A stretch of DNA of 64,000 nt from Paenibacillaceae bacterium (GTDB lineage Bacteria; Bacillota; Bacilli; Paenibacillales; UBA4045), in the NCBI GenBank assembly GCA_040880185.1, contig JBBDIY010000058.1:8046-72045 (forward strand). The letters are read 5' to 3'. Below are positions 1 to 64,000 of this stretch, in pieces. A model generated the notes under the pieces. The model was not told the DNA's origin and searched no databases. It worked only from the letters and a program-made list of their open reading frames with translations. Made by a program: the position numbers and the translations under genes. Within the stretch, counting starts at the first letter, position 1; each line of letters begins with the position of its first letter.

Positions 1-440
1 GTGGCCGTAGGGTCAATGCCTTCCGCGATGTTCGCAGGTACGATCAAAGTGAGATTTAATGGGTCCGCTCTGACAGCGAGGAAGCCGGACAATCCGCCAA
101 TTCCGAACAGCAGCAGGGCGAAGATAATGAACAAGGCTCTAGCCCCAATCAATGCTGGAAAATAGTGCAGGAAAAACGTCCTCAGCTGCTGAGAACTCTT
201 ATTGCTTTCCCGATACATCATATTATGGGCGCGGGCAATGAGATGGTTGAGCATCACGGTTGTCTCATTCGCAGGATCGTGGGTTTGCATGGATGCCAAG
301 TGGGCGGACACAGTCTTGTATAATTCGGTGAAACGATCGAGCTGGATCGCGGTGAGCTTGGACTTCTTCTTATTCATCTGCCCTAGCAACCATTCAAGCT
401 CCGTCCACACGGTCTTATTGTCTCGAATAAAACGATTCAT
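1..440 (-). CDS. Stage II sporulation protein M-like (DUF95) membrane protein, N-terminal part; gene runs off the window start
   Basis: Not in the ORF track. My reverse-strand translation from ATG at 440 is open to position 1: MNRFIRDNKTVWTELEWLLGQMNKKKSKLTAIQLDRFTELYKTVSAHLASMQ...FFLHYFPALIGARALFIIFALLLFGIGGLSGFLAV. GGAGG lies about 13 nt upstream. The N-terminal helical region followed by a TM segment, and divergence from an RDD gene, are typical of the family. Confidence 0.6.
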   Translation of the reverse strand, partial: MNRFIRDNKTVWTELEWLLGQMNKKKSKLTAIQLDRFTELYKTVSAHLASMQTHDPANETTVMLNHLIARAHNMMYRESNKSSQQLRTFFLHYFPALIGARALFIIFALLLFGIGGLSGFLAVRADPLNLTLIVPANIAEGIDPTA

Positions 441-510
441 TTCCAATGTAGGTCCTCCACGTGTTCTTTTTGTCCATGTTATCATAATTTGATTCGCTCA
501 AGGAGGCGCT

Positions 511-1311
511 ATGTACGATTCTCTAGAAAAAAACTTGACCGTCGTCACCCCCGAGCAAGTTCAGCTCCAATTCCAAACCGCAGGGATCGGCAGTCGAGCG
601 ATGGCGCAACTATTGGATTTACTCATCTTGGTGCTTCTCAACACAGGTATCTTCTTCGCCTTGTTCGGACTTGCATCCCTATCCGATGGTGAACCGCAAT
701 CCTCCACGGGTAGTGATTATGCGGCAGCGATATTCATTATATTCTTAATCTTGATCAATGTAGGCTACTTCATATGCACCGAGTATTACATGGGTGGGCA
801 AACACCAGGCAAGCGCATATTTGGCCTGCGCGTCATTCAAGATAACGGTCAATCCGCCACCTTCCTCGCTGTTATTATCCGCAATTTTTTTCGATTGCTG
901 GATGTGCTGCCTTCGTTTTATTTTCTGGGTGTAGTTGTGATGCTCTTCAGTAAGAAGGATAAACGAATTGGGGATATGGTCGCAGGAACGATTGTGGTAG
1001 TTGAGCTACAGCGAGAGCGGTTGAAGCGACGCAAGACGATGAATAAAGCCATCGTCAGCTGGCAAAACCGTTTACCTGAACTCCATCTGGAGGATACGGG
1101 CAAGCGGGTGTTCACCGCGAAAGATTGGTTGATCCTCAGCTCATGGGTGGAGAGGTTGCCGAATATGCATAGCATTAGACTTGAAGAGCTAGGGAAGCCA
1201 ATCGCTGAATACTTGGCGGCTAAGCTACAGCATCCACCCGAGGTCACAACGAACACGCAGGCGTATTTGATCGCCCTGTATGTGGCATTACGAGAAGATT
1301 GGGAAGTGTAA
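511..1311 (+). CDS. RDD family membrane protein
   Basis: 266-aa ORF with AAGGAGG RBS. Shows TM segments and an RDD-family-like core (GQTPGKRIFGLRVI...KRIGDMVAGTIVV). Confidence 0.8.
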   Translation: MYDSLEKNLTVVTPEQVQLQFQTAGIGSRAMAQLLDLLILVLLNTGIFFALFGLASLSDGEPQSSTGSDYAAAIFIIFLILINVGYFICTEYYMGGQTPGKRIFGLRVIQDNGQSATFLAVIIRNFFRLLDVLPSFYFLGVVVMLFSKKDKRIGDMVAGTIVVVELQRERLKRRKTMNKAIVSWQNRLPELHLEDTGKRVFTAKDWLILSSWVERLPNMHSIRLEELGKPIAEYLAAKLQHPPEVTTNTQAYLIALYVALREDWEV

Positions 1312-1535
1312 ATGAAGTCATGAACGGAACGATCATTCTCATCATTCTATTGAATCGATGGAGCAGCTAGAGATCGATTCATGCAAACGGGTTACCATCT
1401 ACCTACGCTACTCGGCGACTATGCAAGTACATGGTTTAGGTTGGAAGTGGTGGAGTAGTGACAATGGTACTAGTTACAGCGATTTAGTTGTAATGGACAG
1501 GTGAAAGATGAGCGGAATGTTAATAAGTTACGACT

Positions 1536-1560
1536 AGACTCCTTTGGGAGTCTTTCTATT
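1536..1560 (+). terminator. Candidate rho-independent terminator (AGACTCC-TTTG-GGAGTCT followed by a T-rich tail)
   Basis: 7-bp perfect stem at 1536-1542/1547-1553, then TTCTATT. Lies 225 nt after the RDD stop, so the transcript it ends is uncertain. Confidence 0.35.
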
Positions 1561-1576
1561 GGGTGTCACCTTCTAC

Positions 1577-1605
1577 TTTACATTTATAAAGCGGAGTGAT
1601 ATTCT
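1577..1605 (+). promoter_or_regulatory. Candidate sigma-A promoter (TTTACA-17 nt-TATTCT with TGn extension) for an antisense RNA
   Basis: TTTACA at 1577-1582, 17-nt spacer, TG at 1597-1598, TATTCT at 1600-1605. Points into the 3' end of the small minus-strand ORF. Confidence 0.4.
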
Positions 1606-1611
1606 AAAGAC

Positions 1612-1737
1612 AAGAAAGACACAGGCGTTAGGTACCTGTGCCGAGTGTAACAGTGGACACCCACAGCTCACCGTTATGTTACAAACACACGATAAAGCCA
1701 CCATCCGGGTCCTCTAACCTTTAGGTGGTTTTTTTCT
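1612..1737 (+). ncRNA. Candidate cis-antisense (antitoxin-like) sRNA overlapping the 3' end and 3' UTR of the small toxin-like ORF
   Basis: Would start a few nt after the promoter above and end at a CCACC...GGTGG stem plus a T7 run (1699-1737). No ORF with an RBS on this strand. Ends are inferred, not measured. Confidence 0.35.
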
Positions 1738-1836
1738 GCCCAAGAGATATTTGACGAACTTAACGACATTTAACAATATATTAATAATTGCGTTAAGCAG
1801 TTGAATAATCACTATGATAGCAGCAACAACGGTCAT
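1714..1836 (-). CDS. Small hydrophobic peptide, type I toxin-like (40 aa): MTVVAAIIVIIQLLNAIINILLNVVKFVKYLLGRKKPPKG
   Basis: Below the ORF-track size cut-off; hand translated. AAGGGGG RBS 7 nt before ATG. One predicted TM helix plus a basic C-terminal tail, as in BsrG/TxpA-type toxins. Has its own promoter and terminator. Confidence 0.55.
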   Translation of the reverse strand: MTVVAAIIVIIQLLNAIINILLNVVKFVKYLLGRKKPPKG

Positions 1837-1890
1837 ATAACACCCCCTTTCGGGTTAGCTATGAGCCCGTCCACCGTTCCACTAATTTAC

Positions 1891-1920
1891 ATTATATCAG
1901 AGGCACCCTTCGAGTGTCTA
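1891..1920 (-). promoter_or_regulatory. Sigma-A type promoter for the small toxin-like ORF (TAGACA-18 nt-TGATATAAT)
   Basis: On the minus strand: -35 TAGACA (1920-1915), 18-nt spacer, extended -10 TGATATAAT (1899-1891). The ~55-nt leader contains CCC-GAAA-GGG, which overlaps the SD. Confidence 0.55.
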
Positions 1921-2066
1921 TTTTGTTGTCGAAAGAAGGCGAATTGATAGTATTCCAGCTATACATCAAGCCAAATTGAGCAAAAGGATATATAATCAAG
2001 AAGTCGAACATATGCGACAGAAAAGTCTGTTTAATAAGTGAATATGCTCACAAAGGATGTGCACAC

Positions 2067-2321
2067 ATGTATAAAGAATTACAGCATGTTGCCCTTGTTG
2101 TTCAGGATTTGGAGAAGGAAAGGCACTTTTATGAAGAGATTCTTGGGTTTCAAGTAAGCAAGGACCGACCGGATTTCGATTTCGATGGAATCTGGTATCA
2201 CATGGGCAGCTCGGAGCTGCATCTGGTTGTTCCGAATGTCCCCAGTGTCGGTGTGGAAAGTGAGCTTGGCAAAGGGAGCCTGTTTTACTGTACACTTCCT
2301 ATTTATTATGGAGATAATTGA
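2067..2321 (+). pseudogene. VOC/glyoxalase-family protein, N-terminal module only (truncated)
   Basis: MYKELQHVALVVQDLEKERHFYEEILGFQV...ELHLVV is a first beta-alpha-beta3 VOC module. The second module is missing. The reading frame runs into the 3' end of the convergent response-regulator gene. Confidence 0.6.
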
Positions 2322-2730
2322 CCAGCTTCGCTGCAACCTCGATGGGAAGAAAATATTGACCCTTCATGGCGTCACGAATGCTCTGAAGGAGCAGAGTATA
2401 TTCGGCTCTCTTTAATAAATACCCATTCGCTCCATTCGCAAGTCCCTCAATAACATATTCATCCTCATTGAATGTGGTTAGTATAAGAATAATGACCTTA
2501 GAATTACGCTCTCTGATCTTCTTAATGGCTTCTATACCATTCATGATGGGTAACTGGATATCCATAAGAACTAAATCAGGCTTGTACTGCTCTGTTTTCT
2601 TAATGGCATCAAGACCGTCTTGCGAGGTGGCCACAACTTCCATATCTGCTTCCGGATTGATCACTAGTTCAAGCCCATTGCGAATTAATGTCTCATCATC
2701 AACGACAAGCACTTTAATATGTGTAGTCAT
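2299..2730 (-). CDS. NarL/LuxR-family response regulator truncated to the receiver domain (no HTH output domain)
   Basis: VLVVDDETLIRNGL...DLVLMDIQLPIMNG...ILILTTF...GANGYLLK is a complete REC domain. The protein stops in the linker (IEVAAKLVNYLHNK*). No cognate kinase is adjacent. Confidence 0.7.
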   Translation of the reverse strand: MTTHIKVLVVDDETLIRNGLELVINPEADMEVVATSQDGLDAIKKTEQYKPDLVLMDIQLPIMNGIEAIKKIRERNSKVIILILTTFNEDEYVIEGLANGANGYLLKRAEYTLLLQSIRDAMKGQYFLPIEVAAKLVNYLHNK

Positions 2731-2834
2731 ATAGGGTCCTTTCTAACCAAGTTGTACCACTCCAGTTTATACGATATCATTAGTTTATCGTATTTCTGCT
2801 TTTTCTGCTATTCAAGCTAATACAAGGAGGGTTT

Positions 2835-3716
2835 ATGATGCTAAGAAGAACGATTGGTCGTCTTGGTTATGAAGGCTCGGTGGTCATGTTCGGTGCTGCA
2901 AGTCTAGGCGGTGTAACCCAGTTAGAAGCTGATCAGTCTATTGCCTACGCATTAGAGCATGGTGTTAATCATTTCGATACGGCAGCAGGTTATGGTGATG
3001 CTGAACTCCGAATGGCACCGACGATTAGCAAGGTTCGCAAAGATATATTCTTAGCGACCAAGACGGGACAGAGGTCGAAGAAAGAAGCTAAGGAAGAAAT
3101 CTATCGCTCCTTGAAGCGGATGCAAGTAGATTCCGTTGATTTGCTTCAATTGCATGCAGTCGGCACGATGGAGGAATTGGATCTCTGTACGGAGCGAGGT
3201 GGAGCACTAGAGGCAGCAATTGAAGCTAAAGAAGAAGGCATTGTGAAGGCGATTGGAATTACGGGTCATGGACATCAAGCTCCTCTTGTGCACTTGGAGG
3301 CACTTCGTCGTTATCCATTCGAGACCGTATTGTTTCCACTCAATTACTATATGTATTCCATACCCGAATATCGGGAAGCGGTCGATGCATTGATGGAAGA
3401 GGCTCATCGACAAACCGTAGCGGTTCGTGTTATTAAGGCGATTGCCAAAGGTCCGTGGGGTGTGGAGCAGAAACGGAATTATGCAACTTGGTATGAGCCG
3501 TTTGATCAACAGGAGATTATTGATGCTTGTGTACATTTTGTGCTTTCCTTCCCTGGGGTGGTTGGGTTCGCTAGTGCGGGTGATATTCATCTATTCCCAC
3601 TCATCGTTCAAGCGGTTCAGACATACGGTTCGATGAACGAAGATCAAGTGAAGCATATTCTAGGCTCGCTTACTGAGTACAAATCTGTATTCGGAGCACC
3701 AACATCGATCGCATAA
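2835..3716 (+). CDS. Aldo/keto reductase family oxidoreductase
   Basis: 293 aa with GGAGG RBS. AKR hallmarks: [27 protein letters not shown]. Confidence 0.85.
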
Positions 3717-3733
3717 ATTAAGCAGAGACACGA

Positions 3734-4237
3734 CTATCTATGTTCTTTCCTTCCGAATATGATCCAAACTCCGACAAGGATGAGGAGAATGGCGAGTATA
3801 GGTTGACCTAAGATCAAGGAATTGAAAAGTGAGCCTAGGGTGAAGATGGCAAAGAACAAGATCGATAGTACGGTCAGAATATTAATCGGGATAAGCAACC
3901 ATTTGTTACGGCTACCGAACCAATAGAATTCGAAGAGACCAACAACAACGGCGAATATAAATCCGGGCCATGTCACACTCCAATTACCGAACAGCATAGA
4001 AACCTGACAAACAGCACCCACTGTTAACAAGATTCCACCGGGAATAAGCAGACCGACACCCTTGCGATCCGTCATTCTGAAGAATAGCCAGTGGAAGAAC
4101 AAGCCCAATGGGATGACGAATATACTCGGCCAGAAGTAGCCTATGAGATCTCCTGCTCCGAATGATTCGCCTCGATTGAGTAATAAGAAAACGCCTAGCA
4201 GGATAATGATGGGTCCCATAATTGTTCGTATATTCAT
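3734..4237 (-). CDS. Polytopic membrane protein (LiaF-like/DUF5668-type TM region)
   Basis: 167 aa, 5-6 hydrophobic helices, no soluble domain. The family call rests on pattern only. Confidence 0.55.
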   Translation of the reverse strand: MNIRTIMGPIIILLGVFLLLNRGESFGAGDLIGYFWPSIFVIPLGLFFHWLFFRMTDRKGVGLLIPGGILLTVGAVCQVSMLFGNWSVTWPGFIFAVVVGLFEFYWFGSRNKWLLIPINILTVLSILFFAIFTLGSLFNSLILGQPILAILLILVGVWIIFGRKEHR

Positions 4238-4468
4238 TGATAATTGCTCCTTTAATTAGGATTGATGGTGTTGGTTTCATGAGTTCAATACATGTAGTGT
4301 ACTATTAGGCAAGCAGCTCTGTCATCGTTCCGAGGTTGGAAGTTACTCAGTCTGAGGTCTTACACCTCACAAAACTACAGACAGCAATATTCGAGGCACA
4401 GGACAAGTATCCCGAAGCTAAATTCGTTCATATTTGAGTCGTATTACGTGTTGAAAGAGGATTAGTCT

Positions 4469-5332
4469 ATGAAGTTGGATCGTGAACAACCTATGAATTG
4501 GCGTCTTCTCGATGGAAGTAAAAGCCCCCTAGATGGGAAGGCACTTCTCCCATTTGCTGTTGATGAGTTGGAGTGCCGACTCGTAGGTAAGGGTGCTCAG
4601 CCATTCGTTCATATATGGCGACACGAGAAGGCTTTCATCCTTGGATTGCGTGATCGTAAGCTGGAGATGGCCGCTGATGGAATGGAATCGCTGAACCATC
4701 AAGGGTATGCGGTTGCTGTGAGGAATTCTGGCGGGGCTGCAGTTCCGTTAGATGAAGGAGTATTGAATATATCATTAATCTTACCTAATCCGACGGGAAT
4801 AACGAATTTGCATGAGGATTTTGCAATCATGGCGGATTTGATTCGCGAGACGATCCATGAGTTAACAGGGACGATTGAAGTAAGTGTGGGTGAGGTCGTA
4901 GGGGCCTATTGTCCAGGTGCTTTCGATCTGGCAATAGGAGGTCGTAAATTTTGTGGGATCGCTCAACGCCGGCAGACCGGCGCTTATATTGTTCAGGCGT
5001 TCATTGTGATTGAAGGTGTTGGAGCAGAACGTGCCCGATTGGTTGCTGACTTCTACCGCGATGCTGCTGGGGATAACGATAAGGGATTCCCAACCATCTT
5101 GGAGCAGGCAACAGCTAGTGTTCAGGAGTCAATCGATGCGACCTCGGTCTTGGCTTCGGATTTGGCTGCGGTTTCGAACTCGATTTCGATTGTACATTTT
5201 GTACAGAAATTTAAGGAGATTCTCTTAAGGGGAAACGCACCACTGCAGCTATCTAACCACTATGATCATTATGATCAAGAAGAGCTGAATCAACTGATTA
5301 CGCAGATGGAGAGTAGATATAGTACAGATTAG
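4469..5332 (+). CDS. lipL: Biotin/lipoate A/B protein ligase family protein, LipL-like octanoyl-[GcvH]:protein N-octanoyltransferase
   Basis: Blocks VRNSGGAAVPLDEGVLNISLILP and GEVVGAYCPGAFDLAIGGRKFCGIAQRR match what I recall of B. subtilis LipL. Length of 287 aa is similar. Confidence 0.7.
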   Translation: MKLDREQPMNWRLLDGSKSPLDGKALLPFAVDELECRLVGKGAQPFVHIWRHEKAFILGLRDRKLEMAADGMESLNHQGYAVAVRNSGGAAVPLDEGVLNISLILPNPTGITNLHEDFAIMADLIRETIHELTGTIEVSVGEVVGAYCPGAFDLAIGGRKFCGIAQRRQTGAYIVQAFIVIEGVGAERARLVADFYRDAAGDNDKGFPTILEQATASVQESIDATSVLASDLAAVSNSISIVHFVQKFKEILLRGNAPLQLSNHYDHYDQEELNQLITQMESRYSTD

Positions 5333-5381
5333 AAGCTGAATAATGGTTTGCTCAAGCTAAGAAGCATATGCCCCCGAAGCG

Positions 5382-5403
5382 AGTTTTCTCCGAAAACTTT
5401 TAC
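5382..5403 (+). terminator. Terminator-like hairpin after the lipL-like gene (AGTTTTC-TCC-GAAAACT + TTT)
   Basis: 7-bp stem at 5382-5388/5392-5398 followed by a short T run. Confidence 0.45.
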
Positions 5404-5408
5404 TTGGT

Positions 5409-5881
5409 TTAAGTTCCTTGACGTCTCAACCAGTTTGTTAATGTGTTTACTGGGATGTTAAATTCCTCAGCAATGTCTGGAAGAGATTTTTTGTTCGAAT
5501 TTGAACATATAGGATTTGGGGGAATGAATAGCGCAAATATACACTTAATCCACTTAGAATAGGGCGAAGTGAAGAAATAGTAACGATATACAACAAAAGA
5601 TCGAAATACCAAGAAATTCTCATGGAAATTCGAATTCAGTTGTAAAATCGCACTAATTATTGGTTAATGATCACATTACGTAGTAAACAGTTGTAATATC
5701 GCAGCTAAATTGCTCACTTCAACGATTTGTAGGTGTATGTTCCTATACCAACTCCCGTCCAACAATACAATATTATGTGTTATCACATCAAAGGACGCCG
5801 CAAGGCGTTTTTCTTATCTTGGATGTACTTCACCGTTTGTTCTTTAAACTCTTTACTGTGATGCGTACGTTGTTGTCCCAT
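5409..5881 (-). mobile_element. IS3-family transposase OrfA relic (N-terminal HTH part), interrupted and truncated
   Basis: Minus-strand ATG at 5881 (GGAG RBS) gives MGQQRTHHSKEFKEQTVKYIQDKK..., then loses homology. The HTH continuation KKSLPDIAEEFNIPVNTLTNWLRRQGT* is at 5492-5409. The two pieces are separated by about 0.3 kb of unrelated sequence. No OrfB is present. Confidence 0.6.
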
Positions 5882-6105
5882 CTTACACACTCCGCTCCCA
5901 TGTCACTCTCCAAGGTAGATTATAATCTCCCCCAAAAGTCAATTAGGGTTTTTCCCATGTGCGAGTCATAAATTTCAAGGGTTTTCCCTAATTGTATGCT
6001 TTAACGAATGCCCTTATTGTGTAAATACATCATGATTTCAATACATTAGATGGCTCCCCCAAGATAAATCTGAAAACGAGAACCATGTTTAGGAGGTGAA
6101 GTACA

Positions 6106-8052
6106 ATGCCCGTTCATTCCAGCAGTAGCGAAGCATTTCGCGAGATGTTTATTTTTGAAACGATTCAACTCATTGGGAAGCTTGAACAAATCATATTGAA
6201 TAGTGAAAAGTGTAACAATCTAGACACGCATGCTATTGATGAAATATTTAGGATTATGCATACAATTAAAGGCTCCTCCTCGATGATGTTCTATAAGCAT
6301 ATTGCGTTAGTTACTCATTCGGTTGAAGATGTGTTCTTCTATTTGCGCGATGAAAGAGAGAAAGAGTTTGATTGTGCCAAGCTAACAGATATCGTGTTAG
6401 AAGTAATTGACTTCATCAAGGTTGAAATAACAAAGCTTCAGGATGGACAAGATTTGGAAGGCGATCCATCTATACTGATCCAGGATATCCATGGATTCTT
6501 AGAACGTCTGAAGAACCCATCGACAGCAGGAACAATGTTAAATCCATATGAAGCTGTATTTAATTTTGTAGATGGCTGTGAGATGGAGAACATTAGAGCA
6601 TTCGGCATCATCCATAAACTGAAAGATAGGGCAGAGAACATCCGACATGTGCCAGAAGATCTGATTGATGATGAGAGCAGCATCGGGATCATTCGAAAAG
6701 ATGGGTTTAAGATTCTATTCCATTCGGAAGGACCTCAGGAGGAAATGTATGGTTTCCTCCAGGAAACGCTCTTTATTAAAGATTTTACATTGCGAGTCAT
6801 AGAGAAGAAGGTCATAAGCTTAGAGGAACCCATAATCGATCTGCTTGAGAAGACACCTGAGAAAGAATTGCGACCGGACAATCAAATTTCCACGAATAAG
6901 CAAAGTATCATCAGTGTGAGCGTTACAAAATTGGACAAGCTGATGGACCTTGTTGGCGAGATGGTCATTTCCGAAGCGATGGTTACACAAAACCCTGAAT
7001 TAGCTGACTTGGAGTTAGATAGCTTCCATAAAGCATCAAGGCAGTTAAAGAAGATTACGAATGAGCTGCAGGACATGGTCATGTCGATCCGCATGGTGGA
7101 GATTTCCACGACCTTTCACAAATTAAACCGAATTGTAAGAGATATGTCTAGAAAACTAAATAAAGAGGTTCAATTGCAAGTCATCGGTGAGGAAACAGAG
7201 GTAGATAAGAACATTATTGACCATATCTCAGATCCATTAATGCACCTAATTCGCAATGCTATAGATCATGGCTTGGAGCATGCCGAGGAACGCAAGGAGC
7301 AGGGCAAATCGGAGATCGGGACGATCACGCTTGAGGCGAAGAATGCTGGAAGTGAAGTATGGATTACGGTCAGGGATGATGGCAGGGGTCTTGATAAGCA
7401 GAAAATATTAAAAAGGGCAAGGGAGAACGGCCTGATTGTCCGACCAGAAAGCGAATTGACCGACAAAGAAATATACGCATTCATTTTCTTTGCAGGATTC
7501 TCCACGAACGAACAAGTCACGGAGTATTCAGGCCGTGGTGTAGGTATGGATGTAGTTACAAAGAATATTGAAGCTTTAGGCGGAGCCGTTTCTGTGGATA
7601 GCGTGCAATATAAAGGAACCGTTATCACGATAAAAATTCCGCTCACCTTAGCAATTATTGACGGAATGACCATCACAGTAGGAGGACTGAAGTATACGGT
7701 ACCAACGACCTCCATTAAGCAGTCCTTTAGAATAACACCCGCCGAAGTGATTCGAGATCCGAATAATAACGAGATGATCCTGGTTCGCGGGCAATGCCAC
7801 CCGATCATAAGATTGCATGAATTATTCAAGGTTCAAACCAGAATCACAAACTTACATGAAGGCATCATTATGATGGTGGAGAATGACGATAATATCGTTT
7901 GTCTGTTCGCAGATGAGCTGATCGATAAACAGCAGGTCGTTGTCAAGACAATGCCAAGCTACTTCAAGAAGATGAATGGAATAGCAGGTTGCACCATATT
8001 AGGCGATGGGAGTATTAGCTTAATACTAAATACATCAGATTTTTTCACATAG
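6106..8052 (+). CDS. cheA: Chemotaxis histidine kinase CheA (no receiver domain)
   Basis: Hpt H-box HTIKGSSSMM, dimerisation region, N-box HLIRNAIDHG, G-boxes DDGRGLD and GRGVGMD, C-terminal CheW-like domain. GGAGG RBS. Confidence 0.9.
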   Translation: MPVHSSSSEAFREMFIFETIQLIGKLEQIILNSEKCNNLDTHAIDEIFRIMHTIKGSSSMMFYKHIALVTHSVEDVFFYLRDEREKEFDCAKLTDIVLEVIDFIKVEITKLQDGQDLEGDPSILIQDIHGFLERLKNPSTAGTMLNPYEAVFNFVDGCEMENIRAFGIIHKLKDRAENIRHVPEDLIDDESSIGIIRKDGFKILFHSEGPQEEMYGFLQETLFIKDFTLRVIEKKVISLEEPIIDLLEKTPEKELRPDNQISTNKQSIISVSVTKLDKLMDLVGEMVISEAMVTQNPELADLELDSFHKASRQLKKITNELQDMVMSIRMVEISTTFHKLNRIVRDMSRKLNKEVQLQVIGEETEVDKNIIDHISDPLMHLIRNAIDHGLEHAEERKEQGKSEIGTITLEAKNAGSEVWITVRDDGRGLDKQKILKRARENGLIVRPESELTDKEIYAFIFFAGFSTNEQVTEYSGRGVGMDVVTKNIEALGGAVSVDSVQYKGTVITIKIPLTLAIIDGMTITVGGLKYTVPTTSIKQSFRITPAEVIRDPNNNEMILVRGQCHPIIRLHELFKVQTRITNLHEGIIMMVENDDNIVCLFADELIDKQQVVVKTMPSYFKKMNGIAGCTILGDGSISLILNTSDFFT

Positions 8053-8103
8053 TCACGATGGTTTTCAAGGTAGATCAGAAAGTATAAAGAGGAGCTGAAC
8101 AAT

Positions 8104-8595
8104 ATGTCGGAGGCAATCAGTGAAGTGTTCGTGGAAGAGGATACATTAAAGGGAAAGTTCCTTACATTCCCTCTCGGGACAGAGGATTACGGTATTGAAA
8201 TCAAATTCGTTACAGAAATCGTCGGGATCCAAGCGATCACCCCAATTCCGGGAATTCCCGAGTACATCAAAGGGATCATTAACTTAAGAGGCAAGATCAT
8301 CCCGGTCATGGATGTGCGATTGCGTTTCAAGAAAGAACCTAAAGCGTACAACGATCGAACCTGCATTGTTGTTATTGATATCAAGGAGGTGACTATTGGG
8401 CTCATCGTCGACAGCGTTTCGGAAGTTATATCGATCCCAGATGAGAACATCATTGAACCGCCCCATGTTAATAAAAATATTAACAATAGATTCATAGAAA
8501 GTATTGCCAAGATCAACAGTGCTGTGAAGTTAATATTGGATTGCGACAAACTGTTGAACGAAGAGGATTTGGCGGAACTAGAATTATTATCGTAA
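8104..8595 (+). CDS. cheW: Chemotaxis coupling protein CheW
   Basis: 163-aa single CheW-like domain ([16 protein letters not shown]...[10 protein letters not shown]). Confidence 0.9.
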
Positions 8596-8642
8596 AAAAT
8601 TTAGCTTATGCTTACATCAGAAACTTTCAGGAGGAATTAACT

Positions 8643-10325
8643 ATGAAATGGTTTATTAATTTAAAAATTGGTGTAAAACTTATCATCGGCTTTATCACGG
8701 TAGCGATTATTGCTGGAGTAGTTGGAGTAACAGGAATATTAAATTTAAATACGATCAATTCTTCGTATAGCGAGATGTCGGAGAATAATATTAATGCTTC
8801 AAAATCGATAGGAAATGTAGCTGTGGGTTTCCAGAACTTTAAAGTATATGTGCGGGATATTATGGTAGATAAAGGTAGCAATGACCGTGGTAAATATGTA
8901 ACTAAGGTTGAAGAGTATGACGTTATCCTGGAAGATAATATGAAACTATTCGAAACAACCATAAGATCGGAGGAAATAAAGGCAGAATATAAAAATCTCC
9001 AAGAATTGATTGAGAAATGGATACCTATTCGAGAAGAAATGATTAGTCTCTCTTTATCTAATAAAGAGGATCAAGCGGTGCAAATATTGCGTGCGGAAGG
9101 AGTTCCACTCACATTAGCGGTTCAAAGTTCGATTGACAAATTAATAGAGTTAAACGAAGTTTATTCCGCCCATGCAAGCGATACAAATTCATCATCTGCC
9201 AACAGAAGTATTCTCATCATGGCCATTCTAGTTGTTCTCGGTATGGTTGTAGCTATTACTCTGGGGATCTATATTTCCAGAATCATAAGTAAGCCTGTTA
9301 GGGATCTGGTTGCAGTTTCGGAGAAAATGGCGTCAGGCGATTTGAATGTAGATGTCCAGATTAATTCTAAAGATGAGATAGGCGCTCTGAGCGTTGCATT
9401 CAGTACGATGGTGGACAGTATCAATGAGGTGCTTACCAATATCAATGTGTCCTCCGAACAGGTTGCTGCAGGTTCCAGACAAGTATCGGATTCAAGCCAG
9501 GCTCTATCTCATGGGACTACTGAGCAAGCCAGCTCCATAGAGCAATTAACGGCATCGATGGAAGAGATATCAGCTCAGACCAAGCAGAATGCGATCAACG
9601 CCAACCAAGCTAATGAGATATCGATTGCTGCGGTTGAGAATGCCACCCAAGGCAACAATCAAATGAAGGAAATGCTGAAAGCGATGGAAGAGATCAATGA
9701 TTCCTCAGCGAATATATCCAAAATTATTAAAGTCATTGATGAAATCGCTTTTCAAACCAATATCTTAGCATTGAATGCAGCCGTCGAAGCAGCGAGGGCA
9801 GGCCAGCACGGTAAGGGCTTCGCCGTAGTCGCTGAGGAGGTTAGAAACTTAGCAGCACGCAGCGCCAATGCCGCCAAGGAAACAACCGATATGATCGAAG
9901 GTTCCATCAAGAAGGTGGATGCAGGTACGAAGATTGCTACTGCCACAGCAGACGCTCTGAATAAAATCGTTGAAGGTGTAGCTAAGGCGAGCACGCTTGT
10001 TGCTAATATTGCGAATGCATCCAACGAGCAGGCAACAGGAATCTCACAGGTCAATCAAGGGATTGCGCTCGTATCCGAGGTAACTCAAACCAACTCAGCG
10101 ACTTCTGAAGAGAGTGCTGCTGCAAGCGAAGAGCTGTCCAGTCAAGCCGAATTATTGAAAGAAATGGTTGGGAAATTCAAGCTCAGACAGGGCGGACCAG
10201 CACCATCAATGTATGGTGGAGGACATGTAAGTACTGAAGCTGGAAAACATAGTTATTCGCAAGCTGCTGTCACAAAACCGAAAATTAAAATCGCCCTGGA
10301 TGATATGGAATTTGGGAAGTATTAG
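8643..10325 (+). CDS. Methyl-accepting chemotaxis protein (2 TM, 4-helix-bundle-type sensor, HAMP, MA domain)
   Basis: Signalling hairpin [38 protein letters not shown]. Start moved to ATG 8643 (AGGAGG RBS) rather than 8541, which overlaps cheW. Confidence 0.9.
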
Positions 10326-11141
10326 ATGATTGCCATCACGGATTATGAATTTTCAAGGTTAGCGGAGTTAGTCAAGAGAAATTACGGGATTAACTTGGGG
10401 AAAGAGAAGAAGTCCCTGATGGTCGGCAGGCTGCATAACGTTCTAGTGCATAAGAACTTTGACAATTTCTCGGAATATTATGATTACATCGTAACCGATA
10501 ACACGGGGGACGCTCTTACGACACTGGTTGAGAAGCTTACGACGAATCACACGTATTTTATGCGTGAAGTTGAACATTTTAATTTTTTTCGAGATAAGGT
10601 ATTACCTAATATAATGAGAATAGAGACAAGCAGGGATTTGCGTATTTGGAGCGCTGGATGTTCTACGGGTGAAGAACCGTACACACTAGCCATGATTATC
10701 GCAGATATGTTCGGGTCCAATCAGGACGGATGGGAAACCAAAATTCTAGCAACCGATATATCCTCCAAAGTACTCGAAGCAGCTGCAAAAGGGGTATATC
10801 AAGATGAACAAATCACATCAATTCCAGTTGCTTGGAGGAATAAATATCTCAGAAAAGTCGATCATGACAAAAGTATGTTTATCGATCAGATGAGGAACCA
10901 AGTCATATTCAGACTATTTAATCTCATGAAGCCGACGTTCCCTTTCAAACGCAAATTTCATGCCATCTTCTGCCGGAATGTCATGATCTACTTCGACGCA
11001 GCAACAAAAAGGGCTTTAATTAACCGGTTTTATGAATGCATGGAACCCGGTGGATATTTATTCATTGGGCATTCAGAGTCAATAAGTCGCGATGATTCCA
11101 ATTATAAATATGTAATGCCATCGGTTTATAGAAAGGAGTAA
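10326..11141 (+). CDS. cheR: Chemotaxis protein methyltransferase CheR
   Basis: RIWSAGCSTGEEPYTLAM SAM-binding block. The start abuts the MCP stop (TAGATG). Confidence 0.9.
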   Translation: MIAITDYEFSRLAELVKRNYGINLGKEKKSLMVGRLHNVLVHKNFDNFSEYYDYIVTDNTGDALTTLVEKLTTNHTYFMREVEHFNFFRDKVLPNIMRIETSRDLRIWSAGCSTGEEPYTLAMIIADMFGSNQDGWETKILATDISSKVLEAAAKGVYQDEQITSIPVAWRNKYLRKVDHDKSMFIDQMRNQVIFRLFNLMKPTFPFKRKFHAIFCRNVMIYFDAATKRALINRFYECMEPGGYLFIGHSESISRDDSNYKYVMPSVYRKE

Positions 11142-11148
11142 ACCTGAA

Positions 11149-12186
11149 GTGAATCCACGAAGAAAAATTAGAGTGTTGGTTGTGGATGATTCACTACTGT
11201 TTAGAGAATCGTTGGCAATAGGTATCTCAGCAGATCCAACTATCGAAGTGATTGCCACGGCCGCAGACCCTTTCATCGCGAGAGACCGAATTATTGAATA
11301 TGAGCCGGACGTTATGACGCTAGATGTGGAGATGCCCAAGATGAATGGGATTGAGTTTTTGCGCAGGCTGATGCCCCAATACCCCATTCCTGTAGTTGTA
11401 GTAAGCTCACTTAGTGAGAATGTATTTGACGCTTTGAATGCGGGTGCGGTCGAGTTCGTCACCAAGCCCGATTCAAGGACTGAGCGTGGGATGGCCTATT
11501 TCATCAATGAACTAACGATTAAGATTAAAGTTGCATCAGTAGCGAATGTGTCAGAATGGAAAGCGAATGTAACCAGCAGCAGCTTGGGTGGAGAAAGGGT
11601 TAATTCGGATTCGAACATCAAGGTGATCGCCATGGGTGCCTCTACTGGGGGAACGGAAGCTACATACCAACTCTTAAAATCTTTCTCCAGAGATATACCG
11701 GGTATCGTTATTGTGCAGCACATGCCTCCCATATTCACGAGAATGTTCGCTGAACGGTTAAATAATAAAACGCTATTAGAGGTCAAGGAAGCTGAGGATG
11801 GGGATAAGCTTTATCCGGGTCGCGTGCTAATCGCTGCAGGTAATACTCATATGAAACTTAGGAAAACAGGGGGCACTTATGCTGTTGAATGTTACCCGGG
11901 TGAGAAAGTAAGCGGGCATTGCCCTTCAGTGGATGTGCTTTTCGAATCCGTTGCTGAGGCAGCCGGTACGAATGGGATGGGTGTAATCCTGACGGGTATG
12001 GGCAGCGATGGTGCCAAAGGGCTTCTCTCAATGAGGAGAAGAGGGGCGAGGACGATTGGACAGGATGAAGGTTCATCGATCGTGTATGGTATGCCCAAGG
12101 CTGCTTATACATTAGGTGCAGTTGAGATACAAGCTTCATTGGGTACGATGCCACAAGTTATATATTCTATTGTCAATGGACGATAA
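11149..12186 (+). CDS. cheB: Protein-glutamate methylesterase/deamidase CheB (REC + methylesterase)
   Basis: VLVVDDSLLFRE...DVMTLDVEMPKMNG receiver. Esterase blocks GASTGGTEA, VQHMPP, GMGSDGAKGL. GTG start with AAGGAG RBS. Confidence 0.9.
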   Translation: MNPRRKIRVLVVDDSLLFRESLAIGISADPTIEVIATAADPFIARDRIIEYEPDVMTLDVEMPKMNGIEFLRRLMPQYPIPVVVVSSLSENVFDALNAGAVEFVTKPDSRTERGMAYFINELTIKIKVASVANVSEWKANVTSSSLGGERVNSDSNIKVIAMGASTGGTEATYQLLKSFSRDIPGIVIVQHMPPIFTRMFAERLNNKTLLEVKEAEDGDKLYPGRVLIAAGNTHMKLRKTGGTYAVECYPGEKVSGHCPSVDVLFESVAEAAGTNGMGVILTGMGSDGAKGLLSMRRRGARTIGQDEGSSIVYGMPKAAYTLGAVEIQASLGTMPQVIYSIVNGR

Positions 12187-12190
12187 GGTG

Positions 12191-12664
12191 ATGAACCGAA
12201 TAGTTGGCATTGGACAATTTATAATCTCTAACCAGCAGACGGATGTATTGAAAACATATGCACTTGCTTCATGTATAGGAATAACGATGTATAGTCCTTC
12301 CAACAAAGTCTTAGGGATGGCACATATCGCTCTCCCTTTTTCTTCTATACATGATAGAGGTAACCAAGACCAACCTGCTTACTTTGCAGATAAAGCCATC
12401 CCATTGCTACTAATGGGGATGGAGACAGATTACGGATGCACAAGAAGCGAATGGATCATCAATCTTTATGGAGGTGCACAATCCATTCGAACAACGGACT
12501 TTTTTCAGATTGGTTCGAGAAATCTTGACGCCGTTAAATCAATCCTGATCGCAAACCAGCTCTCATTCGATGCATCCGAAACGGAAGGTACAAGGAGTAG
12601 AACGATTGAAATGGATGTCTTAACAGGTAAGGCCAGAATAATTCCACATCCATTAATTATCTAG
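12191..12664 (+). CDS. cheD: Chemoreceptor glutamine deamidase CheD
   Basis: MNRIVGIGQFIIS...LASCIGITMYS...GMAHIALP is typical of CheD. Start taken at ATG 12191, just after the cheB stop, not the track's 12116. Confidence 0.85.
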   Translation: MNRIVGIGQFIISNQQTDVLKTYALASCIGITMYSPSNKVLGMAHIALPFSSIHDRGNQDQPAYFADKAIPLLLMGMETDYGCTRSEWIINLYGGAQSIRTTDFFQIGSRNLDAVKSILIANQLSFDASETEGTRSRTIEMDVLTGKARIIPHPLII

Positions 12665-12683
12665 TAGATATTAATCTAAGTTA

Positions 12684-13439
12684 CTAGGAAAGCAAACTTT
12701 GAAGCTTAACTTGAACTTCGATGCGAGTTCCTTTACCGATTTCCGATAGGATGGAGAAGGTCCCGCCTATAGATTCAGCTCTCTCTTTCATATCGTACAA
12801 TCCCAATCCTGATGTTTTGCTTTTCGTCCCGGTTTGGAACCCAGTACCTTCATCTGCCACAATAAGTAGAAGCTGATCTGGCAAATTTGTGATTTGAACG
12901 TCCACCCGACTCGTTTCTGCATATTTCGCAGTATTAGTAAGCGCCTCCTGAGTAATCCGGTAGAGAGCCGTTTCGATGTTCTGCGGATAGCGATTATGTT
13001 TACCAATTATCTGGAAATTGGTGTGTATACCGAACGTTCGCTCATACTTGTCCAGATAGGAACGGATCGCAGGGATTAGACCCAAGTTATCCAATGTCGC
13101 GGGTCGCAGCTCAGTTGCCAGCCGTTTCACTTCATCCAGGGCTTTGTCAGTCATTTTCTCCATTTCTAGCAAATGATCTCGGAATGAATGTTCTATCTTC
13201 AGGTTTTTCATAATTTTCAACCCAACAAGTACACTGTAAAGCGCCTGACCAATGCTATCGTGTAATTCGTGGGATATGCGTTTGCGTTCTTCCTCTTGGG
13301 CCTCAATCAGCTTATTCCTCGTTGATTGTTGCATCTTCTGAAAATTCATATATTGCTTCCTGGAATAAAGGAGATAGGTTATAAAAACGATTAAAAAGAT
13401 TAATAAATTTAGGAGACATAGTACAAATACTTGATCCAA
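12684..13439 (-). CDS. Sensor histidine kinase, HisKA_3/NarL-partner type, single TM and no obvious sensor domain
   Basis: H-box EEERKRISHELHDSIGQ. HATPase_c blocks ITQEALTNTAKYA, DEGTGF, GLGLYDMKERAESIGG. Confidence 0.85.
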   Translation of the reverse strand: MDQVFVLCLLNLLIFLIVFITYLLYSRKQYMNFQKMQQSTRNKLIEAQEEERKRISHELHDSIGQALYSVLVGLKIMKNLKIEHSFRDHLLEMEKMTDKALDEVKRLATELRPATLDNLGLIPAIRSYLDKYERTFGIHTNFQIIGKHNRYPQNIETALYRITQEALTNTAKYAETSRVDVQITNLPDQLLLIVADEGTGFQTGTKSKTSGLGLYDMKERAESIGGTFSILSEIGKGTRIEVQVKLQSLLS

Positions 13440-13462
13440 TAGATCATATCTCCTTTCTATGA

Positions 13463-14119
13463 TTAAGAGTCCAGATAGCCTTGTTTAATAGCATAACTGA
13501 CCAGCTCAGCACGAGTTCTCAGCTCAAGCTTTTCCATAATCTTCGATTTGTGAGCTTCGACGGTTTTAATGGATATGAACAGAAGATCAGCAATTTCCTT
13601 GTTGGAGTGCCCTTTTGCGATAAGCGGTACAACCTCACACTCACGCGTGGTCAATCCATTCAGTAGCTCCGCGCCCTTTGGAGTGGCAGTACTTGGGTGG
13701 AGTAATTCCTGGATGATCATTTTGGTGGCTTGAGGAGATAAATAGGCTTCCTTTTTGGAAACTATTCGGATAGCATCAATGATTTCTGCTTCTTGAGAAT
13801 TTTTCAATATGTATCCTGAAGCCCCTGCTTTTAAGAAGCTAAACAAATATTCCTGATCTTCATGCATCGTAAGCACCAGAATTTCCACATCAGGTAAGGC
13901 TTTCTTGAGCCGGGTAGTAGCACTAAGGCCGTCCTCGCCTGGCGGCATGTTCAGATCCATAATAACGATATCAGGCTTTAATTCCAAGGATTTGTCATAA
14001 GCTTCCTTGCCATCATTGGCGGTTGCGACTACTTCCATATCTTTCTCAGCATTGATGAGCATAGACAGCCCTGCACGAATGACGGCATGATCGTCTGCAA
14101 TTAGGACTTTACTCTTCAA
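13463..14119 (-). CDS. NarL/LuxR-family response regulator
   Basis: REC (VLIADDHAVIRAGL...DIVIMDLNMP) plus LuxR HTH (LTTRECEVVPLIAKGHSNKEIADLLFISIKTVEAHKSKI). A TTG start at 14119 follows GAGGTGGGAG. The track ORF extends to ATG 14152. Confidence 0.85.
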   Translation of the reverse strand: MKSKVLIADDHAVIRAGLSMLINAEKDMEVVATANDGKEAYDKSLELKPDIVIMDLNMPPGEDGLSATTRLKKALPDVEILVLTMHEDQEYLFSFLKAGASGYILKNSQEAEIIDAIRIVSKKEAYLSPQATKMIIQELLHPSTATPKGAELLNGLTTRECEVVPLIAKGHSNKEIADLLFISIKTVEAHKSKIMEKLELRTRAELVSYAIKQGYLDS

Positions 14120-14214
14120 GGTTCTCTCCCACCTCACATCTACATATAGCATTCATACATAAATCACAAATTTGAATATGATGCAATAGTACTATATATA
14201 CAGTACATTATATA

Positions 14215-16608
14215 GTGAAATATGACCATTACCAAATGCATAATATTCATGATTCTGTGTATTTACATACTTTATGCTTAAATAATGGACGGTGCTACAG
14301 AATGCTGATTATACCTTCACAATGGTTTTTACCGGCACATACTTCTTTGGAAATTCTCTCTGTATTTTTTTCGTTTATTGTATTTCTGCTCGGTTGGAGT
14401 GCCTATACGCCGGACCGCCCCCGCAATATGATCTTCTTGTCCTGTTCTTTCCTAAGCGTGGGATTGCTTGACTTTCTTCACACGATGTCCTATGAAGGAA
14501 TGCCCCTGTTCGTTACCTCAAACAACACACATAAGGCGATTGTTTTCTGGCTTGCTGCTCGGCTTGTTGCTACATTCACGTTGCTTATAGTTGTGTTATT
14601 ATCTTGGAAGCGGTTCCAACACAGTCATTCGCGTTACTACAGCTTGTTTGCTAGTCTTAGTTTGTGTGTGTTGTTGGCATGGGTCGGTCTCTTCCGAGCG
14701 GATTGGATACCTAAGACCTACATTGTGGGGTACGGACTGACTCCCTTCAAGATTGGAATGGAAGTGGCTATCTTAGTTGTACTCCTGTTTATTATGGCTA
14801 TCCTCCTTACTGGTTTTCGGATCATCGAGGGTATCCATAAGTGGAGTTTGATTATTGCGATATGCTTTATGATCCTAAGTGGGCCGTGTTTTATTTTCTA
14901 TAATCACATTACAGATCTAATGAATTTCGTAGGGCATCTGCTCAAGGCTATCGCTTACTATTTCATCTATCAGGCTATATTGAAGGATAGCGTGCACGTT
15001 CCCTACGCTAAATTGGTGCAAACAGATAAGGAACTGATCGAAACTAGGGAGAAATTCGCCGCAACGATTCATTGTATGCAAGAGGCTGTTATTATCTCCG
15101 GTGTATCGGGTCAGATAGAGCTTATCAACCCCAGTGCTCAGCGGATAACACAATGGTCTGAAGCAGAAGCGCTTGGGAAGAAATCAGAAATGGTCGTGCA
15201 GGTAGCGAAACCCGATGGAGAAACTGATCTTATATTGACGACCAGGCAGGGTATCAGAGTGCCAATCGAGTTTTCCACATCTCCAATCATTGACGACAAT
15301 GGATATCATTTAGGGATTACTTACATGATTCGCGATATTACTGAACAAATTGAATCGGGGAAAATACAAGCTCGAATGAATGCCATCCTTGAGCAGGCGA
15401 CCAACTTTATATCGATCACAAATTCGAGAGGGGAAATCCTTTATTGCAACGAGGCTGCCCGCAACATTCTTGGAATTGAATCGCAACGCCCGCTTTACAG
15501 TACTGCCGTACAAGCCTATCCCGAATGGGCTTGGGATCTTGTGCTAAACCAAGCTGTGCCTACGGCTGTTCAAGATGGTTTGTGGCATGGTGAGACCGTA
15601 TTGTTGGACAAGAATGGAAAGCAATTCCCTGTGTCACAAACGATTGTGACTCACAAAAATAGAGATGGACAAGTCGAATTTTTCTCCACAATTAGTCATG
15701 ATATTACAGAGCACAAGCAGGCCGAACAACGGGATAAGCTCTCCGCTAAATTATTCGAGTCCGCAAGCGAAGGATTTATGATCACTGATGCCCAACATAT
15801 CATTCTTCAAGTCAACCCTGCCTTTGTTACTATAACGGGATATGAGGAAGACGAGGTGCTGGGGAATACTCCACGAATTCTGAGCTCAGGCTGGCATAAG
15901 CAGGAGTTTTACGCAGGGATGTGGAAAAGTATTCAGGAGACGAGTCGTTGGTCTGGACAGATATGGAATAAACATAAGAACGGCGAATATTATCTCGAAG
16001 AAATTACGATCAGTGAAGTGAATGACCAAACATCTGATTATGCGTATTATGTTGCTGTTTTTAAAGATATTACTGAGGAGAAGCAACTTGAAGCTAAACT
16101 GTTTCATCAAGCATCGCATGACATTCTGACCGATCTGCCGAACCGATCAACACTTTCCGAACGTTTCGAGCAAGCCATGCAATACGTGCAACATCACAAG
16201 CTTATCATCTGTGTTCTATATCTCAATATAGATAATTTGAAGCTGATTAACGAAACATTCGGACACAGTGTAGGTGATCAGCTGTTGAAATCGATTGCAG
16301 AACAACTGAAATTTAATGCACGCGCTAGCAGCACGGTTGCTCGAATCGGCGGGGACGAATTTGTGATCCTTCTGCCCGACCTGCGTCACCAAGAAGACTA
16401 TATGCGAGTCGCTGACAAGACTTGTGAGGTCATGTCAGTGCCATTTGACATAGTCAGTCCGCCAATAGATGTCGCATTCAGCATCGGTATCTGCTTCTAC
16501 CCCGACCATGGTGATACGCTGGATGCCTTGATTAAGAATGCCAATCATGCCATGCAAAAGGCGAAACAAATAGGACCGAATCAATATCAGCTATTCCATA
16601 CGACGTAA
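14215..16608 (+). CDS. Membrane-anchored PAS/PAS/PAS-GGDEF diguanylate cyclase (MASE3-like N-terminal membrane domain)
   Basis: About 7 TM helices, then three PAS-like segments, then GGDEF with an intact RIGGDEF active site. No RxxD I-site 5 aa upstream (RASS instead). No EAL domain. The true start may be ATG 14302. Confidence 0.85.
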   Translation: MKYDHYQMHNIHDSVYLHTLCLNNGRCYRMLIIPSQWFLPAHTSLEILSVFFSFIVFLLGWSAYTPDRPRNMIFLSCSFLSVGLLDFLHTMSYEGMPLFVTSNNTHKAIVFWLAARLVATFTLLIVVLLSWKRFQHSHSRYYSLFASLSLCVLLAWVGLFRADWIPKTYIVGYGLTPFKIGMEVAILVVLLFIMAILLTGFRIIEGIHKWSLIIAICFMILSGPCFIFYNHITDLMNFVGHLLKAIAYYFIYQAILKDSVHVPYAKLVQTDKELIETREKFAATIHCMQEAVIISGVSGQIELINPSAQRITQWSEAEALGKKSEMVVQVAKPDGETDLILTTRQGIRVPIEFSTSPIIDDNGYHLGITYMIRDITEQIESGKIQARMNAILEQATNFISITNSRGEILYCNEAARNILGIESQRPLYSTAVQAYPEWAWDLVLNQAVPTAVQDGLWHGETVLLDKNGKQFPVSQTIVTHKNRDGQVEFFSTISHDITEHKQAEQRDKLSAKLFESASEGFMITDAQHIILQVNPAFVTITGYEEDEVLGNTPRILSSGWHKQEFYAGMWKSIQETSRWSGQIWNKHKNGEYYLEEITISEVNDQTSDYAYYVAVFKDITEEKQLEAKLFHQASHDILTDLPNRSTLSERFEQAMQYVQHHKLIICVLYLNIDNLKLINETFGHSVGDQLLKSIAEQLKFNARASSTVARIGGDEFVILLPDLRHQEDYMRVADKTCEVMSVPFDIVSPPIDVAFSIGICFYPDHGDTLDALIKNANHAMQKAKQIGPNQYQLFHTT

Positions 16609-16650
16609 TCAGTTTTATCCACTAATCCTACAAATTCTGCCACTAAATCC

Positions 16651-16872
16651 TTACCAGTTAATTAGATATTTCACTGCGCCACAAGCACTCGTAAACGTGA
16701 GCTCGATGTACCGATCATAGGAAGGCTCGTCCCAATAGGCAGGTGCTTCGAGCTCATGCTTACGAATAAACTTCTGGATAGCATCTGTTAGTGACGAACC
16801 CAGTATAATATGGTCCTTCTCTCTATAGCCTGTTATCGTACAATGGATAAGATCGAATTTATATTTAATCAA
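16651..16872 (-). CDS. Hypothetical 73-aa protein, last gene of the CheY-like/CheX-like operon
   Basis: ORF 26 nt downstream of the preceding gene on the same strand. No recognisable domain. Confidence 0.5.
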   Translation of the reverse strand: MIKYKFDLIHCTITGYREKDHIILGSSLTDAIQKFIRKHELEAPAYWDEPSYDRYIELTFTSACGAVKYLINW

Positions 16873-16898
16873 AGTTTAATTCTCCTATTAGCCTGTTC

Positions 16899-17807
16899 TT
16901 AAGCATCGAGATTTGATAGATCAGTAATCAATAGATCAAAGCTGAAGTCAGGTCCAATTACTTGGATAACCGACTTGACGGTTGAGCTTGTTCCGAATTC
17001 AGAACCACGCTTGACCTTCTGTGGAAGCAAATTGAGTTCCACACCCTGATTCGAACGATTGACCAAATATATACCGTTGTTTAAATTGAGGAATTCGCCA
17101 ATCGCGGCTTCCATCATTTCCCCTGGAGCGTCCACGTTCTCTTGTGCATATATGGAAGCAAATCGGAGGAAGGCTTGCTCTGTGCCGGCCATAGCAGTTA
17201 TTCGCTCTACCGTATAGTCTTCGCTTTGAATCGATTGCAGGGCAACCCAATCATAAGCCTGTGAATCACTAGTCTGTCCAATCTCCATCCGAATATCACT
17301 ATCGATGAATCGAATCAAATTCTTAGCGAACAGACTCATGTAATCCACGAGTACGGAATCCGCCGAAATGCCAGCCTTTAATAATTCAGCCTCTAGTAGT
17401 GCCTCGATATCGCCATTCACAATCGCTTGGAACTGCTCGTTGGATAAGCTATTCTCTTGCTTGTATTGAGACAATGCCCTTGAGAAGGCTTCGTATCTCA
17501 TGATTTCATGATCAATTAGTGCTTGTCCGAGTGCAAGATGTGCGCTTGGTTGTGCGGATAATAGTTCATCTATGATATCTTCTTGAATAAACCCGAGATC
17601 TACAGCAATTTCACCGAATCGTTTATCCATTCGAGTCTGAGCTTGGTGAACAGCCTCAACCTGCTCAGCAGTCATGAATCCACGGTTAATCGCAAGCACA
17701 CCGAGCTTAACTCGAGTATCCTTCTGGGCGATTAAAGCTTTCTCAAGCTCGTTAGATGTAATTAAGTCTTGATTGAGCAGGAATTGGCCAAAGTATTGTG
17801 CGAACAT
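16899..17807 (-). CDS. Fusion protein: four tandem MshEN/T2SSE_N-type 24-residue motifs (putative c-di-GMP binding) plus a C-terminal CheX-like CheY-P phosphatase domain
   Basis: Residues 5-115 are 4 x (24-aa motif + 5-aa spacer) fitting RLGxxLLxxGLIxxxxLxxxLxxQ. The C-terminus has AIGEFLNLNNG...P, a CheC/CheX E-x2-N signature. The ATG overlaps the upstream stop (TAATG). Confidence 0.65.
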   Translation of the reverse strand: MFAQYFGQFLLNQDLITSNELEKALIAQKDTRVKLGVLAINRGFMTAEQVEAVHQAQTRMDKRFGEIAVDLGFIQEDIIDELLSAQPSAHLALGQALIDHEIMRYEAFSRALSQYKQENSLSNEQFQAIVNGDIEALLEAELLKAGISADSVLVDYMSLFAKNLIRFIDSDIRMEIGQTSDSQAYDWVALQSIQSEDYTVERITAMAGTEQAFLRFASIYAQENVDAPGEMMEAAIGEFLNLNNGIYLVNRSNQGVELNLLPQKVKRGSEFGTSSTVKSVIQVIGPDFSFDLLITDLSNLDA

Positions 17808-18169
17808 TAGCAGTCACCTCGTAGATTGTGGATTTTGTTCATGATATCCAAGATAGCATCAATCTGTACCGGTTTTTGTAGAAAATTCTCCGCACCAAGC
17901 TTGATCGCCTTCATTAAGTTACCTTGTGTACCTACTGAAGATGCGATAACCACATGGATGTTGGGGTTATTCTGTTTGATTTCCTGAAGAGCCTCTAGAC
18001 CATCCTTCTTCGGCATCGTGATATCGAGCAATACAAGATCAGGATTCTCCTTTAAACAAAGAGCAACTGCTTCTTCTCCATCGGCTGCCTCGTACAATAA
18101 CTCACGTAGTAGCCGCTTCACGGCCAATGTGTTGCATTGTATCCTCATTCTACCATATCCCCCCGTCAT
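17807..18169 (-). CDS. CheY-like single-domain receiver with degenerate N-terminus (acidic DD pair absent)
   Basis: Retains DLVLLDITMPKKDG (phospho-Asp), VVIASS (T/S) and FLQKP (Lys). Beta1 reads MRIQCNTLA instead of ILIVDDS, and the beta2 segment is missing. The start may be ATG 18148. Confidence 0.7.
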   Translation of the reverse strand: MTGGYGRMRIQCNTLAVKRLLRELLYEAADGEEAVALCLKENPDLVLLDITMPKKDGLEALQEIKQNNPNIHVVIASSVGTQGNLMKAIKLGAENFLQKPVQIDAILDIMNKIHNLRGDC

Positions 18170-18295
18170 TATTCGACAATTACCAGGTTATAATCTTGAA
18201 TTGACATTAAATTACGTAACGAATATATTTAGGTTACCTAATTAATAGGTATCCAATCTAATTTAGAGCATATATTTTAAGGAAATTGAGATTTC

Positions 18296-18361
18296 TCGAT
18301 ACGGATCGACTTCCAATTAAACACACTTGCTACTCGATACGGATCGACTTCCAATTAAACT
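18296..18361. repeat. Two perfect 28-bp direct repeats (CTCGATACGGATCGACTTCCAATTAAAC), 38-bp period, in the marR-ABC promoter region
   Basis: Copies at 18296-18323 and 18334-18361, 47 nt upstream of the MarR start. Confidence 0.9.
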
Positions 18362-18407
18362 CCCTTGTTAGTCACGACAGTTTAATTTCCAGAGGAGGTA
18401 GTTAACC

Positions 18408-18848
18408 ATGAATTCAGCTGTGGCTCAGAAGCTACTTAAATCCTTCATGCATTTCAATAGAGCTTATTGGCAGCAGAAGGAAGTGCTGGAATACAAGAAT
18501 AGCGAAGTAATGATGCTCATGTGCATTAAGAAGAATGATAAAATCGATTCCCCAGGGTTAATGGTATCGGAAATTAGTCACCTTCTCCAAGTGACTTCTC
18601 CCACGGTTACTCAATTACTCAAAGGTATGGAGAAGAAAGAATTAATCGAGCGTAATCTGGATCAGGTGGATCGACGTGTAGTTCGCATTAAGCTCACAGA
18701 TCAAGGAAAGCTTATAACCGAACAAGCAGAAGCGGCGTTCCGTGCATCATTCAGTGGGTTGATAGAGCATTTAGGTGAGGAAGAGAGCAATCAGTTAGCT
18801 GATTTATTAGCTAAAGCGTATTTATTCTTTAAAGAATCGAGCAGATAA
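18408..18848 (+). CDS. MarR family transcriptional regulator
   Basis: 146 aa, winged-helix block VSEISHLLQVTSPTVTQLLKGMEKKELIERNLDQVDRRVVRIKLT. GGAGG RBS. Confidence 0.85.
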   Translation: MNSAVAQKLLKSFMHFNRAYWQQKEVLEYKNSEVMMLMCIKKNDKIDSPGLMVSEISHLLQVTSPTVTQLLKGMEKKELIERNLDQVDRRVVRIKLTDQGKLITEQAEAAFRASFSGLIEHLGEEESNQLADLLAKAYLFFKESSR

Positions 18849-18873
18849 TAAGGAAGATGGAGATGAATAACAA

Positions 18874-20607
18874 ATGATCCGACTATTCAGATTTCTGAAG
18901 CCATTCCGTGTTCAGATAGGGTTTGTCTTAATACTGGTGTTCCTGCAATGTCTTGCAGAGCTATACTTACCAACCTTAATGAAGGACATTGTTAATGTAG
19001 GCATCGTGGAAGGTGATGTCTCTTATATTATGAAGATTGGCGGATTTATGCTGTTAGTCACACTCGCAGGGACCTTTTTTACCGTCTTAGCAAGCTTCTA
19101 TTCGGCCAAGGTGGCTATGGGCTTCGGGCGAATCGTCAGAGGTAAGGTGTTCACTCATGTAGAGAACTTCTCCTTACAGGAATTTGATAAGATCGGTACA
19201 GCTTCTTTAATTACAAGAACGACCAATGATATTACCCAAGTGCAGCAAGTGTTGATCATGATCATGAGAATGATGATTATGGCACCGATGATGTGTATTG
19301 GCGGCATTATCATGTCAATTTATGTAGATGCCAAGCTTTCATTGGTGCTCATCGTAGTTATTCCTTTTCTTGCACTTGTAATTTGGTTAATTGCTAGCAA
19401 AGGTATTCCCTTATTCAGAGCGATGCAGATAAAGCTAGATAAGCTGAATCTAGTGCTCCGTGAAAGCCTCACAGGTATCCGTGTACTCCGTTCGTTCAAT
19501 CGGATCGATCATGAGAAACAACGATTTGATAAGGCGAACTTGGATTTGACCGACACAGCCATTAAGGTGAATAAGATTATGGCCTTCATGATGCCTGCTA
19601 TGATATTAACACTCAACCTTACATCGATTGCGATTATTTGGTTTGGCGCGCTACGGATTGATAGTGGACATATGTTCGTAGGTGATTTGATGGCGTTCAT
19701 TCAATATGCCATGCAAATTCTATTCTCCTTAATCATGGTATCTATGATGTTCGTTATGATTCCAAGAGCAACCGTATCATCAGTTCGAATTAATGAAGTA
19801 TTAGATATGCATCCAGATATTATTGATCCTATTCAGGCAAGGTCACTCGGTACACAGCGTGGGTATGTCGAATTCCGCGATGTAAGCTTCAGCTATCCTG
19901 GAGCAGAGCAACCGGCGATTTCTAATATTTCATTCAGCCTAGTGCCTGGCGAAGTGACAGCGATTATAGGCGGTACAGGGTCGGGTAAATCAACTATGCT
20001 GAATTTGATCGTCCGTTTCTATGATGTGAACCAGGGTAGCATCTTGGTAGATGGTATAGATGTGCGAGAGATGTCTCAGGAGACGCTCAGAGCTAAGATC
20101 GGCTATGTCTCACAGACGTCACTGCTATTCACGGGGACGATCGCTGAGAATATTCGTTACGGCAAAGCTGATGCCACAGACGAAGAGGTGCAACGCGCTG
20201 CAGAGACAGCTCAAGCTACCGAGTTCATTACGGGAATGAACGAAGGCTTTGAAGCCGTAATCGCACAGGGGGGGACGAATGTATCGGGCGGACAGAAGCA
20301 GCGGCTCTCTATTGCGCGTGCGTTAGTTAGGAAACCGGAAATCTACTTGTTTGATGATAGCTTCTCTGCGCTCGACTTCAAAACCGATGCGAAGCTTCGC
20401 GCAGCACTTCACCAAGAAACCGCACAGTCGACGATGCTCATTGTTGCTCAACGAGTAAGTACCGTTATGACAGCAGATCGTATTATCGTCATGGACGAGG
20501 GACAATTGGTCGGTATGGGGAATCATCGAGAGCTTATGAGTTCCTGCGAAGTATATCGCGAAATTGTATTCTCGCAATTGTCTGAGGAAGAGGAGGAGTC
20601 CGCATGA
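18874..20607 (+). CDS. ABC exporter, fused permease/ATPase (heterodimer partner 1)
   Basis: 6-TM type-1 exporter domain. Walker A GGTGSGKST, signature VSGGQKQR, Walker B YLFDD. Confidence 0.9.
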   Translation: MIRLFRFLKPFRVQIGFVLILVFLQCLAELYLPTLMKDIVNVGIVEGDVSYIMKIGGFMLLVTLAGTFFTVLASFYSAKVAMGFGRIVRGKVFTHVENFSLQEFDKIGTASLITRTTNDITQVQQVLIMIMRMMIMAPMMCIGGIIMSIYVDAKLSLVLIVVIPFLALVIWLIASKGIPLFRAMQIKLDKLNLVLRESLTGIRVLRSFNRIDHEKQRFDKANLDLTDTAIKVNKIMAFMMPAMILTLNLTSIAIIWFGALRIDSGHMFVGDLMAFIQYAMQILFSLIMVSMMFVMIPRATVSSVRINEVLDMHPDIIDPIQARSLGTQRGYVEFRDVSFSYPGAEQPAISNISFSLVPGEVTAIIGGTGSGKSTMLNLIVRFYDVNQGSILVDGIDVREMSQETLRAKIGYVSQTSLLFTGTIAENIRYGKADATDEEVQRAAETAQATEFITGMNEGFEAVIAQGGTNVSGGQKQRLSIARALVRKPEIYLFDDSFSALDFKTDAKLRAALHQETAQSTMLIVAQRVSTVMTADRIIVMDEGQLVGMGNHRELMSSCEVYREIVFSQLSEEEEESA

Positions 20608-22487
20608 GTGAACAACGAAGGGATACCAAGCCGCCCATGGGTGGACCTCGACCAGGGGGATTCGGTGGTGGTCCATTCTCCGCCTTACCACCGCAGAAAG
20701 CGAAGAATTTCAAGGGCACGCTCAGAAGACTGATTGGTTATCTGAGACCTCATCGTATTAACCTGCTAGCTGTCTTCTTGACAGCCATCATCAGTACCGT
20801 GTTCGCTATCGTAAGTCCGAAGATCATGGGGAATATTACGACGAAGATATTCGAGGGGATCATGACCAAGGGCCAGCCTGGTGGTGGAATTGATTTCGAG
20901 TATATCATTCGGATCGTTCTAATCTTAATCGGATTGTATTTACTCAGTGCGTTATTCGGTTATATCCAACAATATCTGATGGCCGGAGTAGCACAGAAAA
21001 CGGTATATGATCTACGTAAAGAGGTCAATAATAAATTGTCACGGCTTCCACTAAAATTCTATGATTCACGTACACACGGAGAAATCCTCAGTCGTGTTGT
21101 GAATGATGTAGATAACATCAGTAATACACTACAGCAAAGTCTTACCCAACTCATTACATCGGTCGTAACCCTGATTGGTGTGGTCGTTATGATGCTAACG
21201 ATTAGCCCGTTGCTTACCTTGATTCTGATCCTGACTTTGCCTGCTAGCTTCATGGTGATTAAGGCGATTACGAAGCGATCACAGAAATTCTTCATGGGAC
21301 AGCAGAAGGAATTAGGCAAGCTAAGCGGACATGTCGAAGAGATGTACACAGGACACAAAATCATTAAAGCTTACGGCCGTGAGCACAGATCCATCGCAAC
21401 ATTCGCTGATATCAATGATGAATTGTATGTATCCGGTTGGAAAGCGCAATTCATCTCCGGCATTATTATGCCACTCATGACCTTCATTGGTAACATCGGT
21501 TATGTATTGATCTGTGTAGTTGGTGGTGTGCTCGTTACGAGGAATGCGATTCATATCGGCGATATTCAAGCATTCATTCAATATGCTCGTCAATTTACGA
21601 TGCCCATTGTACAGACTGCGAATATCGCGAATATCATTCAATCGACCATCGCTTCCGCTGAGCGAGTATTCGAAATTCTCGATGAAGAAGAGGAAGTGCC
21701 AGAGGCTGTCGATGGCATTGCTAAGATGATTACTGAGCCAAAAGGTGATGTGCGATTCGAGAATGTCAACTTTGGATATAAGGAAGAAGAGACACTTATA
21801 GACAACATGAACATCGATATCCATCAAGGCCAGACGATTGCCATTGTAGGCCCAACGGGTGCAGGGAAAACAACATTGATCAACCTATTAATGAGGTTCT
21901 ACGAAATTAATAAGGGCTCCATACGAATCGATGGGATCGACATCACAGAGCTGAAGCGCAGCAATCTGCGAAGTCTGTTCGGTATGGTGCTACAGGATAC
22001 GTGGCTGTTCAACGGTACCATCAGAGATAATATTGCCTATGGTCGTGAAGGTGCGTCGGAAGAGGATGTTGTTCAGGTAGCCGTAGCCGCACACGCCGAT
22101 CACTTCATTCGAACACTTCCTGATGGCTATGATACGGTTCTGAATGAAGAAGCTTCGAATATCTCCCAAGGCCAGAAGCAGCTACTGACGATCGCTCGGG
22201 CCATTCTGGCAGATCCGGCCATTCTTATTCTGGATGAAGCGACCAGCAGTGTAGATACGAGAACGGAGATTTATATTCAGAAAGCAATGCATGAGCTCAT
22301 GAAAGGTAGAACAAGCTTCGTGATTGCCCATCGACTTTCTACCATTAAGAATGCAGATCTCATCTTGGTCATGGACCATGGAGCCGTCATTGAGATGGGA
22401 ACCCACGATCAGCTACTTACTGAGAATGGCTTCTATGCAGAGCTGTACAACAGTCAATTTGCGAACAAAATAGAGCAAGTATCCTAA
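20604..22487 (+). CDS. ABC exporter, fused permease/ATPase (heterodimer partner 2)
   Basis: ATGA overlap with the upstream gene. Walker A GPTGAGKTT, signature ISQGQKQL, Walker B LILDEATS. Confidence 0.9.
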   Translation: MSEQRRDTKPPMGGPRPGGFGGGPFSALPPQKAKNFKGTLRRLIGYLRPHRINLLAVFLTAIISTVFAIVSPKIMGNITTKIFEGIMTKGQPGGGIDFEYIIRIVLILIGLYLLSALFGYIQQYLMAGVAQKTVYDLRKEVNNKLSRLPLKFYDSRTHGEILSRVVNDVDNISNTLQQSLTQLITSVVTLIGVVVMMLTISPLLTLILILTLPASFMVIKAITKRSQKFFMGQQKELGKLSGHVEEMYTGHKIIKAYGREHRSIATFADINDELYVSGWKAQFISGIIMPLMTFIGNIGYVLICVVGGVLVTRNAIHIGDIQAFIQYARQFTMPIVQTANIANIIQSTIASAERVFEILDEEEEVPEAVDGIAKMITEPKGDVRFENVNFGYKEEETLIDNMNIDIHQGQTIAIVGPTGAGKTTLINLLMRFYEINKGSIRIDGIDITELKRSNLRSLFGMVLQDTWLFNGTIRDNIAYGREGASEEDVVQVAVAAHADHFIRTLPDGYDTVLNEEASNISQGQKQLLTIARAILADPAILILDEATSSVDTRTEIYIQKAMHELMKGRTSFVIAHRLSTIKNADLILVMDHGAVIEMGTHDQLLTENGFYAELYNSQFANKIEQVS

Positions 22488-22610
22488 CGAATTGCTTAAC
22501 GAAATTATCGTTTGACAAAGCTAGGGAAATCATTTAGTATAATCTCATAAGTAACTTTAGTTTTTATATTAGATTTTATTAAGTAAGTGAATATGAGGAG
22601 GAGAAAGTAA

Positions 22611-23144
22611 ATGGCACAAACCAAATGGGCAGTAGATGTATCACACAGCAGTATTGATTTTTCGATTAGACACATGATGATCGCGAAGGTAAAGGGTACA
22701 TTCCATACCTTTGAAGCAGAGATTGAAGCTAATCCTGCAGACTTAACGACAGCCAAGATAAAATTCAGTATTGACGTAGCAAGCGTGGATACTCGTAACA
22801 CAGATCGAGATAATCATCTCCGTTCTGCTGATTTCTTCGATGTTGAGAATATGCCGAAGATGACCTTTGAAGCCAAGCAAATTACGAGATCTGATAGCAA
22901 TGAGTATGATGTTGTGGGAGATCTCACACTGCATGGTGTTACTCGATCAGAGAAATTTGCTGTAATCTTCGAAGGATCAGGTACAGATCCTTGGGGTAAT
23001 GAGAAGGTTGGTTTCAGTGCAACTGGAGCGCTCAACCGAAGTGACTATGGATTAACTTATAATGCAGCGCTCGAGACAGGCGGAATCCTAATCGGTGATG
23101 AAGTTAAGATTACGATTGAGATCGAAGCAGCGAAACAAGCATAA
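22611..23144 (+). CDS. YceI family (polyisoprenoid-binding) protein
   Basis: W..D.SHSSIDFSIRHMMIAKVKGTF...VDTRNTDRDNHLRSADFF is a typical YceI signature. Confidence 0.85.
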   Translation: MAQTKWAVDVSHSSIDFSIRHMMIAKVKGTFHTFEAEIEANPADLTTAKIKFSIDVASVDTRNTDRDNHLRSADFFDVENMPKMTFEAKQITRSDSNEYDVVGDLTLHGVTRSEKFAVIFEGSGTDPWGNEKVGFSATGALNRSDYGLTYNAALETGGILIGDEVKITIEIEAAKQA

Positions 23145-23164
23145 GGACTTAATAGGTCTATAAA

Positions 23165-23201
23165 AACAAGCGTCTCTGGGGGATTCCCGAAGACGCTTGT
23201 T
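23165..23201. terminator. Bidirectional terminator hairpin between the yceI-like and DUF2062 genes
   Basis: 11-bp stem AACAAGCGTCT/AGACGCTTGTT flanked by an A-run and a T-run. Confidence 0.7.
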
Positions 23202-23677
23202 TATTGAGCACTTCCTACCTTGCTTCTTAGATGACGCTTCTCCAGACGTTGCTTCCGATACCAATTCATCAGGATAAACACAATCCAGTAGCTAATAAAG
23301 GCAAATACGATTCCGGTAATGCCGCTTCCAATAAGGAAGGCAACCGCTCTTCCGCCGATCATCACACTATGAAACAGATCATGAACTACATAGTATCCAA
23401 TACTGTAATTCATATATAGAAAAGGGGCGGCAATCAGTTTCCCTGCGACAAAACCGATTAATGCTGCACTGAATCGGCCGCGTACTAGTCTTGTAAGTGG
23501 GTAGAGAAGCAAGAACGCTGCACCGAGAGTGGGCAAAGTAATGAATTCAATAAACAACCCGGCAGCAAAGCTGCGAGCAACTATGGATGCGGCACCGTGG
23601 ATTCGCAATAGCTTCAAGTAATAAAATTTTACGTATCTTTTGTATTGTCGACCTTTAGTACGTATAAATAATTTCAT
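23201..23677 (-). CDS. DUF2062 family membrane protein
   Basis: 158 aa. The N-terminal basic region followed by 3 TM helices is the DUF2062 pattern (RSFAAGLFIEFITLPTLG). Confidence 0.65.
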   Translation of the reverse strand: MKLFIRTKGRQYKRYVKFYYLKLLRIHGAASIVARSFAAGLFIEFITLPTLGAAFLLLYPLTRLVRGRFSAALIGFVAGKLIAAPFLYMNYSIGYYVVHDLFHSVMIGGRAVAFLIGSGITGIVFAFISYWIVFILMNWYRKQRLEKRHLRSKVGSAQ

Positions 23678-23729
23678 ATATGCACTTCCTCATCTTCTCC
23701 TTCTTCATTATACTTGCATAAAACAATAA

Positions 23730-23984
23730 AACCAAATACGCTTATTCGCTGGTGGCTCACAGGAGCTTAAGCCAGATAGCGCGATTATTCATATTGCTTT
23801 CCGTACAGATGATGTGGATGCAGCGATTGAGGTTGCTCGTGCTGCGGGTGCTGAGATTACTGTAGAACCGAAGGATGGGGCATTCAACACGAATCCGCCA
23901 ACACCAATTCGAATTGCCTTCTTCAAGGGTCCAGATGGAGAGGTCATCGAATTTTTCCAGAGCACGGGTGAGCGAAAGCTGTAA
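23730..23984 (+). pseudogene. VOC/glyoxalase-family C-terminal fragment (no start codon)
   Basis: Hand-translated frame open from 23730: ...GGSQELKPDSAIIHIAFRTDDVDAAIEVARAAGAEITVEPKDGAFNTNPPTPIRIAFFKGPDGEVIEFFQSTGERKL*. This is a second VOC module only, with no Met or RBS. Confidence 0.65.
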
Positions 23985-24087
23985 ACTGTGTGCTTGGCAT
24001 GCGATTAGATTATATAGATTATAGTTTTATATACATTCTTATTATCCATCAGATGTTCATGATTGGGATGTCACTTTTGTATTGACT

Positions 24088-24102
24088 TGATAATCATTCT
24101 CA
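24088..24102. promoter_or_regulatory. Fur box 1 (TGATAATCATTCTCA) adjacent to and overlapping by 1 nt a TTGACT -35-like element
   Basis: 13/14 of the specified positions match the Bacillus 7-1-7 Fur consensus TGATAATNATTATCA. Confidence 0.7.
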
Positions 24103-24126
24103 AGTAGACTAGAAACAGCGTGAAGA

Positions 24127-24141
24127 TGATAATGATTATCA
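24127..24141. promoter_or_regulatory. Fur box 2 (TGATAATGATTATCA), perfect 7-1-7 consensus
   Basis: Exact match to TGATAATNATTATCA, 26 nt upstream of the FTR1 permease start. Confidence 0.8.
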
Positions 24142-24166
24142 ATAAAGGTTTGGTAGGAGAGGTACT

Positions 24167-25633
24167 ATGGGTCGGGTGTTAGTTATTGTAACTGTGATAA
24201 TGTATGTTAACTTGATGTTCCTCCCAGGTTATGTAAGGGCGGCAAGTGAAGGTATAGAGAATATGAACCATGCGAAGACATTGGTTGCCCAATCACTGGA
24301 CGCAGCAAATCAGGACCTAGCTAAATCGAAGGACATATTCGAACAATTTCATATTCAGTGGTTGGATCAAGAAGCAACAGTCAAGATTGACTCGAAAGAT
24401 GCATACCATGATATCGAAACCGAGATGGGACAAGTCGATTACAGCTTCCTGATTAATAAACAAGATGAGGTAATCGTGGCGCTTCAGAATTTACAGGAAG
24501 TGCTTAATCAGTACACCAATGGGCAGTATGGAACAGGGTCTACTACTGAAGAAGATGTCAGTATGACACTTTCGGATTTTGTTAACCTTCTAGTTGAAGT
24601 CAAAGAGGAAGTGGTTAATCACGACCAAGAGAAAGCCTCCGATGGAATTAGCAAAGCTCGGGCTAACTGGCTTTCTGTTGAAGGAAGTGTGGTTGCTCAA
24701 TCTGCTTCCATCTACAGTGATTCCGAACGCGATTTGGTCATCGTTCATGCCCTGATTACCGATAAGAATTATGACGAAGCGGCACAATTATTAACGAAGA
24801 TGGTCTCTTATTTATCGCCACTCGCGCAGAAGTCCTCGTATACGATGTGGGATGCTGCTATGATTCCGATTCGTGAGGGTATGGAGGCTTTGTTAGTAGT
24901 CGGTTCGTTGCTTGCTTTTGTTAAGAAATCCAACAACGTCAAGGGTAAGATATGGATCTGGTCTGGCGTATTAGCAGGCCTTCTGATCAGTGCAATACTG
25001 GCCGTCGTGGTAAAGTTTGTATTCTCTTTGGGGGCATTTGGGACGAACAACTTTCTAATTGCCGGATGGACTGGGGTATTTGCGGCTATAATGCTCTTGT
25101 ACATGAGCTATTGGCTGCATAATAAATCGAATGTAAAGCAATGGAACCAATACATTCAAGACAAGACTCACGCAGCCTTAAGTACAGGAAGAATTATTAC
25201 CTTGGGTGCACTCTCGTTTCTAGCTGTATTCCGGGAAGGAACAGAAACCATATTATTCATTATTGGTATGGCGAATCAAATTAGTAATCAACAGCTACTA
25301 CTGGGAATCTTGACTGGGTTTGGTATTCTAGCACTGATTGCTGTTCTCATGCTATATGTCGGTATGAAATTACCAATACGTCCATTCTTTCTTGTATCCA
25401 GTCTGATCATATTCTATCTTTGCATCAAATTTACGGGGTTAGGAATCCATAGCTTGCAGCTCGCAGGTCTGGTGCCGAATTCGAACAGCGCCATACTGCC
25501 AAGCATAAGTTCCCTAGCATTCTTCCCGTCTTGGCAGAGCACTGTACCACAGATTGTCATAGCCTTTAGTGCTATTGTATTTCTTATTTGGAGTAAGGTT
25601 AGTAAGAAAGAAAGTTCGGAAATTACAAGTTAA
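24167..25633 (+). CDS. FTR1/EfeU-family iron permease with ~230-aa N-terminal extracytoplasmic domain
   Basis: Two REXXE motifs in TM helices (REGMEALL, REGTETIL). Signal-anchor N-terminus. Fur boxes upstream. Confidence 0.8.
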   Translation: MGRVLVIVTVIMYVNLMFLPGYVRAASEGIENMNHAKTLVAQSLDAANQDLAKSKDIFEQFHIQWLDQEATVKIDSKDAYHDIETEMGQVDYSFLINKQDEVIVALQNLQEVLNQYTNGQYGTGSTTEEDVSMTLSDFVNLLVEVKEEVVNHDQEKASDGISKARANWLSVEGSVVAQSASIYSDSERDLVIVHALITDKNYDEAAQLLTKMVSYLSPLAQKSSYTMWDAAMIPIREGMEALLVVGSLLAFVKKSNNVKGKIWIWSGVLAGLLISAILAVVVKFVFSLGAFGTNNFLIAGWTGVFAAIMLLYMSYWLHNKSNVKQWNQYIQDKTHAALSTGRIITLGALSFLAVFREGTETILFIIGMANQISNQQLLLGILTGFGILALIAVLMLYVGMKLPIRPFFLVSSLIIFYLCIKFTGLGIHSLQLAGLVPNSNSAILPSISSLAFFPSWQSTVPQIVIAFSAIVFLIWSKVSKKESSEITS

Positions 25634-25659
25634 CACAACTATTTGGAGGTATTCAATTT

Positions 25660-26067
25660 ATGAGAACGAAATATGGAATTCCATTCACTCTTCTAATCAT
25701 CGTTACTATAGTCCTTTCCGCTTGCGGTGCAAAGGATAATGCGGTCGACAATAAAGAAACTATTACCGTTGATCAAATCAAATCAGGGACGACGAATATG
25801 CTGGCAACGACAAGCGAACTGAAGAAGGAAATTGAGGCAGGCAACGAGAGCAAAGTGAAAGAGCTCGGACCTAAGCTTGAGGATGATTGGATTGCGTTCG
25901 AAGAGGGTGTTGAATCTAACTACGCTGATCTATACGCAAAGGTAGAGAAAAGCTTAGATCCCGAAATTGCTGGTTCACAGAAGAGTCCAATTGACAAACA
26001 GGTATTGTCGCAATTAAATGAAGAGCTTACTCAATCATTAAACGAACTGCTGCAAACGATTGAATAA
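25660..26067 (+). CDS. Lipoprotein of unknown function, co-transcribed with the iron permease
   Basis: Lipobox LSAC after a hydrophobic signal peptide. The mature part is helical and acidic. Confidence 0.7.
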   Translation: MRTKYGIPFTLLIIVTIVLSACGAKDNAVDNKETITVDQIKSGTTNMLATTSELKKEIEAGNESKVKELGPKLEDDWIAFEEGVESNYADLYAKVEKSLDPEIAGSQKSPIDKQVLSQLNEELTQSLNELLQTIE

Positions 26068-26084
26068 ACGATAACCACTCATTA

Positions 26085-26131
26085 CAAAGACTCCTCCGGG
26101 TTGGTATTCATAAACCCGCGAGGAGTCTTTG
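26085..26131. terminator. Long hairpin after the iron-uptake operon
   Basis: CAAAGACTCCTC/GAGGAGTCTTTG outer stem plus CGGG/CCCG inner stem. No clear U-tract follows. Confidence 0.4.
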
Positions 26132-26235
26132 CACGTGGATCATTTCCTTATAATCAATTAATCCATTGACCTATGGAAAATGGGGGTGTTATATTTTGAT
26201 TCACATATTGTTGTGTTAAGGAGGTTTCCGTCTGC

Positions 26236-28050
26236 ATGTTTATCGTACTCGTTAAGTTAAGATGGTTTTTCAAATTACATTGGAAGCGATATACATCGGC
26301 TTTATTGCTCCTTACGGTGGCAGGTATCTTTGATGTGATTCCGGCGAAGCTGATCGGATTTCTTATAGATGGAATTAGTCGTGAAGAATTTAGCAGCTCA
26401 GAATTATTCAAGTGGATCATGTTTTGGTTTGCTGTGACGGTGCTCAGTTATTTCATATCATATGTATGGTTTTATCAATTGTTCGGAGGGGCATTCGTGC
26501 TTGAGCGGACACTTCGTACGAAGCTGATGAAGCACTTTCTGCGGATGACACCGACGTTCTATGAGCGGAATCGAACCGGAAATTTGATGGCACGAGCAAC
26601 GAATGACTTGGGAGCGGTTTCCACAACCGCGGGCTTCGGCATTCTGACTTTGATCGACTCGACGCTATTCCTGTTGACGATTCTGATTACAATGGCGGTG
26701 TTCATTAATTGGCAGCTCACGTTGGTTGCAGTGCTTCCACTCCCGATGATCGCCTTTATTATTGCCCGCTATGGCAAGCTCATCCACGAACGCTTTATCC
26801 ATGCTCAGGATGCCTTCGGCGATATGAATGATCAGGTGCTCGAGACCATCTCTGGCGTCCGTGTCATTCGTGCTTTCGTTCAGGAGGAAGCAAGTGGGAA
26901 GAAGTTCGACGACCTAACCCAGGATGTATTACGTAAGAATATTGCCGTAGCCCGCATCGATGCCCTCTTTGATCCAACGATCAAAATTGTGGTGGGACTT
27001 AGTTACTTAATTGGGCTATGTTATGGCGGTTACATGGTGTTTCACAGTGTGATTGCGATTGGAGAGCTCGTTTCCTTTAATATTTTCCTAGGGATGCTCA
27101 TATGGCCGATGTTTGCGATGGGGGAACTGATCAATATCATGCAACGGGGTAATGCCTCGCTCGATCGGGTGCAGGAGACGCTTGGCTATAAGCCTGATGT
27201 CGTAGATGTGTTGGCACCGATTAAGCCGGATTTCCCAGACCATATCGCTTTCGAGCATGTTACCTTCCGTTATCCATCCTCTTCAATTGATAATCTGATG
27301 GATATATCCTTCCAGCTCATGAAGGGGCAGACGTTAGGCATTGTCGGTCGAACAGGGAGTGGCAAGACCACGATATTGAAGCAATTATTACGCGAATATC
27401 CGGCGGGTACGGGTCATGTTCGCATGGCGGGCGTACCTATCGATCAATTGGAAAGAGACCAACTCCATAGCTGGATGGGCTATGTACCTCAGCAGCCGGT
27501 GTTATTCTCTCGTACGATTCGTGAGAATATTGCCTTCGGACTCGCAGGAGAACAAGGCGACGATCAGGATAGCGTAAGTAATCTTGAAAGTGATCGTGAT
27601 CGTGATCGTGATCGTGATCGTGAAAGGCTCGACAAATCGTTACAGCTTGCTTCCTTCAGCAAGGATATCCAATTCCTGCCGAATGGCTTGGATACCCTTG
27701 TTGGAGAGAAGGGGGTTGCCCTATCGGGTGGGCAGAAGCAGCGCATTTCTATTGCTCGTGCGATGTACATAGATCCCGAAATCCTTATTCTCGACGATGC
27801 CTTATCAGCTGTAGATGCGAAGACCGAGGTGGAGATTATCGAGCGAATCCGCGAGGAACGTGCAGGTAAGACCACGCTAATCACCACCCACCGCTTGTCG
27901 GCTGTACAGCATGCGAGTTGGATTGTCGTCCTCGATGCTGGCGCGATTGTCGAAGAAGGAACACACGAGCAGCTGCTCGAACATGGTGGTTGGTACAAGG
28001 AGCAATATGATCGTCAGCAGATCGAGGCTTGGATAGAGAAGCAAGCGTAA
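26236..28050 (+). CDS. ABC exporter, fused permease/ATPase (YfiB-like), with an acidic DR-repeat insertion in the NBD
   Basis: Walker A GRTGSGKTT, signature LSGGQKQR, Walker B LILDDALS. The insert is ...ESDRDRDRDRDRER... Confidence 0.9.
   Translation: MFIVLVKLRWFFKLHWKRYTSALLLLTVAGIFDVIPAKLIGFLIDGISREEFSSSELFKWIMFWFAVTVLSYFISYVWFYQLFGGAFVLERTLRTKLMKHFLRMTPTFYERNRTGNLMARATNDLGAVSTTAGFGILTLIDSTLFLLTILITMAVFINWQLTLVAVLPLPMIAFIIARYGKLIHERFIHAQDAFGDMNDQVLETISGVRVIRAFVQEEASGKKFDDLTQDVLRKNIAVARIDALFDPTIKIVVGLSYLIGLCYGGYMVFHSVIAIGELVSFNIFLGMLIWPMFAMGELINIMQRGNASLDRVQETLGYKPDVVDVLAPIKPDFPDHIAFEHVTFRYPSSSIDNLMDISFQLMKGQTLGIVGRTGSGKTTILKQLLREYPAGTGHVRMAGVPIDQLERDQLHSWMGYVPQQPVLFSRTIRENIAFGLAGEQGDDQDSVSNLESDRDRDRDRDRERLDKSLQLASFSKDIQFLPNGLDTLVGEKGVALSGGQKQRISIARAMYIDPEILILDDALSAVDAKTEVEIIERIREERAGKTTLITTHRLSAVQHASWIVVLDAGAIVEEGTHEQLLEHGGWYKEQYDRQQIEAWIEKQA
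27591..27623. repeat. Hexanucleotide microsatellite (TGATCG)x5 inside the ABC gene, encoding (DR)5
   Basis: Five perfect tandem copies at 27591-27620 plus a partial TGA. Confidence 0.95.
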
Positions 28051-28136
28051 CCGCAGACCGATACCGCAGACCGATAATGCAGATTGGAAACCGCAGACTG
28101 CGACGAATATACATGAGAAGATTGTAGGTGTGTCGA

Positions 28137-30134
28137 ATGGGACGGACAGGACAACGATTATTCCGGTATGCTGGATACTATAGGAAGTCGATCATACTAG
28201 CCCTGATACTATTATCGATTGCTGTTTGCGCTGAGCTAGTAGGACCACTGATTGCCAGACAAGTGATCGATAACAACATCACCGGTATTGAGAAGGAGTG
28301 GAAAGTCACTACCTCTCGTGATCATTACGCAGTGCTCTATAACGGGCAATGGTACAAACGAGCTGATCACTTTGCAACAGGGGAGCTGCAAGGGAAAACG
28401 GTACGTATATTACAGGTAGCAAAAGCTTTCTACTATATAGAAGACACTGTACCTGATCATGGTCTTAGAAGTGTGAAGAACAATCAGCTAACGCTTACCA
28501 TCAATGGTAAGCAGGCGATATATCCCGCACAGAAGATCAGTGCTCGTGAGCTCTATGCCTTCTATAAACCTGAGTTAGGTAGCATGTTGAGATTAGCTTT
28601 TTTCTACTTCGCCCTGCTTATTGTGAGTGCAATATTCACTTATGGTCAGAGGTATTTACTACAAGTATCTGCGAATAAGATAATAAGGCGTATACGTAAT
28701 GACGTATTCAGACAAATCCAGCGACTTCCGGTCCGTTACTTCGATAATCTACCAGCTGGCAAAGTCGTATCGCGGATAACGAATGATACAGAAGCGATTC
28801 GTGAGCTGTATGTATCGGTACTGGCTAATTTTTTCTCGGGAATCATTTATATAACAGCTATTTATGGTGCATTGATCTTACTCGATCCGAAGCTAGCACT
28901 TATTGCATCTCCGCTCATACCTATTCTGGTGGTCTGGATTATCGTCTATCGCAAATTCGCTTCTCGCTATAATCATCGGATCCGCACGAGGCTCAGTGAT
29001 ATTAATGGAATGATCAATGAATCGATCCAAGGTATGCCGATTATTCAAGCGTTTCGACGTCAGAAGTCGACAATGAAAGAGTTTGAGGAGATTAATGATG
29101 ACTATTTCAAATACCAGAATAAGCTGCTCAGCTTAAATTCGCTCACGTCGCATAACTTACTTAATGTGATCAGAAATCTGATATTTCTTGTTGTCATCTG
29201 GTTTTTTGCTGGAGATTGGCTGGGCACAGTTGTGACGATCGGTGTATTATTCGCCTTTATCGATTACATGAATCGCATGTTCCAGCCCATCGTGAACATC
29301 GTCAATCAACTGTCGAATCTGGAGACAGCACGCGTATCGGCGGAGCGTGTGTTCGAGCTGCTGGATGCAGATGGCGTTGATGTCGCATCAGGTGACTCCG
29401 TTCGCTACAAGGGACACGTTCGATTCGAGGATGTATCCTTCGCGTATATCCCGGAGGAGGATGTATTGAAGCACATTACATTCGAAGCTAATCATGGAGA
29501 GACGGTTGCCCTTGTAGGGCACACAGGATCTGGTAAGAGCTCAATCCTCAATTTATTGTTCCGTTTCTATGATGTCGAACGAGGTAGAATTATTGTGGCT
29601 GGGCAAGATATCCTCAGTATCCCGAAGCAGCAATTGCGCCATCATATGGGCATTGTGCTACAGGACCCGTTCTTGTTCACCGGAACGATTGCCTCGAATG
29701 TGAGTTTAGATGATCCAACGATCAGTCGCGAGCGAGTAGAGCAGGCTCTGCGGGATGTCGGCGCGTACGAGATGTTTATGAGCTTGCCGCAAGGAATCGA
29801 TGAACCCGTCATCGAGAAGGGGAGTACGTTGTCGGGTGGACAACGTCAACTGATTTCTTTTGCCCGGGCATTGGCATTCGATCCTGTGATCTTGATCTTG
29901 GATGAGGCGACTGCGAGTATTGATTCGGAGACTGAGTCGATCATTCAGCGTGCCTTGGACGTATTGAAGCAGGGTAGGACGACATTCATTATTGCCCACA
30001 GACTATCAACGATTCGGAATGCCGATCAAATTCTTGTCATGGACCATGGGCGCATTATGGAGCGTGGCAACCACGATCAACTCATGGGAGCTGAGGGATT
30101 ATATTATCAGATGCATAAGCTCCAATCGACATGA
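28137..30134 (+). CDS. ABC exporter, fused permease/ATPase (YfiC-like) with ~100-aa extracytoplasmic insert after TM1
   Basis: Walker A GHTGSGKSS, signature LSGGQRQL, Walker B LILDEATA. An alternative GTG start is at 28128. Confidence 0.9.
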   Translation: MGRTGQRLFRYAGYYRKSIILALILLSIAVCAELVGPLIARQVIDNNITGIEKEWKVTTSRDHYAVLYNGQWYKRADHFATGELQGKTVRILQVAKAFYYIEDTVPDHGLRSVKNNQLTLTINGKQAIYPAQKISARELYAFYKPELGSMLRLAFFYFALLIVSAIFTYGQRYLLQVSANKIIRRIRNDVFRQIQRLPVRYFDNLPAGKVVSRITNDTEAIRELYVSVLANFFSGIIYITAIYGALILLDPKLALIASPLIPILVVWIIVYRKFASRYNHRIRTRLSDINGMINESIQGMPIIQAFRRQKSTMKEFEEINDDYFKYQNKLLSLNSLTSHNLLNVIRNLIFLVVIWFFAGDWLGTVVTIGVLFAFIDYMNRMFQPIVNIVNQLSNLETARVSAERVFELLDADGVDVASGDSVRYKGHVRFEDVSFAYIPEEDVLKHITFEANHGETVALVGHTGSGKSSILNLLFRFYDVERGRIIVAGQDILSIPKQQLRHHMGIVLQDPFLFTGTIASNVSLDDPTISRERVEQALRDVGAYEMFMSLPQGIDEPVIEKGSTLSGGQRQLISFARALAFDPVILILDEATASIDSETESIIQRALDVLKQGRTTFIIAHRLSTIRNADQILVMDHGRIMERGNHDQLMGAEGLYYQMHKLQST

Positions 30135-30339
30135 ATCTTGGAGGTGTTTTGAAATTTCTGTCGAAAGAATAAATAGTAAGAAAATTCGTATAATTCTAGG
30201 ATAAACATCTTAGCCGTCCTTTAAGGACGAACAAGTTTACCGTTGACGACATAAAGAAAGTTAAGTGAAAACTTATACTTTCTTATTCGTTAGAATGAGC
30301 TAGACCTAGAGAGAGAAAATAATCGGATGAGGTGAGTGG

Positions 30340-32865
30340 ATGGAGCCTACGGCGAAGCGCAAGTGGATGGATTTCCTACCTCAAGAGATTAGCAGACTAA
30401 GTGATTTGGCGTACAATCTGTGGTTTGGTGGAAGTGAGAACGCGAAGCAATTGTTCCAGATGATCGATGAGGTCAAGTGGGATGAGATGAAGAATAACCC
30501 AGTTCGACTTCTCATTGACACGCCATTAGATCGTTGGTCACAGCTGTTGAAGGACGCTGTTTTCATGGAGAAATATGCGTTGGTCATACAGAAGTTTGAT
30601 GACTACATGAGCGCATCAACGTGGTTTCAACAGCAATATCCGAACTTCGAAGGAAAGTGTGCCTACTTCTCCGCGGAATTTGGCTTTCATGAGTCATTAC
30701 CGATCTATTCGGGTGGCTTAGGCATCCTGGCGGGGGATCATTGTAAGTCGGCTAGTGATTTAGGTGTTCCATTAATTGGTGTTGGATTGTTGTATAAGAA
30801 GGGATACTTTCGCCAGAAGTTTAATAGCGAGGGCAGACAGCATGCTGACTTCTTTGAATATATTTTTGAGAAATTGCCGATTCAGCCTGTTGAAGTTGAT
30901 GGCCAAGAGCTCGTCATTCAGGTAACCTTACCCGGGCGGGATATTCAGCTTAAGGTATGGCAGGTGCAGGTCGGTCGAATGGTCGTATACTTGCTGGATT
31001 CCGATGTGCAGACCAATTCTCTGCAAGATCGCGAGTTAACAGCTCAATTATACGGCGGGAACCATGAGACACGGATTCAGCAGGAAATCTTATTAGGTGT
31101 CGGTGGAATACGGATGCTCCGCGGTCTCGGTATCTTCCCGAAATCTTATCATATCAACGAAGGACACGCAGCATTCATCTCATTGGAACGTCTAAGAGAA
31201 TATATTCATCAGGGGATTCGCTACCCGAATGCACTCGAATTAATTCGCTCGAGCACGATCTTCACAACGCATACACCTGTTCCTGCAGGGCATGATGTGT
31301 TCCCAATGAGTACCTTTGAGTATCATATGGGTCCATTGCTCAGTAAGATGGAAGCCGAGCGAGATCGGATCATTAAGTTTGTTCATGACCCCGAGAAGGA
31401 TCAATATAATATGACGTTCCTAGGCTTGAACACATCGGTTTATCGTAATGGTGTGAGCAAGTTACACGGCCATGTTTCCCGGGAAATGTTCCACGGCTTT
31501 CATGGGAGTATGCTACTAGATGAAGTGCCCATCGAGTCGATTACGAATGGTGTCCATCTGAAAACTTGGATTTCCAAGGAATTGAAGGACCTGTTCTCAA
31601 GCTATCTGCCTGACAATTGGCAGCTGAGTCAAACCGATCCCGAAGTCTGGAAAGCATTGGATCAATTACCGAACGAATTACTATGGAATGAACATATGAA
31701 CTTGAAGGGAAAGCTAATTGACCATGCCCGAGCTAATATCGAGCTACAACGCAGACGCAATGGGGAATCGGATGATCGTATTCAAGAGGTTCAGTCGTTC
31801 CTGGATCCGAAGGTACTGACGATCGGATTTGCTCGTCGATTCGCCACGTATAAGCGTTCTACGATGATATTCAGTGATCTCGATCGGCTTAGTAGGATGG
31901 TCAATGACCCTGTGCGACCGGTGCAGTTCGTGTTCGCGGGCAAGTCGCATCCTGCCGATCATCCCGGGCAAGAGCTCATACGGGAAATCTATCAGATTTC
32001 TCAGCAAGAGCAGTTCAAGGGGAAAATTGTCATACTAGAAAATTATGATATCAAGCTCGCCCGTTCACTCGTGCAAGGTGTCGATGTGTGGCTGAATAAC
32101 CCAAAGCGTCCTCTCGAAGCCAGTGGAACGAGCGGTATGAAGGCGGCCTTCAACGGCGTTATTAACTTCAGCGTGCTCGATGGCTGGTGGGAGGAAGGGT
32201 ATAACGGCGAGAACGGCTGGGAAATCACCTCGAATTATAATGCACCGGCGGATGTACAGGAGCATGAGAATACGATTTCGCTCTACGATACATTAGAGAA
32301 TCAGATCGTTCCGATGTATTATAATCAGCATAATGGTCTGTCCGAACAGTGGGTAGGCCGCATGAAGAATTCGATCCAATCGCTAGCTCCCGTGTACAAT
32401 ACGGATCGAATGGTACAAGATTATACGAATCATTATTATGTCCCTACAGCTGAACGATTTGATCGATTTAATAGCAATGAAGCGGAGATTGCACTCCGAT
32501 TTGCTGATTATAAAGCGAATATCTCAGAGCACTGGCATTTGGTACGATTCGTCTGGATTAACGATCAAGTCGAGCATCTAGGCAATGGGATGAAGACCAT
32601 TGGCGCCGTCATTCATATGGGTGCCATCCCAGCCTATCATGTGAAGGTAGAAGCGATCTATCACGAGGAGCGGGAGGGCAAGTGGACTCCAGTTGTGGTA
32701 CCACTGGAATTTCACCACGGCGCTACTAACGATGACCTAGAATATCGCGGAACCATCCCGGATAATCTGAGCCATGCTTCACATTATACCGTGCGTATTC
32801 GACCTCATCATCCAGAGTTTGCACATCCATTTGATCTCCCACTCATGGTTCGATCCTGGGTGTAG
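30340..32865 (+). CDS. glgP: Alpha-glucan (glycogen/maltodextrin) phosphorylase, GT35 family
   Basis: 841 aa. Blocks YFSAEFG, GGLGILAGDH, EASGTSGMKAAFNG (PLP-Lys region). Confidence 0.9.
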   Translation: MEPTAKRKWMDFLPQEISRLSDLAYNLWFGGSENAKQLFQMIDEVKWDEMKNNPVRLLIDTPLDRWSQLLKDAVFMEKYALVIQKFDDYMSASTWFQQQYPNFEGKCAYFSAEFGFHESLPIYSGGLGILAGDHCKSASDLGVPLIGVGLLYKKGYFRQKFNSEGRQHADFFEYIFEKLPIQPVEVDGQELVIQVTLPGRDIQLKVWQVQVGRMVVYLLDSDVQTNSLQDRELTAQLYGGNHETRIQQEILLGVGGIRMLRGLGIFPKSYHINEGHAAFISLERLREYIHQGIRYPNALELIRSSTIFTTHTPVPAGHDVFPMSTFEYHMGPLLSKMEAERDRIIKFVHDPEKDQYNMTFLGLNTSVYRNGVSKLHGHVSREMFHGFHGSMLLDEVPIESITNGVHLKTWISKELKDLFSSYLPDNWQLSQTDPEVWKALDQLPNELLWNEHMNLKGKLIDHARANIELQRRRNGESDDRIQEVQSFLDPKVLTIGFARRFATYKRSTMIFSDLDRLSRMVNDPVRPVQFVFAGKSHPADHPGQELIREIYQISQQEQFKGKIVILENYDIKLARSLVQGVDVWLNNPKRPLEASGTSGMKAAFNGVINFSVLDGWWEEGYNGENGWEITSNYNAPADVQEHENTISLYDTLENQIVPMYYNQHNGLSEQWVGRMKNSIQSLAPVYNTDRMVQDYTNHYYVPTAERFDRFNSNEAEIALRFADYKANISEHWHLVRFVWINDQVEHLGNGMKTIGAVIHMGAIPAYHVKVEAIYHEEREGKWTPVVVPLEFHHGATNDDLEYRGTIPDNLSHASHYTVRIRPHHPEFAHPFDLPLMVRSWV

Positions 32866-32867
32866 GG

Positions 32868-32916
32868 AGCAAGTAAGAAGCATGCGTGAGTTATTCACGC
32901 ATGCTTCTTGCTTGCT
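32868..32916 (+). terminator. Rho-independent terminator of glgP
   Basis: 22-bp stem (1 mismatch) centred on GCGTGA-GTTAT-TCACGC, followed by TTTTC. Confidence 0.8.
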
Positions 32917-33190
32917 TTTCAAGAAATTAATTCCCAGTTTACTCCTCAAGCTAGCTGTTCAACTAATCGGCTCACAAATTAAGGGATTTTCTGCACCTAA
33001 TTCTACTCAACTTTCCTTATTCTCCCGATCTAAGTGCATTTCTGCACCTAATATCATTTTTTACCTTCTCACCACTGAAATAGGTGCATTTCCGCTCTTA
33101 GTTCATTAGTGAACGATCTTTAATAGCAATTCAATCCGATTACCCAATCTTTAAATCGATTATGTTACGAATATAAGCATCCAAGTAGTT

Positions 33191-33766
33191 TCACCAGAAA
33201 ATTAATCGAATACCCCCGAGAGCAGCGAACATAAGGATAATCAATTGAAAATACTTCTGAGGAATTAACGGGAGTATTCGGATTCCGAGAAATGCACCCA
33301 CGACAATGGTAGGCACCATCCAAGAGTTAAACCATAAGGATTGAGGGGTTATAAGCCCTAATCCGACACTAAAGGGAACCTTGATAAGGTTAACTGAAAG
33401 GAAGAACCACGCATTCGTGCCAATGAAGTCTTGTTTATTCGACCCTTTGGAGAACAAGTATATGGCCATGATCGCTCCCGCTGCGTTACCGACCATGGTG
33501 GTGAAGCCAAGCACTATACCAATGAGTACCCAAGGGATGAGTGAAATCAGATGCTTCCAGATAACCGTTTTCCTATAATAAATAACGGCAATAATGTCCG
33601 CGGTAATTAGCATGGGTAGGACGATACCGGTTGACTCCTTGGTGGGGAAAATCGATGCCATCAGGACGATAACGAAGATGCCTGCGCTCGGAAATCCAGC
33701 CTTCGAAAATCCAATCAATACGGAAGCTATTAGGGCAATTACAATCTGAATCCATTCAAACTCCAT
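33191..33766 (-). CDS. TauE/SafE-family anion exporter-like membrane protein (short, 191 aa)
   Basis: Glycine-rich TM motifs (GFSKAGFPSAG, MVGNAAGAIMAIYL). Shorter than the ~250 aa I would expect for this family. Confidence 0.6.
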   Translation of the reverse strand: MEFEWIQIVIALIASVLIGFSKAGFPSAGIFVIVLMASIFPTKESTGIVLPMLITADIIAVIYYRKTVIWKHLISLIPWVLIGIVLGFTTMVGNAAGAIMAIYLFSKGSNKQDFIGTNAWFFLSVNLIKVPFSVGLGLITPQSLWFNSWMVPTIVVGAFLGIRILPLIPQKYFQLIILMFAALGGIRLIFW

Positions 33767-33837
33767 TATGAATTCTCCGTTGTCTTAGGTATGTAAAGAA
33801 GGAGAGGTGCCAATAGAGCAACTCCCCCATTCATCTT

Positions 33838-34284
33838 CTATTCAAACAAGCTTATATATTGCTCGTAGCCTTTGGCCTTAAGCTCAGCTTTCGGTATAAA
33901 GAGCATCGATGCAGAATTCATACAATATCGTAAGCCTCCCGCAGACTTAGGTCCATCATTGAACACATGACCTAGGTGAGAGTCAGCACGTTTACTGCGC
34001 ACTTCCGTACGCACCGCGAACAGGCTCCGATCCTCGATTAAGGTGATATTATTGCTATTCAACGGTTTCGTGTAGCTGGGCCATCCTGTACCGGAGTCGA
34101 ATTTGTCGTGGGAGCTGAATAGAGGCTCTCCCGAGACAACATCTACGTAAATTCCTTCCTCCTTGAGATCCCAATACTCATTGTGAAAAGGTCGCTCTGT
34201 TCCTTCATTCTGGGTTACCTCAAATTGCTCCTTACTAAGTTCCTTTAGCTTATTTTGCTTATTGAAATTACTGTATTCACCCAT
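33838..34284 (-). CDS. msrB: Peptide-methionine (R)-S-oxide reductase MsrB
   Basis: Blocks [41 protein letters not shown]. Start chosen at ATG 34284 (AAGGTGG RBS) rather than 34332. Confidence 0.9.
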
Positions 34285-34469
34285 TCGAGATTCCACCTTT
34301 CTTGAATGACTCTCTAGTCCTTGTGATACCAACTATACATGAGATTGACCTGAATACCAAAGATGACAATAGATTATGCCATCATTACTAATCTATTCAT
34401 ACTCTTCTAACCTTCACCTCTTTCCAAACTACTAGATTTTATGATAAGTTGGAATATATTAACTAACAA

Positions 34470-35402
34470 ATGGGGGGTTATTTAGTGATTCTTAGCTTAG
34501 ACGAGCTAAAAAAGATTAGAACTTTAACTGTTATTGCACTTTTCTCAGATGATGACCTTATGGATACACTAGTACTAAAGGGTGGTAATGCTTTAGAACT
34601 GGCTTATGGTTTTAACTCGCGTTCTTCAGTGGACATAGACCTTTCTATGAGACAAGACTTCTCGGAAATTGGATTAATTGATAACGAACAAATACAGTTA
34701 AAACTACAAACTGTATTGACGAGAACCTTTACTGAATTCAATTATCAAGTATTTGATGTTCATTTAAAAGTAAAGCCAAAAAAAGCAATTCCAACTACTG
34801 AAGACTTTTGGGGTGGCTATGAAGTTAACTTTAAGATTATAGAAATAAATAAATATGATGAATACAAAGGTAATCCTATCAAATTGGCAGCCAAGTCAAT
34901 CCCAGTTAACTCAGAAAAGAAAAACATTAAAATTGACTTTGGCAGATTTGAGTATTGTGGTGACACAACAACTGTAGATTTAGAAGGGTTTACCGTCCCG
35001 ATTTATTCGCCCACGCTCATTATTCTGGAAAAAATAAGAGCCATTTGTCAGCAAATGGGGGAATATCTTGAATACATTGGAAAAGATGAACAATTTGGTA
35101 GACCAAGGCCCAGGGACTTTTATGATATCTATACTATTCTAGAACATCCGGATGTAACAGAAATAAATTTTGAGGATTTGGAAACATTAAGACATTTGAA
35201 GGAATGTTTTAAGGCAAAAAAAGTCCCGCTTGATCTAATTTCCAAAATAAAAGATACATATGAATTCCATAACCAGGATGAATATAAATTAAGAGATAGT
35301 GTAATGAACAAACGTCAATTTAAAGGATTTGATTTCTATTTTTCATATGTGATTAATTTGCTTACAGAAAAGAAATTGATAGAACTTACAGATGTTGCCT
35401 GA
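34470..35402 (+). CDS. AbiEii/AbiGii-family nucleotidyltransferase (type IV TA / abortive-infection toxin-like)
   Basis: LKGGNALELAYGFNSRSSVDIDLS is an NTase G-x-S...D-x-D motif. Also has the RPRDFYDIY block. An alternative in-frame GTG start is at 34485. Lies in an AT-rich islet. Confidence 0.75.
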   Translation: MGGYLVILSLDELKKIRTLTVIALFSDDDLMDTLVLKGGNALELAYGFNSRSSVDIDLSMRQDFSEIGLIDNEQIQLKLQTVLTRTFTEFNYQVFDVHLKVKPKKAIPTTEDFWGGYEVNFKIIEINKYDEYKGNPIKLAAKSIPVNSEKKNIKIDFGRFEYCGDTTTVDLEGFTVPIYSPTLIILEKIRAICQQMGEYLEYIGKDEQFGRPRPRDFYDIYTILEHPDVTEINFEDLETLRHLKECFKAKKVPLDLISKIKDTYEFHNQDEYKLRDSVMNKRQFKGFDFYFSYVINLLTEKKLIELTDVA

Positions 35403-35422
35403 TAATTCTTTCCCGTCAAGAA

Positions 35423-36301
35423 TTACAAGTTTTCCGGAACATATAAATGCCACCTATCCGAATATTCCTTTTTTTGAATATTGTATGTTAAATAAAAATT
35501 ATATTTGATCGGAATGGTTTCGATTAATTTCAAAACAGAGTCTTTGTAACCTGCTCTCTCTAAGTAGAATCCAATGGCCTGATGATACGGATACAAATAA
35601 TTTAGTTTCTGTAAATAAGCTTTGATTTTATTTACAGATACATCTCCTTTGGCTCTTTCGTATATGTTCAGTACCTCACGCACCCCACCACAATATTCAG
35701 GTCTTACTGTGATATCAATTAAAGTCCGTTCTAGGTTTGTTACTCGAATGCCGTTATGCTCAATAACACCTAAGTAATTCGCGAACTTTCCATTTAATAC
35801 GTAGATACGTTGTTCATTGTAATCAAAGTATTGGTTAGTTTGCCTCATCGGCTTTGAAAAAGCCTCATCTATATTTTTTTGGATTAGTTCCGAAACTCTT
35901 CCTTCTTTTTTCTCCAATTGTTCTTTATTTACATATATTGATTTTACAATTTCATCAGTGAGGTCATGAATCGTAGCGGCTGAATAATGACTCAGGTAAA
36001 TATTGGGATAAAGTGCTATAGCCAGTTCCTGAGGAGAAATAATAATGGTTTTTAGATGATAGCGAATTATTGACCTTTTTTCGGATTTCAAATGTATGAC
36101 TTTAATTATTTTTTTTTGTTTAATTAAAAAATCTAAAAAATCATTAACTGTGGTTGCTTCCGGTAATCTCCATTCTTTTTTATACAAAAAAAACGTAGAA
36201 TTAATATCTGCGTTAGATAAAAGTAACCCCTTCGTTTTAATTGCTGCTATAATATCATTTTTGTATAATTCCATAATTTGAAACCGATTTGGGCGTCCCA
36301 T
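35423..36301 (-). CDS. AbiEi-family antitoxin-like transcriptional regulator (convergent with the AbiEii-like gene)
   Basis: Blocks LSHYSAATIHDLTDE, VTNLERTLIDITVRPEYCGGVREVL and YPYHQAIGFYLERAGY resemble the AbiEi C-terminal domain. GGGGGA RBS. Palindromic operators upstream. Confidence 0.65.
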   Translation of the reverse strand: MGRPNRFQIMELYKNDIIAAIKTKGLLLSNADINSTFFLYKKEWRLPEATTVNDFLDFLIKQKKIIKVIHLKSEKRSIIRYHLKTIIISPQELAIALYPNIYLSHYSAATIHDLTDEIVKSIYVNKEQLEKKEGRVSELIQKNIDEAFSKPMRQTNQYFDYNEQRIYVLNGKFANYLGVIEHNGIRVTNLERTLIDITVRPEYCGGVREVLNIYERAKGDVSVNKIKAYLQKLNYLYPYHQAIGFYLERAGYKDSVLKLIETIPIKYNFYLTYNIQKKEYSDRWHLYVPENL

Positions 36302-36331
36302 TAGATCCCCCTGTCAAGGTAATAAGTATCG

Positions 36332-36359
36332 TACCATACGGTGTATACACCGTATGGTA
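36332..36359. promoter_or_regulatory. 28-bp perfect palindrome TACCATACGGTGTATACACCGTATGGTA, 31-58 nt upstream of the AbiEi-like start
   Basis: Verified base by base. Core is GGTGTATACACC. Confidence 0.7.
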
Positions 36360-36433
36360 TCATACAATTAACAAATATACAAGTGTTTCATTGCGATGGA
36401 AAGTGAAAAGCTAAGAATTTTTCTAAAAAACGA

Positions 36434-36461
36434 TATTATGTGGTGTATACACCACATAATA
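36434..36461. promoter_or_regulatory. Second 28-bp perfect palindrome TATTATGTGGTGTATACACCACATAATA with the same GGTGTATACACC core
   Basis: Its centre is 102 bp from the centre of the first palindrome. Confidence 0.65.
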
Positions 36462-36695
36462 CAGCCAAATATAAGCAAATGTCAATAGCGTAGTAAAGAA
36501 AGAAGGAACTTAATCATTCTTAGAATAGCAGTTACATACGAACCCAAGCTCTGGCTGAGTAAAAAAGATACAACTCTAAAGACGATAAAAAAAGTACATG
36601 ACCAGACTAACGTTGAGCTGAAATCTAGCTTACAAATCTATACAAGATGTTGTATGATCATCCCAAGAGGATACGATCGATAAAGGTAGAAGTAG

Positions 36696-39335
36696 ATGGG
36701 AGAATCGATGGCTAGCATTCAGTTATTCAAAGGTTTAACCACAATAGAACAAGCGAGACTTCTAGGCAAGATGGAGAGAATGCAGCTTCCACAGCATAGC
36801 TTCGTCTTCATGCAGAATGACCCCGGTGATTGTATGTATGTACTCGCCAAAGGTCGCGTTGAGGTATTCGCACAATCGTCTCAAGGCAATCAATCTGTAG
36901 GTGAGATCGAAGAAGGCGAAACCTTCGGGGAGATCAATCTTCTGCTTGGCCAGCCTAGATCAGCGACCGTCATGGCGATGACCGACTTGGAGCTTTACAT
37001 CATTCGTCAGGATGTATTCGATCAATTAATTAATGAGCACGCGTCGATTGCTAATTACTTCACTCGATTACTGAGCAATCGCCTACTCAAGACGAACGAT
37101 GCGTTAATTGAATATAAGAATGTACAACAGAATCTGGCTATGGATGCACTCGAGAGGCTGCCACAAGAGCTGAGGAACATTTTCTTATTAGCATACGATT
37201 TGCCTAAGCCGTATTTTCCTTATATAGAGGATTATTGTGGGATTGAATCTCTTGAACAGAAATTCGCAGAGCAAGAGAATATGAAACAGTTGTATACGAT
37301 AGATGAGCAGCATCTAATCGTGAATTCAAGCTCTCTGGAAACGTTGAAGCAAACAGCTGCTGCAGAGGTCGATAGCATGGAGCTGGAGCACTTCGTATTA
37401 ACATTCGTCGATCTTTACATGCAGAATGAGCTGATGGACGAGGCCGTAGCTTTATTGCTACAGCATCAGTTATGGAACGAAGCCTGTTTCCTCATTAATA
37501 GTCGTTTGGTAGTGGTAGAGGATGCGGATCAATTGAAATTTAATACGGATTTGTTAGATATATGTCCCAATGAGGTATTATTCTCCACAGAGCAGACGAA
37601 GGTGTTATTCTTCTACCTAGATGCGAAGCTACAGGTTAGCCCTTATCAAGGATTTTCACGGGTGGAAGAGATGATTCAGCGAAATGATGGTGAAATTTCC
37701 CCGCAGGTGAAGATCAAGCTATATGAGTATATGATCGCCTTCTGTGATAAACTCGGCTTCGAGCAGAAAGCTTTGGAATATTATCAGTTTCTGATGAGTG
37801 CAAGTCAGGTCGCTGTATCACAGCAGAATTTGTCCACTGGTGCTGATCCTGAGCATCGCAAACGTGCTTTTGCCCTTGCCAAATTGAATTACGAGAGCAC
37901 GAAAAACCTGAAGCAGCTTGGAGCAGCCCATTCATTCATTCGCAATGAGAAGTGGACTTCTATATGGTGTTTGGCGTTTGTGTTAGCTGCACTCACGTTC
38001 TTCTACTTATCCCCACCATTCGCTGGCCTAGATCGAGACGGGATGATATTCATCGGGATTACGTTGTCTGCGGTTGTCCTATGGATGGTCAATATTATCC
38101 CTGATTACTTAGTATCTCTACTCATGTGCATGAGCTGGGTGTTATTCGGACTTGTTGAACCACCGATTGCCTTATCGGGATTCTCGAATGCGGTGTGGCT
38201 GTATATCATATTCGCACTGCTCCTGGGTGCAGCGATAACAACCTCGGGACTCATGTATAGAGTGTCCCTTCATTTGCTGCGTATATTCCCTAAGAGCTAT
38301 CGGGGGCAGTTGCTTGGGTTGTCAGTGGCCGGTCTAGCCTTGAATCCAATTATTCCTTCAGGTATGACCAAGGTTGTCTTATCCACGCCAATCTCCATGA
38401 GTATAACGGAATCGCTTGGATTCCATGATCGCAGCAAGGGATCCGCAGGGTTGGTGTTATCTGGCTTTATTTTCTTCGGATATGCAACACCCTTCTTACT
38501 CACATCCGGTCTTGGCAACTTTCTAGCGCTAGGACTTGTACCTGGTTATCATATATCGTTCTTAGCTTGGGCTTGGTATGCATTGCCCGCCTTCCTTCTA
38601 TTCTCAGTGCTCATGATCATGGGTATTCTATATCTGTATAAACCCGAACCGGTCAAAAGTCGACTATCCAATGAACTCATACACCAGCAGTTAGGCACAC
38701 TTGGGAGATTGACGAAATCGGAGAAGGTGTTAATCCTGACCCTAGTTTTCGTCATTGTGATGCAGATCCTCCAGCCGATTCATCAGGTATCCGGCGTGTG
38801 GATTATGCTCTGTGGTATCGCCTTCTTAATCATCAACAAAGTGTTGGATAAGAATGCAATTCGCAGCTTGGTCGATTTCACGGTGCTGCTGCATCTGGGC
38901 ATTGCGATTGGCTTCTCTAAGGTAGCCTCTGAGCTAGGTGTTGCTGCTTGGTTCTCAGATAGCTTATTGGTAGGCTTAAGTCCATTCACATTCTCGCCCT
39001 ATGTATTCCTTCCTGTGCTGATCCTGTTCATTTACATACTGTGCTTCTTTATTTACTCAACACCGGCCATTATTCTACTTATTGTAGCCTTACTTCCTCT
39101 ATTCCAGAGCTTAGGCATCGATCCTTGGATTCTCATATTCATTGTGCTGTTATCGGCAGATCCTTTCATCGTTCCCTATCAATCTGAAGTCTACTTGGCG
39201 GCGTATTATTCGTCGAATGAGAAGGGCTTTACTCATCGTCAAGGGCGCAAGTTAGCATTCTTATATTGTGGAGCCGTTATCGTGATTGTATTCGCAAGTA
39301 TTCCCTTCTGGACAATGATTGGACTACTTGGATAA
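36696..39335 (+). CDS. Cyclic-nucleotide-binding domain / helical linker / SLC13-DASS-like anion permease fusion protein
   Basis: N-terminal CAP_ED (FKGLT...GETFGEINLLLGQPRSATV). About 300-aa helical middle region. C-terminal ~460 aa with more than 10 TM helices of ion-transporter superfamily type. A start at ATG 36708 is also possible. Confidence 0.7.
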   Translation: MGESMASIQLFKGLTTIEQARLLGKMERMQLPQHSFVFMQNDPGDCMYVLAKGRVEVFAQSSQGNQSVGEIEEGETFGEINLLLGQPRSATVMAMTDLELYIIRQDVFDQLINEHASIANYFTRLLSNRLLKTNDALIEYKNVQQNLAMDALERLPQELRNIFLLAYDLPKPYFPYIEDYCGIESLEQKFAEQENMKQLYTIDEQHLIVNSSSLETLKQTAAAEVDSMELEHFVLTFVDLYMQNELMDEAVALLLQHQLWNEACFLINSRLVVVEDADQLKFNTDLLDICPNEVLFSTEQTKVLFFYLDAKLQVSPYQGFSRVEEMIQRNDGEISPQVKIKLYEYMIAFCDKLGFEQKALEYYQFLMSASQVAVSQQNLSTGADPEHRKRAFALAKLNYESTKNLKQLGAAHSFIRNEKWTSIWCLAFVLAALTFFYLSPPFAGLDRDGMIFIGITLSAVVLWMVNIIPDYLVSLLMCMSWVLFGLVEPPIALSGFSNAVWLYIIFALLLGAAITTSGLMYRVSLHLLRIFPKSYRGQLLGLSVAGLALNPIIPSGMTKVVLSTPISMSITESLGFHDRSKGSAGLVLSGFIFFGYATPFLLTSGLGNFLALGLVPGYHISFLAWAWYALPAFLLFSVLMIMGILYLYKPEPVKSRLSNELIHQQLGTLGRLTKSEKVLILTLVFVIVMQILQPIHQVSGVWIMLCGIAFLIINKVLDKNAIRSLVDFTVLLHLGIAIGFSKVASELGVAAWFSDSLLVGLSPFTFSPYVFLPVLILFIYILCFFIYSTPAIILLIVALLPLFQSLGIDPWILIFIVLLSADPFIVPYQSEVYLAAYYSSNEKGFTHRQGRKLAFLYCGAVIVIVFASIPFWTMIGLLG

Positions 39336-39398
39336 CTTGAATGCCTGATATATAATAGCGATTATAGTTATTCTTACCATACATAAAAGAGGTGTTCA

Positions 39399-40916
39399 AT
39401 GGATCACAAAATTTCAAAGACTACGCCAGCAGTTATCGGATTATTGCTGGGTATGTTCGTAGCGGCATTGGATCAGACCATTGTTGCTACTGCAATGCCA
39501 ACCGTTGTTAAGGAACTCGGTGGATTCGAATTGTTCGTCTGGGTATTCTCAGCCTATATGATCGCTTCTGTAGTGGCGACTCCGATATTCGGTAAGCTCT
39601 CCGATATTTATGGACGCAAACGATTTTTCTTGCTAGGTCTCGCTGTATTCCTAATAGGTTCAATCCTCTGCGGAATATCCACATCGATGGCACAGTTGAT
39701 TATCTTCCGATCGATTCAAGGGATTGGGGCAGGAGCTCTAATGCCGATCACCTTTGCGATCATCTTCGATATCTTCCCTCCAGAGAAAAGGGGCAAGATG
39801 AATGGCTTGTTCGGAGCCGTATTCGGTCTATCTAGTGTGTTCGGACCACTTCTCGGTGCGTTCTTCACGGATTACATCGATTGGCGTTGGGTATTCTATA
39901 TTAACTTACCACTGGGTATTGTTTCCTTCGTCTTAATTTATACGGCTTATCACGAAAACTTGCATAAGAGGAAGCAACAAATCGACTGGACCGGTATATC
40001 GTTCTTCATCATCGCTATACTAGGTTTGATGTTCGCTATTGAATTTGGCGGGTCGAATACATATGCTTGGCTTTCCGCGCAAATTATCGGTCTATTCATC
40101 ATCTTCGTCGTATTCCTTATCGCCTTCTTATGGGTAGAAACGAAGGTAGCTAATCCGATGGTCGAGCTTAGTTTATTCAAGAATAGGGTATTCTCGGCTA
40201 GTCAGACTGTGAGTTTCTTCTATGGAGCAATTATGGTTACAGGAGCCACCTTTATCCCATTATTCGTTCAAGGTGTGTATGGAGAATCAGCGAGTGCGGC
40301 TGGACAGACATTGACACCGATGATGCTGGGTGTAGTAGTCAGTAGTATGCTGGGTGGGATGTTCATTAATAAGACATCATATCGTTCGATCATGATTGTC
40401 TCCACGATCATTCTAATTGGTTCCATGTTCCTTTTAAGTACAATGACCGTGGATACACCGAGATGGACCGTTACGGTTTATATGGTATTCGTTGGTCTGG
40501 GCATCGGAATGAATTTCTCTGTACTGAACGTATCTACACTGCACGGAATTGGCAATGAGCATAAGGGTGCTGCTGTATCCCTCATCGCCTTCTCTAGAAC
40601 AATTGGTTCTGCTCTGGGTGTAACCATTCTCGGTGCATTCCAGAAAACAAATTTCACGGAGCACATCGACGAATCATTCTCAGATCCAGCAATTCGAGCG
40701 CAGTTTCCGAATCCAAGGGATTTATTAGATCCTATGATTCGAACCAATTTAACCTCGGATGTGTTGCAGAAGGCGACTTCGGCACTGGCAGATTCTATCG
40801 CATATTTATTCGTTGTTGGTTTAATCATTAGTGGGCTCGCTTTAATCTGCGTGTTCTTCTTAGGTAAAGCTAAGATTGAGCTCTCACCCAAGCAACAAGA
40901 AAAAGTCGTCGAATAG
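39399..40916 (+). CDS. MFS transporter, DHA2 (EmrB/QacA, 14-TMS) family
   Basis: Blocks LDQTIVATAMPTV, GKLSDIYGRKR, 14 hydrophobic segments. Confidence 0.85.
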   Translation: MDHKISKTTPAVIGLLLGMFVAALDQTIVATAMPTVVKELGGFELFVWVFSAYMIASVVATPIFGKLSDIYGRKRFFLLGLAVFLIGSILCGISTSMAQLIIFRSIQGIGAGALMPITFAIIFDIFPPEKRGKMNGLFGAVFGLSSVFGPLLGAFFTDYIDWRWVFYINLPLGIVSFVLIYTAYHENLHKRKQQIDWTGISFFIIAILGLMFAIEFGGSNTYAWLSAQIIGLFIIFVVFLIAFLWVETKVANPMVELSLFKNRVFSASQTVSFFYGAIMVTGATFIPLFVQGVYGESASAAGQTLTPMMLGVVVSSMLGGMFINKTSYRSIMIVSTIILIGSMFLLSTMTVDTPRWTVTVYMVFVGLGIGMNFSVLNVSTLHGIGNEHKGAAVSLIAFSRTIGSALGVTILGAFQKTNFTEHIDESFSDPAIRAQFPNPRDLLDPMIRTNLTSDVLQKATSALADSIAYLFVVGLIISGLALICVFFLGKAKIELSPKQQEKVVE

Positions 40917-41019
40917 GAAGCTTTCTTACGAACCGATCGGAGTTTTTCTTATAATGATCATGCATTTGGTGTATACTGGTGAACAAAGATTTCTAATCCT
41001 TATAAAGGGCTGATTTGAA

Positions 41020-42678
41020 TTGGAAACGAAAGTACCTTCATCTCATTTTATACGTAACATTGTTATTGAGGATCTTAAAGCTGGTAAAGTGAAGGATATT
41101 GTAACGAGATTCCCCCCAGAGCCGAACGGTTATTTGCATATTGGCCATGCGAAGTCGATTTGTCTAAACTTCGAGCTTGCTGATGAATTTAACGGTAAAA
41201 CTAATCTACGCTTCGACGATACGAATCCGGAGAAGGAAGACACCGAGTTTGTCGAGTCCATTCAGGAGGATGTTCGTTGGTTAGGCTTCGAGTGGGACAA
41301 TCTGTTCTTCGCCTCAGACTATTTCGAATATATGTACGACCGTGCCGAGTTGCTCATTCGTAAAGGTAAGGCTTATGTATGCGAACTTACTGCTGATCAG
41401 ATGAGAGAGACGCGTGGGACATTAACTCAGCCAGGTACAGACAGTCCATATCGGAACCGTTCGGTGGAGGACAATCTTGATCTGTTCAGTCGGATGCGTC
41501 AAGGTGAGTTCAAGGATGGGGAGAAGGTACTGCGCGCCAAGATTGACATGAGCTCTCCGAATATCAACTTGCGTGATCCTGTCTTGTATCGTATATCCCA
41601 TACGACTCACCACAGAACGGGGGATAAGTGGTGCATTTATCCGATGTATACTTACGCCCATCCGCTTGAGGATGCGATAGAGGGTGTAACCCACTCGATC
41701 TGTACATTGGAGTTTGAGGATCAACGGCCATTCTATGATTGGGTTATTGCCGAATGTGAGACCGAGCATCAGCCGAAGCAATATGAATTTGCTAGATTGA
41801 ACATGACGAATACGGTTATGAGCAAAAGATTATTTAAACAGCTCGTCGATGAACACATCGTGGACGGCTGGGACGACCCGCGGATGCCGACGATATCCGG
41901 TTTACGGCGCAAGGGCTTCACGCCGGAATCGATTCGCGCTTTCGCAAGAGAAATTGGTGTCGCGAAGAGCAATAGCACCGTGGACGAGCGATTGCTCGAG
42001 CACTTTATCCGCGAAGATTTGAAGCTAAAGGCACTGCGAACAATGGCTGTCTTAAAGCCGCTGAAGGTCGTTATTACGAACTATCCAGAAGGGCAGACGG
42101 AGCAGCTAGAGGCGGAGAACAATTCGGAGAATCCCGAGATGGGCAATCGGCTCATTCCATTCTCCCGCGAAATTTATATTGAGCAGGACGACTTTATGGA
42201 AGAACCTCCCAATAAGTATTTCCGTCTGTTCCCGGGCAACGAAGTACGTTTAAAGAATGCCTACTTTATCAAATGTAATGAGTTTATCAAGGATGATCAG
42301 GGCAATGTTATCGAACTTCATTGCACGTACGATCCAGAGACGAAGAGCGGCTCTGGCTTTACAGGCCGCAAGGTGAAGGGAACGATCCATTGGGTCGACG
42401 CACAACTTGCACTTCCTGCGGAATTCCGCTTGTACGAGCCCTTGATTATGGATGCAGAGAAAGAGGATGGTGACTCCTTCCTCGAGCATATTAACCCGAA
42501 CTCCATTGAGATCATTGAAGGGTTTGTAGAGCCAACGCTCAAGGACTCCGTCGCGCAGGATAAATTCCAATTTTTCCGCCATGGTTACTTCAACGTAGAC
42601 CCGAAAAATTCTACGAATCAACGCTTAGTATTCAATCGGATCGTATCATTGAAGAGCTCGTTTGATGCTCGCACATAA
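41020..42678 (+). CDS. glnS: Glutamine--tRNA ligase
   Basis: Class I motifs: HIGH (YLHIGHAKS) and KMSKS (VMSKR). The [12 protein letters not shown] block fits GlnRS length and architecture. TTG start. Confidence 0.85.
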
Positions 42679-42710
42679 TATATTGTGCGCTTAATATTGC
42701 ACGACACATA

Positions 42711-42746
42711 GACATGGAGAGCGTTATACATCTCCGTGTCTTTTTG
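42711..42746 (+). terminator. Rho-independent terminator of glnS
   Basis: GACATGGAGA-10 nt loop-TCTCCGTGTC followed by TTTTTG. Confidence 0.75.
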
Positions 42747-42844
42747 TCATAAATCGACCAAATTATTGTCACGAATTAGCCTATTCTTCTTTTGTTAGCT
42801 TATTAATATTTGGGATAGAATAGAATCGAATGGGTGTGATAGCA

Positions 42845-43222
42845 ATGCGAATTAACATGAAGACAATTTATGTAGTCTTGGTCTTAGTATTCTTGCTCAC
42901 CGCTTGCTCAAGTGGAGAGAACACGACTTGGGATCCGGCTGAAGTGGATGCGATTCTTTCAGCAGATCCATCTCCTGTTAAAGCTGGGGTAGAAGTGAAG
43001 TTGATCGCCCAGATGACAGGGATACCTGATAAGAAGGGTGCAGATATGAAATTTGACATCATCATTGACGGGAAATCAAATCTGAGTGGTAGTCATGAGG
43101 AGGGAGCAGGAGTTTACTCATTATTGTTTGTATTTCCGCGACCGGATACCTATGACGTCTATCTTCATTATTATCTAGATGGCGAGCATATTACTAAGCT
43201 GAAACGAATGGAAGTATTATGA
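42845..43222 (+). CDS. FixH/YtkA-like lipoprotein, first gene of the nosDLYF-like operon
   Basis: Lipobox LTAC. Small beta-rich mature domain. Stop overlaps the nosD-like start (ATGA). Alternative starts at 42830 and 42857. Confidence 0.6.
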   Translation: MRINMKTIYVVLVLVFLLTACSSGENTTWDPAEVDAILSADPSPVKAGVEVKLIAQMTGIPDKKGADMKFDIIIDGKSNLSGSHEEGAGVYSLLFVFPRPDTYDVYLHYYLDGEHITKLKRMEVL

Positions 43223-44550
43223 GCTTCTCACGCATGCTCGGCTTATTTGTAAGCATAATCTTCCTGATCAATTTACTGTTGCCTGGTTATCACGTATCAG
43301 GTCAATCGCCCTCGGACCTGCAAGTCATGATTGATGATGCCATGCCAGAAGAGACGATTGTCATTCCGACAGGTAGTTATGAGGGGCCGCTTGTGATCAA
43401 TAAGCCCTTGACGATTGTAGTAGACGGTGACGTGAACCTTGTAAACAAGAGCAAGGACCCGGCAATCCGGATAACAGCGGACAGCGTTCATATAAAGGGG
43501 CTATCGATTGTCGATATATCTGCGAAGGAGTCCGCATCCATTCTTATAGAAGCAGATCACGTTGTGATTGAAAACTTGAACATTCGAACCGCTTCATACG
43601 GCATTCGGCTTGATGATGCAAGTTTTAATGAGATTCTAAATTCGGAGATTGTTTGGGAGTCTGCGGTGACTCGTGATGCGAAACTGTCCGCTAAACGTAA
43701 CGGAATTGATTTGTTTGAATCACATGACAATCGCTTGTTCGGCAATACCATCTCGGATTTGCATGACGGAATATATTTGGAAAGCAGTGATCGTAATCTC
43801 GTGGAGGACAATCAAATTTACCGGTCCCGGTACGGGGTGCACTGCATGTACACGGACGGCACGATCATCCGAAACAACGTCGGTTCATTCAATATTACAG
43901 GTGCAATGGTGATGGCCGTCCGAGACGTGGAGGTCGCTAACAATTACTTTTATAAGCAGAACGAGAGTGTAAACTCACAGGGCATCCTGCTGTTTGATGC
44001 GCATTCGTCACATTTTTACGATAACAAAGTGGAAGGCAACCGAGTTGGATTTTATATCGAATTATCTTCAGATAATATGATCATGCACAATCAAGTTAAG
44101 CAGAATTTCATCGGCATCCAATTAATCGAGGCGAGTACCAATCATCTAAGTGATAATCTATTCAGTGGGAATGTAATTGAAGCGGAAGCAAGGTCAAGTG
44201 CCAACAATAATGTGGACGGTAACTTCTGGGATTCATTTCGCGGAATTGATCTGAATGGAGATGGAAGAAGCGAGATAACAAACGCAATTAACCCCTTTTT
44301 TCAAACGATAGTTAAGGCTCGTCCGGCGTTTCAACTGTTTTTTCAATCACCAGGAATGATTTTCCTGCAAGAGATGTTTCAATCTGATCGGCAACAATGG
44401 ATGACAGACCATAGTTCGTTAATGGAACCGCCTGCGGATATTCAAGACGAGCTGTCTAGTCATGCTGACGCAGGTACGGGAATTATGGGAGTATTCATGC
44501 TTATGGTGGCAATCACGACAATATTCTATTTGGGGGTAAGACGATCATGA
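43219..44550 (+). CDS. nosD: NosD-like periplasmic/extracytoplasmic parallel beta-helix protein
   Basis: Signal peptide. Repeated N-x-I/V beta-helix turns (NLNIRTASYGIRL, NQIYRSRYGVHCM, NKVEGNRVGFYIE). C-terminal TM anchor. Context with nosL/Y/F. Confidence 0.75.
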   Translation: MSFSRMLGLFVSIIFLINLLLPGYHVSGQSPSDLQVMIDDAMPEETIVIPTGSYEGPLVINKPLTIVVDGDVNLVNKSKDPAIRITADSVHIKGLSIVDISAKESASILIEADHVVIENLNIRTASYGIRLDDASFNEILNSEIVWESAVTRDAKLSAKRNGIDLFESHDNRLFGNTISDLHDGIYLESSDRNLVEDNQIYRSRYGVHCMYTDGTIIRNNVGSFNITGAMVMAVRDVEVANNYFYKQNESVNSQGILLFDAHSSHFYDNKVEGNRVGFYIELSSDNMIMHNQVKQNFIGIQLIEASTNHLSDNLFSGNVIEAEARSSANNNVDGNFWDSFRGIDLNGDGRSEITNAINPFFQTIVKARPAFQLFFQSPGMIFLQEMFQSDRQQWMTDHSSLMEPPADIQDELSSHADAGTGIMGVFMLMVAITTIFYLGVRRS

Positions 44551-45086
44551 AAAGTAAATATGTAAGGATGATGATTGCATTTAGTCTGGTAACTGTCCTC
44601 TTAGTCGGGTGCGGAGAGAAAAAGTATGAAGCAGTTGCGGTGAATGAAGCAGTGGACAAATGTGATATTTGCAACATGCAGGTAAACGATGACGGCTTTG
44701 CAACGCAATTGATTACAGAGGAAGGAAAGGTGTATAAGTTCGACGATTTGGGCTGTATGAATGAGTGGAAGAAGAAAAATGGCACAGACGAGATCATAAA
44801 CGAATTTGTGCGTGATCAAGAAACTAGAGAATGGATACATGCGGACAAAGCGTATTATGCATACGATCCTTCCTTCAAGTCACCGATGGCGTACGGGATT
44901 ATTTCTTTTAAGGACAAGCAATCAGCTGAGCAATTTATAGGTGAGCAGGGCGTAGGTGATCTCATGAGCTGGTCTGACTTGTCTTCTCACACGTGGCTTA
45001 GAAACAAGGACAATATGCATATGCCAATGGGGAATCACGAAGAGAAAGCTCATGAAGAGTATAAGGCATTGGATAAACATTCGTAA
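44547..45086 (+). CDS. nosL: NosL-like copper-chaperone lipoprotein
   Basis: Lipobox LVGC, CDICNM metal motif, YKFDDLGCM block. Confidence 0.75.
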   Translation: MKSKYVRMMIAFSLVTVLLVGCGEKKYEAVAVNEAVDKCDICNMQVNDDGFATQLITEEGKVYKFDDLGCMNEWKKKNGTDEIINEFVRDQETREWIHADKAYYAYDPSFKSPMAYGIISFKDKQSAEQFIGEQGVGDLMSWSDLSSHTWLRNKDNMHMPMGNHEEKAHEEYKALDKHS

Positions 45087-45901
45087 TGCTTGTCCTTCAT
45101 GTTGCGTTACGCGAGGTGAAGATTGGCTTCCGCAATCCATGGGCTTACTCCTTCTTAGGTCTTTTCAGTATATTTAGTCTCACATTGCTGCTCATACAGG
45201 CGCAGAATGTTGTAGAGGGTTACTCTGGTTTAACCGGCTCGATGTTGAATTTGATTTTGTATCTCCTGCCATTAATGACTTTGCTGCTAGGCTCCTTCTC
45301 ACTCACAGCAGAGAAGGAAGAAGGAAGCTGGGAGCTATTATCCACTTATCCGATTAGCACATTCGCGTTCATCTCCGGCAAATTTATAGGCATGGCCATT
45401 GTTTTGATAACCATCATAGCTTTTGGCTTCGGACTCACGGGATTGATCGGAGCAATTGGAGGTAGGGGATTTGAAGTCACTACATTCGGATTGTTCTTTG
45501 CCTTTTCCGTTGGCCTCGTCTTATTATTCCTTGCTGTTGCCCTTGGAATCGGCACAATCGCCCGCAATCGTTGGCAAGCGCTCACGATCGCGGTTGCGGT
45601 ATGGTTTTTTGCGATTATCGGATGGCCTGCGCTCTTGATGGCCGGACTCGGACTGCTACCCTATCTCTGGATCAAGCTTGCTGTTGTTGGCTTTACCATA
45701 CTCAATCCAGCCGAATTGGTGCGATTATTCATTATTGTTAAATTAGGTGGTGGATCCGTGCTTGGGCCGGAGTACTATCAGTGGGTAGACTGGATTAAAC
45801 GTCCGCTAGGCACTATATCTTTCTTGCTGCTATGTACGCTCTGGGTCGGAACGGCGATTAGCTTCACCAATTTCATGTGGGAACGGGGGCGTTCCAAGTG
45901 A
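45086..45901 (+). CDS. nosY: NosY-like ABC-2 permease
   Basis: 271 aa, 6 TM. TAATG overlap with nosL. Confidence 0.75.
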   Translation: MLVLHVALREVKIGFRNPWAYSFLGLFSIFSLTLLLIQAQNVVEGYSGLTGSMLNLILYLLPLMTLLLGSFSLTAEKEEGSWELLSTYPISTFAFISGKFIGMAIVLITIIAFGFGLTGLIGAIGGRGFEVTTFGLFFAFSVGLVLLFLAVALGIGTIARNRWQALTIAVAVWFFAIIGWPALLMAGLGLLPYLWIKLAVVGFTILNPAELVRLFIIVKLGGGSVLGPEYYQWVDWIKRPLGTISFLLLCTLWVGTAISFTNFMWERGRSK

Positions 45902-46620
45902 ATGAACCTATTGTCGAGATGAGCGATGTTCTGAAATTGTTGAATAAACAAACCATAGTGGATCAAGTCAATTTGTCAGTGAAGCAAGGAGAGGTGTTAG
46001 CGCTGTGCGGTGCCAATGGAGCTGGGAAAAGCACACTACTCCGCCTGCTTGTGGGCATTATGCAACCTACGAAAGGAACGATTCGAATTAAGGGTTTGGA
46101 ATGGAAGGGCCATCGAAGAGAATACGCGGGATTGATCGGTTATATGCCGGACGATTATCGATTCAGCAATGGCTTGACCGCGAGGGAGACATTGCAATTC
46201 TGGGCGTCCTTACGTGGTTTGCCTGCTAAGCGCGCGGATGAGGTGCTTGATGTTGTGGGTTTGGCAGATACGGGCAGGAAGCCGGTATCGTCTCTCTCCA
46301 AAGGTATGCGGCAACGTGTGTTGTTCGCCCAAGCGATGCTGGCTAAGCCGCCGGTTTTGGTGCTTGATGAGCCGACGAATGGCTTGGATCCGTTCTGGAT
46401 GAACAGCTTTATCCAATTGATCCGTTCGGTGAAGGAGGAAGGGCACACCGTCATTTTCTCTACACACCAGCTTCAGATCGCTGAGGTGTTGGCGGATCAT
46501 GCGGTGTTCATGAATAACGGTCGAATCGAACTGGACGATACGACTGAGAATATTCGGTCGCGGTTTGGCGCGAGAGGGCTGCATGATGCATTTGCAGGTT
46601 TATTCATGAATAAGAAATGA
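45898..46620 (+). CDS. nosF: NosF-like ABC ATPase
   Basis: Walker A GANGAGKST, signature LSKGMRQR, Walker B LVLDEPTNG. GTG start at 45898 overlaps the nosY stop (GTGA). The track ORF begins at 45877. Confidence 0.8.
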   Translation: MNEPIVEMSDVLKLLNKQTIVDQVNLSVKQGEVLALCGANGAGKSTLLRLLVGIMQPTKGTIRIKGLEWKGHRREYAGLIGYMPDDYRFSNGLTARETLQFWASLRGLPAKRADEVLDVVGLADTGRKPVSSLSKGMRQRVLFAQAMLAKPPVLVLDEPTNGLDPFWMNSFIQLIRSVKEEGHTVIFSTHQLQIAEVLADHAVFMNNGRIELDDTTENIRSRFGARGLHDAFAGLFMNKK

Positions 46621-46659
46621 AACAGCCTTAGTCCAATTGAGTTGCGGACTAAGGCTGTT
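46621..46659. terminator. Bidirectional terminator between the nosF-like gene and the convergent ABC-2 permease
   Basis: 14-bp perfect stem AACAGCCTTAGTCC/GGACTAAGGCTGTT. Confidence 0.75.
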
Positions 46660-46682
46660 AAACATAGTTGTGAGTTGGTTAC

Positions 46683-47639
46683 CTAGGCAGCGACATCTCT
46701 TCGAGTGAATACAGCCCAAGATAATACATTGAATATTACAAAGTAGACAATAAGTGTGCCGACAGAGAAACCCATCGTCATCTCATCCCTGAATGGAGAT
46801 CCATTAATATGCTGGGTTAAGTCAATGTTGGCGAATATTGAATATTTGCTCCATGGATATTGTTGAAAAATAGCCGTTACGCCCAAGCCAGCGAACATGG
46901 CGAATATGGAAATCCCAATCGCCATGGCACTGCTTCTGAATACAGCGGAGATCATAAAGGCCAGAGTGACATACATGACGGTTGCTACAGATCCTAGGAA
47001 GTATGTTTGCCACAGATGGATCAATGTACTCTCTTCTTGAATAATTCCTTCTGCATTCACATTTAAGTAGGACTGGCTCCAGCCTGAAAATCCATACAGA
47101 GCTCCGTTGATCAGGAAGGATGAAACGAATAGAACGAGCAATAAGAAGAGGCCGAATATGATAAGTGCGAAATACTTGGACAGCATAATCTTCAATCGGG
47201 ATGCGGGGCGGATGAGCAGCAGCTTAATCGTTCCTGTTGAGAATTCACCCGCTAAGCTATCTCCAGCAACAATAACGACGAACAATGTAATAAGGAAGAC
47301 AAGTCCAGTCAGACCATTAATGGGCCCCCACATTGTAGCATCCAATGGAGGTATACTATTTTCTAGCTGATATTCGACTAAGGCGAGATCCTTAGTGAGT
47401 ACTATCTCGTATTGTTTATTAAGCTCAGGTTGTGCCAATTGAGTCTTGTAGTCGGTTTGCTGTTGCTCTAGCTGTGTACGCCACTCCCCTGCTTTCATCT
47501 CTTGTCCGTTCTCAACGAAGAACGAGATCAGACTAGCTGCGATAACAATAAAGACTAACAATATAGCCATAATCCAGGTGCGGATTCTGCGATATATTTT
47601 CATATTCTCATTCTGAATTAAATTAACCAATTTGCTCAC
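46683..47639 (-). CDS. ABC-2 type transporter permease
   Basis: 318 aa. TM1, then a ~70-aa extracytoplasmic loop, then 5 TM helices. Overlaps the upstream ATPase gene. Confidence 0.8.
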   Translation of the reverse strand: MSKLVNLIQNENMKIYRRIRTWIMAILLVFIVIAASLISFFVENGQEMKAGEWRTQLEQQQTDYKTQLAQPELNKQYEIVLTKDLALVEYQLENSIPPLDATMWGPINGLTGLVFLITLFVVIVAGDSLAGEFSTGTIKLLLIRPASRLKIMLSKYFALIIFGLFLLLVLFVSSFLINGALYGFSGWSQSYLNVNAEGIIQEESTLIHLWQTYFLGSVATVMYVTLAFMISAVFRSSAMAIGISIFAMFAGLGVTAIFQQYPWSKYSIFANIDLTQHINGSPFRDEMTMGFSVGTLIVYFVIFNVLSWAVFTRRDVAA

Positions 47640-48552
47640 TCCCCGTCATTTGCAAGAATCGTTCTTCGAGTGTTTGGTGTTGGATAGTGATACCATATAT
47701 ACGAATATTGGCCTGTACCAATCGTGAGATGATGTCCGGAATTTGCTCGCGATCTGTCGAAATTTCCAATCCTTCTGATTTGCTGTTGATATGAGATACG
47801 GTATCCATCTCCTGAATAACGCTCCATGCATGTTCTGCTGCATCCACTTCAATGAGATAAGTCTGGGTTGTATCGTTACGACCTGTGAAATCCTGAATCA
47901 GTTTGATGTCTACAAGCTTACCTTGTTGAATGATCGCAACGCGGTCACACATAAGCTCCATCTCAGATAATAGATGACTTGATACAATGACGGTGATGCC
48001 TTCTTCCTTCGTCAGATAACGCAGGTAATCACGTAGCTCACGAATTCCAGCAGGATCTAGCCCATTAGTAGGTTCATCGAGAATTAATAGCGACGGTTTA
48101 TGAAGAATGGCCTGTGCTACACCAAGTCGTTGCCGCATACCTAGTGAGTATTTGCTAACTTTGTCGTTAATCCGATTTTCCAGCTTGACCAGCTTGACTA
48201 CCTCATCAATTCGGTGCTTCGTAATTCCGGGTATCATGCGTGCATAATGAACTAAGTTATTATAGCCGCTTAAATATTTGTAAAGCTCGGGGTTCTCGAC
48301 GATTGCCCCGACATGACGAATGGCTTTCTCGAACTCGGTCTTCGTATTGTTGCCATCAATGTAGATCTCGCCCTCGGTTATGGACATAAGTCCGACCATC
48401 ATGCGGATTGTTGTAGTTTTACCAGCACCATTAGGTCCTAGAAACCCGAAGATTTCTCCTCTTGGTACATCGAAGCTTAGCTTGTCGATAATTACCTTTC
48501 CGCCAATTCGCTTCGTGACATTGCGCAAACTGACGATCGGTTTGTTGCCCAT
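47623..48552 (-). CDS. ABC transporter ATP-binding protein (ABC-2 / antibiotic-efflux type)
   Basis: Walker A GPNGAGKTT, signature YSLGMRQR, Walker B LILDEPTNG. Start at ATG 48552 after GGGAGG. Confidence 0.9.
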   Translation of the reverse strand: MGNKPIVSLRNVTKRIGGKVIIDKLSFDVPRGEIFGFLGPNGAGKTTTIRMMVGLMSITEGEIYIDGNNTKTEFEKAIRHVGAIVENPELYKYLSGYNNLVHYARMIPGITKHRIDEVVKLVKLENRINDKVSKYSLGMRQRLGVAQAILHKPSLLILDEPTNGLDPAGIRELRDYLRYLTKEEGITVIVSSHLLSEMELMCDRVAIIQQGKLVDIKLIQDFTGRNDTTQTYLIEVDAAEHAWSVIQEMDTVSHINSKSEGLEISTDREQIPDIISRLVQANIRIYGITIQHQTLEERFLQMTGSEQIG

Positions 48553-48625
48553 GGAAAGTCCTCCCAATTTATAATCGTATTCCTACATAATAACCAATAA
48601 GAGTAAAAAGCAAAAGTAGCTTAAG

Positions 48626-48657
48626 AACTAGTTCAAACTAGACCTTAGTCTAGTTTG
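48626..48657. promoter_or_regulatory. Nested palindromes GAACTAGTTC and CAAACTAGAC-CTTA-GTCTAGTTTG in the divergent ABC/two-component-system intergenic region
   Basis: 10-bp perfect palindrome at 48626-48635. 10-bp inverted repeat with a 4-nt spacer at 48634-48657. The AACTAG core is repeated. Confidence 0.5.
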
Positions 48658-48715
48658 GTGTTGGATATGATATACTACAATTGCTTGCTCAATTAGATAC
48701 TGAAGGAGTTTAGCT

Positions 48716-50071
48716 ATGCTGTTCGTCTTAATTATTCTGTGGGGGATTACTAGTCTCCTTCTTATTCTGGATGCGAAGAATGTTACAACTCGCTGGTTGA
48801 GTGGTTTCGTATTCTGCGGTGGCGCCGGTGCGCTTGCCGTAGTTGTGGGGCAACAACTTATGCCCTATATGTTAGAGCAGCATACGAGTAGTGCATGGAA
48901 TCAGCCCTTATCCCAAATTCGAATAACGGCTTCCTTGACATGCTATTATGGTCTGCCTTATACATTCCTGATGTTCGGCTTATATTATCGCCGCTTGAGA
49001 ATGACAGGCATATGGCGTACAGCCGTTCCCTTCCTGCTCATTATTCCTGCACTCGTGTCCCTTTGGTTCACCCCAACATATACCGAGGAATATCCGGTTC
49101 ACTTCCGTGCGATCATCTGGTGGGTCATCCCTTATATGACTGTAGGTACTGTGTTCGTGTTGGGTCGGAAGGAATGGACGCGCACAGCTCGGCACATTCA
49201 CTGGATGACCAGCCTTGCGGTGCTGCCAGCCGCACTGTTCGTCACCGTGATGAACTATGTTCTTCCGAGCTTTGGACACATTCAGATGTGGAAATATAAC
49301 ACGGTCATTGTTGCTTTTGCATTCATCATATTTCTAATTACTATATTTAATTATGGTTTTATGGGCATTCGCGTGCTGATCCAGAAACGGCAATTGGACT
49401 CCACCTTGCGTGCAATCACCTCAGGTACGGCCATTCTTAATCATGGAATTAAGAACGATGTCGGTAAGATGACGCTTTTCTGTGAGAAAATGAAGGAATA
49501 TGCGATTAGGACGGAGCAGCAGGAGTTAGCGGAGGACATCGAGGTCATTATGGCTTCGGCACGCCATATTCAAGAGATGATTCGTCGAGTTCATGAGCAA
49601 ACACAGGATTTGATGCTGCGGACAGAGGATATCGAGCTGGCACAGATTGTAGATCAGGTGTTGAAGGGCTTGGAGCCGAGGATGACCGGTCAAGGGATTA
49701 CGATTGAGAAGAGCTATTGCCCAAGCACCCTTCTTCGAGGGGATCCAATCCAATTAGGAGAAGCGATTACCAACGTGGTCGCGAATGCAGTAGAAGCGAT
49801 GCCGACAGGTGGTTTACTTAAGGTTAATATTCGCCAGACAAAGAAGCATCTGGAGCTCAATATTATCGACAATGGCATGGGCATCGATCATAAAGAGCTT
49901 GCGTTAGTGATGGAACCCTTCTATACAACCAAAGCGGGTCGCAACAACAATTATGGGCTTGGATTAGCTTACAGTTATCAGGTCACAAAAAAACATAATG
50001 GAACATTGGATATGATGAGTAAGGTGGCACAAGGAACGACAGTGACATTTCGGCTTCCACGGATCGTATAG
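48716..50071 (+). CDS. Polytopic sensor histidine kinase (6 TM, no extracytoplasmic domain)
   Basis: H-box-like ILNHGIKNDVGKM. HATPase blocks NVVANAVEAM, DNGMGID, GLGLAYSY. Confidence 0.8.
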   Translation: MLFVLIILWGITSLLLILDAKNVTTRWLSGFVFCGGAGALAVVVGQQLMPYMLEQHTSSAWNQPLSQIRITASLTCYYGLPYTFLMFGLYYRRLRMTGIWRTAVPFLLIIPALVSLWFTPTYTEEYPVHFRAIIWWVIPYMTVGTVFVLGRKEWTRTARHIHWMTSLAVLPAALFVTVMNYVLPSFGHIQMWKYNTVIVAFAFIIFLITIFNYGFMGIRVLIQKRQLDSTLRAITSGTAILNHGIKNDVGKMTLFCEKMKEYAIRTEQQELAEDIEVIMASARHIQEMIRRVHEQTQDLMLRTEDIELAQIVDQVLKGLEPRMTGQGITIEKSYCPSTLLRGDPIQLGEAITNVVANAVEAMPTGGLLKVNIRQTKKHLELNIIDNGMGIDHKELALVMEPFYTTKAGRNNNYGLGLAYSYQVTKKHNGTLDMMSKVAQGTTVTFRLPRIV

Positions 50072-50147
50072 CAGGAATAGATTACATTTACGCAAAAAAA
50101 GTGCTGATCGGTGACTTTCCAAACGGTCCCTAATATGACTCGGAGGT

Positions 50148-50825
50148 ATGGGCGTGGATCAAATTCGTTTACTCATTGTCGAGGATGATAAAGATTGGCT
50201 GCGGGGGTTAACCGCATTTATATCGAAACAACCAGACATTCAAGTGGTTGCTACGGCGGCTACAGGTGATGAGGCATTAGCTGCACTAGCTGACCATGAG
50301 CTGGATGTTGTTCTGATGGATATTATGCTGGCGAGCAGCATGGAGGGCATCTGGCTTACCGCACAGATGACTGCCTCGACCTCGGTTAGGGTCATTATGC
50401 TAACCTCAATGGAAGAGAAGGAACTGATCTTCGAGGCGTTCCAAGCGGGGGCTGTGGATTATCATATTAAATCCGAATATACAACCATACCCGCTGCGAT
50501 TCGCGCAGCCTACCTCCATCGTTCACCGATTAATGAGGCAGTTGCCGAGCGCATGCGTGAGGAATTTCGACGTCTGAAGCGGATGGAGAAGGATGTGAAG
50601 ATCAAGGAAATCAAGAATCTCATCACACCTACCGAGTTAGAGGTACTCAAGCTGATCGACAAAGGGTACACACAACCAGAGATTGCGAAGACATTCGTAG
50701 TCTCCATTCATACGATCAAGATCCATGTTGGCCACATCCTGCGCAAGCTTGGTGTCGGAAGCAGCCGTGAAGCCGCGGAGAAGGTCAGAGAAGTAGGTAT
50801 ATTGGACAAACAGGATGACGCTTAA
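50148..50825 (+). CDS. NarL/LuxR-family response regulator
   Basis: REC (LLIVEDDKDW...DVVLMDIML) plus LuxR HTH (LTPTELEVLKLIDKGYTQPEIAKTFVVSIHTIKIHVGHILRKL). GTG 50154 is the better-spaced start. Confidence 0.85.
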   Translation: MGVDQIRLLIVEDDKDWLRGLTAFISKQPDIQVVATAATGDEALAALADHELDVVLMDIMLASSMEGIWLTAQMTASTSVRVIMLTSMEEKELIFEAFQAGAVDYHIKSEYTTIPAAIRAAYLHRSPINEAVAERMREEFRRLKRMEKDVKIKEIKNLITPTELEVLKLIDKGYTQPEIAKTFVVSIHTIKIHVGHILRKLGVGSSREAAEKVREVGILDKQDDA

Positions 50826-50830
50826 TAGGT

Positions 50831-51011
50831 AAGTAGTAAATTTACCACCCAATCGAGGTCCGAGCACCCAAAGTAGCTGATTATATAGTATATTTACTAT
50901 CCAACGGGCTCCGAGCACCCAAAGTAGCTGATTATATAGTATATTTACTATCCAACGGGCTCCGAGCACCTAAAGTAACCGATTATATAGTAAATTTACC
51001 GCCTAATTTAG
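50831..51011. repeat. 51-bp tandem repeat, about 3.5 copies (two identical)
   Basis: Units at 50859-50909 and 50910-50960 are identical (TCCGAGCACCCAAAGTAGCTGATTATATAGTATATTTACTATCCAACGGGC). Unit 50961-51011 has diverged. A partial unit lies at 50831-50858. Confidence 0.95.
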
Positions 51012-51156
51012 TCTCAATTTAATTATTATCCAGGGGGTACTAGGAAAAGTTAGTACTATTCTTTGGCATGGAATTATATGAATATATGTTTAAGACCTGG
51101 TCACAAATATGGTGATAATGGTTGGTCTTAAATTCATGTCTTGGAGGCGTATTCGA

Positions 51157-52722
51157 ATGAGTGACTTTTTACGCAAGCAATGGACTTCACTTCTAGGCAT
51201 ACTACTGATGTTAGCTGCATTTATTTATTTGTTTAAGTATACGATAGGCCTTGGTTGGATCACGGATGCCGTGATTATTGCGATTGGCTTAATATTCGCG
51301 ACCGGCTTCTCCGTATTAGGAATTACATTGGATAAGTATAAAGGACATAAGCTGATCGGAGAGATGTTCGCTGGGCTGGGTATGGCGCTGCTGTACACAA
51401 CGTTCTCTTTTGCCGGGATTTATTATGGGCTTTGGGATTCGATGACCGTATTCATCTCGATGCTAGCGGTTACGGCAGCTTTCACGACCTATGCGTATCA
51501 AGGGAATGCGCGATTACTAATGAACATAGGGCTGATTGGTGCTCTTGCTGCTCCCTTGGTGTTGCGCCCCGAAACTGACCAAGTATTCACTCTATTCCTC
51601 TATATGCTCGTCATTAATGCGGCATTCTACTACATCAGTGTTCGCAAAAGCTGGCTTGAGCTAAGATTGATCGGCTTTATTGGCACATGGTTACTGTATA
51701 TCGTGTATTACTTTCATTATGATCCTGCAATTGAAGGAATATGGAGCATGCCATATCGTTATGCGGTTACCGCATTCGGCTTCTATGTAGTTGCATTCAT
51801 GCTCTCATCTTGGAAAGAGCGAAGCTTTAATGGGCTAAACTTATATTTAGGGTTAGTCAATGCATTGCTGTTCGGTACATGGTCCGTGTCTATATTGGAT
51901 GGTGTGATCTCCGTTGCTGCACCACTTGCGGCTATGGGATTGCTGTTCATCATTATGGCCTTCATCGTATATCAACTGACAGGACAATTAACCTTGGCGG
52001 TATGGACTAAGCTTTCGGGCGGCGTGTTCCTCTTCCTTATCGCTGCTGCACAGTTCGGTCAGGGCTGGGAAAGTAAACCGCTGATTAATGTTTATATTTG
52101 GGCTGCTGTCATCGTGGTGCTGTTCATTATTGGCCGCTTAACAACATTAGAACTGTTCAAGTTCGCTTCTTATGCAGTTTGGTTAGTCATCGTCTTGTAT
52201 TGGTTTATCGTGACATGGGATACGCCTCGCGGTGAATGGTTCGGTACCTATATCCCATTCTTAAATTCGGGGGCACTTGCATGGATCCTGCTCGCAGGGA
52301 TTGGCTTCTATTACTCGACACATGTCATTTTTAATAGTCTCAAAGAGCGAGGAACCCTATGGTTTACCAGCATGAATGCTGTAGTAAGCCATCTGATTGT
52401 TGGTGGTTTGCTTACCGTGCAGGTGGAGAATTTGTTCGAAGAGTATGCAGTGCCGAATTTCTTTGACTATCAGATGACGTTATCCATGACTTGGGGTATA
52501 TATGCCTTGTTATTATTCCTCTGGGGTGCATATTCGAGACAACGGGTTTTCCGTATATTCGGATCCATCGTCCTTCTGTTGGTTACCGGCAAAACCTTGT
52601 TCTTCGACCTTGCAGGTGAAGATACGATTTATAAAGTAATTATTTTATTTGCTCTAGGAGTTATCTCGTTCTTCATTACTTGGATTAACAATAGATGGAA
52701 TCACAAAACCGAAGTGCTCTAA
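51157..52722 (+). CDS. DUF2339-type large polytopic membrane protein
   Basis: About 520 aa, almost entirely TM helices (more than 14). Start at ATG 51157 after GGAGG. Confidence 0.65.
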   Translation: MSDFLRKQWTSLLGILLMLAAFIYLFKYTIGLGWITDAVIIAIGLIFATGFSVLGITLDKYKGHKLIGEMFAGLGMALLYTTFSFAGIYYGLWDSMTVFISMLAVTAAFTTYAYQGNARLLMNIGLIGALAAPLVLRPETDQVFTLFLYMLVINAAFYYISVRKSWLELRLIGFIGTWLLYIVYYFHYDPAIEGIWSMPYRYAVTAFGFYVVAFMLSSWKERSFNGLNLYLGLVNALLFGTWSVSILDGVISVAAPLAAMGLLFIIMAFIVYQLTGQLTLAVWTKLSGGVFLFLIAAAQFGQGWESKPLINVYIWAAVIVVLFIIGRLTTLELFKFASYAVWLVIVLYWFIVTWDTPRGEWFGTYIPFLNSGALAWILLAGIGFYYSTHVIFNSLKERGTLWFTSMNAVVSHLIVGGLLTVQVENLFEEYAVPNFFDYQMTLSMTWGIYALLLFLWGAYSRQRVFRIFGSIVLLLVTGKTLFFDLAGEDTIYKVIILFALGVISFFITWINNRWNHKTEVL

Positions 52723-52833
52723 CACACTGCCTTCTGCGACAATTATTATTCAGATGTGAACAAGCGTTGTTGACGTCAAGAACGAGAGGAGCGTAAAATA
52801 ACATGTATAGATAACTAGGTGGTGGAAGATCGG

Positions 52834-53916
52834 ATGAGACTTAAACATATTGATTCAATTGTAGATGGAGATATTGTCGGGAAACCGATTCTTCTAGCAA
52901 ATGGTAATGTGCTTATTGGTGTGGGACTTAAGCTAAATGCAAAGTTTGTTGAGCGATTACGTAATTTGGGTATTGATCGCGTGTATGTCGAGGATACACA
53001 TACATTGGACATTATACCAGAAGATGTGATCCAGGATGAGACACGTAAGGAAGCTGTCACTGCAGTTCATAAGACAATGACGGACTTAATAGATATTACG
53101 GTAACAAAAGGCAGATCCATTGATCGAGATATCGGCTCAACATTCCGTAACATATTCAGTTCAATCCTAGCTGATTTAAGCCACAAGAAGAACGTTATGA
53201 TCAATCTGACGAACCTGCATACGACAGAAGGTTATCTATTTCACCATAGCGTGAATGTGGCTATATTAGCTGGCATTCTAGGGTTGTCTAAGGGGTATAA
53301 TCGGCAACAGATGGAAGAGCTTGGTGTTGGGGCTTTATTATTCGATATCGGTATGACACAAATTCCCGCTGAGGTATGGAACAAGAAAGGGACACTGAAC
53401 GAGGCCGAGAGAGCTGTCATGAGAACACACACGGAGAAAGGCTTCGACCTACTGCGTGGTCGTTTCGATATCTCGTTATTATCCGCTCATTGCGCCTATC
53501 AGCACCATGAGCGATACGATGGGCTCGGTTATCCCCGCGAATTAAAGGCGAATGAGATTCACGAATACGCCCAGATCGTAGCGATCGCAGATGTGTTCGA
53601 TGCCTTAACCTCTAATCGACCTTATCGTAATCGCTTCAAGCCGAACGATGCGATTGAGCTGTTATTTGCTTCCGGTAATAGTATGTTCGATTTGGATCTT
53701 GTCCGTTTATTCTGCCAGCATATATGTATATATCCAGTTTCCACGACCGTCATGCTCAGCTCTGGACAGATCGGGGTTGTATCGGCCAATCATGCAGGCA
53801 GTATTCAACGGCCGGTCCTGCGAATTTTGCGCGAATCGGATGGGAAGGAAGCTCATTCACCTTACGAGCTAGATATGCGCAAAGAATTGAATGTCACCAT
53901 CATCAGCTCTTTGTAG
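52834..53916 (+). CDS. HD-GYP domain c-di-GMP phosphodiesterase
   Basis: Blocks HHSVNVAILAG, LFDIGM, HTEKG, HHERYDGLGYP. Confidence 0.85.
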   Translation: MRLKHIDSIVDGDIVGKPILLANGNVLIGVGLKLNAKFVERLRNLGIDRVYVEDTHTLDIIPEDVIQDETRKEAVTAVHKTMTDLIDITVTKGRSIDRDIGSTFRNIFSSILADLSHKKNVMINLTNLHTTEGYLFHHSVNVAILAGILGLSKGYNRQQMEELGVGALLFDIGMTQIPAEVWNKKGTLNEAERAVMRTHTEKGFDLLRGRFDISLLSAHCAYQHHERYDGLGYPRELKANEIHEYAQIVAIADVFDALTSNRPYRNRFKPNDAIELLFASGNSMFDLDLVRLFCQHICIYPVSTTVMLSSGQIGVVSANHAGSIQRPVLRILRESDGKEAHSPYELDMRKELNVTIISSL

Positions 53917-54787
53917 CGCGCGAGAAAGGCCAGCGAAAGCCGAAGGATTTACCTTCGGTTTTTTCTTTGCCCTCTCTGCTGCATGTAAGAGAAGCATTAA
54001 TTTCCCCGCCGAGTAGAATAAGAATACTGCTGAGATATAGCCAGACCAGTAAGATGATAATCCCACCAAGACTGCCGTACGTCCTCGTATAGCTGTTAAA
54101 GTGATTGACATAATAGGAAAAAGATAAAGAGATCACAACCCAGCCAACCGTAGTGAACAGCGCCCCAGGTAATGCGTCATAGTAGCGAATATTTCGGTTT
54201 GGAGCCGTATAATATAACAAAGAGAAGATCATACACATGATAATCAGTGTTAATATATTCTTGAGGGGTCCCCATAACAATTCGAATGAATCAGGGATTT
54301 CTAGTATGCCGAATGTATATTGTCCAATTATATGTCCGAATACGAGCAATACGAACGCAAGACATATGAGCAGGGACAGACACAATGTGTATATAATCGA
54401 TATCACTTTGACCTTCCAATAAGCGCGACGCTCGGGCACGTCATAAGCCTTATTCAACGCCCTGATCATTGCCATCATTCCACTCGATGCCGTCCAGATG
54501 GCTGCTATCATCCCGATGGATAATAGGGCTCCGCTCCGCTCTTGTATAATCTCCTTGAACAGATCACCGACCAATGGGCCAACAGCAGTAGGCATCACTG
54601 AAATGAGATCAGCTAGAATATCCTCTTGGCTGAGCGGAGTGTATGCACTGAGTGTAATCAGGAAGATGACGAAAGGGAAGAAGGAGAGGATCAGATAGTA
54701 GGTTAATTGAGCGCCGAGTGCGGGCACTTCATCATCTTGGACGCGACCATATATATCCTGTAGGAAGCTCGTAAATCGTTTGAACAT
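53903..54787 (-). CDS. YihY/BrkB family membrane protein
   Basis: The N-terminus DDEVPALGAQLTYYLILSFFPF and 6 TM helices are typical. 14-nt tail-to-tail overlap with the HD-GYP gene. Confidence 0.8.
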   Translation of the reverse strand: MFKRFTSFLQDIYGRVQDDEVPALGAQLTYYLILSFFPFVIFLITLSAYTPLSQEDILADLISVMPTAVGPLVGDLFKEIIQERSGALLSIGMIAAIWTASSGMMAMIRALNKAYDVPERRAYWKVKVISIIYTLCLSLLICLAFVLLVFGHIIGQYTFGILEIPDSFELLWGPLKNILTLIIMCMIFSLLYYTAPNRNIRYYDALPGALFTTVGWVVISLSFSYYVNHFNSYTRTYGSLGGIIILLVWLYLSSILILLGGEINASLTCSREGKEKTEGKSFGFRWPFSRATKS

Positions 54788-54877
54788 TGGAGTTCCTCCA
54801 ATCGAAGATAAGGTTGGAATTCAATACAAGTATCACTTATTATATTAATATACACAATATGAAGGAGGTTGACCCGA

Positions 54878-55663
54878 TTGAACGCACATCAGATTGATTA
54901 TGAGATTGTGGGCGAAGAGATGCAGTTCGTCGATATCGAATTGGATCCGAACGAGAGTGTGGTAGCTGAGGCCGGCAACATGATGATGATGGATGACTCG
55001 ATATCGATGGAAACCATATTCGGAGATGGCACTAACCCTAACCAAGGGATGATGGGCAAGCTCATGGGAGCAGGCAAACGATTGTTGACTGGAGAAAGCT
55101 TGTTCATGACCGTGTTCACGAATAAGGGTCAGGGTAAGCGACGTGTGTCCTTCGCATCTCCTTATCCAGGGAGAATCATCCCGATGGACTTGAGTGAATT
55201 ACAAGGCCAGCTCATCTGTCAGAAGGATTCCTTCTTATGCGCGGCCAAGGGTGTATCCGTCAGTATCGCCTTTCAGAGGAAGCTAGGAGCGGGTCTGTTC
55301 GGTGGAGAAGGCTTCATCATGCAGAAGCTAGAAGGTGATGGATTAGCGTTCGTCCATGCAGGTGGCGCGATTTGCGAGCGTGTGCTTCAGCCAGGTGAAA
55401 TTCTGCGCGTAGATACTGGCTGTCTGGTCGCGATGACGCAAGATGTTGACTATGATATCGAGTTTGTTAAGGGAATTAAGACGGCAATATTCGGTGGCGA
55501 AGGTTTATTCTTCGCTCGCTTAAGCGGTCCTGGCAAGGTTTGGATCCAGTCCCTACCATTCAGTCGGTTAGCTGATCGGATTGTATCTGCTTCAGGGAAT
55601 GCTGGTCGCAAGGAAGAAGGCAGCGTACTGGGCGGACTAGGACGATTGTTGGATGGTCGATAA
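54878..55663 (+). CDS. TIGR00266/AIM24-family protein
   Basis: Blocks YEIVGEEMQFVDIELDPNESVVAEAGNMMMMD, GEGFIMQKLEGDGLAFVHAGG, LSGPGKVWIQSLP. TTG 54878 lies 9 nt after GAAGGAGG. Confidence 0.8.
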   Translation: MNAHQIDYEIVGEEMQFVDIELDPNESVVAEAGNMMMMDDSISMETIFGDGTNPNQGMMGKLMGAGKRLLTGESLFMTVFTNKGQGKRRVSFASPYPGRIIPMDLSELQGQLICQKDSFLCAAKGVSVSIAFQRKLGAGLFGGEGFIMQKLEGDGLAFVHAGGAICERVLQPGEILRVDTGCLVAMTQDVDYDIEFVKGIKTAIFGGEGLFFARLSGPGKVWIQSLPFSRLADRIVSASGNAGRKEEGSVLGGLGRLLDGR

Positions 55664-55737
55664 CGAACTCGATTAAGAACAATTCACGATCCAGAGGGAA
55701 TTGCTTCCTCTGGATATATTTATCGTAGGTGAAAACA

Positions 55738-56523
55738 ATGATTGAGGAAACTTCCAAGTGGTTCTATAATAGTCTTGAAAGAGAGTTATTACCTTCCATA
55801 CCATTTGATAGGGGGGAATTCATGTTTGATGGTGGATTGAAAAGTCAAAGTGGGCGTTATGAGGTAGATCATTCAAAAGCACGTTACCCGGATGTACTAT
55901 TACAATGTCGAACCGTTGTTGAGAAGCAGCACTATGTTGCCACAGGTCTTCTGACTTTTGCTGAAGGTGACGTTGTAGAAGTTGAATTGGACGAGCACGG
56001 TAAGTTTAGGCTAGGTGAAGCGGTTAAAATCACGATTTACTCACCTGTTGGTATTCTCGTATTTCAGTCCACGGTCATTGCCAAAGGTACGGAAAGTATT
56101 ATGATCCTCAACTCTCGAGAAATTAGTAACAAATTTGGTGAAGCACGACAATTCCCCAGAGTCATGGTTAATGCGTCAGCGACCATATCAGGAGTGCTGG
56201 ATGAGGGTGATGTTGCTATACCATTGCTCATGTCAGATCCGAACTGTAAAGTTGATAATATTAGCATGGGCGGAATAGGGCTTCTATTCCCTAGGAACGA
56301 TGAATTAAAGCCGAAAATTAAGTTACAGATGAGTATCCAATTACAGTTCGAATTCTCCTGTACGGTCGAGATTGTCCGTGTTGAGGACGCTGATCAATTC
56401 CAATACTTCGGAACTAAGTTTGTAGAATTCCCCAATCAGATTGTTAATCCCTTGCGCTCGTTTATTCTCAAACAACAGTTGGATTCTTATTATCAGAATA
56501 AGAATAAGAATAAATACAAGTAA
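55738..56523 (+). CDS. PilZ domain c-di-GMP receptor (YcgR-like two-domain architecture)
   Basis: RxxxR (RQFPR) and D-x-S-x-x-G (DNISMGG) motifs sit about 35 aa apart in the C-terminal half. Confidence 0.8.
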   Translation: MIEETSKWFYNSLERELLPSIPFDRGEFMFDGGLKSQSGRYEVDHSKARYPDVLLQCRTVVEKQHYVATGLLTFAEGDVVEVELDEHGKFRLGEAVKITIYSPVGILVFQSTVIAKGTESIMILNSREISNKFGEARQFPRVMVNASATISGVLDEGDVAIPLLMSDPNCKVDNISMGGIGLLFPRNDELKPKIKLQMSIQLQFEFSCTVEIVRVEDADQFQYFGTKFVEFPNQIVNPLRSFILKQQLDSYYQNKNKNKYK

Positions 56524-56537
56524 ATAAGAAGGCGATA

Positions 56538-57108
56538 TCAGTTCAATAACCATATCATTTGTAGAAGGATTATATGGATAGATCGATTTGTTGAATCGTA
56601 CCCATCTCCAGTCAATGCTCCGAACAGTTCGGAGCCATTATTGATCATGCCATCCTCGTTTAAATCTAGCGCTAAGAATCCACTTTGATTATTCGCGAAT
56701 GATATTTGGTCTTCTTGTCCATCTGAATCAAGATCGAAGGCATACTTGGTCGCTGTTAGGGCAACGTTAGTATTACCGAAATTTAGTACAAGCGGATCCT
56801 TCAAGGCATCGCCGGTTCGGATGTTAAGATTAGTTTCTGAAGTAAAGCTACGCGTCATACTTATGTTGAGATTAAGTTCGATTTCACGAGTCCGCAGTTC
56901 TTATGATGCCTTGCGCCTCGAAAGAGGTATGTTCAAATTCACTGTAAGTCTCATGTCGGTCGTAAGCAAACCCCCAGCCTAATGGTTGGGGCTGAGACTG
57001 GTTCAGGTTAGGATCAAGCTTGATATTATTTGCTTCAGTCTTGTTCATACGAGGAAGAATAAATTTAAATTTCTTGCCCGACAAGCTCTCTAACGTAGGT
57101 ATGTTCAC
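56538..57108 (-). pseudogene. Frameshifted/degraded gene for a D-x-D-x-D-G Ca-binding-like repeat protein
   Basis: Two track ORFs (57108-56884 and 56858-56538) are in different frames and join by a 1-nt shift near 56880. Motifs DLDSDGQED and DLNEDGMINNGSELFG. Poor start context (GTG, no RBS). Confidence 0.45.
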
Positions 57109-57420
57109 TCTTCATGAATAATTCCGAGCTTTCAATCCGCACGAAGATCACTCCTTTTGTCCATGGGGTATATACGATATATCGGAGAAAAAAGCTATTC
57201 CTATGAATGATTATTATAGAAAAGGGCCAGCGGGAAAACTGTTATACAATAGTGTTAAGTCTGTTATATAACGAACATAACAGCTGCATTGTAGCATGAA
57301 TAGGTAAGTTTGCTATTTTTCAGGAAGTTGTTGTAATACTATTTGCATGCTGTTATTATTGAACTATGTGTAAATTGTGACGAAATATTTACGTTGATAC
57401 AAGCGGAAAGGGGTTATTAA

Positions 57421-58428
57421 ATGACAACACTCCCAAAGGTTAATGAACTTGGATTCTTTGAGATTCGTCTTGAAGCTATAGGAGGACTAGGTGCGAACCT
57501 AGCAGGTAAGATGCTAGCAGAGGCCGGAGTTATCGGCGCTGGTTTGAATGGCGTTAGCTTCTCATCCTATGGTTCTGAGAAGAAAGGTTCACCGGTTAAA
57601 GCTCATATTCGTTTCTGCGAACCAGGTACGAATATCAGAGACACCACGCCAGTTGAACGACCGCATGTGGTTGGTATTTTTCATGAAAACCTGTATAAGA
57701 CTGTGAACGTAGTTAGTGGTACTTATGCAGATAGTATTATTCTAGTGAATTCCAGCAAGACACCAGAGCAACTGAAGGATAAGCTGAAGCTGGTTGGTGG
57801 TACGATTGCTGTTGTTGATGCGATGGAAATCGCCTTAGAAGAGAATAATCGTGCGAATATGGCTATGATGGGCGGCTTGTTCCGTCTTTGTGACTTTTTA
57901 GATAAACAAATTATGTATGATATTATTCAGAAATCGTTAGGTAAGAAGTACCCAGCCGCTGTTGCACCGGCAATTCGCACTTTCGACCGTGGCTATAATG
58001 AGGTCAAGTTCCAAACCTTTGAATTAGCTGATGGTGTGAGCATGCCAGAATTCAAGCGTTGGGATATTCCAACACTGGGATATGAAACTCAGCCAATGGG
58101 CGGTATCATTACCAATCCAGGTAATAGTGTACTGAAGGATATCAGTATCTCGCGTTCGGGTATGATGCCACATTTTCATGAAGACAAATGTATTCACTGT
58201 GCAGCGTGCGACACGGCTTGTCCGGATTTCTGCTTCGTATGGGAAGAGCAAGAGGATAAGAAGGGTCGTCCACAGATGTTCCTTCAAGGTATCGATTATC
58301 AATATTGTAAGGGCTGCCTGAAATGTGTTGTGGCCTGTCCAACAGAAGCCTTATCGGATGCAAGGGAGAAAGACGGTTACGCCGACGAGCATCGTGTTCC
58401 GCATAAATGGGATTTTGTTACTAACTAA
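57421..58428 (+). CDS. 2-oxoacid:ferredoxin oxidoreductase, fused gamma + delta (2x[4Fe-4S]) subunit
   Basis: The N-terminus EIRLEAIGGLGANLAGKML is gamma-like. The C-terminus carries CIHCAACDTACP and CKGCLKCVVACP ferredoxin motifs. Confidence 0.85.
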   Translation: MTTLPKVNELGFFEIRLEAIGGLGANLAGKMLAEAGVIGAGLNGVSFSSYGSEKKGSPVKAHIRFCEPGTNIRDTTPVERPHVVGIFHENLYKTVNVVSGTYADSIILVNSSKTPEQLKDKLKLVGGTIAVVDAMEIALEENNRANMAMMGGLFRLCDFLDKQIMYDIIQKSLGKKYPAAVAPAIRTFDRGYNEVKFQTFELADGVSMPEFKRWDIPTLGYETQPMGGIITNPGNSVLKDISISRSGMMPHFHEDKCIHCAACDTACPDFCFVWEEQEDKKGRPQMFLQGIDYQYCKGCLKCVVACPTEALSDAREKDGYADEHRVPHKWDFVTN

Positions 58429-58452
58429 TTTCGAACGAAAGGGGTCTCCTAT

Positions 58453-60756
58453 ATGTCAATTGAGATTAAAGACGAAATAAGCACAGGCACCGTTGAACAA
58501 CGGATGGTTTATGAATCGGGTAACGAAATGGCAGCCTACGCCGCACACCAAATCAACTATCACGTTATGGGGTATTTCCCTATATCTCCTTCTACAGAGG
58601 TCGCTCAGTTTCTTGATTTAATGAAAGCAAGCGGCAAGCATGATATCGTCTTGATTCCTGCTGATGGCGAGCATGGTTCCGCAGGAATTTGCTACGGTGC
58701 TTCGGCAGCGGGCGGGCGCGTATTCAATGCAACAAGCTCAAATGGTTACTTGTATATGCTTGAGCAGATGCCTGTACAATCGGGAACTCGTTTCCCTATG
58801 GTGTTAAATCTCGTCTGTCGTGCTGTATCCGGTCCATTGGATATTCACGGAGATCATTCCGATTTGTATTACGCATTGAACACAGGCTGGCCGATTCTGA
58901 TGTGTCGTGATCCGCAAGCTGTGTATGATATGAACATCATGGCTATTAAGCTTGCTGAAGATCCAGAAGTTAGACTACCGGTCATGGTAGCTCAAGATGG
59001 ATATTTCACTTCTCACCAGAAGCGCCGTGTTATGACAATGGCTACTCGTGAGGATGTGCATGCATTTGTAGGTGCTACACCTGCTGAATACCAACATGTA
59101 CTCGATCGTAACAACCCGATAACGGTTGGTCCTTATATGAACGAACCGGACTATATTAATAACTGCTATCAGCAATCCCAAGCTATGTATCGTGCTGGTG
59201 AAGTGTTCGATCGCATTCGTAAGGAATATGAAGTATTAACAGGTCGGGATTATCCGATTCTGGATTTGTATCGTATGGAAGATGCAGAAGTTGTTGTATT
59301 CTTGATGAACTCTGCTTCTGAGATTATTAGAGACGTTGTAGATGAGCTTCGACTGAAGGGCATCAAAGCGGGATCGCTTGCACCGAATATGATTCGCCCA
59401 TTCCCACAGAAGGAAATTGCTGAAGCATTGAAGAATGTAAAGGCGATTACGATTGGCGACCGCGCTGATTCATTCGGCGCACATGGCGGTAACATGACGA
59501 ATGAGATTAAAGCAGCTCTTCATACGTATGGTAATAGCACAACGAAAGTTGTTAGTCGTGTTTATGGACTTGGTGGTAAGGATTTCTATGCCGAAGATGG
59601 TCATGCCTTGTTCCAATTCGCACTAGATGCAATTGAGAAAGGCAGGGTCGAGAAAGCGTTCGATTATCACGGAATTACGAAGGGCGATAAAGAAAAGGCT
59701 CCAGAGCGCGTTCTTAACCCTATGAAATACGAAGATTTAGTGTCTGGCTTAATCAAGGTAACTCCTGATGAAGAAACAGGGATGTTGAGCGTTCGCGTTC
59801 CTCCTATGCGTCAATTGATGAAGAAACCAAAGCGTCTTGCTTCTGGTCATGGTGCTTGTCCGGGCTGTGGAATTTTCTCTGGTCTAGAGATATTCTTCAA
59901 GGGAATCGAAGGCGACATCATTGCCTTGTATCACACAGGCTGTGCGATGGTTGTTACAACAGGCTATCCTTACTCAGCGCACAAAGCGACGTATATTCAT
60001 AACCTGTTCCAGAATGGTGCTGCTACACTTTCCGGTGTTGTTGAGATGTTCTGGGAGCGTAAGCGTCGCGGAGAGCTGGATCAATACGGTCTGAAGGATG
60101 ACTTTACCTTCGTTATGATTACTGGTGATGGCGGTATGGATATTGGTATGGGACCAGCGATTGGTGCTGCACTACGTAATCACAAGATGATCATTGTCGA
60201 GTACGATAATGAAGGATATATGAACACAGGTGCGCAACAGTCCTATTCAACGCCGATGGGTCACCGTACATCTACATCCAATATAGGTACACATCAAGTC
60301 GGTAAAGTATTCCATCACAAGGATACAGCACAGATTATGGCTGCCACGAATATCTCCTATGTATTCACTGGTTCTGAAGCTCATCCACAGGATTTGCTAA
60401 AGAAAGGTGCCAAGGCACAATGGTATGCTCAGAATGTTGGCCTGGTATATGGCAAGATTCTGATTGCTTGTCCATTGAACTGGCTATCCGAGGATAAAGA
60501 TGGTCAAACGATTATTGGTGATGCGGTAGATTGCTGCTTCTTCCCACTCTATGAGATCGAGCAAGGTGTAACGACCATTACTCACGATCCAGAGGAAAAG
60601 GGCAAACGTGTTCCAGCTTCAGATTGGCTGAAGACGATGGGTAAGACGAAGCATCTTACGAAACCTGAGAATGCGGGTATTCTCCAAGAATTCGAGAAAG
60701 AAATCGAGCGTCGCTGGCGTCGATTGAAAGCGAAGCACGAGAATCCGTTACTATAG
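58453..60756 (+). CDS. 2-oxoacid:ferredoxin oxidoreductase, fused alpha + beta (TPP-binding) subunit
   Basis: The N-terminal half is alpha-like (GNEMAAYAA...YPISPSTE). The C-terminal half has CPGCG and GDGGMDIGMG TPP motifs. Confidence 0.85.
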   Translation: MSIEIKDEISTGTVEQRMVYESGNEMAAYAAHQINYHVMGYFPISPSTEVAQFLDLMKASGKHDIVLIPADGEHGSAGICYGASAAGGRVFNATSSNGYLYMLEQMPVQSGTRFPMVLNLVCRAVSGPLDIHGDHSDLYYALNTGWPILMCRDPQAVYDMNIMAIKLAEDPEVRLPVMVAQDGYFTSHQKRRVMTMATREDVHAFVGATPAEYQHVLDRNNPITVGPYMNEPDYINNCYQQSQAMYRAGEVFDRIRKEYEVLTGRDYPILDLYRMEDAEVVVFLMNSASEIIRDVVDELRLKGIKAGSLAPNMIRPFPQKEIAEALKNVKAITIGDRADSFGAHGGNMTNEIKAALHTYGNSTTKVVSRVYGLGGKDFYAEDGHALFQFALDAIEKGRVEKAFDYHGITKGDKEKAPERVLNPMKYEDLVSGLIKVTPDEETGMLSVRVPPMRQLMKKPKRLASGHGACPGCGIFSGLEIFFKGIEGDIIALYHTGCAMVVTTGYPYSAHKATYIHNLFQNGAATLSGVVEMFWERKRRGELDQYGLKDDFTFVMITGDGGMDIGMGPAIGAALRNHKMIIVEYDNEGYMNTGAQQSYSTPMGHRTSTSNIGTHQVGKVFHHKDTAQIMAATNISYVFTGSEAHPQDLLKKGAKAQWYAQNVGLVYGKILIACPLNWLSEDKDGQTIIGDAVDCCFFPLYEIEQGVTTITHDPEEKGKRVPASDWLKTMGKTKHLTKPENAGILQEFEKEIERRWRRLKAKHENPLL

Positions 60757-61293
60757 GAGCATGAATGAAATAATACGAGTTCGCTGAAATATGGATGAGT
60801 AATGCAAAGTGATATCAAGCTTTGTGTTACTCATCTTTTGTTTGTCAACTGCTGCGGAAAGTAGTAATTCGTTGTAACTATTTTTCTTGGATAATCGTCT
60901 GAAGTTAGATAAAGATACCGAATGCTTTGTTTTTATCAATATGTATAATGGGGGTCCCTAAATGAGAAATGTACTTGCAAATATTTTATAGCTATGCTTC
61001 TTTCAAGTTTTTCTGCCTTTGCTGCAGATGGAGGCGATAAGGTGCCAACAAAGACAGAAATGTAGCGGAGTATGTCGAACAAATAGCGCATATGTACAAC
61101 TATTCGGTGCCAATGTAGAGTGGTTGGGGGGAATAGTAACATAGTGCAATTAAATGTTCGCAATACCATGGATTAATTATAGGGATCAAGATTTAATTGT
61201 ATGATTACAACAATATTAAGTTGGAAGTAAGATATTTATGGAATAGTTGCACATTCGCAATTATTTAGACCATGGAGCCTAGAATAGGCTTCA

Positions 61294-61353
61294 CTCCAAG
61301 AATTCGAGAAAGAAATCGAGCGTCGCTGGCGTCAATTGAAAGCGAAGCACGAG
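61294..61353 (+). repeat. Duplicated copy (59/60 identical) of the last ~60 nt of the oxidoreductase gene (60682-60741)
   Basis: CTCCAAGAATTCGAGAAAGAAATCGAGCGTCGCTGGCGTC[G/A]ATTGAAAGCGAAGCACGAG occurs at both sites in direct orientation, 612 bp apart. Confidence 0.95.
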
Positions 61354-61526
61354 TCCGTTTTTATAAGCACATCCAATAATGATGATTTTTAGGAGTTAAA
61401 GAACTAGTATTACACGTGTATTAACTCCCAATTATTTTATTATTTTATTTGCTATGTAGTTGTTGACAAAACGTATTAAACATTGCAATGTAATGTCATA
61501 TTATAGAAATTTGAAGAAGAAGGGGT

Positions 61527-61850
61527 TTGGTTGGTATTAATGTTGATAGTATGAAATTAGAAATGTATAAACAAACTCTCAACAACCTGCCCAATTCAAG
61601 TGTACAACTTGAAACCGATAAACGAGCCTTGGAAGCTGAAATAGGGAATCTAACCTTTGAAAGAGATGTTATCCACCAAGCATTAGCTTTGGTGAATAAG
61701 GGGACCCCGACTTGTATGAGCGAGTAAAGCGACACATTCATCAGTATGTGAAAGAATCCTCTGCGTAATCCGTAGCGCGTTACTTGATATTGAGTATGAG
61801 CACTCAATATGTTATACTTAATTTACTGAAGGGCCCTAGCGCCATCCATC
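61527..61850 (+). mobile_element. IS3-family transposase relic (OrfA leucine-zipper end and degenerate OrfB start)
   Basis: LETDKRALEAEIGNLTFERDVIHQALALVNKG resembles the OrfA coiled-coil/ILKKA region. The -1 frame then gives ...SVARYLILSMSTQY..., which is like the OrfB start, with stops. The right boundary is uncertain. Confidence 0.45.
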
Positions 61851-61924
61851 ACACACCTAGTGTGATATCACCGTACTTGAAAAGAGCTTGGTATATACCA
61901 GGTTCTTTTCTATGCGAACTTATC

Positions 61925-62875
61925 TTATCCCTCTGAACGGTTCATCCAGAACTCCTCACACTTTGTCGAACAGAAGAGGTTATACTTCACTTCACAAGAT
62001 GAGCAGCATATGTGCTGCTTGTGGCAGAAGTCATTCGCGCAATTGATGTAGCGATCCTCTGCTGTGCCGCAATGATAACAGGTGCCAACGACTACAGGCT
62101 CGACCTGATTGACGGGGACAGAGATGCGTTCGTCGAATACATACATCTTACCGTCGAAAAGCTGCCCTTTAACCTCAGTATCCTTACTGTAGGTTACAAT
62201 CCCACCGTCAAGCTGGTACACATTCGAGAAGCCCTCCTTCAGCAGAAAGCCAGACAGCTTCTCGCATCGAATCCCACCTGTGCAATAAGTCAATATAGGC
62301 CTGTCCTTGAAGTCTTGCATGTTCTCTCTAATCCATTCTGGAAACTCGCGGAACGATTCGACCTCGGGGCGTATCGCATTGCGGAAGTGACCGATATCGT
62401 ATTCATAATCATTCCGTCCATCTAATACGATGACATCTTCTTGCTGCAGCATCTCATAGAATTGCTTGGGCTTCAGATGGGTACCCGTTATTTCATTCGG
62501 ATCAACATCGTCTTCGAGTCGGAATGTGACTAATTCCTTTCTTGGACGAACGAATATTTTCTGAAAGGCATGCTCTTCCGCATCGTCAATCTTGAACACA
62601 AGATCTAAGAATAATGGATGATTATGCATGTAAGAGATATATTGGTTTGTCTGCTCGATTGTTCCAGATACAGTTCCGTTAATTCCCTCATGCGCAACGA
62701 GGATTCGACCCTTGAGTCCAACTTCCTTGCAGAAAGCAAGATGCGCACTGGCAAACTCCTCAACATCCCCAATTGCCACATATTTATAATACAGCAGCAC
62801 CCGAAAAGGCTTGTTCGAACCATCTGCCGGACTGTAGATGAATCTTGAATCGCCCTGTGGATATTCGTTTTTCAT
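61925..62875 (-). CDS. trhO: Rhodanese-domain protein, TrhO/UPF0176 family (tRNA U34 hydroxylase)
   Basis: Blocks [32 protein letters not shown] (rhodanese Cys loop). C-terminal Cys-rich tail. Confidence 0.85.
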
Positions 62876-62975
62876 TGATTAAAGTCACCCGTTTCTGTCA
62901 ATATGATCTGCGAATCCATTTCACACTTGCTTATAAAGTATAACCGAATCTCAAGCGGATTTCACTTGGTTCACC

Positions 62976-63629
62976 CTATTCATCTCTACTCTGAATAACT
63001 AACAATAAACCAGTACTGACTTGCACATGGCCTATTGTGGCAGATAGTACATTGCTGATCGCTAGTGATTGACCCATAATGAGTGTAGCTTCATGCAAAG
63101 GGTATTGAAAGCCGGTGAGCGTTACGCCGGATACTTCAAGGGTGAGCGGCAGCAGGGATATATGGGTGAATCCTTCCACTGCGGCAACCTCAAGGGAGCG
63201 ATCTGTGGCATGAATAATATTGAATTCATCAACGATACAACAGGCTATGCCGAGCGCAATTGCTTTACGTAGTAGGTGGACATTGGCCAGAGAATGATCG
63301 AATCGGGTACCAAGTGCACCGAACAGAACGATTTCTGCGGGCTTCATATTCATCGCGTGTAGAAAGGCGAGCTCCGTGTCGGATTCGTCTTTAAGAATAG
63401 CATCACAGGATAAGAATTCACTCGAGTTCATCTGAATGATGGTCTTCTCTTGCTCAGTCACCGAATCGAAGTCACCTACGCTTAAGTCCGGACGATAGCC
63501 CTGCTGAATGAGGAACCATGCGCCGCGGTCTGCACCGATTAGAATATCATCTGGTTTGATTGTATCAAGCACCCAAGAGCCTAAGCGACCTCCACTGACA
63601 ATGAGCACGCGCTTCTGACTGTTGTTCAT
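62976..63629 (-). CDS. thiN: Thiamine diphosphokinase
   Basis: Blocks VLIVSGG, IGADRGA, GDFDS, DTELA, GALGTRFDH. Confidence 0.85.
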   Translation of the reverse strand: MNNSQKRVLIVSGGRLGSWVLDTIKPDDILIGADRGAWFLIQQGYRPDLSVGDFDSVTEQEKTIIQMNSSEFLSCDAILKDESDTELAFLHAMNMKPAEIVLFGALGTRFDHSLANVHLLRKAIALGIACCIVDEFNIIHATDRSLEVAAVEGFTHISLLPLTLEVSGVTLTGFQYPLHEATLIMGQSLAISNVLSATIGHVQVSTGLLLVIQSRDE

Positions 63630-63809
63630 AGGTTTTCCGCCTTCCCAACATAGATCTATTGTTACTTATTGTATGCTTTAAGGGATTCATAGGACAAGTA
63701 ATAAGTAGGATAAAATACTGTTGCGTGGGTACTGAACTTTTTGCCTAGGCTAATCGTATTATAGCTGAAGTCCAAATTAGATTGTTTATCGAGAGGGAGG
63801 ATTGTGTGA

Positions 63810-64000
63810 ATGGAGGAACAGGCGACGATTAAGCTTGCGCAACAAGGCGATACGGCTGCTCTAGCCCGATTACTTCAGGAGCATTACCCTTATGTGCTGA
63901 GATATTTAATTAAGATCACCTTCGATCCCCAATGGGCTGAGGACTTAGCTCAAGAGACGATGTTGAAATGTATACATAAGATTAAACTTTATCATGATAA
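63810..64000 (+). CDS. Sigma-70 family (ECF-type) RNA polymerase sigma factor, N-terminal part; runs off the window end
   Basis: MEEQATIKLAQQGDTAALARLLQEHYPYVLRYLIKITFDPQWAEDLAQETMLKCIHKIKLYHD is a region-2 pattern. GAGGGAGG RBS. Confidence 0.7.
   Translation, partial: MEEQATIKLAQQGDTAALARLLQEHYPYVLRYLIKITFDPQWAEDLAQETMLKCIHKIKLYHD

Follow-up and report, generated by a model that had tools for sequence, protein, structure and literature searches.

A (MshEN_N)2-CheX fusion protein paired with a truncated CheY-like receiver in a Paenibacillaceae bacterium, a candidate c-di-GMP-responsive phosphatase

Results

A 302 aa protein encoded in the window (the whole 64,000-nucleotide stretch of Paenibacillaceae bacterium DNA analyzed here) is supported as a member of the (MshEN_N)2-CheX family, in which MshE-type motifs are joined to a CheX-type domain. 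In our best explanation, to which we give a probability of roughly 0.6, it would be a c-di-GMP-responsive (MshEN_N)2-CheX acting on the phosphate of a CheY-like receiver. The features of the fusion gene are as follows.

16899..17807, minus strand: (MshEN_N)2-CheX fusion gene, 302 aa (ORF with ATG start; homologues; dN/dS)
17724..17795, minus strand: MshEN-type unit 1, residues 5-28, YFGQFLLNQDLITSNELEKALIAQ (NF053729, best stretch 6-57)
17637..17708, minus strand: MshEN-type unit 2, residues 34-57, KLGVLAINRGFMTAEQVEAVHQAQ (phmmer and profile alignment to MshE motif I, R9...)
17550..17621, minus strand: MshEN-type unit 3, residues 63-86, RFGEIAVDLGFIQEDIIDELLSAQ (alignment to MshE motif II)
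17463..17534, minus strand: MshEN-type unit 4, residues 92-115, ALGQALIDHEIMRYEAFSRALSQY (most divergent of the four)
17358..17453, minus strand: helical linker, residues ~119-150 (helices 123-130 and 134-144 in the AlphaFold model; conserved SLSDEQF stretch)
16902..17357, minus strand: CheX-type domain, residues ~151-302 (Foldseek and profile searches against the PDB; Pfam CheX in relatives)
17085..17096, minus strand: predicted catalytic E238-F-L-N241 (profile alignment to CheX; sole ExxN site, as in CheX)
17022..17024, minus strand: Pro262 of the ExxN...P signature (aligned with 'TPP' of CheX)

The ATG-initiated ORF is full length, and its product retains every family-conserved residue. The original prediction, which was made from the sequence without database searches, proposed a survey of how widely the fusion occurs; a homologue search retrieved 507 relatives of about 300 aa. 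Relatives occur in 323 species-representative genomes, and 376 clusters at 50% identity were counted at E <= 1e-30. The original prediction also stated that no characterised example of this architecture was known, and our full-text search of openly accessible literature likewise found no (MshEN_N)2-CheX member characterised experimentally for ligand binding or enzyme activity. The architecture itself, however, was listed by Wang et al. in 2016 and is common in Bacillota; its novelty had been overstated, and the window protein is an additional member of an already catalogued family.

A direct Pfam scan of the window protein returned no T2SSE_N, CheX, or CheC match, yielding only sub-threshold FumaraseC_C and DUF2110_C noise, and the domain assignments come instead from NCBIfam, from a predicted structure compared by Foldseek, and from searches with profiles. 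By these independent tests (NCBIfam, Foldseek, profile alignment), both halves of the proposed fusion of MshEN-type motifs and a CheX-like domain were upheld. The suggested profile-HMM check had a mixed outcome, in that Pfam T2SSE_N and CheX did not match the window protein, whereas an NCBIfam model did so clearly and Pfam CheX matched most relatives weakly (both detailed below). The AlphaFold model of the whole protein has a pLDDT of 85.5 and a pTM of 0.77.

The N-terminal half was described correctly as four 24-residue units with a 29-residue period: every spacer in the translation is exactly 5 residues. The repeat is far beyond chance. The NCBIfam model NF053729 ('cyclic di-GMP-binding domain-containing protein, MshE-related'), whose 53 positions correspond to 24+5+24, matched the protein over three stretches with 80.7 bits (E = 4.8e-23; cut-off 38). 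PDB sequence searches with the family profile retrieved Thermus thermophilus PilF (2.6e-10) and Vibrio cholerae MshE (2.9e-6), and Foldseek placed 53 residues on the MshE-c-di-GMP structure 5htl at 0.7-1.0 Å rmsd and 30% identity, a short match that is weak alone (E-value 0.13). In the AlphaFold model, the repeats form eight helices in the expected pattern. Pfam T2SSE_N (PF05157), a model that covers both MshEN_N and MshEN_C, did not match the window protein at E <= 1 and was absent among the families matched by 40 relatives; the window protein showed nothing that matches an MshEN_C-type region.

All four units had been said to fit the published MshEN motif, RLGxx(L/V/I)(L/V/I)xxG(L/V/I)(L/V/I)xxxxLxxxLxxQ, of which a relaxed form, [RKPN]hGxxhhxx[GAS]hhxxxxhxxxhxx[QNKRYWST], is also given (PMC5013675). 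This holds for unit 3 in the relaxed form, where all positions match in the window protein as well as in 35/39 relatives, but not for units 1, 2, and 4. Unit 2 departs at position 21 alone, where 34/39 relatives carry a His that the relaxed motif does not allow, and units 1 and 4 depart at positions 1 and 10. At position 1, unit 1 has Tyr instead of Arg in 38/39 relatives and unit 4 has a hydrophobic residue; at position 10, unit 1 has Asp in the window protein (Gly in 20/39 relatives) and unit 4 has Glu. Unit 4 additionally has Tyr at position 24, and its position 3 is Gly in 24/39 relatives and Ala in 15/39. The caveat attached to the original prediction, namely that Arg is found only in unit 3 and that position 10 is Asp or Glu in units 1 and 4, was correct. 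In the family alignment, F6, G7, L10, and L21 of unit 1 are invariant, as are D61, K62, F64, G65, E66, A68, and Q86 in the unit 3 region and L93, Q95, and D99 of unit 4, while K34, G36, G43, and Q57 of unit 2 are conserved. As read from these alignments, the motif deviations are family-wide traits and not decay of the window gene. We would like to note that the fit of unit 3 alone, together with the conservation of the deviations in units 1, 2, and 4, counts against our main reading.

It is possible, though unlikely, that the repeats are MshEN-derived hairpins that have moved past c-di-GMP binding and serve in dimerisation, as a scaffold, or for another ligand, with the CheX domain constitutive or otherwise regulated. 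Three of the four units miss the relaxed motif at family-conserved positions, the leading Arg persists in one unit only, and Pfam T2SSE_N finds no match. Wang et al. also consider that binding was probably lost in many MshEN domains, giving XpsE as a c-di-GMP non-binder, and they report that substitution of the position-3 Gly of MshE abolishes binding (PMC5013675). The differences of XpsE from MshE resemble in kind the deviations of units 1, 2, and 4. Nevertheless, Tyr or Lys for Arg is conservative in a hydrophobic or stacking pocket, and the position-3 Gly and position-24 Gln are invariant across units 1-3 in the family alignment. The curated c-di-GMP motif model NF053729 scores at twice its cut-off, and no other part of the protein has a dN/dS as low as the MshEN part (0.045-0.068), both of which speak against this alternative.

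The C-terminal domain comprises about 150 aa rather than the roughly 130 aa first given. Using the AlphaFold model, Foldseek matched it in the PDB to 3iic, 1squ, 3hm4, 1xko, 6vpw, and 3hzh_B (E 3e-7 to 7e-6; target-normalised TM 0.65-0.78), with CheX structures ranked at the top and CheC, FliY, and FliM lower. The proposed structural comparison bore out both assignments, with the C-terminus superposing on solved CheX structures, including 1squ and 1xko from Thermotoga maritima, and the repeats on MshE-c-di-GMP. In the profile alignment, E238 and N241 fall on the catalytic Glu and Asn of T. maritima CheX ('GELGN') and Borrelia burgdorferi CheX ('TEVGN'), and E[FL]LN[LM] is kept in 79/80 loci. 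No second ExxN was seen in the translation of the domain's first helix (residues 152-167).

The AIGEFLNLNNG stretch and its E-x2-N...P signature, as originally reported, are present in the form of E238, N241, and P262, and P262-Q263 is nearly invariant in the family alignment. P262 lies 20 residues past N241, versus 22 in the textbook motif, reportedly that of Park et al. (2004). The Ala reported at -4 from the Glu, in place of the usual D/S, is there in the translation; relatives mostly have Ser at -3 from the catalytic Glu, and Asp at -4 occurs in only a few. Pfam CheX (PF13690) matches 34/40 relatives weakly (E <= 0.1, best 3.4e-6) and does not match the window protein at its curated threshold. 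That the window protein falls below the Pfam thresholds for CheX and T2SSE_N, and that its D/S position is Ala, are further points counting against our main reading.

The weak Pfam CheX matches and the unkept D/S position, along with the presence among the Foldseek matches of FliM, which is not a phosphatase, would suit a different proposal: that the CheX-like domain is non-catalytic and binds receiver-phosphate, so that the protein, depending on c-di-GMP, would serve its partner receiver as an adaptor or would sequester it. We regard this as improbable, as both the Glu and the Asn are retained in 79/80 loci in exact alignment with the CheX catalytic pair, and CheX structures outscore those of FliM and CheC in Foldseek.

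An ORF ends -20 to +5 nt from the start codon of the fusion gene, adjoining or overlapping it, in every one of the 80 loci examined. HMM searches identified 79 of these 80 ORFs as CheY-like receivers, and the CheY-like receiver and (MshEN_N)2-CheX thus constitute a conserved two-gene module. The best NCBIfam matches of the partner receiver are CheY and the CheB receiver domain. The corresponding region and neighbors in the window are the following.

17807..18169, minus strand: 5'-truncated CheY-like receiver remnant (receiver homology in ~17807..18094 only; TAATG junction; contains GAGGTGA, which is the Shine-Dalgarno sequence for the fusion gene)
18147..18157, minus strand: extended -10-like element TATGGTAGAAT (lies within the receiver ORF as called mechanically; the related loci L004, L005, and L006 have it conserved as TATGATAGAAT ahead of the operon)
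16651..16872, minus strand: 73 aa ORF, orf73 (directly downstream of the fusion gene; kept in L004, L005, and L006)
14215..16608, plus strand: GGDEF gene (MASE3, three PAS domains, intact GGDEF motif)
6106..12664, plus strand: che cluster without cheY (CheA, CheW, MCP, CheR, CheB, CheD)

The fusion gene had been described as translationally coupled through TAATG to a CheY-like gene. The overlap is real, but the upstream gene is a 5'-truncated remnant and not an intact receiver. Pfam Response_reg aligns to it only from profile position 27. The first ~28 positions of the receiver profile are unmatched, and in 78/80 other loci that same part bears the CDDS Asp-Asp motif. The window locus keeps the TAATG junction of the module and lacks the intact receiver with its Asp-Asp pair. 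The DNA upstream of the remnant shares homology with the region that holds the operon promoter in L004, L005, and L006. A canonical receiver N-terminus in another upstream frame was considered and rejected, given this alignment with the relatives' promoter region. An assembly artefact was likewise rejected, as independent Logan contigs from three sediment-metagenome runs span the junction without indels.

Loss of or damage to the partner receiver is seen in the window and in L006, where a relic of ~20 codons is left, and possibly also in L005, which carries a 6-residue deletion, and L016. Such repeated loss or damage fits awkwardly with a strictly dedicated enzyme-substrate pair.

The fusion gene is under purifying selection despite the truncated receiver, with a dN/dS of 0.065-0.143 against close relatives in the clade and of 0.125 (dS ~0.8) between the two genomes without an intact receiver. 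One could still suppose that the module is decaying in the window genome and that the fusion gene is a functionless leftover which has not yet accumulated damage. The receiver lesions in the window, L006, and L005 would suit this view, as would the deletion from the window of the two upstream operon genes of L004 and L005. We consider it very improbable in view of the low dN/dS between the receiver-less genomes and the full-length ORF with all of its family-conserved residues. Additionally, the deletions in the window and L006 both keep an ORF ending at the TAATG junction together with the Shine-Dalgarno, and the downstream orf73 is strongly conserved too (79-92% identity in L004, L005, and L006, where it also lies 3' of the fusion gene; dN/dS ~0.05). 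No Pfam or NCBIfam family matched orf73, which is probably the last operon gene in the window's clade.

We infer from its sequence and conservation that the TATGGTAGAAT element may be the operon promoter; a simple promoter scan did not call it. Rfam searches, run across the window with gathering thresholds and over 18100-18450 at E <= 1, detected neither a c-di-GMP riboswitch nor any RNA element of another kind. The GGDEF cyclase and orphan che operon that the original prediction placed beside the gene are present but are not conserved in relatives. A functional tie to them through synteny was examined and rejected, with 0/6 related loci having che genes beside the module. A block of ~11 kb with che, two-component, and GGDEF genes separates orf73 from a lipoate-ligase gene, and the two are adjacent in L006. 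Because they are genome-specific, the che operon and GGDEF neighbors are weak evidence of a functional link.

Discussion

In the mechanism that we propose for this c-di-GMP-responsive protein, the four helix-turn-helix MshEN motifs make up two MshEN_N-type modules, connected by the helical linker to the C-terminal CheX-type domain. Glu238 and Asn241 would be the single catalytic pair, of the kind that reaches into the active site of a CheY-like receiver and hastens the removal of its phosphate, and the stand-alone CheY-like receiver encoded directly upstream, translationally coupled to the fusion gene, would be the dedicated partner. We infer that c-di-GMP binds the N-terminal motifs, with units 2 and 3 as the best candidate pair, and that binding may alter access to the CheX domain or its dimer state, such that the c-di-GMP level would set the lifetime of the receiver-phosphate. 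The domain identities and the two-gene module are observed, and the binding of c-di-GMP, the phosphatase function, and the sign of the regulation are predicted.

In the window, a deletion has brought the promoter and leader of the operon up against an internal part, the middle, of the receiver gene. With beta1, alpha1, and the Asp-Asp metal-binding pocket removed, the cognate substrate, judged by its sequence, is probably non-functional. Since purifying selection on the fusion gene persists, its product presumably targets a different CheY-type receiver in the cell or works independently of any receiver.

More tentatively, and with less confidence than we hold in the mechanism above, the receiver and (MshEN_N)2-CheX may together form a self-contained c-di-GMP-gated phosphate-sink or reset module in hundreds of Bacillota species, with the phosphatase of the window's clade having a second target. 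If true, that target could be the main CheY of chemotaxis, or else the output of the che cluster that lacks cheY and was inserted alongside; the phosphatase would have outlived repeated receiver loss, and c-di-GMP would directly tune CheY-P lifetime. If the fusion works as its domains suggest, a single protein would connect the c-di-GMP level to how long a CheY-like protein stays phosphorylated, providing a direct route between the motile/sessile second messenger and chemosensory signalling in Gram-positive bacteria, from which, to our knowledge, only a small number of c-di-GMP receptors have been described. With its large size, its uniformity, and its constant pairing with a receiver of its own, the family makes an easy biochemical target, and the window locus would serve as a natural experiment in which the phosphatase was kept after truncation of its partner. 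As the architecture has been published since 2016, the value lies in testing it and not in its discovery.

Comparison with Known Systems

The closest precedent is in the supplement of Wang et al. (2016, Nat Commun 7:12481; PMC5013675), where Suppl. Table 4 has an entry "(MshEN_N)2-CheX", gives its distribution as Deltaproteobacteria and Firmicutes, and names Geobacter lovleyi Glov_2742 (ACD96455) as an example. As listed, Glov_2742 has the same domain order and number as the window protein, with two MshEN_N modules, or four motifs, ahead of CheX. The entry is a catalogue listing, and the article text consulted makes no mention of the obligatory upstream receiver partner.

Similar to V. cholerae MshE (5htl) and the GSPII domains of T. 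thermophilus PilF, the window protein has 24-residue motifs paired across a 5-residue spacer, the helix-turn-helix hairpin fold, and the conserved position-3 Gly and position-24 Gln. MshE has a single pair and, after it, an MshEN_C subdomain plus a secretion ATPase, whereas the window protein has four motifs in a row and neither of those parts, and position 1 is Arg in unit 3 only. With CheX of T. maritima (1xko/1squ), B. burgdorferi (3hzh), and Vibrio vulnificus (6vpw), it shares the fold, the single ExxN helix, and the later Pro. Identity to classical CheX is 12-15%, and the D/S upstream of the Glu is not retained; classical CheX is a stand-alone protein of ~150 aa, while the CheX domain in the window bears a 150 aa N-terminal sensor extension.

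Other c-di-GMP effectors are also tied to CheY-P level or to CheY-like motor regulators. In V. cholerae, the PilZ protein PlzC inhibits CheX, although this control was reported to be c-di-GMP-independent (PMC12799141), and the Cle proteins of Caulobacter are described, as cited in PMC12448109, as CheY-like proteins with Arg-rich tails. The receptor in those systems is either a separate PilZ protein (PlzC) or the CheY-like protein itself (Cle), whereas in the window protein the putative receptor is fused to the phosphatase domain.

Domain architecture of the fusion protein

The 302 aa window protein combines two modules of MshEN_N type with a CheX-type domain that retains its catalytic pair. 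The features of the window and of the protein are listed here.

16899..17807, minus strand: ORF of the (MshEN_N)2-CheX fusion gene, 302 aa
17807..18169, minus strand: remnant of the partner receiver (the CheY-like gene directly upstream), with a Pfam match only from profile position 27
16651-16872, minus strand: orf73, a 73 aa ORF directly downstream of the fusion gene
14215..16608, plus strand: gene encoding MASE3, three PAS, and GGDEF domains, convergent with the fusion operon
6106..12664, plus strand: CheA, CheW, MCP, CheR, CheB, and CheD cluster without cheY
Residues 5-28, 34-57, 63-86, and 92-115 of the translated fusion gene: units 1-4, with spacers of exactly 5 residues

The four 24-residue units with 5-residue spacing described in the original prediction are present in the translation across residues 5-115, as is the E-x2-N...P signature (E238, N241, and P262) in the C-terminal part, which carries AIGEFLNLNNG. 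A Pfam scan of the window protein returned nothing useful, whereas the NCBIfam model NF053729 ("MshE-related c-di-GMP motif", 53 positions) matched it in three stretches at 80.7 bits (E = 4.8e-23; cut-off 38 bits), and 34 of 40 relatives matched Pfam CheX weakly (best 3.4e-6). A single-sequence PDB search retrieved T. thermophilus PilF (E = 4.8e-6) and V. cholerae MshE (E = 0.007), and a 40-sequence family profile retrieved the same proteins at 2.6e-10 and 2.9e-6, respectively. MshE motifs I and II are covered by units 2 and 3 in the PDB sequence alignments.

AlphaFold2, run on the family alignment, gave a model (mean pLDDT 85.5, pTM 0.77) whose N-terminal part has eight helices arranged as the hairpins expected of four motifs; two linker helices follow, and then a C-terminal alpha/beta domain. 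When this model was compared to the PDB using Foldseek, 53 N-terminal residues superposed on MshE-c-di-GMP (5htl) at 0.7 A, and the C-terminal ~150 residues matched the CheX structures 3iic, 1squ/1xko (T. maritima), 3hm4, 6vpw, and 3hzh_B (B. burgdorferi CheX bound to CheY3) with E values of 3e-7 to 7e-6 and target-normalised TM scores of 0.65-0.78. CheC, FliY, and FliM ranked below CheX. The architectural interpretation is supported by NF053729, the PDB searches, Foldseek, and profile alignment alike.

In the C-terminal-domain profile, the family sequence sVgEfLNLhNG...lePQ aligns with aIGELGNMTAG...ITPP of T. maritima and TLTEVGNIIAG...ITPP of B. burgdorferi, so that E238 and N241 correspond to the catalytic Glu/Asn pair of CheX and P262 to its conserved Pro. 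All three are nearly invariant in the 40-sequence alignment, and it is improbable that the CheX-like domain is non-catalytic. The single ExxN site is shared with CheX and differs from CheC and FliY.

Conservation of the predicted c-di-GMP-binding motifs

In the same alignment, units 1-3 all keep an invariant Gly at motif position 3; units 2 and 3 also have an invariant Gln at position 24, which is nearly invariant in unit 1. Each unit was scored in 39 relatives against the relaxed motif of Wang et al. (PMC5013675). Unit 3 matches in 35 of the 39, unit 2 misses only at position 21 (a conserved His), unit 1 misses at position 1 (a conserved Tyr), and unit 4 is the most divergent. The motif departures first pointed out are real; they are family traits and not decay of the window gene alone. 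That the N-terminal motifs have lost c-di-GMP binding is a reading we consider unlikely, if the most credible of the alternatives weighed here. We favor binding of c-di-GMP by these motifs, most plausibly by units 2 and 3, which best match MshE. Binding would then alter, in either direction, how active the CheX domain is on receiver-phosphate or how accessible it is to it.

Weak Pfam matches to FumaraseC_C (PF10415; 36/40 members) and DUF4388 (PF14332; 33/40) also occur across the family alignment. The window protein's FumaraseC_C match, the sole one with its position shown, lies in unit 3 (residues 64-85). These matches may reflect low-level helical-hairpin similarity, or may hint at an MshEN-like motif in DUF4388.

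Family size and the receiver partner

We detected 507 relatives in a 90%-clustered collection; among the best 120, nearly all are about 290-310 aa long and most are aligned across 88-100% of the query length, and some carry the UniRef name CheX. In a 50%-clustered library, a profile search gave 376 clusters at E <= 1e-30, and their lengths are likewise uniform. Scanning one genome per species placed relatives in 323 genomes, including Paenibacillus, Caldalkalibacillus, Bacillus sensu lato, Cytobacillus, Lysinibacillus, Ureibacillus, Robertmurraya, Clostridium, and others, the closest being a Paenibacillaceae MAG at 82% identity. A Paenibacillus radicis genome has two receiver plus (MshEN_N)2-CheX modules on one scaffold, whose fusion proteins share 59% and 45% identity with that of the window; the receiver is intact in both.

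The sole conserved neighbor in six related loci with called genes is a stand-alone receiver gene ending at or overlapping the fusion start codon. An ORF ends within -20 to +5 nt of that codon in all of the best 80 species loci (80/80); it is a receiver by HMM in 79 and has the canonical N-terminus "...LICDDSxLIRKK..." in 78. Among NCBIfam models, CheY and the CheB receiver domain match it best. The receiver and (MshEN_N)2-CheX pair is thus the functional unit; its receiver is obligatory in the family and truncated in this genome.

A truncated receiver in this genome

The coupling to a CheY-like gene claimed in the original prediction holds only in part. The TAATG overlap between the upstream stop and the fusion-gene ATG is real, with a Shine-Dalgarno sequence (GAGGTGA) directly ahead of the ATG, but the upstream gene is a remnant without the Asp-Asp pair (its mechanical ORF reads ...RIQCNT...). 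Compared to partners in other genomes, this ORF also lacks about 8 further residues, and its first 28 match positions are empty in the HMM alignment. Upstream of about 18094 there is no alignment to receiver coding sequence; instead, the DNA matches the promoter/leader region that precedes a 169-aa gene in the close relatives L004 and L005 and a receiver relic in L006, including a conserved TATG(A/G)TAGAAT element that here falls inside the mechanical receiver ORF. A deletion has thus joined the operon's promoter region to the receiver gene midway through its coding sequence. Assembly error was ruled out as the cause, since Logan contigs spanning the junction in three sediment-metagenome runs show 0-2 differences and are free of indels.

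The partner receiver has been damaged independently in several genomes, namely the window and the following loci.

L006, 4173-4235: relic of about 20 codons (MYNLKILLC|ANKIFNQRGDR*), ending in TAATG
L005, 9639-10001: receiver with a six-residue deletion
L016: receiver with its N-terminus absent (5' truncation) in the HMM alignment

The window and L006 both keep the TAATG junction and the downstream gene's Shine-Dalgarno, which suggests that fusion-gene translation depends on an upstream ORF ending at the junction. Within the clade, fusion-gene dN/dS is 0.065-0.143 (0.125 between the window and L006, at a dS of about 0.8), and the MshEN part is the most constrained (0.045-0.068). The fusion gene is under purifying selection despite the truncation of its partner, and decay of the locus in this genome is the least probable alternative we consider, slightly below a non-catalytic CheX domain. 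Low dN in the retained 3' receiver part means that the truncation may be recent. In this genome the enzyme would have some other receiver as its target, or would function with no receiver at all.

L004 and L005, the closest clade, share the operon order 169-aa membrane protein, AIM24-family protein, receiver, fusion gene, and 73-aa ORF. The two leading genes lie at L004 8345-9540 and L005 8424-9622. The first product is a predicted membrane, coiled-coil protein of 169/170 aa and the second belongs to the AIM24 family (PF01987); deletions have removed both genes from the window and from L006.

Genomic neighborhood

The GGDEF gene and che cluster lie beside the fusion gene as originally described, and none of the six related loci with called genes has che genes next to the module. 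In the window, the che/two-component/GGDEF block (about 5.3-16.6 kb) separates orf73 from a lipoate-ligase gene; L006 has the two side by side, and L004 and L005 have unrelated genes between them. The che/GGDEF adjacency is therefore specific to this genome. A block of about 11 kb (~5333-16650) appears inserted relative to close relatives, containing the cheY-less che cluster, a HisKA_3/NarL-type two-component pair, and the MASE3, PAS x3, GGDEF gene. orf73 is 79-92% identical in L004, L005, and L006 and more constrained than the fusion gene (dN/dS about 0.05); it has no Pfam or NCBIfam family, and the more distant loci L001-L003 lack it downstream of the module.

Between a marR-like gene and the operon promoter are two copies of an exact direct repeat, GTTTAATTGGAAGTCGATCCGTATCGAG (18295-18322 and 18333-18360, minus strand), 10 nt apart and holding the palindrome TCGAT-ccgt-ATCGA. 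The repeat is absent at that position in L004, has only these two copies within the window, and has no Rfam match. Contig word-depth over 18290-18400 climbs from about 15 to about 9000 in four sediment-metagenome runs, and contigs break there with many different flanks, which suggests a dispersed high-copy repeat in the community. Elsewhere, a stand-alone 143 aa receiver (2299-2730, minus strand) has an intact Asp-Asp pocket (VLVVDDETLIRNGL...) and matches the partner-receiver HMM at E = 1.2e-18; it is not CheY-like by eye.

Relation to known systems

The novelty first attributed to the architecture was overstated, as exactly this architecture, "(MshEN_N)2 - CheX", is already catalogued in Supplementary Table 4 of Wang et al. 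(PMC5013675), with Geobacter lovleyi Glov_2742 (ACD96455) and occurrence in Deltaproteobacteria and Firmicutes. Full-text literature searches found no characterised (MshEN_N)2-CheX protein, and the window gene is a new member of a catalogued, experimentally untouched family. Our analysis adds the strict receiver partnership, the unconserved che/GGDEF linkage, and, for this genome, the truncation of the partner. With this family, a link between c-di-GMP and CheY-type signalling can be tested cleanly in Bacillota. The closest functional study is on V. cholerae, in which a separate PilZ protein, PlzC, acts on a stand-alone CheX independently of c-di-GMP (PMC12799141).
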